Virus record (IMG/VR): IMGVR_UViG_3300044842_000325
Coordinates: 32,001 to 96,000 of that record
From: a virus
Taxonomy: Duplodnaviria > Caudoviricetes
Reading direction: 5' to 3' (one strand)
DNA: 64,000 nucleotides
Shown here: piece after piece, positions 1 through 64,000 of the stretch
Numbering within the stretch: position 1 is the stretch's first letter
How the letters are laid out: each line of letters opens with the position of its first letter
Notes under the pieces: model-generated
Told to the model about the DNA's origin: nothing
The model's database searches: none
The model's input: the letters and a program-made list of their open reading frames with translations, nothing else
Program-made: the position numbers and the translations under genes

Positions 1-877
1 TGCCGCCCCAGTTGGTGAAGTTGTTCTTCTGGAGACCGACAGCGACCGTCTTCAGAGCGGCAGCGGCGTTCTTCGGATCGAACTTCTTCAGTTCGGTGGC
101 GACTTGCTCACCCATGGACTTGCAGTCCTTCAAGTAGTTGCCGAAGGCGTACTTGCCCAGGTTGCCCAGCTCGGTCAGACCCTTGGTCAGTTCCTTGGTG
201 TTGTGCACCATGTACTCCGGATAGGAGATCGAGTTGGAACCGACCATGACCATCACGGTATCGGACGCCATCTTCAGGTTGGCAGCGTCCTTCTTGCGTT
301 CGGCGACTTTCTCGCGCAGGACTTTCACGTTGTGCAGCAGACGCGGAGCGGCGTGGAAAATGCGAGCGAAGAATTCCTTGATGGTCTTCCAGATTTCCAG
401 GCAGAACTGGCGGATACGTTGCCAGATTTCAGCGGCGCGCTTGCGGATATCGTCGACGAACGATTCCAGCGAGACCTTGCCTTCGACCACGTCAGCGGCG
501 GTCGGGATCACGTCGTCCGGATCACCGTCCGAACCCGCCACGGCCATTTCCGACACGGTGTCGGTCAGCATGGCTTGTTGCGGCGTGATCGCATCGGTGG
601 TTTCGAGCGTGTCGGCCACGTTCAGCATGACGTCGGTGACGTCTTCGACGCGGGTGGTTTCCTGCACGTCAGCGACGGCTTGCGCTTGCGCGGCATCGGC
701 TTCTTGCAGATCGATGGTTTCTTCTTCCAGGCTCGGCACATGGCGGCCCGCCAGGATCTGATCGACCGACATCTCTTCGATCGACAGGGTGGGCTGGTTG
801 CCCGGGGTATGGCCTTCGTTCGACGGCTTTACGGCCGGCGTCGTGAGGATACCCGGATTCTTTTGAAAGCGACGCAT
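1..877 (-). CDS. Internal head / inner-body protein family member (phiKZ gp93-gp97-like), truncated by the window edge
   Basis: Not in the ORF track. Read manually from ATG at 877 (SD AAAGGA): MRRFQKNPGILTTPAVKPSNEGH... Has an acidic propeptide with S-x-E sites (SIE, SLE), the motif MAVAGSDGDP shared with 43425..44729, and a following amphipathic helix (EIWQRIRQFCLEIWKTIKEFF). Confidence 0.7.
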   Translation of the reverse strand, partial: MRRFQKNPGILTTPAVKPSNEGHTPGNQPTLSIEEMSVDQILAGRHVPSLEEETIDLQEADAAQAQAVADVQETTRVEDVTDVMLNVADTLETTDAITPQQAMLTDTVSEMAVAGSDGDPDDVIPTAADVVEGKVSLESFVDDIRKRAAEIWQRIRQFCLEIWKTIKEFFARIFHAAPRLLHNVKVLREKVAERKKDAANLKMASDTVMVMVGSNSISYPEYMVHNTKELTKGLTELGNLGKYAFGNYLKDCKSMGEQVATELKKFDPKNAAAALKTVAVGLQKNNFTNWGG

Positions 878-912
878 CACTTTGTCCTTTTAAGGAGTGT
901 TCGGTATAATCG

Positions 913-968
913 AAAAAAAGAAAACAACCCCTTCACCCTCGGTTGCCCAGAGAGTGAAGGGGTGTTAC
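913..968 (-). terminator. Intrinsic terminator after head protein gene
   Basis: Inverted repeat ACCCCTTCAC..GTGAAGGGGT followed on the minus strand by a T-tract. Confidence 0.7.
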
Positions 969-978
969 CTAAACCCGA

Positions 979-2400
979 TTAGGCTTTGGCGGCCGGAGCA
1001 GCGGCGCCTTCCGGCTTCGCTGCTTCGGTCTTCTTGCCAGCAGCTTTCAGCGACTGCTCGCCGTATTGCAGCACGTAGCCGCCGGCGTTCAGGGCGAACG
1101 CAGCCAGCGGGGGCGCAGCGTTGACGACGGTCGACATGGCGGCCTTGGCGATGGCGCGCTCGTCCGAACCAGCCAGCAGGGCTTTGCCAGCGGCCTTGGC
1201 CTTGTCGACGACGCCAGCGTCGGCGCCGGCTTCAGCGCGGACGGTTTCCTTGGCTTTCTTCTCGGCCAGGGCGATCACCTTCTTGGCGACGGCTTCGGCT
1301 TCTTTCTGTGCCGACTTGTACGACAGCAGATGGTCGGCAGCTTGCGCGACTTGCTTGGCGATGGCTTCGATGTCGCCCGAGGACAGGACCGGCAGTTCGT
1401 TCTTCTCGGCGACTTTCTTCGATGCGTCGAACGTACCCAGCTTGTAGCCGACTTTGCCCAGGGCAGCGGCGGTAGCGCCGGCGACCGGAACGATAGCGAC
1501 CACGGCCTTGTTGCCCGGCAGTTCTTCCGACTTCATCAGTTCCAGACCTTCGCCCGGAGCAGCCATGCCGACCGATGCCGGATCGGAGACCTTGGCGAAG
1601 CCTTGGGTGGCCGGACCTTGGACGCTCTGGGTCAGTTGGGTCAGCAGGCCGGTGTCGCCGGACTCGATCAGGCGGGTGGCTTGTTCAGCGAACTGGACCG
1701 ATGCCTTGGTCATGGCTTGCAGGAACGAGGCTTCGTGCACGACAGCCGCAGCGGCTTTCTTGACGTCGACGACGCCGCCGATCGACAGGTTGGCTGCCAG
1801 GGTCTGGTTTTCGAACGTGCCACCGCCGGCGGCCTTGGCCGTGTTGGCTGCTTTGGTCAGGTTCTCGGCGCGGGCCTTCAGCTTGGTGGCGCCGTCGAAC
1901 AGGCGGTTCCAGACGTTGACGATGGCTTGCACGGCCGAACGGAACATCTCGACGATCTTGCCCCACAGTTCTTTGGCCTTGTCGGCGATCGACTCGGCGG
2001 CCAGCTTGGTGGACGAGACCTTGTCAGCGGTGCCGCCGAACGATTCGACGGACATGGTCTTGTGGTTGTCCGGGTAGCCCAGGCGACGGTTGATCGAGGC
2101 CAGGTGCAGGTTCAGCACGCGGGCGCCGTTGCGGTCCAGGCCGCCGTTGGCGGCGATCGATTCCAGGGCGACGGCGGTTTCTTCCAGTTCGTCGACGGCT
2201 TCAGCCGCGTCGTCGACGATGGCTTCGTCTTGCGCGACTTCGACGATGTCCGAATTGACTTCGACCAGTTCAGCCTCGACGCTGTCTGCGCCAGCTTCGA
2301 CCGGGGCGGCGACCGGCTCTTCGCCGACGACGACTGCGTTGTTTTCGATGTCTTCGACGGCCAGACGGGCGACGATGCCGTAGTTGCGGTTTTGACGCAT
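979..2400 (-). CDS. Abundant internal head protein (phiKZ gp93/gp162-like), processed by prohead protease
   Basis: 473 aa, Ala/Glu-rich acidic N-terminus with many A/S-x-E sites (SVESFGG, ALES, AAES), then an amphipathic helix. Strong codon bias. Confidence 0.7.
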   Translation of the reverse strand: MRQNRNYGIVARLAVEDIENNAVVVGEEPVAAPVEAGADSVEAELVEVNSDIVEVAQDEAIVDDAAEAVDELEETAVALESIAANGGLDRNGARVLNLHLASINRRLGYPDNHKTMSVESFGGTADKVSSTKLAAESIADKAKELWGKIVEMFRSAVQAIVNVWNRLFDGATKLKARAENLTKAANTAKAAGGGTFENQTLAANLSIGGVVDVKKAAAAVVHEASFLQAMTKASVQFAEQATRLIESGDTGLLTQLTQSVQGPATQGFAKVSDPASVGMAAPGEGLELMKSEELPGNKAVVAIVPVAGATAAALGKVGYKLGTFDASKKVAEKNELPVLSSGDIEAIAKQVAQAADHLLSYKSAQKEAEAVAKKVIALAEKKAKETVRAEAGADAGVVDKAKAAGKALLAGSDERAIAKAAMSTVVNAAPPLAAFALNAGGYVLQYGEQSLKAAGKKTEAAKPEGAAAPAAKA

Positions 2401-2521
2401 GGTGTTACTCCATTCGAATGGTTTAATAAAGATTTACATATTCCGCGCGGAATAGGGCATGACGGCTTGCCTTGCCACTATACTATCACCAATAGCAGGG
2501 CAAGTTCGTCATAAGGATTGG

Positions 2522-3127
2522 TCACACTTCACCAAACAATACGTGTAGTGTGTGCGCCAAATCGATGAATCCGCTCGGTTGGCTGCACCAGCGCTGGATG
2601 ACGTCGATGAGGGTGGTGTTCTTCGGGCGCTTGTCGCCGGTGATGAAGAACCAGTTGAATTGCCCTTCGTTGGGCGTTTCGTTGTGGGTGATTTCCGACA
2701 GCGAGAGCATGGCGCCCCAGTTGTGCAGACTCATCCCCCGTTTACCGGTCTCGATGAAGGTCAGCGTCTCGTGCAGGAACTTCATATGCATGTCACCCGT
2801 GGACGGACCATTCATCTGAATGTTGATCCATTCGACGAAGTCTTTGGTGCCAAACGCATTGAGCGCGACCCGCAGAATCTTCTCACGGAACTCCATCGAA
2901 TCGGCTGCGCCATACGAATCGTTCAGCGCGGCCCACAGGGCTTCGATGTTTTGGTTGACCTCTTTCGGGTTAACCTGGTTCTTGAACCAGTCCGGATGGT
3001 ACTGGTAAGAACGCAGCTGCGATGCTGCCGAACGCTCAGTCGGTTTGATTTGCTCACCGAGGCTGGCACCCAGAAAGCCGCGCGGGTAGACCCGAAAGCC
3101 TTTGTAGGCCGGTGCGGTATCAGGCAT
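2522..3127 (-). CDS. Conserved phiKZ-like hypothetical / virion protein
   Basis: 201-aa ORF overlapping the upstream stop, in the head-protein operon. Confidence 0.55.
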   Translation of the reverse strand: MPDTAPAYKGFRVYPRGFLGASLGEQIKPTERSAASQLRSYQYHPDWFKNQVNPKEVNQNIEALWAALNDSYGAADSMEFREKILRVALNAFGTKDFVEWINIQMNGPSTGDMHMKFLHETLTFIETGKRGMSLHNWGAMLSLSEITHNETPNEGQFNWFFITGDKRPKNTTLIDVIQRWCSQPSGFIDLAHTLHVLFGEV

Positions 3128-4031
3128 ATTGTTCCTCGACTTTACGGATCTGGGCCGCGAGGTCTTCGATCCGCTTTTGGGTGTATTCGATCTGCTTGTC
3201 CAGCGCCGGGTCTTGCTTGCCGTGTTGCATGCGCTCCAGCTTCAGCTTACGCAGTTCCAGCGCGTCTTTCTCGGCTTTCTTCTGTTCGTAGCGATAGTGC
3301 TGGTAATCGGCGATCTTCATGCGCACATGGTAGATCGGGTTCATGGCGATCGGTACGAAACCGTGGCGGAACGGATCGAGCTTGGCCGCGCCGACGGTGT
3401 GCTGGACCACGGCGTCGCCGGTCTTCGTAACCGTGATGTCCGGGATCTCTTCGAAATCGCTCTTGATCTTGTCGGTCGGCTTGGACAGCGTGTCCATCAC
3501 CGTGCAGAAGTCGATCAGGCGCTCGTTGATGAAGCGCACATCAGCCGGCACTAGCGCTGCGCCGAGTTCGTTGGCGACATCGGCGTCTTCGCCTTCCAGT
3601 TCAGCGGCCTCGACGACGTACGCGTAGTTCAGGTACTTCATCGAGTAGTCGATGGCGAAGCCGATCGATTCCAGCATTTGCAGGATAGCGGTCTTGTAGT
3701 ACGTGATCCCCACGCCTTCGATGTCGTCAGTGTAATCCTTCTCGACCAGCGATTCGATCAGGGCCAGCGTGGAGAGCATCGGTTTGATCGACTTTTCGAT
3801 CGCGACGATGGTGTTCGTGCCGTTGGCGCCGCGCACGTTACGACGGAACACTTCCCAGTCCTTTTGCAGCGACTGGTTGATGAACTTGCGGGCACCGAAC
3901 ACTTTCAGTGCGTCCTCGTACGCCGGCACCACGATGGTGGTCAGGAGCAGCTTGTTGATGCGGATGTCTTCCAAGACCGTCTGCTTGGAGAAGTTGGGCA
4001 GCAGCGACTTGAGAAAGTCAACGATTTTCAT
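3120..4031 (-). CDS. Internal head protein (phiKZ gp90-like)
   Basis: 303 aa with a C-terminal coiled coil; synteny. Confidence 0.55.
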   Translation of the reverse strand: MKIVDFLKSLLPNFSKQTVLEDIRINKLLLTTIVVPAYEDALKVFGARKFINQSLQKDWEVFRRNVRGANGTNTIVAIEKSIKPMLSTLALIESLVEKDYTDDIEGVGITYYKTAILQMLESIGFAIDYSMKYLNYAYVVEAAELEGEDADVANELGAALVPADVRFINERLIDFCTVMDTLSKPTDKIKSDFEEIPDITVTKTGDAVVQHTVGAAKLDPFRHGFVPIAMNPIYHVRMKIADYQHYRYEQKKAEKDALELRKLKLERMQHGKQDPALDKQIEYTQKRIEDLAAQIRKVEEQYA

Positions 4032-4051
4032 TTTGGATGGTTCCTATTTGG

Positions 4052-5218
4052 TCAGAGCGCCGGTGCGTGACCCGACATGAGGGCTTTCAGGATTTCGCCG
4101 ATGTCCGGGCCCGAACCTTTCGAGGAGGCTTTCAGATCCTTGATCCGTACCACAGTCGGCTGCGCGATGTTGCGGTGGTAGAAGGTCACGGTGTTGTAAT
4201 CGACTTCATCGACGACTGCCATGATCATCAGCGAGGTTTTCTTCATCATGCGCTGACGGATGTCGAATTTGGACAGTTTGCCTTCCAGTTCGAGTTCGAG
4301 CTGTTCAGCGCTGTCTTTGGTGAGCACCACCAGGTTCGAGGACGAGGCGATCGACGGCTGGCCGGTGATGACCGAGGTCACGGCATTGCCGAAGTTGGTG
4401 CGGCCGATGTTCGACAGCGTGCCGGTCTTGTCTTTCATCAGATCGGTGCGGTGCTTGTCGATCAGGTCGTTGCAGAACACCAGGTCCTTCCAGAACGACA
4501 GCTTGCCCATCTTCCAGCCATGCCAGCGTTCCTTGAAGGAGTTGTCGTCGCTGCCCGTGGCTAAAATATGAATCAGGTCCGGGGAGGGCAGCGTGCTCGC
4601 GATGAGGCGAATGTTGATCTGCACCGGAATCGAATGCTGACCGTCGCTGATGTTGATCTCGTAGGATTTGCCCACCGACAGATTGGCCAGCTCGGTCATC
4701 GTTTTACCGACATCCTTGGCCGCCGACTTGACGTCGCCACTGGGTTGACCATAGGTCTTGTTGACCGTGTCACCGCCCGCCCCTTTACCACCCGCCGGCG
4801 CAGCAGCGCCGCCGAGGCTACCCATGCCGGACTCGACCGACAGCTTCAGCTTTTCGTTGCTGGGGAAGGGCAACCCCTTTTCGTACGATTCGGTGGCCAC
4901 CAGCCAGCTCGACAGACCTGCGTTGACCGGGCTGCGGTTCGGGTTGAGCGCATCGAGACGTTCCAGCACACGCACATTGCCGATGGTGTTCATCAGCGAC
5001 GCAGCTTGCAGGTAGTAACCAGCGAAGATCGACAGCAGGCTTTGCTGCACTTCGCCGATGCAATCGAGGTGCAGCGCGTTTTGTTCGATGAGAACGATGG
5101 GTTCGACGCGACCGACACTGGTGAAGTCCACCAGCGAATCGCTACCACCGCCACGGCGGAGCAGGTCACCTGCCCGGTTCAGAACAGTGAGGCCACCATT
5201 CATGATATCGCTATACAT
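4052..5218 (-). CDS. Internal head / inner-body protein (phiKZ gp89-like)
   Basis: 388 aa with an internal Gly/Ala linker flanked by ATE/SVE cleavage-type sites; synteny. Confidence 0.55.
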   Translation of the reverse strand: MYSDIMNGGLTVLNRAGDLLRRGGGSDSLVDFTSVGRVEPIVLIEQNALHLDCIGEVQQSLLSIFAGYYLQAASLMNTIGNVRVLERLDALNPNRSPVNAGLSSWLVATESYEKGLPFPSNEKLKLSVESGMGSLGGAAAPAGGKGAGGDTVNKTYGQPSGDVKSAAKDVGKTMTELANLSVGKSYEINISDGQHSIPVQINIRLIASTLPSPDLIHILATGSDDNSFKERWHGWKMGKLSFWKDLVFCNDLIDKHRTDLMKDKTGTLSNIGRTNFGNAVTSVITGQPSIASSSNLVVLTKDSAEQLELELEGKLSKFDIRQRMMKKTSLMIMAVVDEVDYNTVTFYHRNIAQPTVVRIKDLKASSKGSGPDIGEILKALMSGHAPAL

Positions 5219-5249
5219 TGTTTTTCCTTTTAATACAAGGGGTTTCTAA

Positions 5250-6350
5250 ATGGCCGATGATAATTCTAACGTCTATCGGGACGTTAACTATAGCGCCACG
5301 CCGATTAAATCCGCTGATGTCGACCAAGTCTTTCGCATTTCTCCTGCGGGACAACATACCACCGCCATTGGGGATAATTTTCGTGGATTTAACCACAGAC
5401 AAGCGCCGAGTCTCATACCAATTAATAAGGATCAGTACGGCCTGACGTTTTTCACACGGCCACGGATGAACTTGTCGGACGCCAACCTGCGTATCCCGTC
5501 GATGCGAAAGCTCACCCCGCTCCTCAGCAATCAGGAAGATTCGATCCAACGAATCATTCGCTGCTGGCTTGATCCGGTGGGTAACAAGCGCGGCGACTTC
5601 ACCAGCCCTTACGTTGATCCATGCATGCCATTCATTCCGCTGCTGAGCAATTTATTGGTCAGTCTCCCGGGTTGGCCCGATGTGGCGATGCCGTATTCGA
5701 CGTCGGCAGCTGGGGTACGGCAAGAACAATTCTCGCTCTACGATGGCACCGATGAGATCAACCGCATCGTGGACTTGACCGCCAACTTCCGTAACGTCGA
5801 CGGCGATCCGATCACGCCGCTGTTTGACGCATGGTTCACCTATGGCCGGGGCGTGTACTTCGGCGACCTGTGGCCCCACTCGGACAGCGTGCTGGAAAAC
5901 GAGGTCGACTATGACCTGCGCATCTACCGCCTGATCCTCGACAGCAAAAAGCAATTCGTGCTCCGTATTGCTGCGACGGCATGGGGTGACCCGGTGTCCA
6001 ACCCGCTGGGGGCAGTCTTTAATTACGAAGCCGACCAAGGTGCAGGGCAAGTGAACAACGGCTTGCAACAAGTCAGTGTCCATTTCGTCAATACCGCAGT
6101 CCAATACAACGATCCGATTCTGTACTGGGAATTCAATCAGTGCAGTGAGCAGTGGTTCAATCCGGCAATGGCCGATGGCACACGTGAGCAGGTCTATCAA
6201 AAGATCGCGTTCGATGAGCTACCCATTTTCAATTACCGTGGTTATCCCCGCATCAATCTGGATACGTTCGAATTGGAATGGTGGGTACCCAAACGCGAGT
6301 ATGCTGCGCTCACGTCGGTTCTCAAACAATTCAAAGCAACTCAAGGATAA
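5250..6350 (+). CDS. Virion structural protein, tail/baseplate-associated (phiKZ gp88-like)
   Basis: 366 aa, divergent from the head operon, directly upstream of the large baseplate gene. Confidence 0.5.
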   Translation: MADDNSNVYRDVNYSATPIKSADVDQVFRISPAGQHTTAIGDNFRGFNHRQAPSLIPINKDQYGLTFFTRPRMNLSDANLRIPSMRKLTPLLSNQEDSIQRIIRCWLDPVGNKRGDFTSPYVDPCMPFIPLLSNLLVSLPGWPDVAMPYSTSAAGVRQEQFSLYDGTDEINRIVDLTANFRNVDGDPITPLFDAWFTYGRGVYFGDLWPHSDSVLENEVDYDLRIYRLILDSKKQFVLRIAATAWGDPVSNPLGAVFNYEADQGAGQVNNGLQQVSVHFVNTAVQYNDPILYWEFNQCSEQWFNPAMADGTREQVYQKIAFDELPIFNYRGYPRINLDTFELEWWVPKREYAALTSVLKQFKATQG

Positions 6351-6353
6351 GCC

Positions 6354-9296
6354 ATGACTCTGGCCAGCCAAGAACTCATCGATAACATCGCCACCTACCG
6401 CTTTAATGGTACCGCCATTCAACGCGCGGTCGTGCAAGCGATCGTGGAAGCCAACAATGGTGAACAGCCGGCGTTTGACGCCACCTTGCCGTTCGTGCAA
6501 GCGCTGTCGGCCAGCGCTTACGAGACTGCCGCTTTCATGCAAGAACATGCGGCTGAATGCCGCCGCCGTTATCCATCACTGGCGCAGACGCAAGAAGACC
6601 TGTATCTGCACATGTCCGACACGGATTACGTGAATCGGTTCTCGATCCCCGCTGAGGCCACGTTCAGCCTGCGCTTTAACAAGGCCGAACTCATCAACGC
6701 GATGGTGTACGAGGATGCCACCGGCTACATGAAGCTCGTGATCCCGCGTAACACCTACTTCACGGTGGATGTCTATACTTTCAGTTTGCAGTACCCGATC
6801 GAGATCCGACTGCTGCACAATAACGGTTTGCAGATCACGTACAACAACGACATCGTCTCACCTCTCCAGAGCTTGGTCAGCAACACGATCGAGTACACCA
6901 TTCTGGAAGATGCGAACTTCATCGAGTACGTCAAGTTCGACGTGCCGGTGCAACAGTTCTACATCACCCAGAGCACCACCCCGATCAGTCTGGGTAAGGA
7001 TCTGGCGATGGCGATCCCGATCGCTGATCAGTATTTCTACGCTCGGGTGTACCACAAGAACCCGCAAACACTGAAGTGGGATGAGCTGCTGACTGTACAC
7101 AACGCGATGGTGTACGATGTCAAGAAACCCACGGCGGTGTTGCAAGTGCTTGACGGGTACTTGTCGGTCAAGATCCCGCAGATCTACGTTACCACCGGCC
7201 AGCTTACGTCCACCATCCGGGTCGACCTGTACCAGACCAAGGGTCAGATCAACATCCCACTGGCGGACTACAACAGCGATGCCGTCTCCATCACCTGGAA
7301 AACGTTCGACAGCACGGAAGTGGGTAGCAAATACTCGGCGGCGTTGCCGAACATGAATGTGGCTGCTTACTCGGACAGCATCGTGATCGGTGGTAAGAAC
7401 GAGATGGAGTTCAGCACGCTGCGTGACAATGTCATCAACAATGCCACCGGCCCGATCGAGCAAGCCATCACCCCGGCCCGTCTGGTGGCACAGATGCAAA
7501 ACGCCGGTTACTCGGTGGTGAAGAATATCGATAACGTGACTAACCGGGTGTTCCTGGCCACGCGCGAGATGCCTTCGCCTGATGTGGTGAAGTTGACGAC
7601 GTCAAGTGATAATGCGGTGCGTCTGCTCACAGCGGCAGCAGCGTCGATTCAAACACTCACGACCTCGACCGAACGTCTGGCCAGCCTGCCGTCAGTGGTG
7701 GACAACGGCGAGAGCCTGACGATCAAACCAGACACGCTGTATCAAATCGTCAACGGGGTGATCAATCCGGTCCAAGCCAGCGAAGTCCAACGTTTGCTGT
7801 CGTTGCCGGCGGATAAGCTTGCGCAAGAAGTCACGGAAGGCAATTACCTGTCCACGCCGTTTCACTACGTGTTCGACACCAGCAACAACGCGTTCGAGAT
7901 CCGCCCGTACTACTTGGACGCCCCCGTCGCCCAGTCAAAAGTGTTCGTCAAACAAAACGACACCACATTGTTGTTGGTTGGCACGTCTAACTACGCGCTG
8001 ATTCGGGTCGACAGCGGCTACAAGCTCATCGTGTACACCCGCTCGGATGACGCTTACAAAGCGCTGCCGGATAGCCAAGTATTCGCCCAGTTGGCTTTTG
8101 TACCCTATTCGGAACGGGATCGCGCTTACGTGAACGGTCTGCTGGTGGGTAAAACTTCTGCGGGTGAACGGGTGTTTGAGTTCGATCTGTCGACCACCTT
8201 CAATGTGGACAGTTCTGACCATCTGGACTTGACCAAGTTCACGATGTACAACAATGAAAGCCGTATCACCAAGACTCCGCTCACCAATACGTTCGATCTG
8301 GTCTACTCGACGTCCGCTGTGTTGAGCAGCCGTTGGGTTCCGAACGAAGTCGATGCAGTGTTGGGTAAACACCTGTTGCCTAACCAGGTGGCCGGTATCA
8401 ACCAAGAGCAAATCACCATGAAATTCGGTGAAGCACTGGACATGCTCTGGACGCGAGCCCGCAGTGTGGTCTCGTCGATCGTGTACGACGTGTGGGACAG
8501 CGATCAGCAGGCGTTTTACAAAGAGGACATCTACGAGTATCAGCCGGATGGCACGAAACTCAAGATCGTCAATGGGCAACTGCAATACACGATCCTGCAC
8601 CACAAGGGTGACCCGATCCTTGATCAAGATGGCCATATCACGTACGAGCATCGTAAGGGTGATCTCAAACGGGATTCGTCAGGACAATTGGTGCAAGCCA
8701 ACCCGCGTGGGATCTTGCGTCAACTGGACCTGATGTTGCTCGAAGGGGTGTACTGGTTTGCGAATGAAGACACAACCGTGCAATACCGTAAGTCGCTCAC
8801 CAACGTACTGGTCGACTGGATCGTCAATGATCTGGAATCCTTCAAGGACGCTCTGCTCGACAAGACGCGGGTCTACTTCTATCCGAAGACGACCTCGGGT
8901 GTGATTCCGGTGTATGTGCTCGATGGTGCGCTGACCAACATCGATGCGGGCCAAGCATTTACGGTCACGCTCGGTGTGTCCAAACAAGTGTACGACAACC
9001 CGAACCTGCGGGCTCGTCTGGACACAGTCACGGTCAGTGTGCTCTATACGGCACTGCAGCAAAAGACGGTATCGATCTCGGCCATTCTCAAGGCACTGAG
9101 TGAAGCGTACGGTTCGGATGTGGTCGACATCCAAATCACTGGACTGGGGGGTAGCGATAACTACTCAGTGGTCACGGTGGCAGATGAAACCGACCGTCTG
9201 TCGATCCGTAAGCGGCTGGTCGCGCTGCCAGATGGCAAACTGGCGGCAGAAGAAGACGTCAATACAGTGTACCGTATCGTCACAACCCAAGCTTAA
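6354..9296 (+). CDS. Large baseplate wedge-like virion protein (phiKZ gp87-like)
   Basis: 980 aa, beta-rich. The pattern A...DLY.H..., IPRNTYF and IGGKNE..F resembles baseplate J/T4 gp6-type proteins; synteny. Confidence 0.6.
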   Translation: MTLASQELIDNIATYRFNGTAIQRAVVQAIVEANNGEQPAFDATLPFVQALSASAYETAAFMQEHAAECRRRYPSLAQTQEDLYLHMSDTDYVNRFSIPAEATFSLRFNKAELINAMVYEDATGYMKLVIPRNTYFTVDVYTFSLQYPIEIRLLHNNGLQITYNNDIVSPLQSLVSNTIEYTILEDANFIEYVKFDVPVQQFYITQSTTPISLGKDLAMAIPIADQYFYARVYHKNPQTLKWDELLTVHNAMVYDVKKPTAVLQVLDGYLSVKIPQIYVTTGQLTSTIRVDLYQTKGQINIPLADYNSDAVSITWKTFDSTEVGSKYSAALPNMNVAAYSDSIVIGGKNEMEFSTLRDNVINNATGPIEQAITPARLVAQMQNAGYSVVKNIDNVTNRVFLATREMPSPDVVKLTTSSDNAVRLLTAAAASIQTLTTSTERLASLPSVVDNGESLTIKPDTLYQIVNGVINPVQASEVQRLLSLPADKLAQEVTEGNYLSTPFHYVFDTSNNAFEIRPYYLDAPVAQSKVFVKQNDTTLLLVGTSNYALIRVDSGYKLIVYTRSDDAYKALPDSQVFAQLAFVPYSERDRAYVNGLLVGKTSAGERVFEFDLSTTFNVDSSDHLDLTKFTMYNNESRITKTPLTNTFDLVYSTSAVLSSRWVPNEVDAVLGKHLLPNQVAGINQEQITMKFGEALDMLWTRARSVVSSIVYDVWDSDQQAFYKEDIYEYQPDGTKLKIVNGQLQYTILHHKGDPILDQDGHITYEHRKGDLKRDSSGQLVQANPRGILRQLDLMLLEGVYWFANEDTTVQYRKSLTNVLVDWIVNDLESFKDALLDKTRVYFYPKTTSGVIPVYVLDGALTNIDAGQAFTVTLGVSKQVYDNPNLRARLDTVTVSVLYTALQQKTVSISAILKALSEAYGSDVVDIQITGLGGSDNYSVVTVADETDRLSIRKRLVALPDGKLAAEEDVNTVYRIVTTQA

Positions 9297-9344
9297 CGGC
9301 ATAACTCCCGCTACCCCGTCAAGGGTAGCGGGGGTGTATGTCGC
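9296..9344. terminator. Bidirectional hairpin terminator flanked by TATG(C/T)CG motifs
   Basis: Stem CTCCCGCTACCC/GGGTAGCGGGGG between convergent genes. Confidence 0.7.
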
Positions 9345-9354
9345 TTACAGCGAA

Positions 9355-10734
9355 TTACAGCGTGTTGGTACGCACTGCAGCTTGCAGATCTTCTACCATG
9401 AGTTTCATGGCTTGGTAGGCCGATTCACGCATCTGCATGGTCTCACGGCATTGGTTCACCGATTTCCATGCATGTTCGATGACGCGGTCCGCGAGCACAC
9501 CGACGTAGGACGTCGCCATACCAGCATTCACGCACCAGCGCACGATTTGGAAGAAACCTTGGTTCATGCCTTCCGCGGTTTGGATGAACGCCGTGGCCAT
9601 TTGACCCAGATCTTTCACGGCACCAGCATTGGTATTGTGCGCGTCGGTCAACTGGGCCGCAATCTCTTTCAGAAGACCTGCCACTTCGTTGGCCACGTTC
9701 ACATACGAACGCGCGCGGTTGATGATGTCTTCCACCCGAGCTTGCTGCGCGGCGTTACCCACATCACGCAGCCACTCATACGTGGTGCGTGCTTGCGCCG
9801 GTTCTTGCAGCTTGTCTTCAGCGCTGGTGAACACGTCCGCGATGTTGTCGATCGACGTGGTTTTTCTGCCGAAGTTGAAGTACACGGTCGGGGCTTTGGG
9901 CAGATCCGGCTTGATGCCGTCGGCGTCATCCTTCAACGCTTCGAGTGCGAACATGAAGCTCAGTTTCCACTGGTTCAGGTGCGTGGTCATCAGCTCCATC
10001 ATGGCAGGGGCATCTTGGTGGACTTTGTAATACTCGTCCATGCTGGCCATGAAGTTTGGCCACTTCTTGTCCGTGTTGAGGATCTCGGGTACAAAGTAGC
10101 CATTCTGACTCGGATCGACCGCACAGCCTTGAAAGCATGCATCATCCCAGGTGAAGCCATTCTCGACCGCAGTGCCGATGAAGTCCTTCAGGATCGACGC
10201 TTGCATCGACACTTGATCTGCCCGACGTTTGAAATCGAGGTTTTCCAGTGCTTGACCGATTCCCGGTACACCGACCACGTTTTCCAGACGCATGGCCATG
10301 GTGGTGAGTTGACCGATCAAGTCTTGTTCGATACCTGCATCGATTTCTTCCAGAGCCATCTGGAAACCGGTGGCACTCGGGTGGCGGCTGTAGAAGTTGA
10401 TCGGGCGACCTTTACCGAAGTTCGGCAGGATGGCCATGGCCTCGTTGGCGATGCGTTGACACATACCGCGCTGGGCGAGCAGATCTTGACGCAGATAACG
10501 CAGAGCATTGCCATGCGATTCCGTAGCGACGACTGCTTGTTGCTGAAGTTCCGGCAGCATCTTCATCACCGCGTCTGCGTCGGCGTACAGCGTGGTGGTG
10601 AGTGTGTCGGGCACCGGCTCATCCGGCAGCAGGGCGCCGGCGTTCAGGCTTTCGTCTGTCGGCGCAGCCAGTTCGATCGCTTGAGCATTCGCTTGAGCGA
10701 GAGTGTTGGTTGCGTTAATGTCCGTCATGATCAA
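9355..10734 (-). CDS. Virion head protein (phiKZ gp86-like position)
   Basis: 459 aa, helical, with ATE/ALE cleavage-type sites and a YSRHPSATGF..ALEE motif. Confidence 0.5.
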   Translation of the reverse strand: MIMTDINATNTLAQANAQAIELAAPTDESLNAGALLPDEPVPDTLTTTLYADADAVMKMLPELQQQAVVATESHGNALRYLRQDLLAQRGMCQRIANEAMAILPNFGKGRPINFYSRHPSATGFQMALEEIDAGIEQDLIGQLTTMAMRLENVVGVPGIGQALENLDFKRRADQVSMQASILKDFIGTAVENGFTWDDACFQGCAVDPSQNGYFVPEILNTDKKWPNFMASMDEYYKVHQDAPAMMELMTTHLNQWKLSFMFALEALKDDADGIKPDLPKAPTVYFNFGRKTTSIDNIADVFTSAEDKLQEPAQARTTYEWLRDVGNAAQQARVEDIINRARSYVNVANEVAGLLKEIAAQLTDAHNTNAGAVKDLGQMATAFIQTAEGMNQGFFQIVRWCVNAGMATSYVGVLADRVIEHAWKSVNQCRETMQMRESAYQAMKLMVEDLQAAVRTNTL

Positions 10735-11261
10735 CCCACCACAGTGGTGCCGGCCACCGGAGCATCGGCTTCGTCAGCCGCCGGCGGTTGCAGGATCACC
10801 GCGACACGGGAAGCGATACCCATGATTTCGGCGCGGTATTTGTTCATGAACAGCGACATTTCTTGCGACAGCTGGACGAGGCCGCCGGCCCAGAGCGAAG
10901 TGATATCGATCGAGTGCGAAGCGTGGGCGGCGATCAGACGGTCGATCTGGTAGGCGTTGTCCACGAGCATACGGTTCGGGAAGGCGGCCGTGTAACGCAT
11001 CTTCCAGAACAGCTGGGCGTAGTCGAGGGCCGACTTGGATGCGAACACCACTGCCTCGCCGACTTCCGAGATCTTTTCGCAGACGAACGGATGGACTTGC
11101 TCGCCGTAGTACGCCAGCTGGTTTTCCACGTCCGAGGACGGCAGATGGGCTTGTGCGGACACCGCGAGAGCGACCGCGATGGCCACGATGCGGCTCTGGT
11201 CGCCGGGGTTCTTGACGAGTTTGCCGATGGCTTCGTTCAGGCCGAAGTATTTGGGATTCAT
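10731..11261 (-). CDS. Virion protein (phiKZ gp85-like)
   Basis: 176 aa, SD AAGGA, ATGA coupling to the downstream gene. Confidence 0.5.
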   Translation of the reverse strand: MNPKYFGLNEAIGKLVKNPGDQSRIVAIAVALAVSAQAHLPSSDVENQLAYYGEQVHPFVCEKISEVGEAVVFASKSALDYAQLFWKMRYTAAFPNRMLVDNAYQIDRLIAAHASHSIDITSLWAGGLVQLSQEMSLFMNKYRAEIMGIASRVAVILQPPAADEADAPVAGTTVVG

Positions 11262-11284
11262 GGATCAGGTTCCTTGTTGTTGAA

Positions 11285-12598
11285 TTAGAGCAGCACCGAC
11301 AGCTCAGCAGCACGGACGAACAGCGGGTTGTTACCGAGTTGTTCGAGCTGTTGTTGCAGGAGTTTGGTTTTGCGGTAACGACGATACACCGGGATGATCG
11401 TGGTGGCGATGTATTCACGCCATTCACGCTTGTCTTCGATGTGGCCGATGGCTTTCTCGATGGCTTCGAGATCCGCCAGGATACGTTTCTTTTCCGTGGC
11501 CGAAATGCTACGGTTCTTCAGACGGGCCAGCGTGTCCATCTTGATGCGACGGAAACGCACTTCCGGGGTGTCGTAGGTGTTGTCACCATCGTCACCGAAG
11601 CCACCGACCAGGATACCGATGATGTTCAGCGGAATCGTGAAGAAGCACACCGGCGGGATAAACATCAGTGCGATCGACAGGATCTGGGTGAACATGAACA
11701 GGGGCGTGCTCATCTCAGCATTGCTGCCGCCGAAGAGGCCGTGGATCTTTTGCAGAGCCGTGGTCAGGTGCAGGCCCGCGCCATGGCGCGAAGCGAACTG
11801 GTCAGCGAGTTGCTCGGAGGCCGTCGAATCGTAGATCGAGATACCCAGTTCCGAACGCGACTTCTCGGTCACCTCGGTAACGATTGCCGTTTCCAGGATC
11901 GCGCGTTTGTCGATCTTCGACAGAGCTTCGACATCGACGTCTTTGAGCTTGAGTTCGTCCACAGTGCGGGCGATGATGACTTGGCGTTTGCCGATGTCGT
12001 AATTGCCGTCGAGTTCTTTGACCATTGCAGCCAGCGCTTGGTTGGTCGACACCGTGCGGTTGAACATTTCGCAGTACGTGAAGAAGTGACCGATCTCGTG
12101 CAGCGTCACTGCCGCCATCTCTTCCGAGGTGAGCTGGTATTGCTTCGGCACTGCCCAGCCATCGTGCGAACGACCGTCGCGCTTGAGCATGATCGACGGC
12201 AGGTAGATGGTGGCCGGCAGTTCCGAGAACAGGCCCGACAGACGCGCGGTATTGATGTCGACACCCGCCTTGACCCCGCCTGAACCACCGACGAAGCGAC
12301 GGGTGAAGTTCATCTGTGCCGCGAAGAACTCGCGGTATTCGTTGCGGATCAGGACGTTGTTGTGGTATTCGTCGAAGATACGGATGCACGGCCATTCGTC
12401 GCCGAACACCACCGAGATGTTGGCGTTGAAGCTGTTCTTGATGATAGCTTCGATAAGCTGTTCGTTCTTGCGCTGCTGTTCATCGAAAGCGTTGCCGCCT
12501 TGGAACATGATGTCACGAAACGCCAGCTCCAGTTCTTTGAAGGTTTTGGTGTCCTGATAATTGATCGCCTCGGTAGAGAGCAGGGGCATGCGTCGCAT
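11285..12598 (-). CDS. Zincin (M48-like) metallopeptidase-domain virion protein (phiKZ gp84-like)
   Basis: EEMAAVTLHEIGH and EQLADQFA motifs plus a hydrophobic TM-like segment. Start moved to ATG 12598 (SD AAGGA). Confidence 0.65.
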   Translation of the reverse strand: MRRMPLLSTEAINYQDTKTFKELELAFRDIMFQGGNAFDEQQRKNEQLIEAIIKNSFNANISVVFGDEWPCIRIFDEYHNNVLIRNEYREFFAAQMNFTRRFVGGSGGVKAGVDINTARLSGLFSELPATIYLPSIMLKRDGRSHDGWAVPKQYQLTSEEMAAVTLHEIGHFFTYCEMFNRTVSTNQALAAMVKELDGNYDIGKRQVIIARTVDELKLKDVDVEALSKIDKRAILETAIVTEVTEKSRSELGISIYDSTASEQLADQFASRHGAGLHLTTALQKIHGLFGGSNAEMSTPLFMFTQILSIALMFIPPVCFFTIPLNIIGILVGGFGDDGDNTYDTPEVRFRRIKMDTLARLKNRSISATEKKRILADLEAIEKAIGHIEDKREWREYIATTIIPVYRRYRKTKLLQQQLEQLGNNPLFVRAAELSVLL

Positions 12599-12774
12599 GG
12601 TGGTGTCCTTGTTAACCAGGGGGTATGAGATAAAAATAACAGGGCTGACTATCATCTGGTTCAGCATGATAGGTTCAATAATTTAACCCTGTTATCAGGG
12701 AAGTCATATCAATATCGATCCTTCCGTGATCGGTCCTGTTGCACTCGATTAACATAGAAGAACTTAAAAAGCGT

Positions 12775-14574
12775 ATGTCACAAAAGAAACCTCGGCAGTT
12801 TAGTAACGAAGACATCGTCGGTCACGAATGTCGTCACGTTACTTACTGTCCGCCTCCGGAGCCTGGCATGCCAGACCTCCACTTGATCAAACGCGTGACC
12901 CACGTTAAGCAAGGCGACAAAGTCGTTCAGTTCCCCAACGTGGTGGCTAAGAAAGATTTCGAAAGGAAGTTCTGGATCGAGAAGCCGGGTCGGCAAAATC
13001 ACCGCGAGAAACGCGAGTTTGCCGAGATGGATGACTTGATCGAAGTGGTGTGCACTGAAGCGCAGCTGAAGGACAAGGTGCGCAATAAGCTGATCGAGCT
13101 GACGGAGAAAGCACGTACGCGTTTCGGCTTACCGTTCCCAGGTAAAAATGACAGTTTGCGTAAGTTGTCCCGCAGCCCTTACCTGTACGGCACCGACGTC
13201 TCGTCCACGACGCTGCTCAAAAAGATGTACATGGACATGTTTCCGAATCTGCGCTCGCCCTCCACGGTGGCGTGTACCGACACGGAAACAAACATGTTCT
13301 CAAAAGAACAAGAGATCATCATGCAGACGATCTCCATGAAGGATAAAGTCTTCACGGCGATCAAACGCAGTTTCTTCGGCAACCACACCAACATCGAAGA
13401 GCGCTTGCACGAATGCTTCAATTACCACTTAGGAGACGTGGTGAAAGAGCGTGGGATCAACTGGGAGATCAAGCTGGTTGATACCGCCGGGCAGGTGGTG
13501 ACCGCGGTGATGGAGAAAGCCCACGAGTGGGGTCCGGACTTCTTGGCCATCTGGAACATCAAGTTCGACATGGTGAAAATGCTCGAAGCGCTGGAAAAGG
13601 ATCGTCTCGATCCCGCCAAGGTATTTTCGCATCCTACTCTGCCTGATGCTTACAAGCATTTCAACTTCAAGATCGGCCCTTCCTCGAAAGAAACCGCTTC
13701 CGGGGTGCACAAACCACTGGGCTTTCACGAACAGTGGCACGTCGTTACCACACCAGCATCGTTCTACTTTATCGATGCGATGTGCGCGTACCGGCAGATC
13801 CGTCAAGGTCAGCAAGAAGAACCCAGCTACAAGCTCGATGCGTTGATGGACAAACACATCAAGCGGGGTAAACTCAAGTTCACGGAAGCCGATGGTTTCG
13901 TTGAAGGCGAGTGGCACCGTTTCATGCAGGAGTTCTACAAGTTCGAATACGTGATTTATAACGTGTTTGACTGCGTGGGTATGGAAATGTTGGATGAGAA
14001 GACGGGTGACTTGAACCTGAACTTCCCGCTGTACTCGGGTCCGTCCGACTACGCGATCTTCCCGTCCCAACCGAAGAAGCTATGCAACAAATTCTTCTTT
14101 GACTTGCTCTCGCAGAATCGGGTATTGGCCTCGACGTCTGATACCATGCGTGACGCCAATGACGACCGAACCGTGATCGGTAAAGGTTGGATTACCATGT
14201 TGCCCGCACACCTGTGTATGGACAACGGGCTGAAGTGTTTGGAGGAGATGCGCAATCTGCCTTCTAACATTCGTATCGGCGTGGGTGACTTGGACATCGC
14301 AGGTACCTATCCGAACGAAGGTATTTGCATGAACATCAGCAAATACACAACACACCGTGAACTGCTATACATCGAAGGTATTCCCGATCACTTGCGTAGG
14401 CGGATTGGTTTCAATCTGGCAGGTGGCCATGTCAATGCCTTGGAAGTGGGACATGACCTCTTCAAGATCCCGACGTTGGATCAAATGTACGCGTCGTATC
14501 TACGTCAACAAATGCAACAGTCCTCCGGACAATCGCATCAAATGCTGACTTCATACCAGCAACTTGCCGCATAG
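12775..14574 (+). CDS. Split family-B DNA polymerase, N-terminal part: 3'-5' exonuclease plus motif A (phiKZ gp82-like)
   Basis: ExoI DTETN, ExoII WNIKFD, SYKLD, ExoIII YNVFD, and motif A-like DLDIAGTYP...NIS near the C-terminus. Start uncertain (12739 TTG or 12775 ATG). Confidence 0.8.
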   Translation: MSQKKPRQFSNEDIVGHECRHVTYCPPPEPGMPDLHLIKRVTHVKQGDKVVQFPNVVAKKDFERKFWIEKPGRQNHREKREFAEMDDLIEVVCTEAQLKDKVRNKLIELTEKARTRFGLPFPGKNDSLRKLSRSPYLYGTDVSSTTLLKKMYMDMFPNLRSPSTVACTDTETNMFSKEQEIIMQTISMKDKVFTAIKRSFFGNHTNIEERLHECFNYHLGDVVKERGINWEIKLVDTAGQVVTAVMEKAHEWGPDFLAIWNIKFDMVKMLEALEKDRLDPAKVFSHPTLPDAYKHFNFKIGPSSKETASGVHKPLGFHEQWHVVTTPASFYFIDAMCAYRQIRQGQQEEPSYKLDALMDKHIKRGKLKFTEADGFVEGEWHRFMQEFYKFEYVIYNVFDCVGMEMLDEKTGDLNLNFPLYSGPSDYAIFPSQPKKLCNKFFFDLLSQNRVLASTSDTMRDANDDRTVIGKGWITMLPAHLCMDNGLKCLEEMRNLPSNIRIGVGDLDIAGTYPNEGICMNISKYTTHRELLYIEGIPDHLRRRIGFNLAGGHVNALEVGHDLFKIPTLDQMYASYLRQQMQQSSGQSHQMLTSYQQLAA

Positions 14575-14626
14575 ACGGCATGCCTCCCTCCACCCCTGCG
14601 GGTGGAGGGAGGTGCACTTATGACGT
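14575..14626. terminator. Bidirectional hairpin terminator
   Basis: 14-bp stem GCCTCCCTCCACCC/GGGTGGAGGGAGGT between convergent genes. Confidence 0.7.
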
Positions 14627-14629
14627 CGA

Positions 14630-15388
14630 TTAAACGTTGAAGTAGTTCAGCACGCGTTGACGTGCGTCTTCGCGGATCGGGGCACGATGGAACGTCTGCG
14701 CCAGGTTGACTTGACGCAGGGCGATCTGGCGGCTGGCCGGGTCAGCCAAGGCGGTCAGGGTCGACAGCAGATGACGGAAGTGTGCGACACGTTGCGACGG
14801 CATGGTCACGTGCGGCGTGTAGCGGTGCATGTTCTCGTCGCTGAAGGCGCCCTTCAGGTTGTCGCGGATCAGCTTCATGGTCAGGCCGAACACGGCGTCG
14901 AAGTCTTCGGCTTTCGAGTTGATGGCTTGCACCAGCGTGTGGTACAGGTTCATCTGCATCTGGCCGCCTTCTTCGACCGGCATGCGTACGCGCGCCGACA
15001 TCTTCTCGATGTAGTGCTTGAGTTCCTCGATCACGAGACGCGAGGAAGGCGAGCAGGACAGCGGCAGCTGGTCGACGTCGTCCAAGGTGGCCGGGGGCAG
15101 GACACGACCCGCCGGGATCACGACCGGTTCTTGCGGGGCGGCGGCCGGTGCCGGTTCCTCGACCGGCTGTTCTTCGCCGGCGCTGTCCTTCTCGGCGCCT
15201 TCGTCCATGGGTTGGAGCAGGCCGGCGGCTTGGTCGGCGGTCACATTCAGGACGATGGTGTCCGCACTCGGCTGAGCATCGCCATCGACCGGGGTGACGA
15301 TATCGTTCTTTTGGTCGGTGTTTTGGGTGTTGTCCACGGTGGACTCCTTCTTGACTGGTTTTTGGAAACTGCTACGGTTCTTGCCCAT
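14630..15388 (-). CDS. Conserved hypothetical protein (phiKZ gp81-like)
   Basis: 252 aa, disordered acidic N-half and helical C-half; synteny. Confidence 0.55.
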   Translation of the reverse strand: MGKNRSSFQKPVKKESTVDNTQNTDQKNDIVTPVDGDAQPSADTIVLNVTADQAAGLLQPMDEGAEKDSAGEEQPVEEPAPAAAPQEPVVIPAGRVLPPATLDDVDQLPLSCSPSSRLVIEELKHYIEKMSARVRMPVEEGGQMQMNLYHTLVQAINSKAEDFDAVFGLTMKLIRDNLKGAFSDENMHRYTPHVTMPSQRVAHFRHLLSTLTALADPASRQIALRQVNLAQTFHRAPIREDARQRVLNYFNV

Positions 15389-15413
15389 ACATTACTCCGA
15401 ATTGTGAAAGTGA

Positions 15414-16754
15414 TCAGTGGATACGCAATTTGTAGTCGTACTTTTGCAGCAGCAGTGCCTTACCGTGGTTCGCCTTCATGAACATCAGCATGATAGTGGA
15501 ACCAAAGTCGGAAATGGCCGACGACGACCCGGTGGGGTTTTCTTCCAAACGCGGACCCACACAAGTTGCACAGTAGTCCGTATGCGAATAGATGCAATAC
15601 ATAGGAGAACGCATCAAAAGCTTCTTACCCATGTATTGATCGATGACCTCTTCGGTCAGACGCACGGTGTTACCGGAACTGACGATGGCACTGAAGTTCA
15701 GGTACTTATTACGCAGCTCAGGGGTCAGGACGAGTTCTTTACCCATCTTGGTACCGCAGTCGCCCGGCAGGATGTTGATGTTGGACGACGCGCGTTGCTG
15801 CCATTTCACGGCTTCACCACCGCGCATGGTTTCAGCGCCACGGTTAAACGAACCCGCACGCAGGTTGTTGACCATCGCTGGCAACTTGTCAACGTCCCAG
15901 CCTTCTTCCAGCGAGTTGGGGATGAGTTCCATGTCTTGGCCATCACCCAGACCCGCTTCTGCGCCGACCATCAAGAACTTCTTGGCACGTACCACATCGA
16001 ACGACTTGGACTTGATCAGGAAGTTCAGCGTGTCATCGCCCTTGAGCCACTCTTTGTCCAGATCGCGCAGTTCTTTGGCAATCTGGGCCACCACACCCGG
16101 ATCGATGTTTGGGTTGTTGGGGTCGATGTTGTACTTCTTAAAGAGCTGCGCCTTGAACTCTTTCAAGCCCGGCGGTGGGAGCAGGGATTTCTCAGTACCA
16201 CCCGTGACCCACAAATTCGCAAAGCCCGAGATGTATGTCATGGCATCGGCGAACTTCAGGTATTCCTTCACGTAGATCGGTGACACGGACGGCATCGAGC
16301 GTGCCATTGGCGCGGGTTGACCCGGCACCGGATCATCTTGCAAGCGTGGCAAGATCATGTTCTCCAGCTTTTCCGGTTGCATCCGACCCAACACGAACGG
16401 GATTTTGTTCTTGAATGGATACACCAACAAAATCCCATTGGCCAGCACATTACCGTAACTGGTTTCCACTTCTTCCAACACGTTGGGCAGATCACCCGCT
16501 TTGAGCGAGATCTTGTCCGCTTTGTTAAACGGCGGTTGACCGACTTGGGCGTCTTCCAGTGGCAGCAGCTGGCCTGGGTTCTCCGGATCGACGAAGAAAA
16601 TACCCGTCGGCTGTTGGACGATGCGGTAGGCATACGGGTCAGCCTTGTAAGCATCCGGCCCTTCTTGAGTGACAGCAAACGCGCTGATCACCCAGTTCTT
16701 ATGCCGATACATTTCGGCTCGCATCGCCGCGAGGAAATAGTCTTGACGTTTCAT
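15414..16754 (-). CDS. Virion RNA polymerase beta' subunit, C-terminal part (phiKZ gp80-like)
   Basis: Bridge-helix-like RAGSFNRGAET, plus DCGT and RSPMYC...YCATCVG zinc site typical of RpoC C-terminal regions. Confidence 0.85.
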   Translation of the reverse strand: MKRQDYFLAAMRAEMYRHKNWVISAFAVTQEGPDAYKADPYAYRIVQQPTGIFFVDPENPGQLLPLEDAQVGQPPFNKADKISLKAGDLPNVLEEVETSYGNVLANGILLVYPFKNKIPFVLGRMQPEKLENMILPRLQDDPVPGQPAPMARSMPSVSPIYVKEYLKFADAMTYISGFANLWVTGGTEKSLLPPPGLKEFKAQLFKKYNIDPNNPNIDPGVVAQIAKELRDLDKEWLKGDDTLNFLIKSKSFDVVRAKKFLMVGAEAGLGDGQDMELIPNSLEEGWDVDKLPAMVNNLRAGSFNRGAETMRGGEAVKWQQRASSNINILPGDCGTKMGKELVLTPELRNKYLNFSAIVSSGNTVRLTEEVIDQYMGKKLLMRSPMYCIYSHTDYCATCVGPRLEENPTGSSSAISDFGSTIMLMFMKANHGKALLLQKYDYKLRIH

Positions 16755-17587
16755 TTGGCATATCCCGACATGAGTTGGCGCACTTCGATCATGGTTTCCG
16801 AGATCAGTTTCAGATCCGGGATGAATTGCTCCAGACTGGCTTTGACTGTCTCGCCTGGATTACCGTAACCGTCGCTGGAGATCAACGCGGCCGCGAACAG
16901 CTCCCGAGCGATTTGGTAGCCGGGCATCGTGAGGATGGGTTGCATCCCGTCGATCAGCTTCGCGTACAGCTCGTACGTCATCCCAGGCTGCACGCCTTTA
17001 CTCAGCATGGCAGGCACTTGTACAATCGTCGCGCCAATGGCTTGCAGATAGATATCGAACAAGCGATACGCATGGATGCGCTCACGACGCTCATGCAGCT
17101 CATCGTCGTCTTGTTCCAACTCCGCTTGATTGATCGACTTCAGCCGCACGAAGAACATCTCGGAGACGTCATCGATGACTTGCATGAGTTGGTCGGTGGT
17201 CCACGTCATCACTCGTGATAGCGTTTCTGCGAGCTTTTCGTTGGCACGCATTTCCTCATCAGCGATCTTGAAAAACTGCTGCGGGTTTTCCGTGTTATCG
17301 ATGGTCAGCAAACCTTGCACAACTTCCGCTTTCTGCTTCAGCGTCACGTCCTCAACCAACTTGACCGCGTGCAAGTCGAGCAGATAATTCAGTCCTTGGT
17401 GATAGGTATTACGGATTTCTTGGATGGGCAGGCCGGAATCCATCTCTTCGGCTGTCATCAAGATTTCTTCCACGATGTGCTCGTAATCAAGCTGCGCTTG
17501 CTGCAAAACAGCATCCGCCGCCCTGATTACCGCTTTCTCTTCCACCGTGGTGTGGATATCGAGAAAGTCGCTTAACAAGTCTAGCAT
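16751..17587 (-). CDS. Conserved hypothetical protein (phiKZ gp79-like)
   Basis: 278 aa, acidic and helical, ATGA-coupled to the vRNAP beta'-C gene. Confidence 0.55.
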   Translation of the reverse strand: MLDLLSDFLDIHTTVEEKAVIRAADAVLQQAQLDYEHIVEEILMTAEEMDSGLPIQEIRNTYHQGLNYLLDLHAVKLVEDVTLKQKAEVVQGLLTIDNTENPQQFFKIADEEMRANEKLAETLSRVMTWTTDQLMQVIDDVSEMFFVRLKSINQAELEQDDDELHERRERIHAYRLFDIYLQAIGATIVQVPAMLSKGVQPGMTYELYAKLIDGMQPILTMPGYQIARELFAAALISSDGYGNPGETVKASLEQFIPDLKLISETMIEVRQLMSGYAK

Positions 17588-17810
17588 ATTGGGTCACCCT
17601 AAAATGGGAAGAGGGAAAGCTTGGGGTCAAATGATGGGGAATGTATTCCCATTCTTTGACGCTTTGTCGTTGTATTCAAAGCAATTTTTGATATTGTAAA
17701 AAAATATCTATTCAGTGCCATGCTTTGACAGTTGCCTTAAATCAAGGCTTTTATAGAGACAACGTCTCTCGTGGCAGTTATTAAAAATTGAAGCATTCGG
17801 AGTTAGGGAT

Positions 17811-18404
17811 ATGACCAAGAAAAGTCAAGCGCGTCTGCAACGTGACGCCACCAATAAGCAGGCCCAGAGCCAAGGCATCGAAGGGGTGTATGACAATTTG
17901 AACTTTATGTTCGAAAAGCAATGGGGTCTGTTCGAGCAATATCGCAAGATGATCGAGATCATCACGCACGAAGCGGTGGCGCCGTTCCTGAAAGACCAAG
18001 CGACCGTCGACGTGCTCCTGAAGGGCTTCGATGCCGACATCGGCCAGCTGCTCGACAAGACGAAAGCCACCTATGCCCTGCACCGTGGCAAGACCGGCTT
18101 CCAGAAGCCGGACGACGAAGACGAACACTTCCTCACCATGCAGCTGCAACAGGACTACATGGTTTACATGGGCGTGCACCAGCAAGTCCTGATTCCGGTC
18201 ATGATGGAACTGGACGAGCACATGCGCGGGGCGCTGACCGAACGCAAGCGTCTGGAAGACCAAGCCGCCGCGGCAGCTGCCGCCCTGGACAGCCAACCGC
18301 TGGTGCAAGTGCCGGCTGAAAGCGAAATCGGGGTCGAAGCAAACACCGCCCCGGCAGTGGCCACCGCCGCATCGTACGAACAACCGGCCCTCGACGCCCA
18401 ATAA
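17811..18404 (+). CDS. Hypothetical protein (phiKZ gp78-like position)
   Basis: 197 aa with strong codon bias and an SD. Confidence 0.6.
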   Translation: MTKKSQARLQRDATNKQAQSQGIEGVYDNLNFMFEKQWGLFEQYRKMIEIITHEAVAPFLKDQATVDVLLKGFDADIGQLLDKTKATYALHRGKTGFQKPDDEDEHFLTMQLQQDYMVYMGVHQQVLIPVMMELDEHMRGALTERKRLEDQAAAAAAALDSQPLVQVPAESEIGVEANTAPAVATAASYEQPALDAQ

Positions 18405-18407
18405 GCC

Positions 18408-19994
18408 ATGAGCGACATCGAAAACAACCAGCCGATCGGCATCGAGCAAATCGACGAGACCATCGGTCAACAATCCGCCCTCGAACCTGCCGCAGCAGTC
18501 GACACCAATCCCGACCCTGCCCCGACCGCGGCTGCTGAGCCGGCGCCCGTCGCCGAAGAACAGCCGGACGAGCCGTCGTTCGACTGGCCGGCACCGCTTC
18601 CGGTGAACAACGCCACCACGGATGTGGAATACTTCACGCCGATTGGCGACAAGTGGGACGACCTGTCGGCGATCATCGAGATCCCACCCGATACCGCTGC
18701 CCGTACGCTCAACTACGGGGCCAACAACCCACACGCCAAAGACCAGATCGACACCCCCGAAGGGGAGAAGTGGGCGGATGTGGTCTCGCGTGGCCTGGAC
18801 CATGGTTCGTTCCATGACAGCATGCTGGGTGCGGCCAAACGCGATGGTGCGAACTGGCGCCAACGGCCGGCTGCTGAAGGTGGCAAACCCCTGACCTATG
18901 GCGTGCCGCGTCTGGGTCAAGACGATGGTCCCCTGCTGACCGGTGAACGCGCCATGTTGCGTACGATGGCCCTGATGGGGCGTGGTTCGATCCTGCAAAT
19001 CCCGCTGTGGCATTCGGGCTTCTGGATGACCATCAAGAACCCGGGTGAAGTCGACCTGCTCGACACCCTGCAAACCATCGTCGACAACAAGATCAGCTTC
19101 GGCCGCGCGACCAACGGTCTGGCATTTGCCAACCACGTGGTGGTGAACCAAGGCGCCGTCATCGATCTCGCGATGCGTAACCTGTACGAGACTTCGGTCA
19201 AGGGGTTCACGACAGTCGAAAAGATCCGTGGCAGCATCTGCGCGCTGGACATCCCGATGATCGCCTGGGGCTTGGCCTGCGTGATGTACCCGCGTGGTTT
19301 CCAATTCGAACGCGCTCTGCTCGACGCCAAAGGTGTCAAGACCAAGGTCGTGCGTGAACTGCTCAACGTGGCGGCCTGTTTGCGTGTCGATACCAGCAGC
19401 CTCGACGAATGGCAGCTCAAGCACATGAGCCAGCGCGTCACCGGTTCGATGGGTGAAGAAACGGTCAAGCTGTACCGTGAGCGCTTCCTGCGCGGCAAAC
19501 CGCAATCGATTCAGCTCGACGATTCGATCGGTATCACGATGCGCGTGCCTTCGGTCGACGAGTACCTGATCGCCGGTCAAACCTGGGTGGACGAACTGGC
19601 GGCCATCGTCAACGAAGCTTTCACCCAAGACATGTCGGAACAGAAGCGCACCGAGATGATCATCGACCGCGCCAAGGCCACGTCGATGCGTCAGTATGTG
19701 CACTGGATCAAGTCGATCGATCACCCGAACGATCAGCGTATCGAAGATCGCCCGACCATCGAAAACACGATCTCGAACATGTCGGCGGACGACGTCGTAC
19801 GCGGCAAGTATTACGAGGCGGTGCAAGCCTACATCAACGATTCGGTGATCGCACTCATCGGCGTGCCGCAGGTGCATCCGGAAGAAGCCGAGCAAGTCAA
19901 ACCGCGGTTCGAGAACATCATCCCGCTCGACCCGGTTTCGGTTTTTTCCAGCCTCCTTTACCAAAAGACCCAACAAATCCGTCAGCGTCCGTAG
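18408..19994 (+). CDS. Conserved protein (phiKZ gp77-like), possible tail/baseplate-hub assembly chaperone
   Basis: 528 aa. MRVPSVDEY motif; 3' end contains the GGTTTTTT slippery run (see findings). Confidence 0.55.
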   Translation: MSDIENNQPIGIEQIDETIGQQSALEPAAAVDTNPDPAPTAAAEPAPVAEEQPDEPSFDWPAPLPVNNATTDVEYFTPIGDKWDDLSAIIEIPPDTAARTLNYGANNPHAKDQIDTPEGEKWADVVSRGLDHGSFHDSMLGAAKRDGANWRQRPAAEGGKPLTYGVPRLGQDDGPLLTGERAMLRTMALMGRGSILQIPLWHSGFWMTIKNPGEVDLLDTLQTIVDNKISFGRATNGLAFANHVVVNQGAVIDLAMRNLYETSVKGFTTVEKIRGSICALDIPMIAWGLACVMYPRGFQFERALLDAKGVKTKVVRELLNVAACLRVDTSSLDEWQLKHMSQRVTGSMGEETVKLYRERFLRGKPQSIQLDDSIGITMRVPSVDEYLIAGQTWVDELAAIVNEAFTQDMSEQKRTEMIIDRAKATSMRQYVHWIKSIDHPNDQRIEDRPTIENTISNMSADDVVRGKYYEAVQAYINDSVIALIGVPQVHPEEAEQVKPRFENIIPLDPVSVFSSLLYQKTQQIRQRP

Positions 19995-20020
19995 ACGTCA
20001 TCAGTCACGTCGCCCACCCG

Positions 20021-20452
20021 ATGTTCGGAGCCGAGTTCTTAGAGGAACCGTCTCGGGTGGTCGAATTCTTTGTCGAAACGATTCGTCCCTATCTTTCGCA
20101 CAAAGGCAAACTGAGTTCGGTTGAAGCTTCGTTGCTGCTCCATAAAGCTTACCTGTTGCGCTATAACCTCGCCACCAAGACTGAGTTGAACCATAACCCA
20201 GCCTCGTTGGTGAAGATGCGGCCAGCAGAAGACGGTTACGTCGGTACGCTGATGGAGGAGCACTTTGAACATTTCGTGGACTTAGAAATTTATCAGTTCA
20301 TGAAATGGAATGAGTACATTCAGTTACCCCGACACGAGATCGCCATGATCCGACGGGTGGCAGAGAAGCGGCTTCGGCGTAAGAACGCAGTGGATGACAA
20401 AAGCGTACAACAAGCTGAAGACATGATGCGGGGCTTGGGAATAGGGAGATAA
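20021..20452 (+). CDS. Conserved protein (phiKZ gp76-like), probably expressed as a -1 frameshift extension of the upstream gene
   Basis: 143 aa with no SD before the ATG. Frame is open back through 19940. The WNEYIQLPRHE motif resembles GT-type chaperone tails. Confidence 0.5.
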   Translation: MFGAEFLEEPSRVVEFFVETIRPYLSHKGKLSSVEASLLLHKAYLLRYNLATKTELNHNPASLVKMRPAEDGYVGTLMEEHFEHFVDLEIYQFMKWNEYIQLPRHEIAMIRRVAEKRLRRKNAVDDKSVQQAEDMMRGLGIGR

Positions 20453-20454
20453 CC

Positions 20455-20898
20455 ATGGGTATCCGGTATGTTGAGCGTGGAAACATTTTCCACAGCACCG
20501 CGCAAGTGTGGGTGTGTCCCACCAACGCTGGCGGGGTGATGGGAAATGGTTTGGCCCGGGCATTCCGTGACCGAGTGCCGGATCTTTTCCACGCGTATCG
20601 GCGACACTGCTCTAAGCATTTGCCGAAGCTCATGGTACCTTTCGTATTCGAAGCTGAAAAATGTATCGTGTATTGTTTACACACCAAGCGCAAGTGGTGG
20701 GAAGATTCTTCCACAGCGATTGTGCGTGATGGCTTACTCAAGCTGATTGCGTGGTGTCAACAAGAAAAGATCGAGTCGGTGGCGATACCGGCGTTGGGTT
20801 GTGGTAAAGGAGGACTTGAGTTTTATCGGGATGTCAAACCGATCATTCACGAACTCCTGAAAGAGTCGAACATGGACGTAACTGTTTATTGCCCGTGA
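20455..20898 (+). CDS. Macrodomain (ADP-ribose binding/hydrolase, DarG/TARG1-like) protein
   Basis: GNIF, VCPTNAGGVMGNGLA and SVAIPALGCGKGGL motifs. Confidence 0.85.
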   Translation: MGIRYVERGNIFHSTAQVWVCPTNAGGVMGNGLARAFRDRVPDLFHAYRRHCSKHLPKLMVPFVFEAEKCIVYCLHTKRKWWEDSSTAIVRDGLLKLIAWCQQEKIESVAIPALGCGKGGLEFYRDVKPIIHELLKESNMDVTVYCP

Positions 20899-20913
20899 AA
20901 CAAAAAAAGAAAT

Positions 20914-20961
20914 AGCGCATACGGCCTCCCTACCCCGCAAAGGGTAGGGAGGTTATGCCGT
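20914..20961. terminator. Bidirectional hairpin terminator
   Basis: Stem GCCTCCCTACCC/GGGTAGGGAGGT flanked by AGCGCATA and TATGCCGT. Confidence 0.7.
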
Positions 20962-21407
20962 CAGTTGGATAAGGTGGACAAAATATCGAAGAGCGCATAT
21001 TTGCCATCCTTCTGCGCGGGCAGAATGAACAAATGTTGTCGGTCTTCTGTGGAAAGAAATAACTGACCAAATAGCAAATAGTCACGAATGTCCATTGCTG
21101 CTTGATCGAGTTTAGTAAGTGGGTAGGTGCGGCGCTGTGAAAGTGGAAACGCATCCATCCACATGGGGCCAACAAAAACAGCCACTTGATCACGTACGTC
21201 TTGAATAAAGACATTACGTGCACCCATGGAATCGCACGTGTTCTCGGTGACATGTAAGCTGAGCTTCGTGTACAACGTGGCATGGGAGGCGAATTGACCA
21301 ACCAACACATTGCCCTGCATCAGCTTAATTCCATCGGTGATGACTTGTAAGATTTTGAGGAGTCCTTCCGTACCGGATTGCTTGGGTGTTGTATGAATAA
21401 GTGCCAT
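20961..21407 (-). CDS. Hypothetical protein
   Basis: 148-aa ORF, lower GC than neighbours. Confidence 0.5.
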   Translation of the reverse strand: MALIHTTPKQSGTEGLLKILQVITDGIKLMQGNVLVGQFASHATLYTKLSLHVTENTCDSMGARNVFIQDVRDQVAVFVGPMWMDAFPLSQRRTYPLTKLDQAAMDIRDYLLFGQLFLSTEDRQHLFILPAQKDGKYALFDILSTLSN

Positions 21408-21483
21408 GCGGCCACGCCTTTATACTGCTTCTTTTTTGCTAATAGAACGGTTGGAAACAAAAGAAAAAACGCTACACAGCATA

Positions 21484-21507
21484 GAGAGACGCCTTCGGGC
21501 GTCTCTC
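21484..21507 (-). terminator. Hairpin terminator
   Basis: GAGAGACGCC-TTCG-GGCGTCTCTC immediately after the oxygenase stop. Confidence 0.65.
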
Positions 21508-21511
21508 GACT

Positions 21512-21880
21512 CTATTGTTTTTCTTTCAACACCCAACCAATACTGAGCACATAACGAATTCCTTGTTTTACTTCTGTTACCGAATGAACCGTAAGGTCAG
21601 GACGAAAAAGGTTGACACGTTTGGTGCGAAAGATGGACTCTTTGCACACCAATTCGCCACCTTCTTTGGCCCGCCAGATTTCAATGTTAAGACGGAAATG
21701 ACGTTTACCTCTACCTGCGGGGTCGCGATGAGGAGGAATACTCGCGCCGACTTTGTAACGAATCAGATGACAGTCAAACTTTAGGAGTTTATTATTGATG
21801 AACGTCATGACATCATAACCCGTCTTTTGACGACCATACTGCCACTTAAACATCGTTGTGTACCACCGTAAAAGCTTCAT
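21512..21880 (-). CDS. 2-oxoglutarate/Fe(II)-dependent dioxygenase
   Basis: Y..G..IPPHRD (HxD), GGEL and HSVTEV..G.RYVL..W (distal His and 2OG-binding Arg). Confidence 0.85.
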   Translation of the reverse strand: MKLLRWYTTMFKWQYGRQKTGYDVMTFINNKLLKFDCHLIRYKVGASIPPHRDPAGRGKRHFRLNIEIWRAKEGGELVCKESIFRTKRVNLFRPDLTVHSVTEVKQGIRYVLSIGWVLKEKQ

Positions 21881-21923
21881 AAATACTCCTTACTGCTACC
21901 GATCCGAAGACCGGTAGCAGAGG

Positions 21924-23489
21924 TTAAATCAGCGTGCCGTAGTAACGCGGTTCGTACTTCAGTGCACGGGTCGCCAACAGCTCTTTCTTACGCTGATGGT
22001 AATCCACATGCTTAATGATGTCATCTGCCACGAAGTACACGAAAAACATTTCACGCCCCAGTGTCGGGTCTTTCCGGTTCAAGTCCCGCAAGCGACCAAA
22101 GCCTTGCAAGTTAGATGGCGAACTGTTGATGGCCACAGTAAGAATCACAGTGGTCAATTGCGCAATGTCTTTCCCCGTGCCAGCAGCTTTCAGGGTTGAC
22201 ATGCTCATATCCGCATTCATCAGGTTCTCAAACGGGTCGAGCGTACTCACATAACGTCGCACTTCAATGTGGGGATAGATCGGCGTGATGTAATTCGTGA
22301 AGAGCGTGCACATCTCGATGGTGGCAAAGTAGATCAGACAACGGTCACCAGGCCGGTACTTCAAGTCATACGTGTAGAGCAAGCTGTCGCGCACCATCCC
22401 AAAGTAAGCGGCAGTTTTCTCTTTCGACTTCATGATGCTCTTTTCGAACTCCACATGAGAATACGAACCCATACCCTTTTGCAAAGTCCGAATTTCATTG
22501 GGACGACGCAAACTGTAGTGGAGCGAATAAGCGGTCACGTATTTCTTAAAGCCACCCTTATCGAAGCGTTGCGTGGGTGGGTACGCCACCCGCATCATAC
22601 CGTCAAGGAACCGATCATCGTGGAACAGCGTGGCCGAAAGCGACACTGAGTAGACCACGTTGGTGTACAGATCGATTTTGAACATGAGGTGGAAGTTCTC
22701 ATGCACTTCATCGATCACCCGTAACCCAGCACGAATATGTTGAAAAAAAAGATGGGGCGGGGCTGCATAACCCTCCGCATTAAGCAGAGCCGTGCCAGAA
22801 CCATGGAACTCATAGGCGTCGATGTACATGCGGAATGTAATCGTGCTGACGATGATAGCGTCGTAGGGTAGGTCACCTTCCGCAGCCATGTCGAGCAATG
22901 ACTTCAAGGAATCGCTGCCTTGAATCACCGCGATGCGTTTTTTGTTGATCACGCAGTTTTCATCGAACGCTTTGAGCCACTGTTTGATGTACTTGGGTTC
23001 AACCATAATCACCATACGCAAGCGCAACTTGGCCGCAGCATACATGGCAGTAAACGTCTTACCCGCCCCCGGCTGCATGATCACGACCTTGTTACGGATC
23101 TCGCTGTGTTCACTGGTGATATATTCGATCGCCTCTTCTTGTAAAGGGTCAGGGAAGAATCCCGGTCGCGTTTCGAGATACATCGGATCGGCCAAATAAC
23201 CATCCGCGACTTTCCACTCGATGGCGCCTGGGGCGTCGAGATTATGCCGATGCAAAATCTTTTTGAATGTCTCCAAATGGTTGATGTGGTAACGGAACTC
23301 GCTACGCGACGTTGTGGACGCCGCGTAGCACCGATCGGGGACCTCTTGTAAAGGTCGCCCGCGGCCGACGAACTTCTTCACGTACTGGATGAGAGAACGT
23401 GAGAATTCAGCGCAGGCGACCTTGACCCCTAAAGAAGCACGGCTGACCACGAAATGGTGTGATGCAACCGTGATAGTGGCGATGGTCAT
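21924..23489 (-). CDS. SF2 DExH helicase (UvsW/XPB-like; phiKZ gp75-like)
   Basis: PGAGKT (motif I), DEVH (II), SAT (III), QGFGRLR (VI). Confidence 0.9.
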   Translation of the reverse strand: MTIATITVASHHFVVSRASLGVKVACAEFSRSLIQYVKKFVGRGRPLQEVPDRCYAASTTSRSEFRYHINHLETFKKILHRHNLDAPGAIEWKVADGYLADPMYLETRPGFFPDPLQEEAIEYITSEHSEIRNKVVIMQPGAGKTFTAMYAAAKLRLRMVIMVEPKYIKQWLKAFDENCVINKKRIAVIQGSDSLKSLLDMAAEGDLPYDAIIVSTITFRMYIDAYEFHGSGTALLNAEGYAAPPHLFFQHIRAGLRVIDEVHENFHLMFKIDLYTNVVYSVSLSATLFHDDRFLDGMMRVAYPPTQRFDKGGFKKYVTAYSLHYSLRRPNEIRTLQKGMGSYSHVEFEKSIMKSKEKTAAYFGMVRDSLLYTYDLKYRPGDRCLIYFATIEMCTLFTNYITPIYPHIEVRRYVSTLDPFENLMNADMSMSTLKAAGTGKDIAQLTTVILTVAINSSPSNLQGFGRLRDLNRKDPTLGREMFFVYFVADDIIKHVDYHQRKKELLATRALKYEPRYYGTLI

Positions 23490-25612
23490 GTTGTTTGTGG
23501 GCTACCGAAAACCTTTGTGGGTGTATAGATGCCGTCAAACAAATGGTCAAGCCGGTTGGTGTGGATGAAGCTGGCCGGGTCATTCGGCGCTTCGTATTGT
23601 TTCTCGAAGGCGAACAGCACCGACAGACTACGCCCTTTCATCGTCATGGACAACACCGAAGGTTGCGATGTGGTCCATGGCTTTGGCAAGCCGTAATCGT
23701 TGGCTTCGGCCGAGATGATCGTCGTCGCGTACAGAATCACTTCCAGACACGACAAGTTCACATTCAGCTTCCGGTTCACGAAATCGAACAGGTCGACAAT
23801 CATCTTGTCAGCCGTTTCGGTCCGTGCGCGTGCTTTCATTTCTGCCACACGCGATTCCAACCGCCGGGCCACTTGGTCGACGTGGTCCGAGTTATTGAAG
23901 TGCTTGGCAGGCATCACCAAGACAGGATCGTCCCAGTTCCAATTGGTCAGATCCACCTCATAACGATCTTCACCTTTGCGCTTACTACGCGGATCATCGG
24001 CACTGGCCGAGATGGTCTTGTACCCGTACTCCTTGATGTAGTTGAGCATCTCGTACGACAGGCTCGCTTCGCGGCTACCGGGTACCCCGACCGAGGCACT
24101 GACGGTATAGCTGAGCGTACCCACCTTTTGCTTCGCCCCCGTTGTGGCTTCGAAGTCCGGAATCCCTTCAGCGAATTTGATGTTGAGCACCGTCATTTCA
24201 CTGTAGTGGTTTTCCGGGTGCAGCTCGACATCCTCCACACTCTTGATATCGTGCAAACTTTCCACTTGGCTGCGCAAGAACACCAGGCTGACGTCCTTGT
24301 CCTCGATCAGCTTGTTTAGCAAGTACGATGAGTTATCGGGTCCCCCCACAATGTAATTGCGCCAGCGTGGATCAACATCGATCCGTTCCAACGCGCTAGA
24401 ACGCTCCAGGTGCTTCGCGGACAGCAGTGCTTGGGTTGCTTGCTCTGCCATCGTGGTCGCGCACCACTGGCCGATATTCGCGTCTGGTGGTACGTTGAAC
24501 GCCAGCAGCCCGAAACAGGTCGAGCACACACCGACTGGATCAGGGTGAGCACAGTGCAGCGTGCTGCGCAGCCGTACTGTTTGGCCCAGCAGGTGGAAGT
24601 CGAGTGGGCTTAGCACCTTGAGCTGCCCCGTGGCTTCGTCGAGATAATACTTGCCGTTGAGCAGTTCCAAGTCGCTGGCTTTGACTTCTTCACCCGATTC
24701 ATCCACCATCCGGTCGCGTAGCTTCCACGACAGGTACTGGGTCGACCCACAGTCACAGTCTTGGTGGATGTGGCGTACGTTCTGCGACACGAATTGCAGC
24801 TTACGCGAGAAATACTCGGACATCCTGAGCGACTCGGCCGCGTAGTACGATGCACGTGCCGCCGAACGCGTTTCGATGGCGGAGTCGGCGATGCCGCGGA
24901 TGCCTTCCACATAACCACGTCGGATCGTGTGGCCGAAGATACGCGAGTTCATGTCAGTCGGATTGCCGCGGGGACCGATGTTCTGGTGCACCTGGGTTTC
25001 CTTGAGCAGCTTCGAACGGTACTCGCGCACCAGCGGATTGTGAGCCAGACGCGTGGTCTTCTTGAACACGTTGTCGATTGTCTGGTACACTTCCCGCACG
25101 TGGATCTCACCGCGTTGCACTGCTTGGTTGGCCGCGTAGATTTCCGGATCGTCCATCGCTTCGTGGAAGTGCAGGATGTCGATGGTGCCGACAAACCGCC
25201 CTGCACGTTTGATGAAGTCACAATACTGAAAGTTGTTGATGTCGTACGCCATCTTCCACAGCACCGTGCGCTCGATCGGCTCGCCGTTGGCCTTGTACGT
25301 ATCGTAGGTCGACAACATACAGTTGCCGATGAGTTTCAAATCTTGACTGATCGACAGGCGTCCTGGCAGACCCGTCTTCTTGTCGAACTTCAGGATGCCG
25401 CGGATATGGTGATCCGCCAACAGCGGCGTGTTGCGATAACGCCGATGGAAGTCCCACGCATAACTGCTGTAACACGTCTCCACATGGTTGGTTTTGAATT
25501 CCTCACCATCATCCATGACCAGGATGAATTCACCGGTGAGTACGTTCCACAGATCGGTAGCGGCAAAGTCCAACAGGCAACGGGCTGGGATACGTTTGAG
25601 TGGTTGGGTCAT
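23486..25612 (-). CDS. Non-virion RNA polymerase beta' subunit, C-terminal part (phiKZ gp74-like)
   Basis: DCGS, LRSTLHC...VCSTCFG zinc site, and NIG..ATTMAEQATQALLSAKH trigger-loop-like region. Confidence 0.88.
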   Translation of the reverse strand: MTQPLKRIPARCLLDFAATDLWNVLTGEFILVMDDGEEFKTNHVETCYSSYAWDFHRRYRNTPLLADHHIRGILKFDKKTGLPGRLSISQDLKLIGNCMLSTYDTYKANGEPIERTVLWKMAYDINNFQYCDFIKRAGRFVGTIDILHFHEAMDDPEIYAANQAVQRGEIHVREVYQTIDNVFKKTTRLAHNPLVREYRSKLLKETQVHQNIGPRGNPTDMNSRIFGHTIRRGYVEGIRGIADSAIETRSAARASYYAAESLRMSEYFSRKLQFVSQNVRHIHQDCDCGSTQYLSWKLRDRMVDESGEEVKASDLELLNGKYYLDEATGQLKVLSPLDFHLLGQTVRLRSTLHCAHPDPVGVCSTCFGLLAFNVPPDANIGQWCATTMAEQATQALLSAKHLERSSALERIDVDPRWRNYIVGGPDNSSYLLNKLIEDKDVSLVFLRSQVESLHDIKSVEDVELHPENHYSEMTVLNIKFAEGIPDFEATTGAKQKVGTLSYTVSASVGVPGSREASLSYEMLNYIKEYGYKTISASADDPRSKRKGEDRYEVDLTNWNWDDPVLVMPAKHFNNSDHVDQVARRLESRVAEMKARARTETADKMIVDLFDFVNRKLNVNLSCLEVILYATTIISAEANDYGLPKPWTTSQPSVLSMTMKGRSLSVLFAFEKQYEAPNDPASFIHTNRLDHLFDGIYTPTKVFGSPQTT

Positions 25613-25669
25613 ATTCCTTATGTTTCCTCAAGCACCTGCCCCGAGGTGGCGGGGCAGGCCGTGGTTGAA

Positions 25670-27877
25670 TTAAGCAGCGACAGGTTGCGGCGCCAGATAG
25701 AATCCCATGTTGGCCGGGTGCGTCGGACGATACGGCTCCCACGTCATCTCGTAACCGCCGCAAGCCCACACGTGGTTGACAGTTTGCAGACTGCGCGAAC
25801 CATCGAGCGGGATGACGCTGCGGTCGACCGCTTGGAAGATGCGGGTCGGTGCTTCGGCTTCGAAGATACTCCAGCACATGGCTTTGTGGGCTTCCACGCT
25901 GTTGTTGCGGTCGAGGATCTCGGCAGCCGTGAGTGTACCCGAATACGACAACACGATGCGGATTTCCGATTCGCCGTATGCCTTGGTCGGTTGCATGCGA
26001 ATGCGTTCCGAATACTTGTCGGCATTCGAGAGCGTCGCTTGCACCCCGGCGTGTTGACGGCGAGTCGATGCCACAGCTGACCAACTGTCCGCGATCTTCT
26101 CCAGCATGATGATCGACAGCGGCGCGATCCGGATCGGTTCCACCGTGGGTTCATGGATACCCGCAGCGGTTTTGTAAACCACAGGGCCGAAGGTCGGCGG
26201 GTACAGACGCTCGATGTCCGATACCATGTCCTTCAGTTCCAGCTCGTGGTCCGACCGCATGTACAACACCGCGTGGCCTTTGGCCAGGATGTACGACAGA
26301 TGCGAAATCGGCGTCGAGTTGAAGTCACCGTTACGGAACACCGCCGCTTGACGCGGCACCGTGATGTCGTAAAAGCCCAACAGGTATTCCCACGCCCGAC
26401 TCAAGTCTTGTGGGCGCTCACGCTGCACACGCATCAGATCGGTCATGATCACCGAACGACGGCGACGGTCTTCGATTCCCAGAATACGCACGACCTGCTT
26501 GTACATGTCGCGCGCTGCGCCGTTGATGATGTGCTCATACAGGCGACCTGGGATCATGCGGTTATTCACCGCTGCTTGGTCAAAGATCATCTCAGCGCGG
26601 TTGCCATCGGCATCGACCGGCATGTCTTCATCTTCCCAGATGGAGACCACCACCCCTTTACCGCCGAACAGATCGGTGAACTTGTTCCCCATGTTGGGGA
26701 TGATCTTGTTCTTGATGGTAAATTCCATCCGGTAGTCGTCCAAGCGCGTTTTCTTGTGCACCTTCACGACCGTGTTATTGTCCTGGTTGGGGGCCAACAC
26801 CGAGATGGCTTCGATGATCAGGCTGTGCAGTTTCGGTTGCAAGATCGGATCACGACCCAGCAGATGGGTGGTTTGGCGCCACCAATCATACACCCCGCGC
26901 AGGAATTCACGCCGCCCGGCATCGTAACGCAGCGGCTGCGCTTCCATCGGTGCCGGTGTACCCATGATGCCGGTGTTGAAGTCGTGGTGGACTTTGATGT
27001 CGATCACTTCGCCATCGGCACACACCTTTTCATCAAACATGAAGTCGATGCGTTGGCAGGCTTTGACGGATTGCTCAGCAAACACCAGATCCGGTCGGTA
27101 CGAACGCAGCGCCATCAGTACGCCGTCAGGATTGACGCGCTCACCAATGTTCGGGCAGATCTTGTAATTCTCATCGTCACCGTACAGATTAAGTGGGAAC
27201 TTGGTTTGACCGAATTCCACCACCCGACGCTCGAATGTATTGAAGCCAAACTTCTTCAGCGCAGAACGTGCCACCACGATGCCGTCCTCAGCGACATCGG
27301 GTAAACCCATCATGGCCACGTTGATGGTCACACTGAAAGCGTAGTCGACACCGCCATCAGGATCATCGCGGTCCACAATCACCCCGGGTGAATCGCGAAA
27401 CACGGTGTCCTTCTCGATGGTTGCGCCATGTGACAGCTTGGGCATGCCTTCGCGGTCAACGTAACTGAACCCAAGATAAGGGTGGAACGTGCTGTAATCT
27501 GTGAGGCTCACCATCCCGTACTCGTACATTGCGTCCGGTTCCGTGGTCCGGAAAATCGCAACAGTCTCGGGTGGGTTGGTGCGGAATGTATCGTCTCCCT
27601 CCTTCTTGGGGTAGCGGTGAATGATCTTTTCCACGCGCCCCGTGGCCGGCATGCGCTGTGCAAAGGTGGTCTTCGCCAGCAACGTATCCAGACCGGATTG
27701 GATGATGCGCTCTTGCACACCGTCCACCACGACGATCTGACCTAGGTTATTCCCGTACATTTGCTTACGGGATGCGGAAATGGCCGCATTGAAGGGATTG
27801 ATCGCCATGATGCTCTCGCCTTGCGGGAAGTGCTCATTGCGCTGGTAATACGACTTCTTGATATCCCATGATGCCAT
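25670..27877 (-). CDS. Non-virion RNA polymerase beta subunit, C-terminal part (phiKZ gp71-73-like), uninterrupted
   Basis: SASRKQM, AEDGIV, GNKFTDLFGGKGVV, DMP..ADG, NRMIPG and YGESE motifs of RpoB. Confidence 0.9.
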   Translation of the reverse strand: MASWDIKKSYYQRNEHFPQGESIMAINPFNAAISASRKQMYGNNLGQIVVVDGVQERIIQSGLDTLLAKTTFAQRMPATGRVEKIIHRYPKKEGDDTFRTNPPETVAIFRTTEPDAMYEYGMVSLTDYSTFHPYLGFSYVDREGMPKLSHGATIEKDTVFRDSPGVIVDRDDPDGGVDYAFSVTINVAMMGLPDVAEDGIVVARSALKKFGFNTFERRVVEFGQTKFPLNLYGDDENYKICPNIGERVNPDGVLMALRSYRPDLVFAEQSVKACQRIDFMFDEKVCADGEVIDIKVHHDFNTGIMGTPAPMEAQPLRYDAGRREFLRGVYDWWRQTTHLLGRDPILQPKLHSLIIEAISVLAPNQDNNTVVKVHKKTRLDDYRMEFTIKNKIIPNMGNKFTDLFGGKGVVVSIWEDEDMPVDADGNRAEMIFDQAAVNNRMIPGRLYEHIINGAARDMYKQVVRILGIEDRRRRSVIMTDLMRVQRERPQDLSRAWEYLLGFYDITVPRQAAVFRNGDFNSTPISHLSYILAKGHAVLYMRSDHELELKDMVSDIERLYPPTFGPVVYKTAAGIHEPTVEPIRIAPLSIIMLEKIADSWSAVASTRRQHAGVQATLSNADKYSERIRMQPTKAYGESEIRIVLSYSGTLTAAEILDRNNSVEAHKAMCWSIFEAEAPTRIFQAVDRSVIPLDGSRSLQTVNHVWACGGYEMTWEPYRPTHPANMGFYLAPQPVAA

Positions 27878-27937
27878 ACGTAATCCTTTGTTATGGATTT
27901 GTTTGTTGTTACTTATGAGGCGATTGGCCTACGTATT

Positions 27938-27960
27938 AGTGATATAGGCTTGAAACTTTT
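27938..27960 (-). promoter_or_regulatory. Early (virion RNAP) promoter candidate
   Basis: AAAAGTTTCAAGCCTATATCACT, matching the phiKZ early-promoter core TATATTAC. Confidence 0.65.
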
Positions 27961-27981
27961 TAATGCAAATTGAGGTGGAAA

Positions 27982-28308
27982 ATGGCGTTGTCCGACTTGA
28001 TGGTTGACCCTGGTGACGACTTGTTTTACGACAGTGATTTCCGCAACGTCTTGGAAGACCACATGACGTATCTGCGCGAGAACTACTCCCAAGTAAAGAT
28101 GATCAATCCCGACCAAGCGTATCAGTGGCGGGGTGATATGTTCGGGTTACTGGATGTGATGGGATATGCACGCCAGTACCATTGGTTGATCATGCGGCTG
28201 AATCAGTTCACTTCCCCCCTTCAGTTCCATGAAAACGTGTTGGCGATTTTGGTCCCCGACACGGATGCCGTGGATCGAATCGCGCAGTCGCACAAAACCA
28301 AGAAGTGA
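27982..28308 (+). CDS. Small LysM-like baseplate protein (T4 gp53 / tail X-like)
   Basis: 108 aa from ATG 27982 (SD GAGGTGG). G....LL...GY...YHWLIMRLN..TSP pattern. Confidence 0.55.
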   Translation: MALSDLMVDPGDDLFYDSDFRNVLEDHMTYLRENYSQVKMINPDQAYQWRGDMFGLLDVMGYARQYHWLIMRLNQFTSPLQFHENVLAILVPDTDAVDRIAQSHKTKK

Positions 28309-28379
28309 GCAAGATCAGCTAATAGATAGCGTTAATCTTTTTTAACACTATTGAGAAAAAATGAAGTGCAAAAGCAACT

Positions 28380-28419
28380 GCCAACACAACCCGCGAAGGT
28401 TGTGTTGGCTGTATGCCGT
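28380..28419. terminator. Bidirectional hairpin terminator
   Basis: GCCAACACAACC/GGTTGTGTTGGC stem followed by TATGCCGT on +. Confidence 0.7.
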
Positions 28420-28426
28420 CGACCGA

Positions 28427-29791
28427 TTAATAACGGCGAGGTGGCTGCATCGGCGGCATGTATTGCTGCTGTTGCGGTTGCTGGTACACCGGCTGACCGT
28501 AACCCGGATACACGGCTTGTTGGCCAGGGTAGTACGGTTGCTGCTGTTGCTGCGGATAACGACCGCCGCCGAGCAACCGGTTCATGTCGCTCACGCTCAT
28601 ACTACCAGCCGGTGCACCTGCGCCCGGTTGTGCCGGAGGCGGCGGCATGTACTGCGTTGCCGGGTTGTACGGTTGCTGGTAGATCGCCGGTTTCGGTGCA
28701 TCCCATGGCGCCGGCGGCGGTGCCGCAGGTGCCGGAGCGGGTGCCGGTTGGTGATTGGCTTGGGCGCGTTGACGCGGATCGATGGCTTCCGGGGCTGGTT
28801 CGTTGATGACACTGGTCGCTTGCGGCGGGATCATGCGGATTTGCGGCCACAGCGCATCCAGATTGTCGAAGGCCGGCGCCCAGTCCAGATTCAGCAGGGC
28901 GTCCTTGAGCAGACGGTCATGCTGCGGCGACACGCCGGTCAGGCGTTCCGTGATGGCATTCAGGTGGCGACCCAGTGCCAGCCAGGCAGTCATCATGGCG
29001 TCCAGCGACGGCGCGATACGCGAGTTGGAGCCGACGTCGTAGTGGTTCGGGACGTCCAGATTCGGCACCAGATAGCGCATCAGGCCCAGGAACGGTTTGC
29101 GGTCCTTGACCTTGACTTCGCACCCGAACACCTTGTCTTCCGGTTTCGGCGGCTTCTTCGCCTTCGGCGCAGCCTTGTACGCTTCCGCATCTTCGTCGAG
29201 TTTCTTGAGTTCGTCGTAGAACGGGAACGTCACGGCCGCGACGCGCTGGTAGCTCTGGCCCCGCAGGACGGCCGCTTGGCGGATGTACATCGACACGAAG
29301 ACTTGTTGGATCTGGTTCGGCTTGGAGGCGGCTTCAGCGATGTCATTCCAGTGCTTGACCGTTTCACCGATGTCTTCCCAGCGTTCCAGCGAGCCTTGGT
29401 CAGCGTCGACCACCAGTTCGAGGAAGTCCTTCTGGTCCGGCGACAGGCGCTTGGTGATTTCCTTGTTGGCGATGAAGTCCAGGATCACGAAGCCGAGCGT
29501 GCCGATCACGAGGTTGAAGCGGTTGATCAGCCAGTGGCGGTAGCGTGACATCAGGTCGGAATCCTTCGGTCCGCTTTCGCGCAGCAGGTGGAACACTTCG
29601 TACTCGTTGGCCTTGGGGTCCTTCAGCCGTGCCTCGTACGGCAGCACCACCAGCTTGCGATCTTTGGCCGTTACGGGGATGTATTCGCCGGGTTCGACTT
29701 CCATCCGGACGAAGCCTTCCGACGTGGCCTCCATGCGCGCCAGTGCCAGCATCGAAATGTAGGTACTGAACATGTCGGGTTGATCACTCAT
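28427..29791 (-). CDS. Nucleus-associated conserved protein (phiKZ gp70-like)
   Basis: 454 aa with a Pro/Gln/Tyr-rich C-tail; lies between picA and nvRNAP beta-C. Confidence 0.6.
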   Translation of the reverse strand: MSDQPDMFSTYISMLALARMEATSEGFVRMEVEPGEYIPVTAKDRKLVVLPYEARLKDPKANEYEVFHLLRESGPKDSDLMSRYRHWLINRFNLVIGTLGFVILDFIANKEITKRLSPDQKDFLELVVDADQGSLERWEDIGETVKHWNDIAEAASKPNQIQQVFVSMYIRQAAVLRGQSYQRVAAVTFPFYDELKKLDEDAEAYKAAPKAKKPPKPEDKVFGCEVKVKDRKPFLGLMRYLVPNLDVPNHYDVGSNSRIAPSLDAMMTAWLALGRHLNAITERLTGVSPQHDRLLKDALLNLDWAPAFDNLDALWPQIRMIPPQATSVINEPAPEAIDPRQRAQANHQPAPAPAPAAPPPAPWDAPKPAIYQQPYNPATQYMPPPPAQPGAGAPAGSMSVSDMNRLLGGGRYPQQQQQPYYPGQQAVYPGYGQPVYQQPQQQQYMPPMQPPRRY

Positions 29792-29840
29792 TGTGTTTTC
29801 CTTTTCTTATAACTGCCCCGCGTTAAGCGGGGCATGTGGT

Positions 29841-31502
29841 TTAATAGCGGGTACCCGACGGCGTGACACCTTGGGCGACATCCGTGACCAGCTGGTTGAT
29901 CGGTGGCAGCACCGCAGCTTGCAGGTTCTTGAACTCGGACGCGATGTGATCGAGCGTGTCCGGTTGCGAGGTGAGCACCGGCGCCATGGCCGAACCCATG
30001 AAGGCCGGGAAGACGAACGTCTCGCGTGGCGAACCATTGAGCGACAGGCCGATCACGATGTCACCGTACAGGTCAGCCACGATGTCCAGATCGTACCGCA
30101 TCCAGTCACCGTCACCGGTCATCGGGCGGACAAACTGCTCGTAGAACAGGATGTCTAGGGTGCGCATCTGGGGCGACAGATCCACGCCCTCGACGAACGG
30201 CCAGGCATTGGTGGCCTTACACATCCGCTCGAAGCTGTTGGAGGCAAACACTTCGACTCGACGCATGGCCAGATCCATCATCATCGGCGGCAGCATGTTC
30301 GTCACCTGCACCGCCCATTCCGTGGCTAGGTCACGACCATTCCACGTTTGCGTGTCACGACCGTAGGCCATGTTTTCACCACGCTTGTTGACATACGCAT
30401 TGAAGTCACGCATGTTGATCTTGCAGACCTGATCGCTGTCAGCGTTCGGGTCGATGGCGAGCAGGTCACGGAACTTGAAGGTTGCCGAAACGATGCCATC
30501 GTCGAAGCTGGCCAGCGCCTTGAGGAACGGGTCTTCCCGCGAGATCGGATCACGCAGGATGCGGCCGGCTTGGGTGTACTGCCCCACCAGACTGCTCATG
30601 TTGGTCTCGATTGCGGCGTCACGGCCTGCCGCCAGACCGCCGAGGATCTTGGCCATGTAGTTGTTCGGATTGGTGTTGTGCACATCCGAAAACTCCGGGG
30701 CCGTCGTCTGCATGTAGCGCGTGTCGGTCACATCGATGCCCCGTTGCGCGGTGCGAGGGTCGTGCATGCGCGACAGTGCCGAGGTCACTTCGTACGGCCG
30801 CATGCGGATCACGTTCGGATCATCGACACTGCGGAACTCGGTGTCGACCAGCACTTGGTGCACAGCATGCATTTCCCACGCGATTTGGTCACCGTAACCG
30901 TAGTTGCGGGTCACCTTACGCACTTCCATGACCGAGTTGATGGTCAGTTCCATCAGCGGATCGAGCGTGTAGTCGCTTTGGTTCAAGCCAGCGCGGCCAG
31001 CCTTCTGGAGAATCCCCATGTGGCTGGTATAGCCAGTCATGACGAACCGTTGCGGTTCCACGGCGCCATGACGCTGCACCGCGATCCGCAGCACGAAACG
31101 GGCCGTTTGGAATTCCAGGCTGTGCTTCAGGTTCAGACGAGCCGGAGCTTCAGCACCCATCGCCGGCTTGATGAACGAACTCGAAATCGCCGACAATTGC
31201 ATCGGGTCGATGTCGTACGCCGCGTTGGCGGGCAGCGAGCCATTCTTCTTGCGCAGCATGAAATCATGGTACGCATGGCTCACCACGTCGTAGACTTGGG
31301 TGATGTTGTTGTTGTCCAGCTGGGTCACGAACGGACGACGCCACTGCTGCTGATACGTGCCGGTGGGCACCACCAATAGCATTTCCACTTGAATGGAAGC
31401 GCCGCGGGTCGGGAACGTGGGCCGTTCACCCATCGGCTGCGGGGCCGGGTTGTAGAGGTTGTACGGGTCGATCGGTTGTTGGTTATAAGGATCGTACGAC
31501 AT
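29841..31502 (-). CDS. picA: Phage-nucleus protein import factor PicA/Imp1 (phiKZ gp69-like)
   Basis: 553 aa with TGTY..Q..RPF and GYT motifs; immediately downstream of the gp68-like gene in the conserved core block. Confidence 0.7.
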   Translation of the reverse strand: MSYDPYNQQPIDPYNLYNPAPQPMGERPTFPTRGASIQVEMLLVVPTGTYQQQWRRPFVTQLDNNNITQVYDVVSHAYHDFMLRKKNGSLPANAAYDIDPMQLSAISSSFIKPAMGAEAPARLNLKHSLEFQTARFVLRIAVQRHGAVEPQRFVMTGYTSHMGILQKAGRAGLNQSDYTLDPLMELTINSVMEVRKVTRNYGYGDQIAWEMHAVHQVLVDTEFRSVDDPNVIRMRPYEVTSALSRMHDPRTAQRGIDVTDTRYMQTTAPEFSDVHNTNPNNYMAKILGGLAAGRDAAIETNMSSLVGQYTQAGRILRDPISREDPFLKALASFDDGIVSATFKFRDLLAIDPNADSDQVCKINMRDFNAYVNKRGENMAYGRDTQTWNGRDLATEWAVQVTNMLPPMMMDLAMRRVEVFASNSFERMCKATNAWPFVEGVDLSPQMRTLDILFYEQFVRPMTGDGDWMRYDLDIVADLYGDIVIGLSLNGSPRETFVFPAFMGSAMAPVLTSQPDTLDHIASEFKNLQAAVLPPINQLVTDVAQGVTPSGTRY

Positions 31503-31504
31503 GG

Positions 31505-33190
31505 TTACAGGCTCCTGGTGGCAATGCGGGTTGCGAGTTCCGCAAGGCGGTTACGAAAATCAGACTTGACCGTATAGCGACGCCCACCGTCATGGTTGGG
31601 CAATTGCTTGATCCACACGGCTGGTAGGTTAAGCAACCAGTGGTTCCGGGTCAAGTTTTGGGTGATGTCATTGACCAGCAAGATCGCCGGGTTGGGCAAC
31701 TTGATGTTCAATGGGTTATCGCTACGACGCTTACCTTCTTTCCGTTGCGCGAACGGGAAGTGTTGGTGCAGCGCAGCGATGTTGGCATCTGTCAATTCAG
31801 CAGGAGGTGGGCTGCCGCCTTGCAGATTACCATCGCGGTCTTTGGCTGCCGTTGCCGTCATCAAAGCCGCGATATCGTAGAAGCCGTTGTAACAGAGAAT
31901 CGCTGTCGCAACGGCCATGATGTTCAAACCCTCGACAAGATTCATCTCGTCGATGGCGCGGGGTGGGAAGAATGCATCCCAGCGTTCTCGAAACTTCGGG
32001 TCAACTTCCCATTGACCGTCGCGTTGGCGACACTCCGCACCACAGACATTTTGCAGAAGGGTGAACTGCACTTGCTGGGGCGGATTGCGCTTGAGTGGCT
32101 CGATCGCACGCAGGGCGTTATTCAACCATGACTCATCCATCTCCGGATGCATCCGGGTCACGAACATCGCCGGGCTCCGTGCGCTGGCTTCAGCAAGCGT
32201 CAAGTCGCCGGCCGGATACGGTTCACGGATCTTGATCAGTTCCGACACCGAAGCCCGGTTTTCCTGATCATTGCCGCCGACACCAGACTCCGGAATCTTC
32301 GGCTTGACCCGTTCGTTGAATTGACGGTCGGCACCTTCCAGATGCTGTTCAATAAACGAATACACTCGGCCGATCAGTGAAAAGCTCGGATCACGTCCCG
32401 AGAAGTCCACCCAGGCCAAACGCCGCACCACCAGAATGGCCATGGTTTGGAATGGGGCATCCTCACGCGGTACCGACCCTTCCATGGCCGAGTTCTTGAA
32501 CTTCTCTGGCGTCAGATAACGGTTGATGTAACTTTCCAGCCGGGTGTAGCCGTCGGTCTCCACCAACACAGTCCGCGTGGCCAAGCGCAGCGCGTACATT
32601 TCTTTGAACTGGTTGGGGACCACTTCGTTGACGTTCTCCAGAAACTGGCCCCAGATCGGCACCAGCATCCTGGCCAGCACCACCAGCACCACCAGACCCC
32701 AGTAGTCTTTGCGGATATACGTGGCGTCCGCGGGTCGGTTACGCAGGCCGAAACCTTCGCCTTTCTCGGCCGATTCCTCGTACGTTTCGTACACCCGGAT
32801 ACCACCCGGGAAGATGATGGTCGGGGTTAACGACACCCAGTGCGCCACATGGTCGGGCGGACAGATCTCGAAGATCCGTTTGATGTAAGGCGGAATACGC
32901 CGACGCAGGTCTTGAATGTCCTCGTGGGCATACGGTTCCAGGATCTTACGCACTTCGGCGTAAGTGTCGAACAGGTCGTTTTGTTTTTGAAGAGGGAGTT
33001 CGGAAAAGTAATTGTTGAGATGTTCAAATGGATCGAAAGTCAAGCGTTCGATTTCTTCTTCACCTTCCTTGGCGCGCGGATTCTTTTTGTTGCTACGCTC
33101 CAGAATCTTAACGTCCCACACCAGTTCCTGGCCGGCGTGAGTGATTACAACGGTTGAGGATTTGGCAGAAATGACTTTCTGAAATCGCAC
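31505..33190 (-). CDS. Non-virion RNAP promoter-specificity subunit (phiKZ gp68-like)
   Basis: 561 aa with TY...DY..L..L....R...PIWGQF motif; GTG start with SD AAGGAG; synteny. Confidence 0.75.
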   Translation of the reverse strand: MRFQKVISAKSSTVVITHAGQELVWDVKILERSNKKNPRAKEGEEEIERLTFDPFEHLNNYFSELPLQKQNDLFDTYAEVRKILEPYAHEDIQDLRRRIPPYIKRIFEICPPDHVAHWVSLTPTIIFPGGIRVYETYEESAEKGEGFGLRNRPADATYIRKDYWGLVVLVVLARMLVPIWGQFLENVNEVVPNQFKEMYALRLATRTVLVETDGYTRLESYINRYLTPEKFKNSAMEGSVPREDAPFQTMAILVVRRLAWVDFSGRDPSFSLIGRVYSFIEQHLEGADRQFNERVKPKIPESGVGGNDQENRASVSELIKIREPYPAGDLTLAEASARSPAMFVTRMHPEMDESWLNNALRAIEPLKRNPPQQVQFTLLQNVCGAECRQRDGQWEVDPKFRERWDAFFPPRAIDEMNLVEGLNIMAVATAILCYNGFYDIAALMTATAAKDRDGNLQGGSPPPAELTDANIAALHQHFPFAQRKEGKRRSDNPLNIKLPNPAILLVNDITQNLTRNHWLLNLPAVWIKQLPNHDGGRRYTVKSDFRNRLAELATRIATRSL

Positions 33191-33237
33191 GTTAGGTTCT
33201 CCTTGTGTATGTGACTATCCTAGGTACTGCTCTTCTT

Positions 33238-33261
33238 AGTGATATATGCTCGAAATAATTT
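33238..33261 (-). promoter_or_regulatory. Early promoter candidate
   Basis: AAATTATTTCGAGCATATATCACT upstream of the gp68-like gene. Confidence 0.65.
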
Positions 33262-33281
33262 ACCTCATTGTGGGGCTTACG

Positions 33282-33315
33282 AAGGCATAGACCACGCGGC
33301 ACGAAGCCGCGCGGT
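33282..33315 (-). terminator. Hairpin terminator after chmC
   Basis: ACCGCGCGGC-TTCGT-GCCGCGTGGT followed by TATGCCT. Confidence 0.6.
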
Positions 33316-33343
33316 ACTAATTTAATTCAGGTGAGGCGCAGGA

Positions 33344-34129
33344 TCAATACGGGATATCGTCGTCCAGGTCGTCTTCGCCGATCACCGCAGCGGCCGGCGG
33401 ACGCTGACCGCCACTCGAACCACCGCCATTGCTGTTGCCGTAGCCGCCACCATTGCCGCCCTTGTTGTAACCGCCGTTACCACCGCCTTGTTGCGGCGGG
33501 ACATACGGCGGCTTGTACTGGTCAGGGACCTGGTACTGGCGGATCTGCGACGCGGCCACGCGCAGTTGCAGTTCTTGCAGCAGCTTGTGGTAAGCGCGTG
33601 CATTCGATTGGCTTTCTTCGGCTTCGGAGAACTTCGAGCCGTCGGCGTGAGCGAAACGGAACTCCGGACGATCCGGCAGGAAACCGAATTCGATCTTCGG
33701 GCGGTTGTACTGCACCAGGGACACGGCGATCTTGCCTTCCGAATCCTTGACGAAGAACAGCTGCGCGCCGTCGCGCGGCGTGTCGACGCGTTCGCGTTGT
33801 TTGGTTTCCTTGTTGAAGCGGAAGTAGACCTGCTCGACCGCAGCGACCTTCATCTCGCCCTTGCTGCGCACGACGTCGCCGAAGAGGTTGACGGTCTTCT
33901 CGAAGTCCCAGATGTTCATCTTCATGCGGATGACGTCGCCGTCCTTGGCTTTCTCTTTGTCAGCCGGGTCGCCCGTGCGAACCATCCACGTGACTTTGCC
34001 AGCGGCGTCCACGTCGAGTTTGAGCATCGCGCGCTTGCCGGGGGCGGTGGACGGTGCCCACAGGGTCAGAACGAACAGATCGAACGGCGCGGCCGGGCGA
34101 TTGTCCTTCTCTTGGTTGTTATATGCCAT
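33344..34129 (-). CDS. chmC: Nucleus-associated nucleic-acid-binding protein ChmC (phiKZ gp67/Imp6-like)
   Basis: 261 aa; beta/alpha N-domain, Gly/Asn-rich disordered tail ending DDLDDDIPY; directly upstream of the gp68-like gene. Confidence 0.65.
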   Translation of the reverse strand: MAYNNQEKDNRPAAPFDLFVLTLWAPSTAPGKRAMLKLDVDAAGKVTWMVRTGDPADKEKAKDGDVIRMKMNIWDFEKTVNLFGDVVRSKGEMKVAAVEQVYFRFNKETKQRERVDTPRDGAQLFFVKDSEGKIAVSLVQYNRPKIEFGFLPDRPEFRFAHADGSKFSEAEESQSNARAYHKLLQELQLRVAASQIRQYQVPDQYKPPYVPPQQGGGNGGYNKGGNGGGYGNSNGGGSSGGQRPPAAAVIGEDDLDDDIPY

Positions 34130-34198
34130 GTTGTCATCCTAAGTGGTAGGGGTTTCGGTCTACATTCAATACCGTATATGGATATTTTTCCATCACGG

Positions 34199-35068
34199 TC
34201 AAATGAGTACGTTAAACAGCCGCTTGATTTTTAACAAGTGTGCTGGGTTTTGAAGATCGTTGAGGTTGTCGATAATCCGTGCCCGGGTCGTCATTGCGCT
34301 CCAGTTACGTTTCTCGGCAATCTCTACGATCGCTTTGCGTAGCCGGTGGTCCATGGGAGAAAACGTTTCATGGTCACCGAATACTTGGAGGAGTTCCTCC
34401 GTAAAGGGGATGGCCGCCAGCTTCTTGCCTTCGTAATACTTCGACGACCACAAGACACGTGGCTTGATGCGGCCAGTATGCGATTCGATCAGATGGAGGT
34501 CACCGAAGCGCTTCTCTGCCAGCAAATCATACACGACGTGAGTTAAAATTAACGTCTTGACAGCATTACCCGGCGGCAAATCATCGAACAACAAAAACAA
34601 ATCCTTGAATTCCGCCAGCAAAATCTTGATGGCTTCACCCATGATCTTGGTAAAATGCTGCTGCTTGGACGTGCTGTCTTTCCGCAATTCGGCTTCGGGA
34701 TACTTCTTCTCCAGCTGGTTCATGTTGCTGAAGTAGTACACCACTTTCACCGGCACACCGGCATAGTGCTGTAACATGTCGGGGATGATACCCATCTCTT
34801 CGTATAAGATTTGGGCAACTTCCATCGACGAGATCCGGTCTGCAATGTCCTTTGACATCGAATTGACGATGTTGCGGTACAAGGTGCGGAGGTTAATCCA
34901 TACCTCTTTGTAGTTAAGTACCGGAGGACGATTCGGACGCGGGACGATATCCGGATGGATACCGCACATGCTTTCAACGGCCAACGACGTAGGAACCGAC
35001 AGCTGGAAAAATCCCAGCGTACGCTGGTCTGCCGTGTTGGCCACATGGGTTTGATACTCGGTCGCCAT
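34199..35068 (-). CDS. Conserved protein (phiKZ gp66-like), possibly PIN/5'-nuclease-like fold
   Basis: WINLRTLYRN, LTH..YDLL, LIESHTG and FGD motifs; TAATG coupling. Confidence 0.55.
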   Translation of the reverse strand: MATEYQTHVANTADQRTLGFFQLSVPTSLAVESMCGIHPDIVPRPNRPPVLNYKEVWINLRTLYRNIVNSMSKDIADRISSMEVAQILYEEMGIIPDMLQHYAGVPVKVVYYFSNMNQLEKKYPEAELRKDSTSKQQHFTKIMGEAIKILLAEFKDLFLLFDDLPPGNAVKTLILTHVVYDLLAEKRFGDLHLIESHTGRIKPRVLWSSKYYEGKKLAAIPFTEELLQVFGDHETFSPMDHRLRKAIVEIAEKRNWSAMTTRARIIDNLNDLQNPAHLLKIKRLFNVLI

Positions 35069-36273
35069 TACACCCTTTCTTCAGCCACCGGCTGTTTGGA
35101 TGGAAACAGATCTTCCAAGATATCGATCGAAGCATCCATGATGGCCCCTGAGGCGCCTTCGCTGGCGATCTTTTCCAAGATCAAGCTGGCAAGGTTATCA
35201 GGGGTGATCCGGATGGGGACGTATTTAGTTTCGCTTTCCGCGATCGGCGCGATTGCTTTCTCCTTATCGCGAATGGGTTCTTTCTTCCAGTTAAGCATCG
35301 GCCCCATGCGCATCAGCACTTCCATGCTGGTAAACACCGGGTGACCGGCTTCGGCCTTGATCCGCACATGCGAGCCTTCTGGCAACGACGCGATGTGATT
35401 CTGCACGAAGTCCAAGGTGTCTGCCAGCGATTTGCCGGTGACTTCTACGGTATCAAACCGCATGGCTTGGGTATTCTCGATGAACCGGATTTGCCACGTG
35501 CCGTCCGGCATCCACTTAAAGCGCATGTGCCCTTTTGGGGTTTCGTATCCATGCCCCAGCCGGTCGAACGAACCTTGGACATAAATGCCATGGCCGTCCT
35601 GTTCGAAGCTTTTGGCTGTATGATCGTGACCGATGCTGATGTTGTGCTTGACGAGTTTGAGGTATTCCTGTTCGTCATGGGTGATGGAACTGTCTACGTG
35701 GTCGATTTGGAAACGGAACAGACCGTGCATGATGCCGATGTCCACTTGTTCCAAACCACGGGCCCGCAATAGATCCTTCACCGTTTGCAGGGCCGGCCCT
35801 GAACCACCGGGTGGCTCGTCGGGGATATAAAGCACATGAATACCAAGGTCTTCCATGTACTCGATGTCGATCTTATCGATGTATTTCAGATCGGCACCGA
35901 TCCCAGCAATCTCGTTTTCCATCGGGATGTACTTCGATTGCGACCGGTCATGCAGTGGCGTACCTTCCAACACCCGCAACTTGATGCAATGCTTTTTGCA
36001 CAACTGCAAAAGATAATGGATGAAGAACTTGACTTCAAAGATGTCCTCGTCGTTGAACATCATCAAGTTGTCAAACACATCACCCGCCAAGAAGATGGCG
36101 TCTAAACTGGCAGTTTCCGGATCATCCGGCAAAGCCGCCATGAGATTACGGGCAATCCGATAGGCGGGGTTGCGGTTGTGGCCGAAGTGGATGTCACTGA
36201 AGACCGCATAGTAAAACCCACCCGTCTTAAAGCGGGTCAATGTCAGTGCTGTCTCGGGCGATGTTGTCGGCAT
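35068..36273 (-). CDS. sbcD: SbcD/Mre11-like metallophosphoesterase nuclease (phiKZ gp65-like)
   Basis: SDIH, AGDVFD, GTPLHD, MHG and GHDH motifs. Start uncertain (36273 ATG or 36240 TTG). Confidence 0.85.
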   Translation of the reverse strand: MPTTSPETALTLTRFKTGGFYYAVFSDIHFGHNRNPAYRIARNLMAALPDDPETASLDAIFLAGDVFDNLMMFNDEDIFEVKFFIHYLLQLCKKHCIKLRVLEGTPLHDRSQSKYIPMENEIAGIGADLKYIDKIDIEYMEDLGIHVLYIPDEPPGGSGPALQTVKDLLRARGLEQVDIGIMHGLFRFQIDHVDSSITHDEQEYLKLVKHNISIGHDHTAKSFEQDGHGIYVQGSFDRLGHGYETPKGHMRFKWMPDGTWQIRFIENTQAMRFDTVEVTGKSLADTLDFVQNHIASLPEGSHVRIKAEAGHPVFTSMEVLMRMGPMLNWKKEPIRDKEKAIAPIAESETKYVPIRITPDNLASLILEKIASEGASGAIMDASIDILEDLFPSKQPVAEERV

Positions 36274-36805
36274 GGGTGGTTGGGGTGCTGTTGGGGGTCG
36301 CTTTGATGGGAAGCAGCGGCCGGTTATACCGTGCGAAGATGGCGTTCCACCGAGCGATGTGATCTTGGTCCATGCCTTGCACATTGAACATGAAGGCACG
36401 TTGACCCAGTTCATGAGCGATCACGTTGTGGACGGCGTTCGGGCCTTGGCTGGCGTACATGCGTGCCGATTCAACGGCGGCCGATAGCGACGGCATGCGT
36501 GACCCTTTACCCGTTCCGTCGAGGGGTTTGATGGCCGATTGGCTGTACAGCGGCGGCACCACGAACAGCACTTCGCTCTGCGGATTGACGACGGTCACTT
36601 CATTGAACGGACCGTGCGCCAAGCGCATCCACATTTCGGGGGTAGCGGCATGTAGCGGGTTCTCGTCGCCCGCGAAAATCGGCAGGAACACTTCGACGAA
36701 GAAGTTCTCTTGAATTACTGCATGGGCGGCGGTGCTGCGGGTAAACGACTTGTCGACGTCGTCGATCAAATCGCTCAGTCGTTGGGTGAGCAAATCGTTG
36801 GGCAT
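36227..36805 (-). CDS. Conserved hypothetical protein (phiKZ gp64-like)
   Basis: 192 aa with FV..FLP.F, W...A.GPF..V.V and LF.VPP motifs; SD AAAGGA. Confidence 0.6.
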   Translation of the reverse strand: MPNDLLTQRLSDLIDDVDKSFTRSTAAHAVIQENFFVEVFLPIFAGDENPLHAATPEMWMRLAHGPFNEVTVVNPQSEVLFVVPPLYSQSAIKPLDGTGKGSRMPSLSAAVESARMYASQGPNAVHNVIAHELGQRAFMFNVQGMDQDHIARWNAIFARYNRPLLPIKATPNSTPTTHADNIARDSTDIDPL

Positions 36806-36816
36806 GGTTTGTCCTT

Positions 36817-37239
36817 TTAGTTAAAGCTGGCTTGACCTGTATTATTAAGGTTCGTAATTTTTTCAAATTTTCCGTCGATGAGCGTCAGGATTTGTCCCAC
36901 ATCGTAACGCAGTCCCGCTTCGGTCACCATGATTTTGAGCGTGACATTCACCCGATTCGAAGGGTTGGTCGATGTATCGTCCTCGACTTGTACGATGGCT
37001 TGGTCGAAATTACGACCGAGGTATTCTTCCAGCGTGGCGCGCAGCCGATCACGCAGGCGCAGCATATCGTTACCACACTCTTTCAGGATGATCGACAAGT
37101 TGGCAATCGTGCCACGGTAGTGGTGATCTTGGTTGGCGTCAGATGCAAAGAACACCGCCAGCAGTCGGTCGGTCTTCTCGGTGAGCGAAAAGATGTAGCC
37201 CTTCGAGGACAGGCTGGCGTAAGGTTTGATGGTGGACAT
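36817..37239 (-). CDS. Conserved protein, possibly T4 gp25-like sheath initiator fold
   Basis: 140 aa; helix-helix-beta-beta C-terminal pattern; SD GGAG. Confidence 0.45.
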   Translation of the reverse strand: MSTIKPYASLSSKGYIFSLTEKTDRLLAVFFASDANQDHHYRGTIANLSIILKECGNDMLRLRDRLRATLEEYLGRNFDQAIVQVEDDTSTNPSNRVNVTLKIMVTEAGLRYDVGQILTLIDGKFEKITNLNNTGQASFN

Positions 37240-37283
37240 ACTGTCTCCTAAGACGGGAACAAAAAAGAATTCATACGATCACC

Positions 37284-37317
37284 GCCACCTGCTACCCGGA
37301 GGGGTAACAGGTGGGGT
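37284..37317 (-). terminator. Hairpin terminator
   Basis: CCACCTGCTACCC/GGGTAACAGGTGG stem. Confidence 0.6.
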
Positions 37318-37324
37318 TTATGTG

Positions 37325-37954
37325 TTACAACGAATTGCCCGACTTCGAAGTGGGATCAACCATCGACCGCGCCAGCGAGTATTTCATCGACAACCACGTA
37401 TTGATGACTGCGTTTTGCTCAGGGAGGATGAGATGGCGATCGCCCTCCATCAGTTCCTCGATATACGTCACCGATTCCCAGCCGCCGTGCGGATTGTCTT
37501 CCGACGGCTCTTGGATACGAATGACACCGTCCATGACGCGGCGCCAGTTATAGTTGTCCTCACCGTACTGTCCTGGGAACGGATTGGTGAAACCATAACC
37601 TTCGCATCGCCCTTGGTCATACATCTTACCAATGGTGGGTTCGGCCATGATGAAACGCTGCATCACCGGCTGCGCTTGTTGGATCTCGTAGATCGAGGTC
37701 ATTTCCCGGATGCGATCCTCTTGGAAATAACTCTTGACCCGCGAGATACCAACCCGCGCCCGATGCAGTGCTTCATCACTGTAGAGCGAGTGGTAAGCAT
37801 CGACCACACCCTGCGCAAAGGTATTCCCCGTACGCTGAATGTAACTGCCGATCGCCACCGCTTGCTCTTGGATGTACCGCAACATCGAGGGATGGGGCTC
37901 GCCAGCGGTAAAGAGGTTGAGTTCTGCTTCACCGCCGTGAATCAAGCTTGCCAT
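37325..37954 (-). CDS. Conserved Chimalliviridae protein (phiKZ gp59/Imp3-like position)
   Basis: 209 aa with Q.A...MQRFIMAEP, GY and Y..RRVMDG motifs; SD AAGGAG. Confidence 0.5.
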   Translation of the reverse strand: MASLIHGGEAELNLFTAGEPHPSMLRYIQEQAVAIGSYIQRTGNTFAQGVVDAYHSLYSDEALHRARVGISRVKSYFQEDRIREMTSIYEIQQAQPVMQRFIMAEPTIGKMYDQGRCEGYGFTNPFPGQYGEDNYNWRRVMDGVIRIQEPSEDNPHGGWESVTYIEELMEGDRHLILPEQNAVINTWLSMKYSLARSMVDPTSKSGNSL

Positions 37955-37957
37955 GTA

Positions 37958-38032
37958 TTACTCCTTGCGTCTGAACATTTTTTCCAACATTTCAAGAAGG
38001 AGCGGGTGGACGATGCGAGTGGGTTTACGCAT
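37958..38032 (-). CDS. 24-aa micro-ORF MRKPTRIVHPLLLEMLEKMFRRKE
   Basis: Strong SD AAGGAG; fills the gap exactly between its two neighbours. Confidence 0.45.
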   Translation of the reverse strand: MRKPTRIVHPLLLEMLEKMFRRKE

Positions 38033-38034
38033 GC

Positions 38035-38250
38035 TTACTCCTTGGGTTCTTCGTGAATGGCGCAGATCACGCCGTTACCGCCGAATTCGTCCGTGATCTT
38101 GAATCCCGACGGGGGTGGATCGTCCGGGTACAGATTGAGCGGAAACTGGTTCTGACCAAACTCTACCACGCGTTTCTCGTACGTCTTGAAACCGAACTTT
38201 CCGATCTCACTCGATTGGACTATGCCATCTTCTTGCACTACTTGACTCAT
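38035..38250 (-). CDS. 71-aa mini-paralog of the nvRNAP beta-C subunit (two fused DPBB segments)
   Basis: EDGIV...KFGF.T.E.RVVEFGQ..FPLNLY.DD and G.K.TD.FGG.GV...I.E both match 25670..27877; SD AAAGGAG. Confidence 0.75.
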   Translation of the reverse strand: MSQVVQEDGIVQSSEIGKFGFKTYEKRVVEFGQNQFPLNLYPDDPPPSGFKITDEFGGNGVICAIHEEPKE

Positions 38251-38282
38251 GTGTTACTCCTTTCCTCTAGGTATTACACAAA

Positions 38283-39803
38283 CTACGCAGCATCGGGCAG
38301 AGCCATCATTCGTTGGTAGATCACCGGGTCCACAGGCAGAGTAGGTGCCGCCTCGATGAAGTTCGCGGAGGTGGAAATCCACGGTTTGGTTTTCGACAGA
38401 TTGCCCGACAGACTGCGCGGTACCGCGGTACTCATGGTGCTGCGGTATGGTGCCATGGCTTCAAATCGTTCAGCCATGTAATCATCCATCAACAGCGTGA
38501 GGTTCATCTCGTCGCCATCGTAGTCAGCATTGAAGCCGCGCACGATGAGGTCAGACAGCGAGATGGTTTGGTCAGCTGCATCTGGTTTGACTTTGGTGAT
38601 GTACAGCAACTGCATCGAACCCAAGCCCAGCGAGGGATTACGCTGGAAGATCGCGGGCAGACCCCGCAGGCCCGAACCGGCAATCAACTCATGGCGCGAT
38701 TCCGCGATCAATTCCTTGAACAGTTCGTCCAAGAACGGATTGTACTCGGTGGCATACCGGTTGAGGAAACGCCAGACCTCGTTGGGGAGCCAACCGCGGT
38801 CTTTCAGTTTACGCGCCAAATGCAAACGCAGCAAGCCCACGCCCACGCCCCACGGGATGTGCAGTTCGCGGTGATAGTGCTGCACCGGCAGCTTGGTGAT
38901 GACCGCCCGTGCCGACCAGTCGCACCGCGTGGCAGCCAAGTGCTTACGGGAGATGCCCTCCTTCGACGAGAACGACTTCTTGTTGAACTCTTCGTAGTAC
39001 GTGGCCATGTTGGCGATTGCCCGCACCACCCGGTTCTGTTTCACCGCATCGGTGTAGCCATTGAGCGGATCATCCAGACCGATCAGGGATTCGATCGCGT
39101 CGATTGCAATCGGCACGTTCGAGTCGACATACACCGCCATGTCCGTGTCTTCCACCACCAGCAGCAGCTTGTTGGGGAAAGCCAGACGTGACGAGAAGAT
39201 CTTGCCGCGGTTCATCTGCAAGAACTTCAGGATGTGGTGCACCTCGTTCGGGTTGTCTTGCTTCTTCTTACGGAAGTCACTGATGGTGAGCAGCTTGACG
39301 ATGATCTCGTCGAACTTGCGGAAGAAGTTGTTGTAGCCACGTTCGCGGTCAAGGCCGAGCGCCACCAACTGCGCATAGACCTTGGGTGGTTTGTCCGGCA
39401 CCGGATACTTGGTGTCACACAACCATTGGATGATGTTAAATCGCCCTTTCTTGAAGTGATTCGACAGGATCGTCCAGACACGCGGATTGATCAGCGGCGC
39501 GACGTTACGGGGTTGCTTGAGCCACACCATCGATTCCAGTTTCTGGTCACGGATGTTGAGCACAGGCTTGTTACAGTTTTCGCAAATCACCCCGAGATAT
39601 TTGCGACCACGAGTTTCGTTGCAATCGCAACGCGGTGTATTGGAGAGAACGTCGTTGGGCTGGTACCGGGTGAAGATCTTTTCTTTGAAAGCTTTCAGCG
39701 CATCTTTGGAGCAGTCCTGAAATTCGTTAATAATCACAGGGTCGCGATGCGACAGCTGATTCCACAAATCGTCATGGCTGACGAGCCGTAGGTAAGTACC
39801 GAT
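38283..39803 (-). CDS. Non-virion RNA polymerase beta' subunit, N-terminal/catalytic part (phiKZ gp55-56.1-like)
   Basis: CDC...CENC zinc finger, ARAVIT, RNPSL and catalytic NADYDGD. Start proposed at ATC 39803 after SD GAGG (track start is TTG 39767). Confidence 0.92.
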   Translation of the reverse strand: MGTYLRLVSHDDLWNQLSHRDPVIINEFQDCSKDALKAFKEKIFTRYQPNDVLSNTPRCDCNETRGRKYLGVICENCNKPVLNIRDQKLESMVWLKQPRNVAPLINPRVWTILSNHFKKGRFNIIQWLCDTKYPVPDKPPKVYAQLVALGLDRERGYNNFFRKFDEIIVKLLTISDFRKKKQDNPNEVHHILKFLQMNRGKIFSSRLAFPNKLLLVVEDTDMAVYVDSNVPIAIDAIESLIGLDDPLNGYTDAVKQNRVVRAIANMATYYEEFNKKSFSSKEGISRKHLAATRCDWSARAVITKLPVQHYHRELHIPWGVGVGLLRLHLARKLKDRGWLPNEVWRFLNRYATEYNPFLDELFKELIAESRHELIAGSGLRGLPAIFQRNPSLGLGSMQLLYITKVKPDAADQTISLSDLIVRGFNADYDGDEMNLTLLMDDYMAERFEAMAPYRSTMSTAVPRSLSGNLSKTKPWISTSANFIEAAPTLPVDPVIYQRMMALPDAA

Positions 39804-39863
39804 GATACACCTCTGGAAAAAGAAATAAATAACAACCGTAAGGTTGATTTCCTTTGCTCGTAA

Positions 39864-39900
39864 AGAAAAAAAAGTGGAACCCTTGCGGGCCCCACTTTTC
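39864..39900 (-). terminator. Intrinsic terminator after chmA
   Basis: AAAAGTGGGGCCC-GCAA-GGGTTCCACTTTT plus T-tract. Confidence 0.75.
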
Positions 39901-39922
39901 CTCTTAGCGAGTTACTGCCAGA

Positions 39923-41941
39923 TCAGTACACGCGGTTGTGCGTCATGCCGCGGTAGCCCGCGGTGCTGCCGGTGTAGGCCGGGCCGGTCGTGAACATCGT
40001 GGTGTGGAAGTTCGTGGCCAGCGCGCCGGCGGATGCCAGGCCGTACGACGGACGGATGACCATGCGATCGTCGGCATTCGGGATGTCGACTTTCGGCTTC
40101 AGGCCGGTCTGCGAGAACGACACGTCCATGGCGTGCAGGAAGTCCGGGTGGAAGGTCTTGTGGACCGACACGCCCGTCACTTTCGGCAGGACCACCAGCT
40201 CGATCAGCTTCAGACGCTCTGCGAGTTGGTAGTCGGTGCTGCCGCCCCAGGTACCGGCCCAGCGCTTCATCAGGGTCGGATCTTCGTGGCCCTTGGCGTT
40301 CATCAGGTACAGGCCGTCGATGGTGCGCAGGTCACGCACACGGCCTTGGTCGTCCGTGTAGTAACCGTTGAGCACGCGCTCGGACTGCGGCAGCACGATC
40401 AGCTTGCTCTGCGTTTGCAGGAAGATCTGGCTGAAGCGGCCGTCGGTCAGGGCGTCCATCGCATTGATGATCGCCTGACGTGCACCTTCGACTTCGGTGG
40501 CTTCGGCGAACGCGCGCAGGAACCAGGTATCGGCACCCGCCATCGGGACGTCGATCGACAGCGCCGGCGCCGGCTGCATGATCATGCCGACCAGGCGGTA
40601 GAATTCCTCGATACCGAATTCCGGGCTGGTGGTCGGGAATTGCAGCACTTGGTTGCCGTCCAGCTTCAGGCCGTAGTCGTAGTTCAGCGGGCCCAGGTCA
40701 CGCGGACGGAAGTGCTCGCGGCGGCCGCCTTGCGATTGCAGGTGTGCCGGCATGAAGTTGCGCAGCCATTGCGGGCCGTAGGTCTGCTGGTCCAGCAGCG
40801 GCAGCATGGTCGAGATCTGGAGCAGCATGTTGCCCAGGTCCGGTTGCACGCCCATGTCGAAGCCGGACATGGTGATTTCGCCGACGTATTCCTGCGTGTC
40901 GTTGATGCCCGGGGTCGGGCCGCCGACCATGTAGCGGTTGCGGCGTGCTTGCACCGGATCGATGTTGACGGTCACGTAGGCCAGGGTGCGGCCGATTTCC
41001 ATCACACCGGCGGTGTTTTCGGTGCCGTCCTTCTGGTTGCCTTGGCGGGTTTGTTCCGAACGGAAGTCCGTCACGATTTCGCCACGGATCGGCAGGCCAG
41101 CGGCGTCGAACACTTCGAGCGGCGGGTTGGCTTGGTCCTGGTTGAAGTGGATCGAGTTGACCAGCAGGGCCGAGCTGTCGGCAGCGACGTCGGCGAGCGA
41201 TGCGTAGCGGAAGTTGGGGCTCTTGATTTCCAGTTCCGCGTGGCAGGCACGCAGGGCGTTCATGAACAGCGACGCGATCTTGTACGTGTCGTCGATCTTG
41301 AACTCGGCCGGCACGGTGGTCCAGTCCGCCGAGAACACCTGGGCTTGCGGCAGCAGGCTCGTGACGCGCTGACGGATGATCGTGGCCAGCGCTTCGTCAG
41401 CCAGGGCGACCGGGGTACGCGGTGCCGCGACGCGGTCTTGACCGTAGCTGCCGCCGTACAGGTCGTTGCTGCGGGTGGCCGGTGCCGGCGCCATGTCGGA
41501 AGCCAGCAGCAGGGTATGGTACGCGTAGCGGTTGTCGCCCTGGTCGGCCACGATGACGATCATCGCGATCTTGTTGCTGAGGTTCGACTGCGAGCCGCTG
41601 ATCATGCCTTCACGGGGCATCGGGATGATGCGCACGTTCCAGGCCGACAGCGCTGCTTGTTTCTCCTTGTCGTAGAAGTCTTGCAGTTTCTTGGTCAGTT
41701 CGCCCAGGTCGCGGCCGGCGCCGTCCAGACCTTGGTTCAGGCCCGCACCACGGGAGAACAGCGCTGCTGCGCCGATCGGACGATTGCCGCCACCGCCGAC
41801 CGGTGCGCCTTGCGGCTGCTGGTAGTTGGCTTGACCTTGGCCCTGTGCTGCTTGCGCTGCGCCACCGTAGATATCGTTCGGTTGTTGCTGTGCACCGCTC
41901 GGTTGGGCGTTGGTGTTGCCTTGAGCTTGAGTACCTTTCAT
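39923..41941 (-). CDS. chmA: Chimallin, major phage nucleus shell protein
   Basis: About 672 aa, extreme codon bias, early promoter, immediately upstream of nvRNAP beta'-N. LTDG.F, GYY.D..G..RDLR.ID and F.PDF motifs. Start moved to ATG 41941 (SD AAGGA). Confidence 0.88.
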   Translation of the reverse strand: MKGTQAQGNTNAQPSGAQQQPNDIYGGAAQAAQGQGQANYQQPQGAPVGGGGNRPIGAAALFSRGAGLNQGLDGAGRDLGELTKKLQDFYDKEKQAALSAWNVRIIPMPREGMISGSQSNLSNKIAMIVIVADQGDNRYAYHTLLLASDMAPAPATRSNDLYGGSYGQDRVAAPRTPVALADEALATIIRQRVTSLLPQAQVFSADWTTVPAEFKIDDTYKIASLFMNALRACHAELEIKSPNFRYASLADVAADSSALLVNSIHFNQDQANPPLEVFDAAGLPIRGEIVTDFRSEQTRQGNQKDGTENTAGVMEIGRTLAYVTVNIDPVQARRNRYMVGGPTPGINDTQEYVGEITMSGFDMGVQPDLGNMLLQISTMLPLLDQQTYGPQWLRNFMPAHLQSQGGRREHFRPRDLGPLNYDYGLKLDGNQVLQFPTTSPEFGIEEFYRLVGMIMQPAPALSIDVPMAGADTWFLRAFAEATEVEGARQAIINAMDALTDGRFSQIFLQTQSKLIVLPQSERVLNGYYTDDQGRVRDLRTIDGLYLMNAKGHEDPTLMKRWAGTWGGSTDYQLAERLKLIELVVLPKVTGVSVHKTFHPDFLHAMDVSFSQTGLKPKVDIPNADDRMVIRPSYGLASAGALATNFHTTMFTTGPAYTGSTAGYRGMTHNRVY

Positions 41942-42024
41942 GCTTTTTCCTTTTTTATACAAATGTTGTTTAATTTGTTTGCGCAAACAAACTGTTATTG
42001 ATCACTAACCTGGGTGATCATTTT

Positions 42025-42049
42025 AGTGATATAGTGCTAAAATGTTTTA
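42025..42049 (-). promoter_or_regulatory. Early promoter candidate for chmA
   Basis: AAAACATTTTAGCACTATATCACT followed by a 5' leader hairpin (41999-42020). Confidence 0.7.
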
Positions 42050-42311
42050 GCGCCAGATTGGTGGAATCGAACCAAAAACAAATTCTGAGAGCATACCACA
42101 ATGAAAACCATGGGACGCCGCGCGTCTTCCACTATACAATGGGGTACGTGGCGTATTTTTTTACTTGTACATGTTTTCCCTTTCGTGAAATCCCTGTTTG
42201 AACAACTCGCTCAAGCGATACATGAACGAGGTATTTTTCTAACACGGTTGCCGATTAGCAATCGTATGTCAACCCCTACCCTTTTTTCCTTTTCCATCAT
42301 GAGTGTCGTCT

Positions 42312-43406
42312 ATGTATAGCATCGTTCATGTCGATCCCAAAAAAGAATACGGCGTAGCACGACTGCCTGAATGGAAAGCGGTGCAAGATGGACTCAAGCG
42401 TAACCTCATCACCTTCTTGCAACATTACCGTCACGCCAGTTACAGTGTCGCCGCTGACCATTTGTTGGTCAAGTTGCTCCAGTCAATGAACGTGCCGATT
42501 ACGCTTAACAGCGATCGGTACTATAGTAACATCAGTCTCAACGCTTTGAACGTGGCGAATAGTTTACAACTCACCACCCCGTTTGGCGAAGGACAACTCT
42601 TCAAAGGAGTGTTCTTTAATAAGCAGGTGCAGGAAGTCATCATTGCCTTTGATGAACTGTTCGACTACGAGAAGATCGAAACCAATTGGCAAGACGCCAC
42701 GCCGGTGCGGGTGATCCAACACCCTTTTCCCCATGTCACGTTGCAAGTGCCCAATGGGAAGTTCGTCAGCCCCCATCAAGGCGTCGCCGTGGTGGCAGTG
42801 AACGTGAGTTTGCTGGCAGTACAACACCGCGCCTTTCTGTTGGCAGAGCAGCGAAAGCAAACCGCCAATCCTGATTACGTCCAGCGCAACACCATGCAGT
42901 TCATCCACATGTTCGTGTTGCCGAATATGCTGGAGAGTTATCTGGACTACGCGGTGTTTAATCGCATCAACCATCTGTTCAACGATGAGCCGATGTTGAT
43001 GATTCCGACCAAGAGTGCAGTGCACTTGCCGAACTATACCCGACCAGTTGACAATGCACTCAAACGCCTGCTGACCATTTTGGATCGTTCGGATTATTCA
43101 CCACAAGCCGTACTCGCGGCCATCCCCGCTGTGTCATTTCCGGATATGCGCCAAGTGATGCTGGTCCCAGATGTCGCACCGACACGCCAAATTCTATGGT
43201 CGGTGATTTTGGCACGCCTACCCATGTTGCTCTTCTTGGCTCGCATCGCCAAAAAGACAGGCCGTATTCGGAACCAAGCGGGCCTGGCAGATGTATCTAC
43301 GATGCTGATTCGTTTGAAGAATCAACGGGTGCTGGATTCCACATTGCCCAAGACTTTATACACCCCAGCCATGGACTCCATCAACGAGATCCTCGGCTAT
43401 CTTTAA
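42312..43406 (+). CDS. Conserved virion-associated protein (phiKZ gp52-like)
   Basis: About 364 aa, divergent from chmA; H.L..LL, W....PV....HP and YLD...FNR motifs. Confidence 0.55.
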   Translation: MYSIVHVDPKKEYGVARLPEWKAVQDGLKRNLITFLQHYRHASYSVAADHLLVKLLQSMNVPITLNSDRYYSNISLNALNVANSLQLTTPFGEGQLFKGVFFNKQVQEVIIAFDELFDYEKIETNWQDATPVRVIQHPFPHVTLQVPNGKFVSPHQGVAVVAVNVSLLAVQHRAFLLAEQRKQTANPDYVQRNTMQFIHMFVLPNMLESYLDYAVFNRINHLFNDEPMLMIPTKSAVHLPNYTRPVDNALKRLLTILDRSDYSPQAVLAAIPAVSFPDMRQVMLVPDVAPTRQILWSVILARLPMLLFLARIAKKTGRIRNQAGLADVSTMLIRLKNQRVLDSTLPKTLYTPAMDSINEILGYL

Positions 43407-43424
43407 TTTTTCTGAAAGACCAAC

Positions 43425-44729
43425 ATGAAACGACATCTGCAAGCGCCCGAACCGCAACCGATCCCGACGCCGGTCCTGTCGGTGGAAGAAGAAGCGATTC
43501 TGGCGGACGAGCACAACGAAGCCAGTCAGGCCCTCGACAACGCTACGGCGGACGCTGACCGCATCACCGAAGTGGCCGATGTGGCCCAGGACGCAGTCCA
43601 GGTCGTGGACATGACGCCGGAAGTCGGTCAAGTCGAACAAGAACTCGTGGGGGCCGTGGGTGACATGGCTGTGGCGGGTACTGATGCTGACCCGACCGAC
43701 ATCATCAACATCCCGGCTGCGCCGACCGAAGGCGAAGAGCCGAAGCCGGAAGGGCTGAGCGTCGAAGGAATCGCCAGCACCCTGAAGTCGATCTGGGACG
43801 CCATCATCACCGCCATCAAGAACATGTGGGTCGGCTTCAAGCACTGGCTGACCACCTACTTCGCCACGCTGGAACAGAACAAGAAGCACGCTGAAAAGCT
43901 GATCGAGCGTCTGTCCGGCATGAAGGGTTACCTGGCCAACGATGGCGCCATGCTGACCAGCTCGATGACCGACATCTTCCACTACAGCGGCCGCAGCTTC
44001 ATCGATCTGTTCAACACCGCTGGTCGCCAAGAACACGACTTCAACGCCTACGTGCTGGACACCACCAAGAACCAACACGGCCTGATGATCCCGATCGGCG
44101 ATGGCATGGTGCAAGCCTACAACGCTTACCAGGGTGAAGACATCGCTGACATCGGCCAAGTCGTCGACGTACTGAGCACCCGCTTCGTCGACTACATGAA
44201 GCGCCTGAACCTGCAACCGGGCAAGGGCGACAAATGGGAAACCAAACCGATCGCGCAGATGAAGGTCGTGGCCGATGGTTACAGCGACAGGATCACCGAT
44301 CCCGCGCAATCGATCGAAACCAAGATCGCGATGCTGTCGAAGATCCGTTTCTCGGTCGACCAAGACACGAGCTTCGGTAGCAACAAGATCATCAGCATGA
44401 AGCTGGACGTCACCGCCGACAAGCTGCTCGAATATGTCAAGGAACGCCTGGTTTTCATCGACGAACTGCTGAAGTTCAAGGCTGACCAGTTCAAGGCACT
44501 GGAAGACAAGGCCACGGCTGTCCAAGGTGCCTGCGATGCGATGCTCAAACGCATCAAAGAAGACAACAAAGAAGGCACGGCTTTCGCTAAACGCCTGATG
44601 CCGCTCGCGACCGCGTACTCGCAGTGGGCGACCCAGCCGACCGGCAAGCTGCTGCACGTGGCTGCGCGCCACAACAAGTTCTGGCTGTCGCTGTTCGAAA
44701 TGGCAACGAATAACTTCCGCGCCGCATAA
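43425..44729 (+). CDS. Internal head protein paralog
   Basis: 434 aa; acidic propeptide with SVE sites and MAVAGTDADP motif shared with 1..877. Confidence 0.65.
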   Translation: MKRHLQAPEPQPIPTPVLSVEEEAILADEHNEASQALDNATADADRITEVADVAQDAVQVVDMTPEVGQVEQELVGAVGDMAVAGTDADPTDIINIPAAPTEGEEPKPEGLSVEGIASTLKSIWDAIITAIKNMWVGFKHWLTTYFATLEQNKKHAEKLIERLSGMKGYLANDGAMLTSSMTDIFHYSGRSFIDLFNTAGRQEHDFNAYVLDTTKNQHGLMIPIGDGMVQAYNAYQGEDIADIGQVVDVLSTRFVDYMKRLNLQPGKGDKWETKPIAQMKVVADGYSDRITDPAQSIETKIAMLSKIRFSVDQDTSFGSNKIISMKLDVTADKLLEYVKERLVFIDELLKFKADQFKALEDKATAVQGACDAMLKRIKEDNKEGTAFAKRLMPLATAYSQWATQPTGKLLHVAARHNKFWLSLFEMATNNFRAA

Positions 44730-44746
44730 TCATCCAACGATGACAT

Positions 44747-44784
44747 CTCTCGTTCCCGCTTTTGCGGGAACGAGAGTATGCCGT
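44747..44784. terminator. Bidirectional hairpin terminator
   Basis: 13-bp perfect stem CTCTCGTTCCCGC/GCGGGAACGAGAG followed by TATGCCGT. Confidence 0.7.
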
Positions 44785-46928
44785 CAATAGTAGTCCATGG
44801 CCAGTTGGCTCAAGTCATCATGATTGAAATAGAATCCAATGGTTTCCAAAATCAAGTAAAACATTGCTGTTGCTTTTTGTACGATCTTGCGCACATCCAC
44901 CGCCATCATGATCTCGTCCGGAATCCCTTTGGCAGAAACGATCGGCAAAGGGAGCTGCAATGACGTGATCTTATCGCGGTTATTCGTTTCTAGCCAACGG
45001 CGCATGGCTTTGGCAATGTCTTGGTCAGGCATCTTCTCCAGCCAGTTATTGGTCTTGGTTTTGCTATCCAATTCCAAACTGACATAGATCGCCTTGTAAG
45101 GTGGCGGCGGGATCATCCCATACTTTTGACCGAATACATCGTTCCACATGCCGTACTGTTTATACGTCGAGGTTTCTTCGCCGTTCTTGTACGCTGCCGG
45201 GTCTTTTACGGTACTGAGTTTCAGGAATTTGAATTCCCCTTTACGGATCGACTCAACGATACTGCGTTCCAGGTCAGCCACTTCCTTGACATACTTCATG
45301 GCGCTGATACTGCCTTTGGCCATGATGGTGTTCATGATGTCGAGCATCATGTTCTCAGCCTGCGCAACAATCGCTTTTGGTGCATTGGAAGACTTGAGGT
45401 GAACCCCTTTGATTTCCTTCTTGAGTTCTTTCTTGATGTTACCTTCTTGGCAGCTGATCTGGGCAAAGTAGTGTTTACCGAGTTGGGTCAGAACAAACAC
45501 GTCGAACTTGTATTCATTCTTCATTTCAATGGTAAACGCGTGATCCCGGCCAATCCCCACGTTGGCGGACATCTTGGCTAGAATGTGGATGATCGATTGC
45601 GATGCCAAAAAGATCATTGAAGCGCACACGGCGTCGTAGGTCGCATCGAACTTGACTTGCTTGCAATACCAGAGAATCCAGTCTTGCGTGGTGAAGATGG
45701 TCGAGTCCGTGTCCGACACCAACACCACCCGGCGCAAGCTGTGTGGGAACATCGCGATCGAAGCAGGCACATTGTCCGTGGCCCAGAACGTACGAATCAG
45801 GTCGGCATACGCCCACATGACGTTGGCGATGTTTTCGGTTTGTGCTGCCACGATCGCGTAACCGACAGGATTATTCTTGATAATCTCGTCGATCGACTTG
45901 CCCTTGGTGATCTCGGGCTGGAGTTGCTTGGCTAAGTTGAAGAAGTCTTCGGGCCACTTTTTGATGGTTTCGGCGGGAGTGGGATCAGGTACATCCACCC
46001 GTTGAATAAGGCGTCCCATAAAAGTGCGTACAAAATCATCGTTGAATTCCTTCAGTTGGTACATGTCACCCGTGTACACAAAGGCAGCACGTTGGATTGG
46101 CGTGAGATGATCGATCAAGTCACGGATCTTGGCGTACGACGGCTTATGATTCCAATACAGCTTGGCCGAACGGTACACAACATTGAAGGTTTCTTCAGCG
46201 GTCGGGTAATGCAGGTTGTAACGGGTCATCACGTGCTCGACTGCCGCCATGTCGGTGTGGGCAATGATCGACACGATGTTGTTGCGCGTAATGTCATACG
46301 ACCAGTAGTGACGATTACTGGCCAAGAAGCGTTCGTTGTTGGCATTCCCGTATGCCGAGGTTTGTCGACAAGAAGATGTGAGGGACGAGTGGCCGGTCTT
46401 GTTGGTGATCGGGTTGTGTTCACTCACCATGGCGCCCGACACGGCGTTGTTCGCCAACTTTTCCGTGGTTTGCTTACCACTGAAGAAGCGGTAGTTAAAG
46501 CTGCTCTCGCCCTCCTCTTGACCCGCTTTAAACATCGCTTTCTTTGCTACGCCACGCGACTTCACGTTGTCGTATTGGAATTTCGACAGAGGGGACAGGC
46601 GCACCTTGGGATTGTGATACGTAGTGAACGTGGGAGCGTAGATCTGTTCTTCCCCGAGGATCGTGCCGATGTATTCCGACATCGGGATCACCCCGTCTTC
46701 CCGGTCACCGGTATCGAAATCGCGTTCGAGGAACACGGCGTTGGGGTCTTGAATCGGGAACTCGCCGGTAGGGGAGAGTTGCTGCTTGACGAAGCGCATG
46801 GCTTCTTCGTACGAAATCCCGGCCATGATTTGCAGATGAGCTGCATGTTGATGCATGGCGTGACGAATCGGGTTGATATCCCGTTTGTAATCTTCAGCTG
46901 GAGAAATAAACGGACTGTTCTTAGACAT
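44784..46928 (-). CDS. Split family-B DNA polymerase, C-terminal polymerase part (phiKZ gp50-like)
   Basis: Motif B Q...KLANNAVSG, motif C SDTDS, KHY and KGV. Confidence 0.88.
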   Translation of the reverse strand: MSKNSPFISPAEDYKRDINPIRHAMHQHAAHLQIMAGISYEEAMRFVKQQLSPTGEFPIQDPNAVFLERDFDTGDREDGVIPMSEYIGTILGEEQIYAPTFTTYHNPKVRLSPLSKFQYDNVKSRGVAKKAMFKAGQEEGESSFNYRFFSGKQTTEKLANNAVSGAMVSEHNPITNKTGHSSLTSSCRQTSAYGNANNERFLASNRHYWSYDITRNNIVSIIAHTDMAAVEHVMTRYNLHYPTAEETFNVVYRSAKLYWNHKPSYAKIRDLIDHLTPIQRAAFVYTGDMYQLKEFNDDFVRTFMGRLIQRVDVPDPTPAETIKKWPEDFFNLAKQLQPEITKGKSIDEIIKNNPVGYAIVAAQTENIANVMWAYADLIRTFWATDNVPASIAMFPHSLRRVVLVSDTDSTIFTTQDWILWYCKQVKFDATYDAVCASMIFLASQSIIHILAKMSANVGIGRDHAFTIEMKNEYKFDVFVLTQLGKHYFAQISCQEGNIKKELKKEIKGVHLKSSNAPKAIVAQAENMMLDIMNTIMAKGSISAMKYVKEVADLERSIVESIRKGEFKFLKLSTVKDPAAYKNGEETSTYKQYGMWNDVFGQKYGMIPPPPYKAIYVSLELDSKTKTNNWLEKMPDQDIAKAMRRWLETNNRDKITSLQLPLPIVSAKGIPDEIMMAVDVRKIVQKATAMFYLILETIGFYFNHDDLSQLAMDYY

Positions 46929-46989
46929 GTTGGACCTGTTGTTCTGACTCGACTACATGATGAGACAACACGATACAAAAAAAGAACTG

Positions 46990-47032
46990 ACGGCATAAAA
47001 ACCATCCAAGAGCCCGAAGGCCCTTGGATGGG
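46990..47032 (-). terminator. Hairpin terminator with T-tract and TATGCCGT
   Basis: CCATCCAAGGGCC-TTCG-GGCTCTTGGATGG-TTTTTATGCCGT. Confidence 0.7.
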
Positions 47033-47337
47033 AAAGGTACAGCTTAGGATATCACATGGGTAAAACCCAACTTCACGACATGAGCAACGCCGTCGCGTTT
47101 CAAAGATCCAGTCTTGGTAGCGAGCACTCCCAGCCAACGGATCAACCATCGGGAGGAAAGGAACCGATGGGATCGACATCCGCTGGGCCAATGCCCGCTC
47201 TCAAGTCGCGCCACCTCTACGCACCGTTTCTATGGACACTACAGCGTCGCTCATCGCACATCCCCTGTCGCATACAGGGGCACAACTTCCCCGCGGGCCA
47301 GGTCCCACGAAGCGCATGGAGCGTGCGCACTCCCTGC
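47003..47337 (-). ncRNA. Candidate structured non-coding RNA (~330 nt)
   Basis: Nested helices with G-U pairs that form only on the minus strand; promoter-like TATTGAATG at the 5' end and a terminator at the 3' end; no credible ORF. Confidence 0.55.
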
Positions 47338-47366
47338 ATTCAATACGTATCCCGAATAAAAAAGGA

Positions 47367-47774
47367 TTACGATGCCGATTCGAAACTAATTGACTTCACC
47401 TGGAAACCATTGGCGGCCAAACAATCGAGCAGTTTTTGCTGACGGCTGCTGGACGAGTTATCGATCACGACGGTATGGCGACCGAGATTGACTGATTCCA
47501 GCGTGGCCGGGTTGATCCACTCCATTGCGATGATCTGCGTGGCGCCCGACGGCAGACGAATGCGCAGATACTTGTACTTGCTGGGATTGTTGACCGTGCT
47601 GCCCGGCAGACTTGGATACACCAGCGCATGTTGCGCTAGGATATCAAAACCCATCATCTGCGCGGTTTCGGCGTCGAAGATCGACATCACCAACGCGTTC
47701 TTAAAGTTCGTACCCAGCACGGCGACCGGGTACACACTGAACGAGTAAATACCACCAACCTCAATATCCATCAC
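47367..47774 (-). CDS. Conserved beta-barrel (SH3-like) protein (phiKZ gp49-like)
   Basis: 135 aa with G..YSF..YP...LG, H..VYP.LP and WI motifs; SD GGAG. Confidence 0.6.
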   Translation of the reverse strand: MMDIEVGGIYSFSVYPVAVLGTNFKNALVMSIFDAETAQMMGFDILAQHALVYPSLPGSTVNNPSKYKYLRIRLPSGATQIIAMEWINPATLESVNLGRHTVVIDNSSSSRQQKLLDCLAANGFQVKSISFESAS

Positions 47775-47793
47775 TTGACTCCGTTAAAAGGAA

Positions 47794-48156
47794 TTAGTCC
47801 TTATAACGGCGCACGCACAGATCCCATCCTTGCATAGAAAAAGGGAAATACATCAATGCACCGTCGATATAAAAACCGCGGTGGCGAATGTCGTCCCAGA
47901 TTGCCACCATCAGGTGGTAAGCTAAACGATCGGTCGCTTCGCGGTCCACTCTCAGATGATTGGCAAAGATGAAGTTCTCGTACGTCAAAATGTTGCGGTC
48001 GTACATGTCCAGCGGGGTGTGCTGATCGAGAATGAAGAAGATCTGTTTGAAGAGTTCTAACCGATCTTCTTCTTGTAGCGTGTAACCAAAGCCCGCTTCA
48101 AAATCCATCAACATGTGCATGGTGTCGATGATGGTGACGTGGTGTAGAGTTACCAT
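47794..48156 (-). CDS. Hypothetical protein, member of a tandem paralog-like array (phiKZ gp48/Imp4-like position)
   Basis: 120 aa, SD GGAG. Confidence 0.55.
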   Translation of the reverse strand: MVTLHHVTIIDTMHMLMDFEAGFGYTLQEEDRLELFKQIFFILDQHTPLDMYDRNILTYENFIFANHLRVDREATDRLAYHLMVAIWDDIRHRGFYIDGALMYFPFSMQGWDLCVRRYKD

Positions 48157-48158
48157 AG

Positions 48159-48797
48159 TTACTCCGAAATGAAATCGAGCCCCCTTAGTGGATCAGGAGC
48201 GTCGTCATCGAGCGCAACAATAGCACAATCATCTTGCCACCCCACGTAGTGATACGGGAAGCGGCCATGCTTGTACATGCCGTACTCGACCAAACGTTGA
48301 TAGAGTTGTTTCCCGAACTGCGTAGCGAGAGTAGCGATTTTACGACGGGTGTTGGAAATGGCCGCGGCCACATGCGGTCCTGGGATATTCGACTGCAACT
48401 GAATATCAGCCATGTGGGCGACGTCGATCCACAGCATGCCCATGGCCAGATCAAGATCTTCGTTGATTTCTTTTTTGGTCTTGATGTTTTCAATGGCGGC
48501 CGCGATGATCAGGCTGATGTCGGGATGCCAGCTCGTACTTTGTTCCGAGACGTGCTTTTTCATGAACGTCTGCTTAAAGACCGAACCGTCATCTGCGATG
48601 GTGTACACCTCCGGAAACACGATGTTGGCATCGATTGGATGATTCATGATTTCCGTATTGATCATGTTATCCCACTGCGCGACAAAGTTACGAACAATGT
48701 CGCCAATGTTAAGGATGTAATAATCCGGGTACTTCGGGCCTAGGACCGGGACCGGATACCGTTCATTAACGGATTCGTTGTAAGATGTAAGTTTCAT
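48159..48797 (-). CDS. Hypothetical protein, array member (phiKZ gp47/Imp2-like position)
   Basis: About 212 aa; start uncertain; C-terminal FG..LY..L...GMY..G..PY motif. Confidence 0.5.
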   Translation of the reverse strand: MKLTSYNESVNERYPVPVLGPKYPDYYILNIGDIVRNFVAQWDNMINTEIMNHPIDANIVFPEVYTIADDGSVFKQTFMKKHVSEQSTSWHPDISLIIAAAIENIKTKKEINEDLDLAMGMLWIDVAHMADIQLQSNIPGPHVAAAISNTRRKIATLATQFGKQLYQRLVEYGMYKHGRFPYHYVGWQDDCAIVALDDDAPDPLRGLDFISE

Positions 48798-49176
48798 AAT
48801 CAATAGACTGTGAGACAACTTTGTAACGCTCATAACCGGTATTGAGCATCCCCAAACTCTTGAGATGTTGATAAGCCCGTATCCCAAAGCCATGCAGATA
48901 CGAACGTAGTCGACCATCCAATTCGATCTTCTCTTGTTTGGCCCGCGCGGCGGTGGTGTAAACAAACTCCACCTTCGCGTACAAATAATCATGGGCTAAC
49001 ATATCACTGATGATCCGATCGAGATGGATCAGCGGCTCGACATGCTCAAACATCTCCAGCAGACGCCACTTCACTTGATCAGTATCGATCGTGGGCAGGT
49101 CGCTCTTGGTCAGTTGCCGTTGAAGGATCGCACTGGCCTCAGAGAAATTAACGATGTATTCTTCACCTACGGCCAT
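48766..49176 (-). CDS. Hypothetical protein, array member
   Basis: 136 aa; FG...Y..L...GM...G...Y motif shared with the neighbour. Confidence 0.55.
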   Translation of the reverse strand: MAVGEEYIVNFSEASAILQRQLTKSDLPTIDTDQVKWRLLEMFEHVEPLIHLDRIISDMLAHDYLYAKVEFVYTTAARAKQEKIELDGRLRSYLHGFGIRAYQHLKSLGMLNTGYERYKVVSQSIDYETYILQRIR

Positions 49177-49184
49177 TGACTCTC

Positions 49185-49577
49185 CTATTTCTTTTCGAGC
49201 AAAAGATACTCCATCTCGGTGCCAACCTCCACTGTGTCACGAGTTAACGCGAATTCTTTCAACAGATGTCGATTCTGCTTAATGAATTCGCTGACCGTGC
49301 GACCCACCAAATAGGTAGCGGCAGTGATGGCGACTTCAACGTGATGTTGCTCAACGTCATTTACATACAGACCATGGAATTGCTGGGATTCGAAATACCG
49401 TTGAAACACCCTATCCACAAAAGCCCGATCCCCGACTTCATCGTTGGGGTGGGCTTTATGATGTTCAAAGTAGTCGGCAATCAGACCAGCAAACCCCCCT
49501 TGATAGAAATCAAACAGGTGCTCGTAGCTTTGATACTCAGCAAAAGCACCCAGTGTGTCAACGATGTATTTATGCAT
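49185..49577 (-). CDS. Hypothetical protein, array member
   Basis: 130 aa, overlapping start/stop. Confidence 0.55.
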   Translation of the reverse strand: MHKYIVDTLGAFAEYQSYEHLFDFYQGGFAGLIADYFEHHKAHPNDEVGDRAFVDRVFQRYFESQQFHGLYVNDVEQHHVEVAITAATYLVGRTVSEFIKQNRHLLKEFALTRDTVEVGTEMEYLLLEKK

Positions 49578-49953
49578 ACTCAGGTTGCTTGAGGTACACC
49601 AACAGAGTGGTGTTGTCCTCGTCTAAAATGTAACGCCCCGTCGCCAACTCTTGGAACGTCATGCGAGGAAAGAAACTGATCACGGTACTGAAGATTGCAT
49701 TGAAGACGTTGTGGCAGATGTCGTACGCAGTCATCTCGTCCACCCCCACCAGCTTGAGGTAATGCATGGCCATGTTGACATGCGAGGTGGCGTCTCGGTC
49801 CCAAATCTTAACACTCAGCTCTTCGAGCAAATGCGTGATGAGATCGCGGTTGACAAGTCGGTACTGAACTTGTGGTGGCAATTCGGCCCACTTCTGTTCC
49901 AAGATTTGCATCACTGCGTCAAAGGGCAATTTGAAAAGCGCCTCAGAGGACAT
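49570..49953 (-). CDS. Hypothetical protein, array member
   Basis: 127 aa, tightly packed in the operon. Confidence 0.55.
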   Translation of the reverse strand: MSSEALFKLPFDAVMQILEQKWAELPPQVQYRLVNRDLITHLLEELSVKIWDRDATSHVNMAMHYLKLVGVDEMTAYDICHNVFNAIFSTVISFFPRMTFQELATGRYILDEDNTTLLVYLKQPEYA

Positions 49954-49955
49954 GA

Positions 49956-50921
49956 TTATCGATAGATGGATTGTGGGTCATGTGCCAAATCGCGGGAGCG
50001 AGCCTCGTCTTGTTCACTGACAAAACGATCCCACGAACCGTCAGCTTTGGCTTGGAGAAAACGTTGATAAGCAGGATCGCGAGTGATGCATTCCCACTCA
50101 TGGATGCGATGGTCTCCCAGTTGGTCAATGCGTAGCTCGTAACCATCCAGGTAGTTCACCGTACACATCTGGTAACCGTTATGCCGCAGTGCATTGCGAA
50201 TTGGCTGTAACACCAACAGCATGTGTTCGAAGATGCCATTGAAGGTCATGTTGAACCACGGGTCAGAACGCAGATGTTCCACCTTCGCCCGTTCAGGCAG
50301 ACGCGGGTCCAGATAGGCTTCGCTGATGAATGGCGCGATGATCTCTTCGATCAAGAGCGACCGTGCTTGTTTGTTGAACTGTCGGGTCGAGGCGATCTCG
50401 TTTTCGATGATCTGGTAAGCGATCTTGATACCGGCCCAAGGCAGGGTCGGGCGCAGTGACGCCATCGCGGCCAGATGCCGCGGTAGCACGACAGAACGCG
50501 GTTGTGCGTCGGTACCTGGGAACGCATCGTTGGGGTTGTAGGGAGGTGGGTAGAAGTACATTCCCATGTCCACCACATCCCACGGTGTTGTCAAGACCTG
50601 TTCGAAATTCTCCACACGGATGTAGTTGTAGCGGTAATACTGCCACGGTTGGTTATTCGACCTTCTTATTTTCTCCAGAATTGGATTCAGACTAGGGGAC
50701 TGGTCTGTACGTTCAGGTTGTGCTTTGCTCAGGAAGACTGCTTCCTGATACCAGTAAGGATAACCCGCGCGCATCACGGGTTCCAGTTGGTTCGGCAAAT
50801 ACACGCCGGCCTCAGGTTCACGCAACACGTCTTGCAAACTATTCTGAATCGAGTGTGCTACGTCATGCAGATCCGAATAGTGGGAATGGCGGATGTCCAA
50901 CTGATGAGAAGAATGGTGCAT
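49956..50921 (-). CDS. Conserved hypothetical protein (phiKZ gp42-like)
   Basis: About 321 aa from ATG 50921, just after the upstream stop; C-terminal GD.RI.EWE motif. Confidence 0.55.
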   Translation of the reverse strand: MHHSSHQLDIRHSHYSDLHDVAHSIQNSLQDVLREPEAGVYLPNQLEPVMRAGYPYWYQEAVFLSKAQPERTDQSPSLNPILEKIRRSNNQPWQYYRYNYIRVENFEQVLTTPWDVVDMGMYFYPPPYNPNDAFPGTDAQPRSVVLPRHLAAMASLRPTLPWAGIKIAYQIIENEIASTRQFNKQARSLLIEEIIAPFISEAYLDPRLPERAKVEHLRSDPWFNMTFNGIFEHMLLVLQPIRNALRHNGYQMCTVNYLDGYELRIDQLGDHRIHEWECITRDPAYQRFLQAKADGSWDRFVSEQDEARSRDLAHDPQSIYR

Positions 50922-50923
50922 GG

Positions 50924-51352
50924 TCAGCGTAGTTGTTCGTTGGGGTTGTATGTTAAGTCCACATACAACCAAGTCGATTGTCGGTAGATCTCGTGCGCGT
51001 GCAGATGACCTAACAAGAAAGGGAACCAAAAGTAGTACCTGGACAGACGCGGATAATCGTGGTATTCCACCAGATGGTCCCACACTTCGTGGAACTCGGG
51101 GCTGTACTCATCCAGACCTTGATCGATGTAATGTATTTCGGCCAAGTATTTTCGAACCAACCAGTCGATCAGTTCATCCCGTTGAGTGCGCGGTTCGGTA
51201 AACCGATGAGTCGCGGTCCACGGATAATTCTGGTCGATCGAATTATTGTCCAGAAGCCAGGGAAACTTTGGTGCCAGGTGGTAAAAAGCGGTCTCTAGGT
51301 ACATCAGAAAATCACGGATGTCCAGTATCCAGACCGAGCGCTTTGAAGGCAT
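50924..51352 (-). CDS. Hypothetical protein (phiKZ gp41-like position)
   Basis: 142 aa, aromatic-rich, SD AAAGGA. Confidence 0.55.
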   Translation of the reverse strand: MPSKRSVWILDIRDFLMYLETAFYHLAPKFPWLLDNNSIDQNYPWTATHRFTEPRTQRDELIDWLVRKYLAEIHYIDQGLDEYSPEFHEVWDHLVEYHDYPRLSRYYFWFPFLLGHLHAHEIYRQSTWLYVDLTYNPNEQLR

Positions 51353-51420
51353 GGTGGTCCTTTAAATGGCTTCTACGTATACCATATCAGCCATGGGTAA
51401 ATTAATGCCTAATCGAATTG

Positions 51421-51483
51421 ACGGCATAAAAAAATAAGTCCACTTACCCAAACACTCTCGTCAGAGAACGCTTAGGTAAGTGG
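51421..51483 (-). terminator. Terminator of the phuZ transcript
   Basis: CCACTTACC/GGTAAGTGG stem followed by TTTTTTTATGCCGT. Confidence 0.65.
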
Positions 51484-51485
51484 GA

Positions 51486-51739
51486 AATGGAGGGGCATGG
51501 GATAACTAATGTTGACCAGTTCTCTGACTCATGAATCATAGAACTGCGTCCCTTCGTTCAATCCGCTCCCCTCCAAGTGTACTTCGTTTAACGTCCGATC
51601 ATCCCGTCTTGCAAAGCCGCTTCGATCCCAAAGGGAACGCCACAGAGTGGAGCCAGTTACAGAGGACGCAGACTCAGACAGACACCGGACAGGCGTCTAA
51701 TACCGCACGCAGCGGATGGGCCAAGTTGTGGGTGGGAAT
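51486..51739 (-). ncRNA. Candidate structured RNA / long 3' trailer
   Basis: Nested stem 51488-51575 and an alternative 8-bp pairing 51544-51551 with 51664-51671; no credible ORF. Confidence 0.3.
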
Positions 51740-52024
51740 CTATTCCGAAATAGACATGAGCTTACGTACCCCCTTAAGCACGTGCTCGCCATCTCGGGCT
51801 AGAATTAACATGGGCCGCACGGGGCGGGCGGCCCTCCACACACCACCTTGCCAGATCTCACATGAGAGCGGATCATGAATATCCCACGGTAATGGATACA
51901 TCTCGACCGAAGGAATCAGATCCATCAATTCAACTACGCGGCCAAGGCCGTCGTGAAGAATTCTGGCTAAGGTGGCACCCAGCCATCCACCGGAAGATGA
52001 ACCTCCGAGGACGACGATGCGCAT
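51740..52024 (-). CDS. Hypothetical protein translationally coupled to phuZ
   Basis: 94 aa; ATG overlaps the phuZ TAA (TAATG). Confidence 0.5.
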   Translation of the reverse strand: MRIVVLGGSSSGGWLGATLARILHDGLGRVVELMDLIPSVEMYPLPWDIHDPLSCEIWQGGVWRAARPVRPMLILARDGEHVLKGVRKLMSISE

Positions 52025-53055
52025 TACGCCGCGAAGCTCACGTTGCTGACGTCAGCGTCGTTGTCCATCTCCGCATCGATTTGCTCGGGGCGGGGACGAC
52101 CGGCGGCGGCGCGCAGGTCAGCGAGGATTTCCGGCAGCAGGCCGTCGGTGATCAGGTAGTTCACCGACGTGCCTTCGAACGCGCTGCTGCCGCTCAGGTT
52201 CGGCACGAAGCCGACAGCCTGGTATTCCGGCATGTAGTCTTCCGGCAGGTCGGTGTGGATACCTTGACGGGCCAACGTCGCGACCGACAACACGTTGCCG
52301 AGCCTGTCCAGCTCTTCCTCGAACAGTGCGCCGTTCGGGTCTTGCTGGCCGCCGCGCAGCAGGATGTTCAGGTTGAACAGTTCCGGCTTCAGACCCGTGG
52401 TCACGGTCGACTTGGTGAAGAACAGCCAGTTGCGCAGGTCCATCGGGTCGAGTTCGCTGTTACGGTTCGAGAACAGCAGGCCGAGGTACGAAATGGCCGA
52501 CAGCATGTGTTCGTTGACCTTTTCACGCGGCAGGTTCGCCGAGTTTTGCAGGTAGTGCATCACCACCGGCGCTTGACGACCGATCGCGATCTCGCGGTAG
52601 TTCTTGATCGTTTCGCGGGTGTTGTTGATTTCACGCCGCGAAGCGGTGGCACCGATGAGCAGGACGATGGTTTGCTGGCCGGTCGCGAGCAGCTCGTTGA
52701 CGAGCGACGGCGCGAGCACGGAACCGGAACCGCCGGCGCCGGTGGAGATCACGATGTTCAGGTCGAGCGGCGGATGGGCTTTCAGGATCGGCTTGGTGTG
52801 CTCGCGGGCCAGCGCCAGGTTTTCGGTACGGTCCTTACCCGAGCCTTTGGTCTTGGGCAGCAGGTAGGTTTCCACGCCGATCGTGTGGTCGCCCAGGTTG
52901 GACACGCTGGTGTCGATCTGGACCGGTTCGAAGTTGGCCATCATGTCCGGGTTGATGCGGAACTTGCCGATCTGGCTCGTGATGTTGATTGCTGCGCCAC
53001 CGCAAGCGTAAATGCGGATACGACCTTTCGGGGCCGTGGTAATGGTTTCACTCAT
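52024..53055 (-). CDS. phuZ: Phage tubulin PhuZ
   Basis: YACGGAAINI, IDTS, GSGKDR, GGSGS tubulin signature and ELD..D; acidic C-tail. Confidence 0.95.
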   Translation of the reverse strand: MSETITTAPKGRIRIYACGGAAINITSQIGKFRINPDMMANFEPVQIDTSVSNLGDHTIGVETYLLPKTKGSGKDRTENLALAREHTKPILKAHPPLDLNIVISTGAGGSGSVLAPSLVNELLATGQQTIVLLIGATASRREINNTRETIKNYREIAIGRQAPVVMHYLQNSANLPREKVNEHMLSAISYLGLLFSNRNSELDPMDLRNWLFFTKSTVTTGLKPELFNLNILLRGGQQDPNGALFEEELDRLGNVLSVATLARQGIHTDLPEDYMPEYQAVGFVPNLSGSSAFEGTSVNYLITDGLLPEILADLRAAAGRPRPEQIDAEMDNDADVSNVSFAA

Positions 53056-53135
53056 GTTGAAGATCCTTTAATTTTTGGTTATGAAAAACTCAACGTCAAT
53101 TGGACATTGAATACAAGAAACATTGTAGAAAAATA

Positions 53136-55748
53136 CTAGAAACGAGGATTGGCGCGACCAGCCAGGACATAGCCATAAAGCGGAAGAACCCGTGACACGT
53201 TGTAATGCAGATGTTCTTCCGACAGATTGGTGCCCTCAAACCACACCGTCATGTTCGGTTGGTTGGCCTGCGTCAACGCATGGCATACCTTGGTCATGAA
53301 GATCGACGTGGTGTGAATAAGCCGGCTGTCAAGAACGATGTGGAAGACTTGGTCAGTCTGACACTGCTGAGTTGCATCCGCCATCGCATCCTGAAGAACC
53401 AACGGGGTGGGTTTGTTACCGTACTCCGGATGGCGAGCAATGTAAAACTTTGCGTTCGGGAACACGTTACGGAACACCCGCTCATTCTTGCTCATTACCT
53501 GATCCGTTTCCCCATCATTCACGTGCAGCATGACGATACCGTAATAGTTCTCCAGCGTGAACAGAGGTCCGCCCGCAGCCGGAGAACTAAACGAATTGAG
53601 ACCGGCACGCACCTGTAACCTGGTCAAAGCGGCGTTCAGCGTCATACTCAACTTGTCGCGATCTTCCATGGTGTCATACGTGATCGCGGCCAGATTCAAA
53701 CCGTTCTTGCTGAGCACGTTCTTGATGGCGGTCACCTTTTCCAGATCGTTGCTCTGTTCCGGTGAATGCGGTGCGGGTTTACGGCTCGGCAGCAGCAGAA
53801 TGTGTTGCAGGAGTGGCGTCGGTGCGGCGCCGCGATAACATTCTGCAATCACAGCCATCGTCTTCTTGTAAACGCCGAAGAGCGCGTCGTTGTTATCAGC
53901 CCCTTCGTAGTTTACCACTTCGATCTTGGCTTGTGGATAGAGTTCGACGACTTCGCCACGCACTAGCTCGAATGCTTTTGCCGCGTCATCATTTTCCAGG
54001 TGGAACAGGAAGACGCCGTTGAAGTTTTCGGTAGTCGGCACCGACGAAGGTGAGCGGAAACTCGAATTATTACCGCTGAACGACGATTGCGTCCGATCCC
54101 GTTTCAGCCAGTCCATCGACGCCGCAGGTGGAAACGGTCGACCATTGCGCCACTGCATCGGATGGAGGGGTGGGGCCGGCGGGATAGGGCCACGCGGGTA
54201 ATCCGGGTTGTAAAACGGATTGGGGAAACCGAAATTGTCCGGCATTTTCGGGAACGAATCCAGCGGCGACTGCGGCACGGGACCGAAGGGTTGACCTGCT
54301 GACGGGCGCTGGTTCAACATCCCCAGCATGTGTTGCAAGTCCTCCTTCATTTCGTTCGACAGTCGGTCTTCAGTGGTTTGAAGGCGCTTGTGAACGTTCT
54401 CCATCAGGTTGTCGATCGCCTTGGCCATCACGCCACTGGCTTCCGAGAAATGCTCGCCGAGTTTGGCGATAGACCGTTCAAGGATCTGATGACCCTCGGC
54501 GAAGTCCGCCGACAACTGACGCAAAATCGCTTCGACGTTACTAGCTGGCGGATTGTCACTGATTGCCATACCGAACGGCGTTCCGCGTTGGTGGAGAAGA
54601 TAAGCTTCCACTTTCTTCAGCCGCGAGACCGTTACCATCGGATCGGCACTGACCGCTGGTCCGCTGAGGAGCGCAGCCGCGTCGCTGACGCCGATGAGAA
54701 GTTCTTCGAAATCGATCGCTTCTCCAGCTTCGACCTTTTGCGCGTCCACGGGCATCGAATCCGCCGTTTTCGGCCAGTATTCGTCATTGTTCTGCCCGCG
54801 GGTACGCAGCAGATCAATCACCATGTCGAGTCGCATGATGAAACCATTAGCTTCTTCTTTGTTGAGTTCCACTTCCATGCTGAAAGCAGGGATCAAGTCG
54901 TTAACGAGGGTGCTCACCTGTGGGCTGGCCATCGCCGATGGCGCGTATTCAGAATGATCCCGCAGGTTATGCAGTTCTTTCGCGACGTGTTCCGCGCTGA
55001 AGATGGACTGCCGTTCTTTGGCAATGTGCTCTGCGCTGAAGAGCGATTCCTTCATCCAGAGAGCGATGAGTTGACGCGCACCCACCAGCAGGTTGTGGAG
55101 GCCAGCATTGGTCATGGTTGGTTTAGTTTGCATGGTGATTTCCTTTTTTGATTGTTGGTTATTAAAGTTGCGAGAGAGGTACTTCTGGATAGCGTTATAC
55201 AACGCCGCTGGTCGATTCGAGTGAGCCCGTATGTCAGAAGCATTCAAGAAAGTGTTGGTAGCGGGCGGAATGTGATTATAAATGAACGCCACGGGATTTC
55301 CTGTGATATGCGTAGCAACCTGGCGGAAACCATCGGTACTGGTGTCCAACACGATGATCCAGCGATCTTTGGTATAGCCGCGTTCTTCCCAACCGAGAAT
55401 GAGGTCGCTAAAGCGAGCCCACTCACGCACATTTTCCTCCACACCCATTTCTTTATCACCGATGTAGAAGAGATACGAGCCGGTTTCACGCAAGCGGTCG
55501 ATCGTTTTGGCGATCGGTACATCGCCACAATTCCCCCACTGTGCAACTTTCGCACCGAAGAACAAAATGTGCACTTTCGGATTGGTGTCGACACCATGAG
55601 TGATGTCCACTGATTCATACGGTTGAATTTCTTTATTACATTGTGGGCAGCGATCATTGCAGGCGCTGTCTCCGGTCTCGCTCCAGTGCTCGCCGCAGTG
55701 GCGATAGTGGTTTTCGAAAACTTTCTTTTCTTCCGTAGCAGCGTTCAT
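53136..55748 (-). CDS. Large mosaic early protein (N-terminal Zn-finger-like, Pro-rich linker, duplicated C-terminal domain)
   Basis: 870 aa; HCGEHW...DRCPQC; internal SD plus ATG at 55133. Confidence 0.6.
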   Translation of the reverse strand: MNAATEEKKVFENHYRHCGEHWSETGDSACNDRCPQCNKEIQPYESVDITHGVDTNPKVHILFFGAKVAQWGNCGDVPIAKTIDRLRETGSYLFYIGDKEMGVEENVREWARFSDLILGWEERGYTKDRWIIVLDTSTDGFRQVATHITGNPVAFIYNHIPPATNTFLNASDIRAHSNRPAALYNAIQKYLSRNFNNQQSKKEITMQTKPTMTNAGLHNLLVGARQLIALWMKESLFSAEHIAKERQSIFSAEHVAKELHNLRDHSEYAPSAMASPQVSTLVNDLIPAFSMEVELNKEEANGFIMRLDMVIDLLRTRGQNNDEYWPKTADSMPVDAQKVEAGEAIDFEELLIGVSDAAALLSGPAVSADPMVTVSRLKKVEAYLLHQRGTPFGMAISDNPPASNVEAILRQLSADFAEGHQILERSIAKLGEHFSEASGVMAKAIDNLMENVHKRLQTTEDRLSNEMKEDLQHMLGMLNQRPSAGQPFGPVPQSPLDSFPKMPDNFGFPNPFYNPDYPRGPIPPAPPLHPMQWRNGRPFPPAASMDWLKRDRTQSSFSGNNSSFRSPSSVPTTENFNGVFLFHLENDDAAKAFELVRGEVVELYPQAKIEVVNYEGADNNDALFGVYKKTMAVIAECYRGAAPTPLLQHILLLPSRKPAPHSPEQSNDLEKVTAIKNVLSKNGLNLAAITYDTMEDRDKLSMTLNAALTRLQVRAGLNSFSSPAAGGPLFTLENYYGIVMLHVNDGETDQVMSKNERVFRNVFPNAKFYIARHPEYGNKPTPLVLQDAMADATQQCQTDQVFHIVLDSRLIHTTSIFMTKVCHALTQANQPNMTVWFEGTNLSEEHLHYNVSRVLPLYGYVLAGRANPRF
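54975..55046 (-). repeat. Imperfect 39-nt-period tandem repeat (SLFSAEHIAKE / SIFSAEHVAKE)
   Basis: Two copies visible at DNA and protein level. Confidence 0.8.
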
Positions 55749-55810
55749 GGTGATTCCTCCTGTTGTTGGTTATGAGAAAATGTCGAGATGCTATGTACTA
55801 ACGTCAATGT

Positions 55811-55834
55811 AGTAATATAGCACTGTAAATTTCT
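55811..55834 (-). promoter_or_regulatory. Early promoter candidate
   Basis: AGAAATTTACAGTGCTATATTACT; exact TATATTAC core. Confidence 0.7.
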
Positions 55835-55845
55835 AGGAGCCTTGA

Positions 55846-56655
55846 ATGAATCCGATTACCAAAGCGCTGGATGAAGTGATGTTTCGCATCCCGCGCGAGA
55901 TTCTGAAGGTGGTGTTTCTCGAACCCTATCAACAATACCGCGACCTGCCGGCCGACATCAAAGAACGTATCCGTTATCTCGTGTTACAACAACGCGTGCT
56001 GGTGGACTGCAATCTCGTCAGCGGCGTCGAAACCAAGATCGACTTGTCGGATGTGCCAAGCGAAGTGGTTGATGATGGGTACACCACCGTGTTTCGTATC
56101 CCCAAAACCAAGACCAACGGCCGTTCGATCTTGAGCGTGTTCGACGTGACATACGGGGACTTGTATAACACCCAATCAGGGTACGGGGTATATTCTTACA
56201 CCCGCACGAGCCCAGCATTGCAACTGGCCAATGCCGCGATGGAAGCGCATATCCGTACGCCGTATGTCGGTACCTCCCGTGTCGAACTCATCGGCGAAAA
56301 TGTGGTGATGGTGCAAGACTCGATCATCCTGCCGCAGAACCTGTATCTGCGTTGCTCGCTGGAAAACGAAGAGAACCTGTCGAACATCCATGCCCGCAGC
56401 TATCTGGTGTTTGCCAAACTCGTCGAACTGGCGGTTAAAGCCTACATCTACAACACCTATGTCATCAAGCTCGACATGGGTGAACTGCGCGCTGGTGTGC
56501 AGGTCGGTCGGTTCAAAGAGATCGTTGACGGCTACTCGGATGCAGAGACAATGTATCAAGAGCACCTCAACGAGAAATGGGCCAAGGTTGCATTCATGAA
56601 CGACCCGGAATCCATGCGTCGTTACATGTCGCTCATGATCGGCGGTAATCGGTAA
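55846..56655 (+). CDS. Conserved virion structural protein (possible neck/adaptor; phiKZ gp32-like)
   Basis: 269 aa with IP.EIL, V..DCNL..G and LAVKAYIYN motifs; SD AGGAG. Confidence 0.55.
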   Translation: MNPITKALDEVMFRIPREILKVVFLEPYQQYRDLPADIKERIRYLVLQQRVLVDCNLVSGVETKIDLSDVPSEVVDDGYTTVFRIPKTKTNGRSILSVFDVTYGDLYNTQSGYGVYSYTRTSPALQLANAAMEAHIRTPYVGTSRVELIGENVVMVQDSIILPQNLYLRCSLENEENLSNIHARSYLVFAKLVELAVKAYIYNTYVIKLDMGELRAGVQVGRFKEIVDGYSDAETMYQEHLNEKWAKVAFMNDPESMRRYMSLMIGGNR

Positions 56656-56665
56656 CAAAAAAGAA

Positions 56666-56714
56666 AGCGCATAACGCCCCTCTCTACCCGCGAGGGTAGA
56701 GAGGGGTATGCCGT
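56666..56714. terminator. Bidirectional hairpin terminator
   Basis: 13-bp stem CCCCTCTCTACCC-GCGA-GGGTAGAGAGGGG flanked by AGCGCATA and TATGCCGT. Confidence 0.75.
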
Positions 56715-56935
56715 TAGGCAAGCAGAAGTTCACGGGTGCGGTACAACTGTTCCCGCTGCTGCTTCAAGCGGTCAGCGGAAACTTGGTTGACAAAAATCAC
56801 GGCGCTCTCGATCGAGCAAGCACATTTCTCTTGGTAATGGCGAATGGCGTTTTCACGCTTACCTTGACCAATGAGCAGGTTAACTTCGTCACGCATGGTG
56901 TCAGTGGAAGTCATGTGTTTCTGAGAGCGGGCCAT
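56714..56935 (-). CDS. Small protein with ribosomal bL12-CTD-like helix-turn-helix pattern
   Basis: 73 aa; GKRENAIRHYQEKCACSIESAVIFVN; SD GAGGAG. Confidence 0.45.
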   Translation of the reverse strand: MARSQKHMTSTDTMRDEVNLLIGQGKRENAIRHYQEKCACSIESAVIFVNQVSADRLKQQREQLYRTRELLLA

Positions 56936-56952
56936 GATAACTCCTCGTGAGG

Positions 56953-57630
56953 TTAAGCCGCCGGATATCCTCCAGCATGCTGACCAGGTTGACGACGCGA
57001 ACCATCCACGTCGTTTTTCTTGAAGAAAGGTTTCTTGCCACCTTCCTTCTTCACATCATGGGAGGTCAACCGCGGTTGAATCGGTTTGGCGGTGGGATGC
57101 TGGGCACGACGACGCGGCGGCAGGCCATCGTCCACCACGATACCAGCGGCGCGGTCGAGTGCAGCTTGTTCACTGATGTCACGCGGGAACGATTCCGACG
57201 TGATCCAGGCCAGCAGATCGGGTTCACCGCGGAACTGCTGGCCCTTGCGTTTGAAGAAACGCATGGCCATGCGGATGAAACTGCCCGTGGTGTGCAGTTT
57301 CGGTACCGGCCCCGTGACCACACCTTTGCCGCTGACCTGATACTCCTTCTCACGACCGTGCATCACGATGACACCGTACGCTGTGCCGCGCAGCAGGATG
57401 CGATTGTTCAGATGTTGTTTCTTTTCATCCGGATGCTTGGCGTGGATCTTGGCGAACTCGCCGGGTTTCAGGATCACACGGTTTTCCGGATGATCAACGA
57501 TCGGCATGAAGTTCATCCCGTCCTGGATGCGCAGTCCCTTCGCCATGAAATACGGCCGGAAGGCGATCACGGTCTCAGCTGCTTCGTATTGGCGAAAGAA
57601 GTATGTGGCGATTTGTGCGTCGGTATTCAT
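56953..57630 (-). CDS. Hypothetical basic protein
   Basis: About 225 aa from ATG 57630 (SD AAAGGGA); strong codon bias. Confidence 0.6.
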   Translation of the reverse strand: MNTDAQIATYFFRQYEAAETVIAFRPYFMAKGLRIQDGMNFMPIVDHPENRVILKPGEFAKIHAKHPDEKKQHLNNRILLRGTAYGVIVMHGREKEYQVSGKGVVTGPVPKLHTTGSFIRMAMRFFKRKGQQFRGEPDLLAWITSESFPRDISEQAALDRAAGIVVDDGLPPRRRAQHPTAKPIQPRLTSHDVKKEGGKKPFFKKNDVDGSRRQPGQHAGGYPAA

Positions 57631-57685
57631 GGTGATCCCTTTCTTTGTTGGTATGGAGTTATTGACAATGTTGCAGTTGGACATT

Positions 57686-57934
57686 CTATTCCTCTCCGGG
57701 AATATTTTTTAACGGTGGTAAAAACGGGGACCGATGCCGCGCTAAACGCACGGGATCTTGAAAGGTACAACGAAGAGAAGAATGATGGGTCTTCTGCAAG
57801 GTGACCCGGGGGCGGCGCAGCGGTTGCGGAATCCGTGGGGTAGGCGACTTCGTAGTCTTGGTCACGGGCATTACTCGCCTCGCCCGTTTGATACGGAGTA
57901 AAAGAATCAGTCCGGCAGCAATCAATGGAATCAT
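57686..57934 (-). CDS. Small N-terminally anchored basic protein
   Basis: MIPLIAAGLILLL followed by an Arg/Pro-rich tail; SD AGGAG. Confidence 0.4.
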   Translation of the reverse strand: MIPLIAAGLILLLRIKRARRVMPVTKTTKSPTPRIPQPLRRPRVTLQKTHHSSLRCTFQDPVRLARHRSPFLPPLKNIPGEE

Positions 57935-57990
57935 GGTACTGCTCCTAGCGTTAGAGATAAATCCCATCTATTTACCTATAACGCCAGGCG

Positions 57991-58218
57991 CTAAAGGTCA
58001 AGATCAATGTTTCTTTCAGTGGCCATCTTCTTGAGTTCTTCCATCGCTCCCAGAATCTCATCGGCTTCATGGGCATAGTTACAGCAATCGAACAACACCG
58101 TGATGGCATCAATTTCGTCTTGGTTAGTGGCTGCTTCAAATAAACGCAGCGCTATACGAGAAGCTTGGCGACGCAATCGCAGCATCTCGATTTGTTTCTG
58201 CAGGCTCTTCAAATCCAC
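57991..58218 (-). CDS. Small helical hypothetical protein
   Basis: GTG start with SD GAGGG, about 75 aa. Confidence 0.45.
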   Translation of the reverse strand: MDLKSLQKQIEMLRLRRQASRIALRLFEAATNQDEIDAITVLFDCCNYAHEADEILGAMEELKKMATERNIDLDL

Positions 58219-58258
58219 GGACAGATCCCTCTTGTTGTAAAGAAAAAAATGCAAAACA

Positions 58259-58291
58259 CATAGAGAGCTGGGGGCAACCCAGCTCTCTATG
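58259..58291 (-). terminator. Terminator closing the membrane-protein operon
   Basis: Perfect stem CATAGAGAGCTGGG/CCCAGCTCTCTATG with downstream T-tracts. Confidence 0.75.
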
Positions 58292-58303
58292 GTTTTTCAC
58301 GGC

Positions 58304-58441
58304 TTAATTAAAGTTGCCGGCTGCAACGTTCGCGGCGACAAACAACGCCAGCGCGATCATGGCAGACACCAGAGCTTGGGTCGCCGTGGGATATTGAAAG
58401 CGCTTAGGCGCCCGCGGGTACAGCTTCAGCGTTTGCTTCAC
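58304..58441 (-). CDS. 45-aa membrane peptide (not in ORF track)
   Basis: GGAGG SD 6 nt before GTG; MKQTLKLYPRAPKRFQYPTATQALVSAMIALALFVAANVAAGNFN; ends just before the terminator. Confidence 0.45.
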   Translation of the reverse strand: MKQTLKLYPRAPKRFQYPTATQALVSAMIALALFVAANVAAGNFN

Positions 58442-59123
58442 CGGTTGCCTCCGTAGCGGTAGTGGTGCGGTTGAACAGGTTCTTGACCCAGGTATAGGCC
58501 GACACGAACCAGCCTTTGACCGTCACCCCGGCGTTGACGAACCATTCGCCGATGCGGGTGAAGACCGTGCTACCTGCGTCCTCGACCGGCACTTCCGTGG
58601 CGGTGTCAGCGGCAGCGGTGTCGGTCATCCGGGACACAGAGGATACTGCAGTGTTGATATTTTTCCCACGGAGCCAGAACCACAGGCCCGCGGCGCCGGC
58701 GAAGATGGTCAGGGCACCAGCCACGGCCTTCTTCTTGTTTTCACCGACCCAGGCTTTGAAGCGAGCCCACAGGCTCGGCTTCTCGTTGGCGGCTGCCAGG
58801 CCGGCGGCGGCTTCACCGGTCAGCTTGGCAGCTTCGCTGTTGATCTTGGCCAAGCCGACCAGGATCTTGGCGCCGACGCCGTCGGCTGCTGCGCCGGTAG
58901 CGCTGGCTTCCGGTTCGATTTCCAGTTCGGTGGTGTCGAGGCCGATCGAGGCGATCAGGTTTTTGATCTCGGTTTCCAGCTTGGCGCGAGCTTCGCCGGT
59001 GGCCGATGCCATTTCGATGCGCTTGGTGGTGATCTGGTCCTTGACAACGCGGAAAGCGTGGTTCAGTTCTTTGTCGGTCGGGGCTTTCTTCAGTGCTTCG
59101 GATTGGTTGTTGATCGAGTTCAT
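58404..59123 (-). CDS. Membrane protein with amphipathic helices
   Basis: About 239 aa from ATG 59123 (SD AAAGGA); TM segment AVAGALTIFAGAAGLWFWL. Confidence 0.65.
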   Translation of the reverse strand: MNSINNQSEALKKAPTDKELNHAFRVVKDQITTKRIEMASATGEARAKLETEIKNLIASIGLDTTELEIEPEASATGAAADGVGAKILVGLAKINSEAAKLTGEAAAGLAAANEKPSLWARFKAWVGENKKKAVAGALTIFAGAAGLWFWLRGKNINTAVSSVSRMTDTAAADTATEVPVEDAGSTVFTRIGEWFVNAGVTVKGWFVSAYTWVKNLFNRTTTATEATGEANAEAVPAGA

Positions 59124-59188
59124 GATTCGTTTCCTTTTGTTAATTTGAAAGAGGTGCTTCGGGATAGGATTTAATACGGTTTCACAGG

Positions 59189-59545
59189 TCACGGTGTAGT
59201 GGGTTCAGCCCGCTTGGCAGCGAAGACGCTGAGCGTCAAACCGAACACCGCCAGAACGAAGAGGATCGGCAGCAACGCCACGAACGCCACTACCACCTGT
59301 TGGATCAGCCAGACGAGCAGTACGAAACCGACTGCGTTCAGCACTGCATCGCCCAGATACGCAAACGGTGACTGGTCGCGGATGACGGCGGTCTCCTTGC
59401 CGTCGACGAACACCGTCGACGGTTTAAAGTTGTCGTGCATGCGACGCATTTCAATCGCCTGTTGCTTGGCATCGGACCACGATTTCGGTTCGAGACGCAA
59501 GATGTTGGCGACGAACACCGAGAGAGTGTCGAAGAATTGCTTCAT
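59189..59545 (-). CDS. Membrane protein (array member)
   Basis: 118 aa, C-terminal hydrophobic hairpin. Confidence 0.65.
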   Translation of the reverse strand: MKQFFDTLSVFVANILRLEPKSWSDAKQQAIEMRRMHDNFKPSTVFVDGKETAVIRDQSPFAYLGDAVLNAVGFVLLVWLIQQVVVAFVALLPILFVLAVFGLTLSVFAAKRAEPTTP

Positions 59546-59841
59546 GCAGATACCTCCTTAAGTTGAAGTACCACACCGCCGACGATTTGCACACCCACAA
59601 TCGCGAGGTCCACAAGGAACAGCATCGCGATTAAAGGTGGCACGCCGATGGATGTCGTGGCACACATGACAAAGAAAAGCCACACCAGCAGCCGCCAGAA
59701 CGCAAAGGCCAATTGGCCCAAACCGATCGGCTTAGCCTGCAGGGTGGTGGCCACCAACGACACCACCGGCGCCACAATGGCACCGGCGATGACTTTGGCA
59801 GCGAAGAACAATTGCTTGATGAAACCAAACAGCTTACGCAT
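59542..59841 (-). CDS. Membrane protein (array member)
   Basis: 99 aa, almost entirely hydrophobic. Confidence 0.65.
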   Translation of the reverse strand: MRKLFGFIKQLFFAAKVIAGAIVAPVVSLVATTLQAKPIGLGQLAFAFWRLLVWLFFVMCATTSIGVPPLIAMLFLVDLAIVGVQIVGGVVLQLKEVSA

Positions 59842-59880
59842 GATCTCTCCAAAAGGGTGGATAAAAGCCCACCCCTGAAG

Positions 59881-60153
59881 TCAGGTGTAGGCGTTAGCAG
59901 TTTGCTGATAGATGTTACTGACGATGGTGAGGATGTCACCGAAGGCCATGATGCGTAACGTCAGCAAGATCGCTGTCGCGGCTGGGAACAGCCAAGCGCA
60001 GATGAAAAATCCAGTGTGCAGTACGAGGCGTCCCACGTACCGCTTGTCTTCTTCATCCACTTGCGCAGCGCACGTATGACGGCATAACCGTACCAGGCCA
60101 CCTACCGTGTGCCGGTAGATAGCGCTGGCTAAGGTTTTGATGAATTGCCACAT
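59881..60153 (-). CDS. Membrane protein (array member)
   Basis: 90 aa, starts MWQFIKTL. Confidence 0.55.
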   Translation of the reverse strand: MWQFIKTLASAIYRHTVGGLVRLCRHTCAAQVDEEDKRYVGRLVLHTGFFICAWLFPAATAILLTLRIMAFGDILTIVSNIYQQTANAYT

Positions 60154-60159
60154 GTCGGC

Positions 60160-60519
60160 TTAAGCCGCAACCGGAGTTGCTTCTTCAGCTTTGACGTTGT
60201 CGAGGTTGTCGCCCGTGGCCTTGATCGATGCCAGTACCAAGGCCAGACCGAGACCACCCGTGATCAGCACGAAGCCAACGTACACGAGCGAGAGGAACAG
60301 AGACAACCAGAACCACACCCATGCCACCGTGACCAGCAGTGCCGGTACGGCGAAGAACCATGAAGCGATGATGACCGCGCGCGAGACGGCATTGAGCATC
60401 GTCAGGATCTTCTGGCCCCAGTCCATGGAGAGGATGTCTTTCACTTCGACGATCGGGGCGACGAAGATACCGTAGACGAACTTGGCAGCGCCTACGAGAA
60501 AGTTTTTGATAAATTCCAT
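60160..60519 (-). CDS. Membrane protein (array member)
   Basis: 119 aa, starts MEFIKNFL; long hydrophobic stretch. Confidence 0.65.
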   Translation of the reverse strand: MEFIKNFLVGAAKFVYGIFVAPIVEVKDILSMDWGQKILTMLNAVSRAVIIASWFFAVPALLVTVAWVWFWLSLFLSLVYVGFVLITGGLGLALVLASIKATGDNLDNVKAEEATPVAA

Positions 60520-60537
60520 AATGGAATCTCCTTTGAA

Positions 60538-60909
60538 TTAATTGGGTTCGGCGACGATCTCGGCAGCCCTTTGGGTGTTGATCGCTTTGATCACGTCGTA
60601 GACCACATAACCCACGGCGCCGATCGCGACCACGTTAGCCACCAAAGGCGGCAACAGCAGGCCGAACAACAGAGTCAATCCTGCGATCGACAAAATGATG
60701 CCGGCGGTAATATAGATCATCGCCCCCAACATCAGCAGACCGCCCAGGATCACACGGCCGACCATCTTCCAGGTCCAGTCAGTATCGGCATCCTGATACA
60801 CGAAAATGTTGAGCGGTTCCATGTATACGGTAGCCATGTCGAGGGCTTTTGTGATCGGTGTAGCAATCCAACCGACGACGCGGTTGAACCATTTCTTGAT
60901 GAAGTTCAT
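60538..60909 (-). CDS. Membrane protein (array member)
   Basis: 123 aa, starts MNFIKKWF. Confidence 0.65.
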   Translation of the reverse strand: MNFIKKWFNRVVGWIATPITKALDMATVYMEPLNIFVYQDADTDWTWKMVGRVILGGLLMLGAMIYITAGIILSIAGLTLLFGLLLPPLVANVVAIGAVGYVVYDVIKAINTQRAAEIVAEPN

Positions 60910-60953
60910 GGAAATATCCTTGAAGGGGAGGGAGCGTACGCTCCCTGTAATGA

Positions 60954-61376
60954 TTAAGCAGCAGCGGCAGCGGTGAAAGCAACGTCTTCGACTTCGACGA
61001 CGGCGGCCACGTTCGAACGGAATGCGTCGACCAGACGAGCGGTGATTTCAGCACGAGCAATAGCTGCACCGAAATCTTCACCGAACATGTAAGCGACCGG
61101 GATAGCCAGCAGACCCAGGATCGGGCCCAGCAGGAACGAGGCCACGACGCCGATGGTGTAACCGATCGCGAAAGCGACGAAGAAGCCCGAGACAAATGCG
61201 CCAGCTTTGCACACGGCGCCATAGAGCGTCTTGGCGAAGTCGTCCTTGGCACGGCCTTCCGCCAGCAGGCGATCGCCGTAGACGTTCAGCTGAGCGATCT
61301 TGCGAGCGACGTAATCGCGAGCGAAGCAATAGCCATGTTTGATGTTGTTCCAGAGATTGTCGAAGAATTTGTTCAT
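60954..61376 (-). CDS. Membrane protein (array member)
   Basis: 140 aa, starts MNKFFDNLW. Confidence 0.65.
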   Translation of the reverse strand: MNKFFDNLWNNIKHGYCFARDYVARKIAQLNVYGDRLLAEGRAKDDFAKTLYGAVCKAGAFVSGFFVAFAIGYTIGVVASFLLGPILGLLAIPVAYMFGEDFGAAIARAEITARLVDAFRSNVAAVVEVEDVAFTAAAAA

Positions 61377-61416
61377 GATAGTTTCCTTGTTGTTGATTAT
61401 GAATCAGAAAGAGGGA

Positions 61417-61833
61417 TTAAGCGAACACCGGGCCAGCCATACGGCCGAACATTTGTTCCAGTTCACGGTGAGCACGTTCGAAACGATATTGCGTGTTAAC
61501 GATGTGGATACCGAAAGCGCTACCGACTGCAACACTCACGAGGTAGCCGATGACCGGACCTGCCAGCACCGTTACGATAAATGCCACCGCGACCGTGACC
61601 AGCATGGCTGGCAGCAGCACGCAGAAGAAGAAACCACCGCAGTACGACATGAAACCCCACACGCGGTACAGGAACGTCTGGAAGGACGACGGGGCGCCAG
61701 CATCACCAGCACGACGAGCATGGTCACCCATGTTGGCCTTGGTGGCGTACTTGATGGCGTAGGAGGTGACGCGAGCAGCAGTCATTGCCAGCGTATCAAC
61801 GATACGGTGGTACAGCTTTTTGATGAATTCCAT
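61417..61833 (-). CDS. Membrane protein (array member)
   Basis: 138 aa, starts MEFIKKLY. Confidence 0.65.
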   Translation of the reverse strand: MEFIKKLYHRIVDTLAMTAARVTSYAIKYATKANMGDHARRAGDAGAPSSFQTFLYRVWGFMSYCGGFFFCVLLPAMLVTVAVAFIVTVLAGPVIGYLVSVAVGSAFGIHIVNTQYRFERAHRELEQMFGRMAGPVFA

Positions 61834-61881
61834 GATTGATCCTTGTTGTTGGTTATGGATTGGACTACAGGGTGTTGAGGA

Positions 61882-62250
61882 TTAAGCAGCCTTGCGCTTA
61901 GCGCGGTTGTGTTTCGGAGCTTTGTAGGTCTTGTTGTTCATGGCGCGCTCGATGCGAACCAGAGCAGCTTCGTCTTGTTCACGGGCAGCTTGGAAAGCTT
62001 CCGACAGATCGTAATTACGGAAACGAGCCAGACCCATGATGCTGTTGAACAGCGCTTGGATACGCTGCTCTTTGGCGGCGTTGTCTTCAGCAGCAACTTC
62101 AGCAGCGACATTGGTTTCGACAGCGACTTCAGCGGCCGGAGCCACTTGAGCGACCGGAGCCGGAGCTTCGATCTTGGCTTCAGCTTTGCTGCTGAACAGG
62201 TTGGAGAAGAACGACTTGACTTTGTTCCACAGGGTTTTGATGAAGTTCAT
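61882..62250 (-). CDS. Protein with N-terminal amphipathic helix (first gene of the array)
   Basis: 122 aa, MNFIKTLWNKVKSFFSNLF; Ala-rich linker and basic tail. Confidence 0.65.
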   Translation of the reverse strand: MNFIKTLWNKVKSFFSNLFSSKAEAKIEAPAPVAQVAPAAEVAVETNVAAEVAAEDNAAKEQRIQALFNSIMGLARFRNYDLSEAFQAAREQDEAALVRIERAMNNKTYKAPKHNRAKRKAA

Positions 62251-62318
62251 GATGAGATCCTTTTGAAATTGTTGGTTATCAAGGGTGGAAAGAGGGTATT
62301 CCTTTTCCTATTCACCAC

Positions 62319-62343
62319 TGTTATATGGTTTTGAAAAATTCTA
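62319..62343 (-). promoter_or_regulatory. Early promoter candidate for the membrane-protein array
   Basis: AGAATTTTTCAAAACCATATAACA aligns with the other four TATAT(C/T)AC promoters. Confidence 0.55.
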
Positions 62344-62364
62344 GCGCCATATCTAAACATTCCT

Positions 62365-62394
62365 CAGGTATGGGCAAATACCCATACCTGAGAA
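62365..62394 (-). terminator. Hairpin terminator
   Basis: CTCAGGTATGGG/CCCATACCTGAG 12-bp stem. Confidence 0.6.
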
Positions 62395-62398
62395 TCTG

Positions 62399-62722
62399 TT
62401 ACAGCCTGATGCCGAAGTACATATAGAACTTAACGATCAGCGTATGTTGCTTATAGCCAGCTTGCGGATCGTAACCGATGTATTCGAACCGGCGATGAGA
62501 AGTGTGCGTGTCAACCGTACCATCGTCCCATTTGTCGATCAGCGACATTCCGCCAAACATTGTTTTGCCGTCCAGATGGAACAACATTTCTTTGGTGGCT
62601 TCCGTAGGGCGAAATAGCACCACTTTGAAAATCCGTTCGTCACTACCAACGTCCTGCTCTTCGAATGTGATGATCGATTCTGCTTCCAGACGAATTGGCT
62701 CGTCGATCGTAGTTTGTTTCAT
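62399..62722 (-). CDS. Hypothetical protein
   Basis: 107 aa from ATG 62722 (SD AAGGA); the upstream part of the track ORF is a shadow of the neighbour. Confidence 0.55.
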   Translation of the reverse strand: MKQTTIDEPIRLEAESIITFEEQDVGSDERIFKVVLFRPTEATKEMLFHLDGKTMFGGMSLIDKWDDGTVDTHTSHRRFEYIGYDPQAGYKQHTLIVKFYMYFGIRL

Positions 62723-62735
62723 GCGTTGTCCTTGT

Positions 62736-63296
62736 TCAGTAAAGGTAAGGTAAGCTGATGTGAGTTTTCTTACCTTGGCATTTGTTCCAGGTGTCGAGTG
62801 TACCGCCATCAGCCGGGACATCGCCTTCACCAAACGTATACGCCAGCATTTCTTCCATCTGCGCGACTTTGGAGTTACGGGCGAACATGCCGCCAGCGCT
62901 GGGTGAACTGGGCTCTTCTTCGATGCGGATCGGGCTATTCTCCACTTCCCAGTATTGCCGCACCACTTCTCCAATCTGCCCCAGCGTATCACGTTCAATG
63001 ATGCGACCGAAATTGCGGTGGTAGTAATTGGCGATGCCGCCAGCGCTCTTCCACCCGTCTTCCACAAATTGACCGTTCTTGAAAGGTGCTGGAAGATAGA
63101 GCGAAATCTCACCCGCATGACCGAACAGGAACATCGATACAGCGAGATGGTCCGCCCACGCTGCGCCACCTGAGACCACGTGTGCTCCTCGGGGAACCCG
63201 ACTGTAAGCATCCCGCAACATCCACCGCCATAATGCCACCGACATGGGTTTGCTTTTGTCACGTCCCGCTGTACCGATAATCGCGATTCGTGTCAT
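62736..63296 (-). CDS. SLOG-superfamily (YspA/DprA-like) nucleotide-binding protein
   Basis: IAIIGTAGR, VVSGGA.WAD, YLP, ARN and GGT..T motifs. Confidence 0.7.
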   Translation of the reverse strand: MTRIAIIGTAGRDKSKPMSVALWRWMLRDAYSRVPRGAHVVSGGAAWADHLAVSMFLFGHAGEISLYLPAPFKNGQFVEDGWKSAGGIANYYHRNFGRIIERDTLGQIGEVVRQYWEVENSPIRIEEEPSSPSAGGMFARNSKVAQMEEMLAYTFGEGDVPADGGTLDTWNKCQGKKTHISLPYLY

Positions 63297-63512
63297 TTAT
63301 TTCACCTTGACTTTGCTGAAGTTGTAATGTTCATCACACGACATATTGCCGTTGTTCCAGTGCACAAGTAGCCAGTTATCGTCGTGTTGAATCTTTTTGT
63401 CGATCTTCTTAGAAATTTTTCCCGGAGTTCCTTTGGTTGATATTAACTCCATCCCAACACGAATCTCATCGTAAGGGACGTCAGAGAGATTCTTACCGGA
63501 ATGATCATTCAT
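63297..63512 (-). CDS. Small beta-barrel-like protein, tandem paralog 3
   Basis: MNDHSGKNLSDVPYDEIRVGM. Confidence 0.7.
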   Translation of the reverse strand: MNDHSGKNLSDVPYDEIRVGMELISTKGTPGKISKKIDKKIQHDDNWLLVHWNNGNMSCDEHYNFSKVKVK

Positions 63513-63724
63513 TATTTTATCCTTACATGTTTGAATGTTTTTTGTAGATCGAGTTCGATGGTGTGATTGTCGTAAACAATCTTTAACGCTTCGAGTTTAT
63601 GACCATGCACCTTTTCGAATAGATCCGTGATTCTCCCATTACCCCGGTAAGAAACTACGGCCATTCCCACGAAGAGATCTGCGAAAGGAACATCGGAAAG
63701 CTTCTTACCAGAGTGCTGGTTCAT
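63512..63724 (-). CDS. Small beta-barrel-like protein, tandem paralog 2
   Basis: MNQHSGKKLSDVPFADLFVGM. Confidence 0.7.
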   Translation of the reverse strand: MNQHSGKKLSDVPFADLFVGMAVVSYRGNGRITDLFEKVHGHKLEALKIVYDNHTIELDLQKTFKHVRIK

Positions 63725-63726
63725 GG

Positions 63727-63945
63727 TTATTTGATCTTTACATGCTCGAAGATGGATTGTTGACCACTTTCGGTAACTTTGTTTTGGTACACGATTTTCA
63801 CGCCGTTGATCTTTTTACCGCGTGACTCGGTTACCAGGTCAGCAATAACACCATCGTTATTAGAACGGAAGTCTACAACCTCCATTCCTACGGCGAGATC
63901 AATAAAAGGTACTTCACTGAGTTTTTTACCAGAGTGTTGATTCAT
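63727..63945 (-). CDS. Small beta-barrel-like protein, tandem paralog 1
   Basis: MNQHSGKKLSEVPFIDLAVGM. Confidence 0.7.
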   Translation of the reverse strand: MNQHSGKKLSEVPFIDLAVGMEVVDFRSNNDGVIADLVTESRGKKINGVKIVYQNKVTESGQQSIFEHVKIK

Positions 63946-63947
63946 GA

Positions 63948-64000
63948 TTAACCTTTCTTATCAATGGCGCGCTGAGAATAAGCGCAGCCGTTGAGAAATT
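63948..64000 (-). CDS. 3' end of an upstream gene (partial)
   Basis: Open frame ...FLNGCAYSQRAIDKKG* ending 2 nt before the next ATG. Confidence 0.35.
   Translation of the reverse strand, partial: FLNGCAYSQRAIDKKG

Follow-up and report, generated by a model that had tools for sequence, protein, structure and literature searches.

The non-virion RNA polymerase (nvRNAP) of nucleus-forming phages consists of five separately encoded subunits and has no sigma factor. Small phage proteins that bind the host RNAP, such as T7 Gp2, T4 AsiA, and Xp10 P7, are not derived from a polymerase. MicroProteins, a concept that stems from eukaryotic transcription factors, are small single-motif paralogues that form non-productive complexes, LITTLE ZIPPER and the Id proteins being examples; we know of no microProtein example for an RNAP catalytic subunit or in a phage. 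The RNAP active site lies at the interface of the double-psi barrels (DPBBs) of beta and beta', to which beta supplies two basic residues, the two conserved active-site lysines, and in both cellular and phage enzymes the SBHM, or flap, is inserted in the beta DPBB (PMC7824862). Introns and homing endonucleases mediate interference competition between chimalliviruses (PMC11620839), and host immunity can sense a protein encoded beside an nvRNAP gene, JADA, the activator of Avs5, being always encoded downstream of the beta-N subunit gene (PMC12931631).

The locus reported here lies in a 64,000-nucleotide stretch of phage DNA (the window), in which a 71-codon ORF, mini-beta, follows the gene for the catalytic beta'-N subunit. 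An earlier note, made from the letters of the sequence, had described it as a miniature mimic of the RNAP beta subunit built from two catalytic-barrel segments of the phage's own enzyme. The 71-aa minus-strand ORF was reproduced, and it and its surroundings have the following features.

38035-38250, minus strand: mini-beta ORF (P0001), 71 aa, identified by BLASTP to beta-C, by syntenic alleles, and by pS above pN
38257-38263, minus strand: Shine-Dalgarno (SD) sequence AAAGGAG, 6 nt 5' of the mini-beta ATG, the same motif standing ahead of all alleles
38119-38238, minus strand: segment 1, mini-beta residues 5-44 (ED motif, helix, strand, and PLNLY strand), a copy of beta-C residues 195-236
38107-38118, minus strand: PPPS linker, which replaces the deleted ~157-residue SBHM ("flap") insert
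38047-38106, minus strand: segment 2, mini-beta residues 49-68, the Lys-loop hairpin, a copy of beta-C residues 397-416
25670-27877, minus strand: nvRNAP beta-C gene, 735 aa, parent of both segments (27173-27289 and 26630-26689)
38283-39767, minus strand: nvRNAP beta'-N gene, homologue of phiKZ gp55, directly upstream of mini-beta
37325-37954, minus strand: conserved 209-aa gene (phrog_3254, function unassigned), directly downstream and the last in a closely spaced chain
37958-38032, minus strand: micro-ORF of 24 codons between mini-beta and the 209-aa gene
39923-41986, minus strand: chimallin (nuclear shell protein) gene (phrog_4795, E 6e-47)

The parent gene is a homologue of phiKZ gp71-73 (PDB 7ogp_C, E 2e-95; Pfam Rpb2_6), and the gene at 38283-39767 encodes a beta'-N with the catalytic Asp triad (7ogp_A, E 7e-81), which agrees with the position directly after beta'-N that had been claimed for the ORF. 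Chimallin precedes beta'-N and beta'-C follows beta-C in the gene order; the chimallin gene identifies the phage as a chimallivirus, and PF25677 (chimallin) is present in relatives too. The only public runs that cover window positions 37300-39800 almost completely are one soil and one rhizosphere DNA metagenome, which may be the source sample; no RNA run was among those listed, which has no bearing on expression.

Descent from two DPBB segments of the phage's own nvRNAP beta-C was upheld by BLASTP, which aligned mini-beta residues 5-57 with beta-C 195-245 (31/54 identical, E 3e-16) and residues 46-68 with beta-C 394-416 (12/23 identical, E 5e-5). The identity counts given in the earlier note (21/27 and 11/20) hold on a hand count, its source coordinates are correct, its strong SD is the AAAGGAG at 38257-38263, and the ~160 residues that it took to have been lost in frame come to ~157 (beta-C 237-393), a stretch that corresponds to the SBHM/flap domain. 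The first active-site lysine is retained in mini-beta (GFK) and the second, as the note had stated, is replaced by asparagine (GGNGV against GGKGV). Segment 2 scored 12.8 bits against residues 380-403 of phiKZ gp71. No further copy of either segment was found in the rest of the 128,846-bp IMG/VR record, which is judged 48% complete.

Mini-beta is thus homologous to the ED strand/helix/strand and the Lys hairpin of nvRNAP beta-C (phiKZ gp71-73, 7OGP chain C, phrog_3295), but at 71 aa against ~700-735 aa it is without barrel strand 1, the SBHM/flap, the last two barrel strands, and the second catalytic lysine. Its match to phrog_3295 (E 6.9e-7) covers profile positions 183-223 of 698 only, and an hmmscan against Pfam-A at E<=1 returned 0 families for mini-beta, whereas the parent (P0002) matches PF00562 (RNA_pol_Rpb2_6) at 1.2e-10. 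Alignment to ~70 beta-C proteins covers the ED strand-helix-strand and the Lys hairpin only and so falls short of a complete six-stranded DPBB, just as the replaced lysine leaves mini-beta short of the two active-site lysines. Since barrel strand 1 and the last two strands are missing, mini-beta cannot close a barrel by itself, and it cannot be a catalytic subunit; the alignments place it as a fragment paralogue of nvRNAP beta-C, not as a full member of phrog_3295 or of the catalytic family.

Structure prediction did not yield a compact autonomous fold for the mini-beta monomer. With a six-row alignment, AF2 gave a pLDDT of 53.7 and no secondary structure; with a 92-row alignment that included ~70 beta-C sequences, it gave a pLDDT of 63.7, a helix at residues 13-18, and a hairpin at 50-53/59-62, and the pTM across both models was 0.15-0.27 (0.27 with 92 rows). 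The modeled helix and hairpin are the local elements expected from the parent, and the predicted lack of a fold of its own is compatible with a partner-dependent peptide. A control-free complex prediction made from the mini-beta and beta'-N alignments gave no support (score 0.01, mark 0.32) and was counted neither for nor against an interaction. The ESM Atlas gave no feature matches for mini-beta, and its structure neighbors are meaningless because its own model has a pLDDT of 0.37.

The earlier note had recognized that the ORF might be recombination debris if it were unique to this genome, near-identical at the DNA level to another beta gene, and untranslated. When viral and metagenome contigs were scanned for relatives of beta'-N, those with a beta'-N 68 to 91% identical to that of the window were found to have a small ORF between beta'-N and the 209-aa gene. 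The slot is occupied in at least twelve related uncultured chimallivirus contigs (L006, L007, L008, L040/41, L043, L123, L124, L125, L126/127, L128, and L132), and the alleles are variable, with lengths of 46 to 103 aa, as the following examples illustrate.

L008 allele: 73 aa, 60% identical to the window mini-beta
L007 allele: 72 aa, 42% identical to the window mini-beta, with a degenerate second half
L006/L042 allele: 59 aa, segment 2 only
L040/L041 allele: 71 aa, with an N-terminal extension, a diverged segment 1, and a stub
L043 allele: 55 aa, ending 16 nt before the next start

L007, L040, L043, L124-L126, and L132 keep segment 2 only in degenerate form or not at all, and L006 and L128 have shed most of segment 1; at the position of the second catalytic lysine, other alleles have Met, Asn, or Cys. 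The similarity of the minis does not track that of the neighboring subunit: the beta'-N of L007 is 91% identical to that of the window, its mini only 42%. L009, with a beta'-N of 71% identity, has no mini, and only 26 nt separate beta'-N and the 209-aa gene; in FLC9 and RP12, the closest cultured phages (~40% beta'-N identity), beta'-N likewise runs straight to the 209-aa gene. Burkholderia, Ralstonia, and Xanthomonas are the hosts of the nearest relatives in culture. The absence of the mini from these three and from all cultured phages searched indicates that it is dispensable.

Several observations mark mini-beta as a genuine protein-coding gene under protein-level selection. Every allele has a consensus SD 6-9 nt ahead of its ATG and an open frame, and the indels among ten syntenic alleles are all in frame. 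The comparison of synonymous and non-synonymous change that the earlier note had proposed gave pN (0.21 to 0.41) below pS (0.62 to 0.87) in every pair with the window (Nei-Gojobori; Fisher p 2e-2 to 2e-11), which amounts to a pN/pS of 0.3 to 0.65 with pS saturated; positive selection was not detected, pN lying below pS everywhere. In the best-conserved stretch, the first codons, the changes fall at third positions. The flanking genes have an omega of 0.04 to 0.17, and the dN of mini-beta is 3 to 5 times theirs, so the constraint on mini-beta is real but relaxed. The positions that are invariant in ~100 full-length beta-C proteins are those that are near-invariant in 21 minis: the E, D, and G of the ED motif, the Gly after the strand, and the P, N, and Y of PLNLY. 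In the ED motif before the barrel helix (E7 and D8 in the window), the E is present in 20/21 minis and the D in 19/21. Thus, alleles occupy the same slot in relatives, near-identity at the DNA level was found with no beta gene, and the codon signature is that expected of a translated gene.

A protein word-index search at similar length returned the query itself alone; this impression of uniqueness was overturned by the scans of loci and by an exhaustive profile search. A six-allele profile run against 1.84 billion representative proteins gave 205 matches at E<=1e-3, mostly full-length beta-C, and about 21 of the best 150 of these are complete ORFs of 46 to 103 aa. Their common core is segment 1; segment 2 is optional, many alleles having it in degenerate form or not at all, so the description of the ORF as built from two segments is right for the window allele but does not extend to the family. 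In the longest mini (P0006, 103 aa), beta-C 171-236, and with it barrel strand 1, is followed by a Pro-rich linker and then by segment 2; the other alleles seem to have arisen from a P0006-like form by in-frame deletion.

The genomic context was examined for ten of these ~21 minis. In L123, L124, L125, L126/127, L128, and L132, which belong to the same broad clade, it was again the slot between beta'-N and the 209-aa gene. In L131, a 46-aa segment-1 mini (2725-2865) lies between a beta-N gene (7ogp_E, E 4e-66; phiKZ gp123 homologue) and a JADA-like gene, the latter identified by a weak match (9rp3_A, E 9e-5). Two ORFs, of 54 and 70 aa, directly precede the beta-C gene in L129 (5001-5397) and L130 (2870-3266). 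The shorter is a copy of segment 1; the longer joins segment 2 to a copy of a conserved motif from the N terminus of the neighboring beta-C (score 53; shuffles reached 48 at most), and the pair in L129 reads as a scrambled set of the most conserved beta-C motifs. L122 (3810-3980) and the P0063 contig have segment-1 minis of 56 and 62 aa, respectively, each embedded in a long run of small genes on one strand and more than 4 kb from any polymerase gene; the small-gene neighbors in L122 gave no PHROG matches.

In the cultured phages searched, every match lay within a gene for full-length beta. The three tblastn searches located a single segment-1 site in each cultured record, so there is no detectable mini in any phage of that collection. 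The mini-beta of the window shares with its family an ORF length of 46 to 103 aa, an SD of its own, a segment-1 core, and a location beside an nvRNAP subunit gene (beta'-N in the window and 11 other loci, beta-N in L131, and beta-C in L129/L130), the last with the exception of the two minis in small-gene arrays. We found no paper on free-standing beta-barrel fragments in jumbo phages, and mini-beta is an undescribed small-gene family built from a known domain.

The fragment is not a recent copy, as the earlier note had concluded from codon usage. Segment 1 has 70% protein identity and 65% DNA identity to the phage's own beta-C, and only 11 of its 28 identical residues share a codon with it, which together mean that synonymous sites are saturated. 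Mini-beta is no closer to its own beta-C than to the beta-C of relatives; with same-codon use at chance level and no preference for the phage's own gene, recent gene conversion from beta-C was excluded. That the ORF is an exon of a fragmented beta-C was ruled out for the clade of the window, in which beta-C is intact elsewhere in the same genomes. When the beta-C of the window (26630-26689 and 27173-27289) was compared with L034-L037 and L002, mini-beta proved to keep the family-consensus states FKTY, GFK, and VIC, which are also those of the other minis and of most chimallivirus beta-C proteins, whereas the clade's own beta-C has FNTF, GNK, and VVV. The beta-C of the outgroup FLC9 reads FKTYE, and the change to FNTF/GNK/VVV in beta-C took place once the clade had separated from FLC9-like phages. 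Ahead of its ED motif, P0006 has residues specific to the clade; together with the consensus states of mini-beta, these date the duplication to the clade's stem. The comparisons therefore identify a partial duplication of beta-C in the stem of this uncultured chimallivirus clade as the apparent origin of the family, with subsequent in-frame trimming to elements proximal to the active site. The minis are not monophyletic on segment 1 alone (41 columns), and for those outside the slot, some beta-C sequences are at least as near as other minis, a pattern that would fit equally well with repeated independent origin or with a star-like history in which the parent evolves slowly.

Interruptions of the polymerase genes suggest where such a fragment may have come from. 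The intron of phiKZ-type beta-C lies at HGG|KGV, in the middle of segment 2 (the phrog_18919/phrog_23982 split), and among other chimallivirus beta-C ORFs, P0013 and P0095 start just before segment 1 and P0045 breaks just after it. In several relatives, beta'-N carries an insertion immediately behind the Asp triad, ~230 bp from the mini, as listed here.

L007, 7350-7586: beta'-N insertion
L008, 7305-8475: beta'-N insertion with a 264-aa ORF
L043, 5396-6738: beta'-N insertion with a 348-aa ORF
L128, 2410-3743: beta'-N insertion with a 342-aa HNH_3 ORF
L124, 3542-3737: beta'-N insertion

These insertions, with or without an endonuclease ORF, are presumably group I introns. The beta'-N gene of the window is uninterrupted, and L006, L040, and L126 have also kept the mini without intron or endonuclease. 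The coincidence of the segment borders with sites of beta-C interruption would make intron-associated recombination a plausible source of the fragment. In this respect mini-beta resembles the exon co-conversion tracts and target look-alikes that group I introns and homing endonucleases leave in phage polymerase genes (PMC11620839), which it recalls also through the HNH-bearing introns in the neighboring beta'-N of several relatives; unlike such tracts or look-alikes, it is conserved as protein, not as DNA, and several of its carriers have no intron nearby.

We suggest, tentatively and with somewhat less than even confidence, that mini-beta is a microProtein-like mimic of the face of the beta barrel and acts on the assembly or activity of nvRNAP. 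The earlier note had proposed a dominant-negative inhibitor, an assembly chaperone for beta'-N, or a decoy. A peptide without a fold of its own would imitate the beta-barrel surface that faces the beta' barrel and so dock on free beta'-N or incomplete nvRNAP; it might hold this surface until the much larger beta-C displaces it, as a placeholder or assembly aid, or it might damp nvRNAP assembly or activity. Because the active site forms where the barrels of beta and beta' meet, the most economical reading is a peptide that mimics the beta face and depends on a partner. Like microProteins, mini-beta is small and related to part of a large multidomain protein, and it appears to have kept an interface element and lost what catalysis needs; its gene is close to, and on the same strand as, that for the parent's partner. 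It would resemble Gp2, AsiA, and P7 as a small phage protein acting on a multisubunit RNAP, but those proteins target the host enzyme, whereas mini-beta is polymerase derived and would act on the phage's own nvRNAP or that of a rival. Links to nvRNAP extend beyond the slot, to the minis after beta-N (L131) and before beta-C (L129/L130). Against the mimic stand the retention of different parts by different lineages, the dispensability of the gene, its fast evolution, and the two copies without a polymerase gene nearby.

The main rival, which we consider rather unlikely, is that mini-beta is a decaying, functionless relic of a beta-C fragment, whose frame is kept open only for translational coupling to the 209-aa gene. 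The stop codon of the mini overlaps the start of that gene (TAATG) in L006, L007, L008, L040, L123, L124, and L126, and the conserved C-terminal K-E-(Q) of the minis is accounted for by the fact that the same codons double as the SD of the 209-aa gene. In the window, the connection is made by the 24-codon micro-ORF, whose SD lies within the last codons of mini-beta and whose own last codons are the SD of the 209-aa gene, both SDs being formed through a AAGGAGTAA repeat. The micro-ORF has a conserved counterpart of 26 codons in L132 (15/24 identical) and is similar to the central part of the L040-type mini (score 44; shuffles reached 34 at most), so that it looks like the relic of a second allele; a match to beta-C 579-595 was borderline (0.8% of shuffles) and was judged weaker than that to L040. 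Readthrough fusion with beta'-N was ruled out by the differing frame and several stops between the genes. Decay would also be in keeping with the lineage-specific in-frame deletions, from the 103-aa form down to 46 to 79 aa, with the complete loss of the mini in L009, with the lack of a predicted autonomous fold, and with a dN several times that of the flanking genes. Thus, mini-beta has the stop overlapping or abutting the next start that is expected of a spacer ORF, but its amino acids do not drift freely (omega ~1): coupling alone would leave them unconstrained, yet pN/pS is well below 1 at saturated pS, and the conserved positions copy those of beta-C. Moreover, the 209-aa gene of L009, FLC9, and RP12 uses its own SD without a spacer ORF, the L043 allele does not reach the next start, and segment-1 minis are found in three further settings in which such coupling plays no part.

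It is less probable still, in our judgment, that mini-beta is a conflict protein, either a poison of nvRNAP assembly in co-infecting relatives, to which the phage's own beta-C and beta'-N would have become resistant by divergence, or a decoy for a host sensor or inhibitor of the active-site surface of beta. We know of no defense system that senses nvRNAP beta. The fast, indel-rich evolution of the minis, their patchy presence in close relatives, and the uncoupling of allele similarity from beta'-N would be expected of such a protein, as would the retention of FKTY, GFK, and VIC where the clade's beta-C has changed; the ~230 bp that separate the mini from the site of intron/homing-endonuclease insertion in beta'-N point in the same direction, as do the interference competition that such elements mediate (PMC11620839) and the sensing of JADA by Avs5 (PMC12931631). 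These points are all circumstantial; L009, which has no mini, shares the derived beta-C states, and the absence of detectable positive selection also speaks against conflict.

The weakest explanation, that ectopic exon pieces of beta-C are by-products of group I introns or homing endonucleases and serve the mobile element as DNA, for example as a target look-alike, draws on the intron site inside segment 2, the beta-C ORFs that begin or break beside segment 1, and the scrambled motif mosaic before beta-C in L129, but is very improbable because ~65% DNA identity with saturated synonymous sites is too low for a nuclease target or recombination donor, because conservation is at the protein level with variation at third positions, and because the window, L006, L040, and L126 keep the mini without a beta'-N intron or endonuclease.

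Returning to the microProtein-like mimic, a broader proposal can be made, which we rate as unlikely: uncultured chimalliviruses may repeatedly have made the same ~42-residue active-site element of beta into free-standing microProteins, encoded beside nvRNAP genes, that gate or poison the assembly of nvRNAP, whether to regulate their own enzyme or to attack that of relatives in the same cell; the owner's beta-C would have diverged where it is mimicked. The carriers so far are uncultured only, and no cultured phage searched has a mini. A selected, polymerase-derived peptide encoded close behind beta'-N would be a natural handle on the assembly or control of nvRNAP, and, if the mimic is real, it would be, to our knowledge, the first microProtein-type mimic of an RNAP catalytic subunit. 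If the conflict reading were true, mini-beta would be a protein-level weapon beside the known intron-endonuclease competition among these phages. Even if it is a relic, the in-frame allele series from 103 to 46 aa shows a gene fragment shrinking under partial constraint.

Follow-up and report, generated by a model that had tools for sequence, protein, structure and literature searches.

A conserved non-coding RNA family with a probable pseudoknot between the SH3DP and DNA polymerase genes of chimallin-encoding jumbo phages

What occupies the long gap that separates the gene for SH3DP (SH3-fold protein associated with phage DNA polymerases) from the DNA polymerase gene in a group of jumbo phages? 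The DNA analysed here (64,000 nucleotides, hereafter the window) is part of an IMG/VR virus record of 128.8 kb with a completeness estimate of 48%. Its minus strand contains a 438-nt gap between the two genes, in which an earlier note, made from the sequence alone, had placed a large structured non-coding RNA (ncRNA). The 714-aa polymerase has its best cultured match in Burkholderia phage FLC9 (47% identity by tblastn), followed by Ralstonia phages RP12 and RP31. An SH3DP neighbour is common to all relatives at the polymerase locus, and genes for the phiKZ internal protein and for chimallin are found near the locus in relatives. Judged from this gene content, the source is a nucleus-forming jumbo phage of the chimallin-encoding clade.

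Fold, strand and conservation of the RNA

Folded as minus-strand RNA, the 438-nt gap reached -180.3 kcal/mol, compared with -152.8 +/- 6.5 kcal/mol for dinucleotide shuffles; none of 100 shuffles did as well (z-score -4.27). The plus strand of the gap reached just -140.1 kcal/mol. The many G-U pairs, the terminator and the orientation of the genes all assign the RNA to the minus strand, in agreement with the choice of strand that the earlier note had based on G-U pairs. The note had described a 13-bp helix with two G-U pairs (47241-47253/47081-47093) enclosing a rod made of four sub-helices and an 11-nt loop. The helix is present in the sequence and in the minimum free energy (MFE) fold, where it extends to about 16 bp, and every part of the rod is found there as well (Table 1). 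Less fortunate was the proposal that a repeated module (GAAGUUG, hairpin, AUGUG) flanks this core on both sides: the repeat is specific to the window, and relatives keep only the GUG-rich linker of the 5' copy, which is one strand of the probable pseudoknot described below.

Table 1. Positions in the window of the RNA, its predicted elements and the adjoining genes
Feature	Position	Strand	Basis
SH3DP, 135 aa, upstream gene	47367-47774	minus	Pfam PF20287, E 2.6e-35
Conserved promoter-like block	47334-47363	minus	kept in 11 homologs and in L017, L033, L021 and L031, though outside the fold
Whole ncRNA, about 340 nt	46997-47339	minus	fold and covariation; 5' end putative, 3' end at the terminator U-run
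P1 hairpin	47318-47333	minus	stem covaries (6-sequence alignment columns 56-60/67-71)
P1 loop CGCAC, probable pseudoknot strand	47323-47327	minus	complementarity to linker
P2 hairpin, conserved loop ACCUGG (CUGG in distant relatives)	47286-47312	minus	RNAalifold, homolog alignment
P3 hairpin, near-invariant loop WUGCG(A)	47262-47280	minus	covariation analysis (A3 helix 1)
J3/4 linker GUGCG, probable partner of P1 loop	47255-47259	minus	matching changes in homologs
P4 closing helix	47239-47254 with 47080-47095	minus	A3 helix 2
P5 helix, 5' strand CAURG, partner CYUGA side	47226-47234 with 47101-47110	minus	A3 helix 3
P5a short hairpin GCGU-AGAGGUG-GCGC, SD-like loop	47208-47222	minus	A3 helix 4
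P6 long rod	47113-47205	minus	one rod in 11/11 homologs; A3 helix 5
Apical loop UUCCUUUCCUC, 11 nt, anti-SD-like	47153-47163	minus	MFE fold; CCUUU-type motif in all homologs
Small 3' hairpin	47058-47068	minus	MFE fold; variable in relatives
Intrinsic terminator, 13-bp stem, UUCG loop, U-run	46997-47031 (hairpin 47002-47031)	minus	stem covaries (6-sequence alignment columns 411-438)
TTTTATGCCGTC motif directly after terminator	46989-47000	minus	two exact copies in window
Polymerase-proximal conserved block (T-run 46977-46983, ATGTAG 46953-46958)	46953-46983	minus	conserved in relatives
DNA polymerase, divergent family-B, phiKZ-like phages, 714 aa, downstream gene	44784-46928	minus	tblastn to jumbo-phage polymerases; PF20286 in relatives

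Syntenic loci in uncultured phages were retrieved with the polymerase protein as query. The resulting set comprises 11 distinct sequences from uncultured chimallin-encoding jumbo phages whose polymerases are 65-91% identical; scans of viral and metagenome contigs with DNA patterns and profiles yielded one new homolog only, L012. The gap between the SH3DP and polymerase genes measures 416-494 nt in these homologs, with the exception of L019, where an inserted ORF brings it to 816 nt. It can be aligned to the window at about 68% identity, and the fold is retained. RNAalifold predicted 79 pairs from six sequences, 41 of them compensatory. In an alignment of the central domain (A3, 11 sequences), standard pairs filled 90.7% of the cells, as opposed to 29-48% after sliding the partners by 1-3 columns; 31 of the 47 pairs showed changes on both sides, and none of 500 shuffles reached any of the observed measures. 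Compensatory changes affect 16 of 17 pairs in the P4 closing helix, 5 of 8 in P5 and 9 of 14 in the distal helix of P6. The basal half of P6 could not be aligned, yet a continuous rod of about 40 bp is predicted in each of the 11 homologs. Searches with a covariance model built from A3 (R1) returned exactly one copy per genome and no other matches.

The combination of covariation with many G-U pairs indicates that selection acts on the RNA rather than on DNA hairpins. This speaks against a replication-related RNA, such as an origin transcript or primer, a role for which the only arguments are the position beside replication genes and the presence of GATC boxes. GC skew does not turn at the locus and the terminator would release the RNA, so that a part in replication appears very improbable. 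A small-protein gene was rejected as well, since no reading frame is kept among the homologs: the 40-aa ORF at 47217-47339 opens with an ATG at 47339 in the window, most relatives have GTG followed directly by TAG at this place, and the indels that distinguish the gaps of relatives are not multiples of three.

Rfam 15 (4227 models) was searched over the whole window, with the gathering threshold of each family as criterion, and produced no match; under permissive filters the sole match was symR, at noise level (17 bits against a threshold of 61, E 2.2). ARAGORN found no tRNA or tmRNA gene in the window, two classes that the earlier note had likewise set aside. A blastn comparison of the gap with 50,697 phage records gave no match, and full-text searches of the literature turned up no account of such an RNA. 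In all likelihood, then, a conserved structured RNA exists in the gap between SH3DP and polymerase. The earlier suggestion of an undescribed phage ncRNA is borne out by strong covariation across the 11 homologs, by the missing reading frame, by the negative Rfam, tRNA and tmRNA searches and by the silence of the searched literature: the window RNA belongs to a real, conserved ncRNA family with a probable pseudoknot, absent from RNA catalogues.

Architecture, probable pseudoknot and distribution

In the architecture predicted from folding and covariation, three hairpins (P1 to P3) form the 5' part, P4 encloses a junction that comprises P5a and the P6 rod of about 40 bp, and the terminator ends the unit. 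The two halves of P6 evolve differently. The basal half is variable in sequence but its pairing is always kept; the distal half contains conserved GAUC boxes (47171-47174 and 47140-47143) and a UU bulge. A CCUUU-type motif (CCUUU or CCUCC) occupies the apical loop of P6 in 11 of 11 homologs and in L017, and this CU-rich tip is the one exposed motif retained throughout. The AGGUG in the P5a loop is kept in 10 of the 11 homologs; the most distant homologs, L016 and L017, have another sequence in its place.

The P1 loop probably pairs with the J3/4 linker that precedes P4, forming a pseudoknot that was missed in the earlier sequence-only reading. Loop and linker are complementary in every homolog and change together, the pairs being CGCAC/GUGCG in the window, CACAC/GUGUG in most homologs, UCCAC/GUGGA in L012 and UCAUGC/GCAUGA in L019. 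Six nucleotides of the L019 linker can pair with its own P1 loop, compared with at most three with the loop of any other homolog. In a matrix of duplex energies, cognate and non-cognate combinations gave similar means (-7.5 versus -6.9 kcal/mol), so that support for the pseudoknot comes from the matched changes in L019, L012 and the window. Shuffle statistics give this pairing no more than moderate weight, since a linker rich in G and U will readily pair, by composition, with a loop rich in C and A.

Beyond these homologs lies a wider clade composed of L017, L021 (phage FLC9), L031, L032 and L033, with polymerases 46-58% identical and gaps of 486-603 nt. All five gaps share the terminator and its TATGCCGTC ending. 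Two were compared with shuffles, and both gave more stable folds than these: FLC9 (z -4.25) and L017 (z -2.7). The MFE folds of all members except L032 include a pyrimidine-rich hairpin loop, for example CUUUCCUCCUUUCU in L017 and UUUCCUCCUUGUUUC in L031, and the closing helix, the GAUC boxes and the CU loop of the window RNA all recur in the L017 fold. The R1 model scores only the loop region of L017 and does not detect the element in the FLC9 gap; homology of the RNA body as established with R1 is thus limited to polymerase identities above about 65%. It is plausible that the FLC9-type element is homologous to the body of the window RNA.

In FLC9 (LC667451.1, approximately 2709-3244), the gap is an unannotated stretch of 536 nt, no less structured than the window RNA, that extends from gp3 to gp2, the polymerase gene, gp3 occupying the position held by SH3DP in relatives. 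It has the 5' block, the terminator with TATGCCGTC and CU-rich loops in common with the window RNA. The FLC9 gap is a possible experimental model for the RNA, and the presence of a syntenic structured gap in a cultured Burkholderia phage makes the idea testable at the bench.

Boundaries of the unit and its relation to the flanking genes

The conserved block that precedes the fold begins right after the SH3DP stop codon and follows the consensus TTTTTTAY, about 10 nt, (G)TAT, 3-4 nt, RTGYAG. In the window, its parts are a T-run at 47358-47363, (G)TAT at 47343-47346 and ATGCAG at 47334-47339 (GTGYAG in relatives). The promoter-like motif that had been noticed at 47337-47345 falls within this block, which is longer than had been supposed (47334-47363). 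The block would act as a promoter. Its layout (T-run, TAT, RTGYAG) recalls the description of the phiKZ early promoter as a 'T-rich motif upstream of -19 plus an extended -10' (PMC8244752). A similar block, from T-run to ATGTAG, lies 25 nt ahead of the polymerase start codon. Genome-wide, the pattern T-run..RTGYAG occurs at 3-10 sites per genome, just two to three times the shuffled count; since it is so rare, a promoter role can only be put forward as a proposal, and the pattern as a general class of promoters is unproven.

At the other end, the terminator reported in the earlier note was found where expected (hairpin at 47002-47031, followed by a U-run), and its U-run leads into TATGCCGTC at the 3' end of the ncRNA. 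Copies of the TATGCCGTC motif number 2 in G000, 7 in G001 and 6 in FLC9, against 0-1 for a control pattern, and most copies of the strict motif come after a GC-rich hairpin and ahead of an ORF. By this recurrence after terminators and before ORFs, the motif marks the boundary between transcription units. The second exact copy of the post-terminator motif in the window is at 51420-51431, also on the minus strand.

A recurring punctuation between units, consisting of a GC-rich hairpin, a U-run and TATG(C/A)YGTC, can be recognised in G001, G002, FLC9 and the window. Each complete genome has 6-7 exact copies of it, most often with an ORF 14-120 nt further on, and it may represent a combined terminator and phage-promoter element. 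The insertion in L019 (positions 2077-2406) is an ORF of 109 aa that brings a terminator and a TATGC motif of its own and lies between the terminator of the RNA and the polymerase-proximal block; its appearance is that of a mobile or accessory gene cassette.

The second long non-coding gap in this region, 387 nt on the minus strand (window 51353-51739), folds to -138.8 kcal/mol, compared with -113.5 kcal/mol for shuffles (z -5.15). It ends in a 20-bp hairpin with a U-run and the same ATGCCGTC motif. Its counterparts in G001-G003 share 70-80% identity with it; at least one hairpin shows compensatory changes, and some stretches, GGGAUGAUCGGACGUUAAA among them, do not vary. The gap has no Rfam match and probably encodes another ncRNA of these phages that has yet to be described. 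Just downstream of it, also on the minus strand, ORFs 49956-51083 and 50924-51352 lie in different frames and share about 160 nt. Pfam matches neither of them, and the overlap could be due to a mis-set start, a frameshift or a programmed overlap.

These boundaries bear on how the RNA relates to its neighbours. One possibility is that it is the product of premature termination in a leader of the polymerase gene: transcription would start at the 5' block, stop mostly at the terminator and sometimes read through, making the element a cis-acting attenuator of the polymerase and the short RNA a by-product. The order of promoter-like block, structured RNA, terminator and gene matches 17 loci of phiKZ (PMC10914365), and the place before the polymerase gene is conserved across the clade. 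However, no conserved antiterminator could be identified, the best alternative partners of the 5' arm of the terminator lying at unrelated positions in the 11 homologs; a terminator-based riboswitch or attenuator, which requires a mutually exclusive antiterminator pairing, was rejected on the same count. Pairing with the translation start region of the polymerase gene was also rejected, as the best duplexes involve a different position of the RNA in every homolog. (A 7-nt match between the P2 loop, GGACCUG, and the polymerase leader of the window, CAGGUCC, does not recur in relatives.) In addition, the polymerase gene has conserved upstream motifs of its own past the terminator, in L019 another gene sits between it and the RNA, and 340 nt of covarying, knotted structure far exceeds the needs of an attenuator, the phiKZ examples being shorter than 250 nt. 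A leader of this type seems rather unlikely. The 5' block, the terminator, the TATGCCGTC motif and the insertion in L019 together favour a separate RNA gene over a polymerase leader.

A comparable question arises on the upstream side, where no terminator was found between the SH3DP stop codon and the RNA. The element might be a structured 3' UTR of the SH3DP operon, co-transcribed with it and either stabilising or terminating the mRNA or processed from it, with no function in trans; phage RNAs derived from 3' UTRs are known, for instance ncRNA1 and ncRNA2 of PAK_P3 (PMC10914365). Against this, a terminator hairpin would suffice for the job, and something beyond stability seems to be under selection, to judge from the invariant loops, the pseudoknot and the conserved 5' block. 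Moreover, chimalliviruses outside the clade (Xoo-sp14, Ea35-70, FBKp24 and DT01) keep the SH3DP-polymerase pair with a gap of just 20-165 bp; in RP12, the upstream gene, which was not assigned as SH3DP, ends about 100 bp before the polymerase gene. We consider it distinctly improbable that the RNA serves as a 3' UTR and nothing else.

Candidate functions and known systems

With a stand-alone RNA as the preferred reading of the locus, attention turns to the apical loop. The earlier note had remarked that this loop is complementary to a Shine-Dalgarno (SD)-like sequence, and it does contain UUCCUUU, the exact complement of AAAGGAA, which proved to be the dominant signature of ribosome-binding sites (RBSs). 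An occurrence was counted if an ORF of 70 aa or more started 3-11 nt after it, gene calls not being used. By this count, AAAGGA stands just before a start codon in 25 of 49 occurrences in G000 (where one occurrence is the antisense of the apical loop itself), 62 of 126 in G001 and 60 of 115 in G002; for AAAGGAA the figures are 12 of 22, 36 of 60 and 29 of 46, respectively. Control hexamers scored approximately 5-16%. AAAGGA(A) thus dominates the RBSs of the three genomes, about half of the occurrences of the hexamer being just before a start codon.

The loops of relatives can pair with at least 6 nt of the AAAGGAA signature, in differing registers. No covariation between loop and targets was found. 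When targets of the apical loop were predicted comparatively in G000, G001 and G002, spurious long-loop duplexes prevailed and no target was common to the genomes. The complementarity between loop and RBSs is generic, as any anti-SD-like loop will complement ordinary SD sequences. The CU-rich loop resembles the pyrimidine tail of 16S rRNA (CCUCCUUUCU-type); the apical loop of L017 holds CCUCCUUUCU itself.

Of the functions offered, an anti-SD activity fits best because no exposed motif is more persistent than the CU loop, which also mirrors the RBS signature of the phage. We tentatively favour a stand-alone, trans-acting ncRNA with a probable pseudoknot that acts on translation by way of its anti-SD-like loop, a reading that we hold as possible rather than probable. 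Transcription would begin at the conserved T-run/TAT/RTGYAG block that directly follows the SH3DP stop codon, and the intrinsic terminator would release the RNA. The rigid rod would then present the loop in trans to the AAAGGA(A) ribosome-binding sites of mRNAs, where it would compete with the 16S rRNA tail, thereby tuning or repressing translation from a set of messages, be they of the phage or of the host. Either the CU loop or 16S rRNA could, by sequence, be a pairing partner of the AGGUG loop of P5a; the mechanism would then be another one.

It is also conceivable that the CU loop (with its likeness to the 16S tail), the AGGUG loop or both bind a protein or the 30S subunit instead of mRNAs, the RNA serving as a decoy or scaffold. 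Invariant elements within helices (the GAUC boxes with the UU bulge, GGUGGCGCGAA and the UUGCGA loop) suggest protein or tertiary contacts, the fold is compact and knotted, SD-like and anti-SD-like loops are both conserved, and L017 has the rRNA-type sequence in its loop (see above). On the other hand, the AGGUG loop is not found in L016 and L017. Binding of this kind is rather unlikely in our estimate, and the same holds for the partners that come to mind: a host factor or nuclease recognising the 16S tail, ribosomal protein S1 or S21, or a phage protein such as SH3DP.

Bolder still, and unlikely, is the thought that the clade encodes a dedicated structural mimic of the mRNA-docking site of the ribosome, a knotted RNA whose rigid arm would display a replica of the 16S anti-SD tail together with an SD-like loop. 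That such a mimic re-routes translation after mRNA export, by sequestering competing RBSs, by occupying the 30S subunit or by acting as a decoy for a host factor that attacks the 16S tail, is an equally long shot. If true, the phages would be taking over translation initiation by means of an RNA, something not yet known from phages. Considering that the complementarity is generic, that no target was found and that a second loop is SD-like, we rank an anti-SD riboregulator first and a premature-termination leader second, followed by a protein or 30S decoy or scaffold, a 3' UTR element, a replication RNA and a 6S-like RNA.

Non-coding RNA has hardly been explored in nucleus-forming jumbo phages. 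It goes unmentioned in a 2025 review of these phages and receives one sentence in a 2026 review of jumbo phages. The present locus offers a family with covariation in its favour and a probable pseudoknot, at a fixed genomic address and with a plausible hold on translation. Should the anti-SD reading be correct, the RNA would bear on the choice of messages at the ribosome in phages that separate transcription from translation.

Staphylococcus aureus RNAIII and regulators of the RsaE/RoxS type are stable multi-hairpin RNAs with pyrimidine-rich loops complementary to Shine-Dalgarno sequences. The window RNA has in common with them an exposed C/U-rich loop complementary to SD sequences. It differs in that a single main CU loop caps a rod of about 40 bp, that the fold is probably pseudoknotted and that the RNA belongs to a nucleus-forming jumbo phage, and it shows no similarity to them in sequence or by model (the Rfam search being negative). 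Anti-SD riboregulators are a functional class and not a homology family; besides such a loop, they pair with specific mRNA ribosome-binding sites and thereby lower translation, and for the window RNA an in-silico ranking of duplexes in three genomes gave no consistent target. GOLLD and ROOL are large, ornate and intricately folded RNAs of phages and prophages. The window RNA is likewise large, intricate and phage-associated; it is smaller, has another architecture and context, and gives no match to their models. With 6S RNA it shares a long helical element, and a 6S-like ligand of RNA polymerase had been among the earlier suggestions. This identification found no support: the window RNA is branched and probably pseudoknotted, without the central open-promoter-like bubble of a 6S rod, and no 6S model matched even at E values up to 10. 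A 6S-like role is accordingly extremely improbable.

The nearest precedents in setting are the short RNAs of phiKZ, 71-196 nt long, which reside in 5' UTRs or intergenic regions and were mapped by ONT-cappable-seq and Grad-seq (PMC10914365). Like the window RNA, they combine a structured RNA with a terminator close ahead of a gene; their starts were mapped, and that of the window RNA is predicted. The phiKZ RNAs have no published covariation-supported fold, whereas the window RNA is about 340 nt long, probably pseudoknotted and confined to another clade. In the phiKZ-type relatives that were checked, the gap at the SH3DP-polymerase junction is short, unlike that of the window clade.
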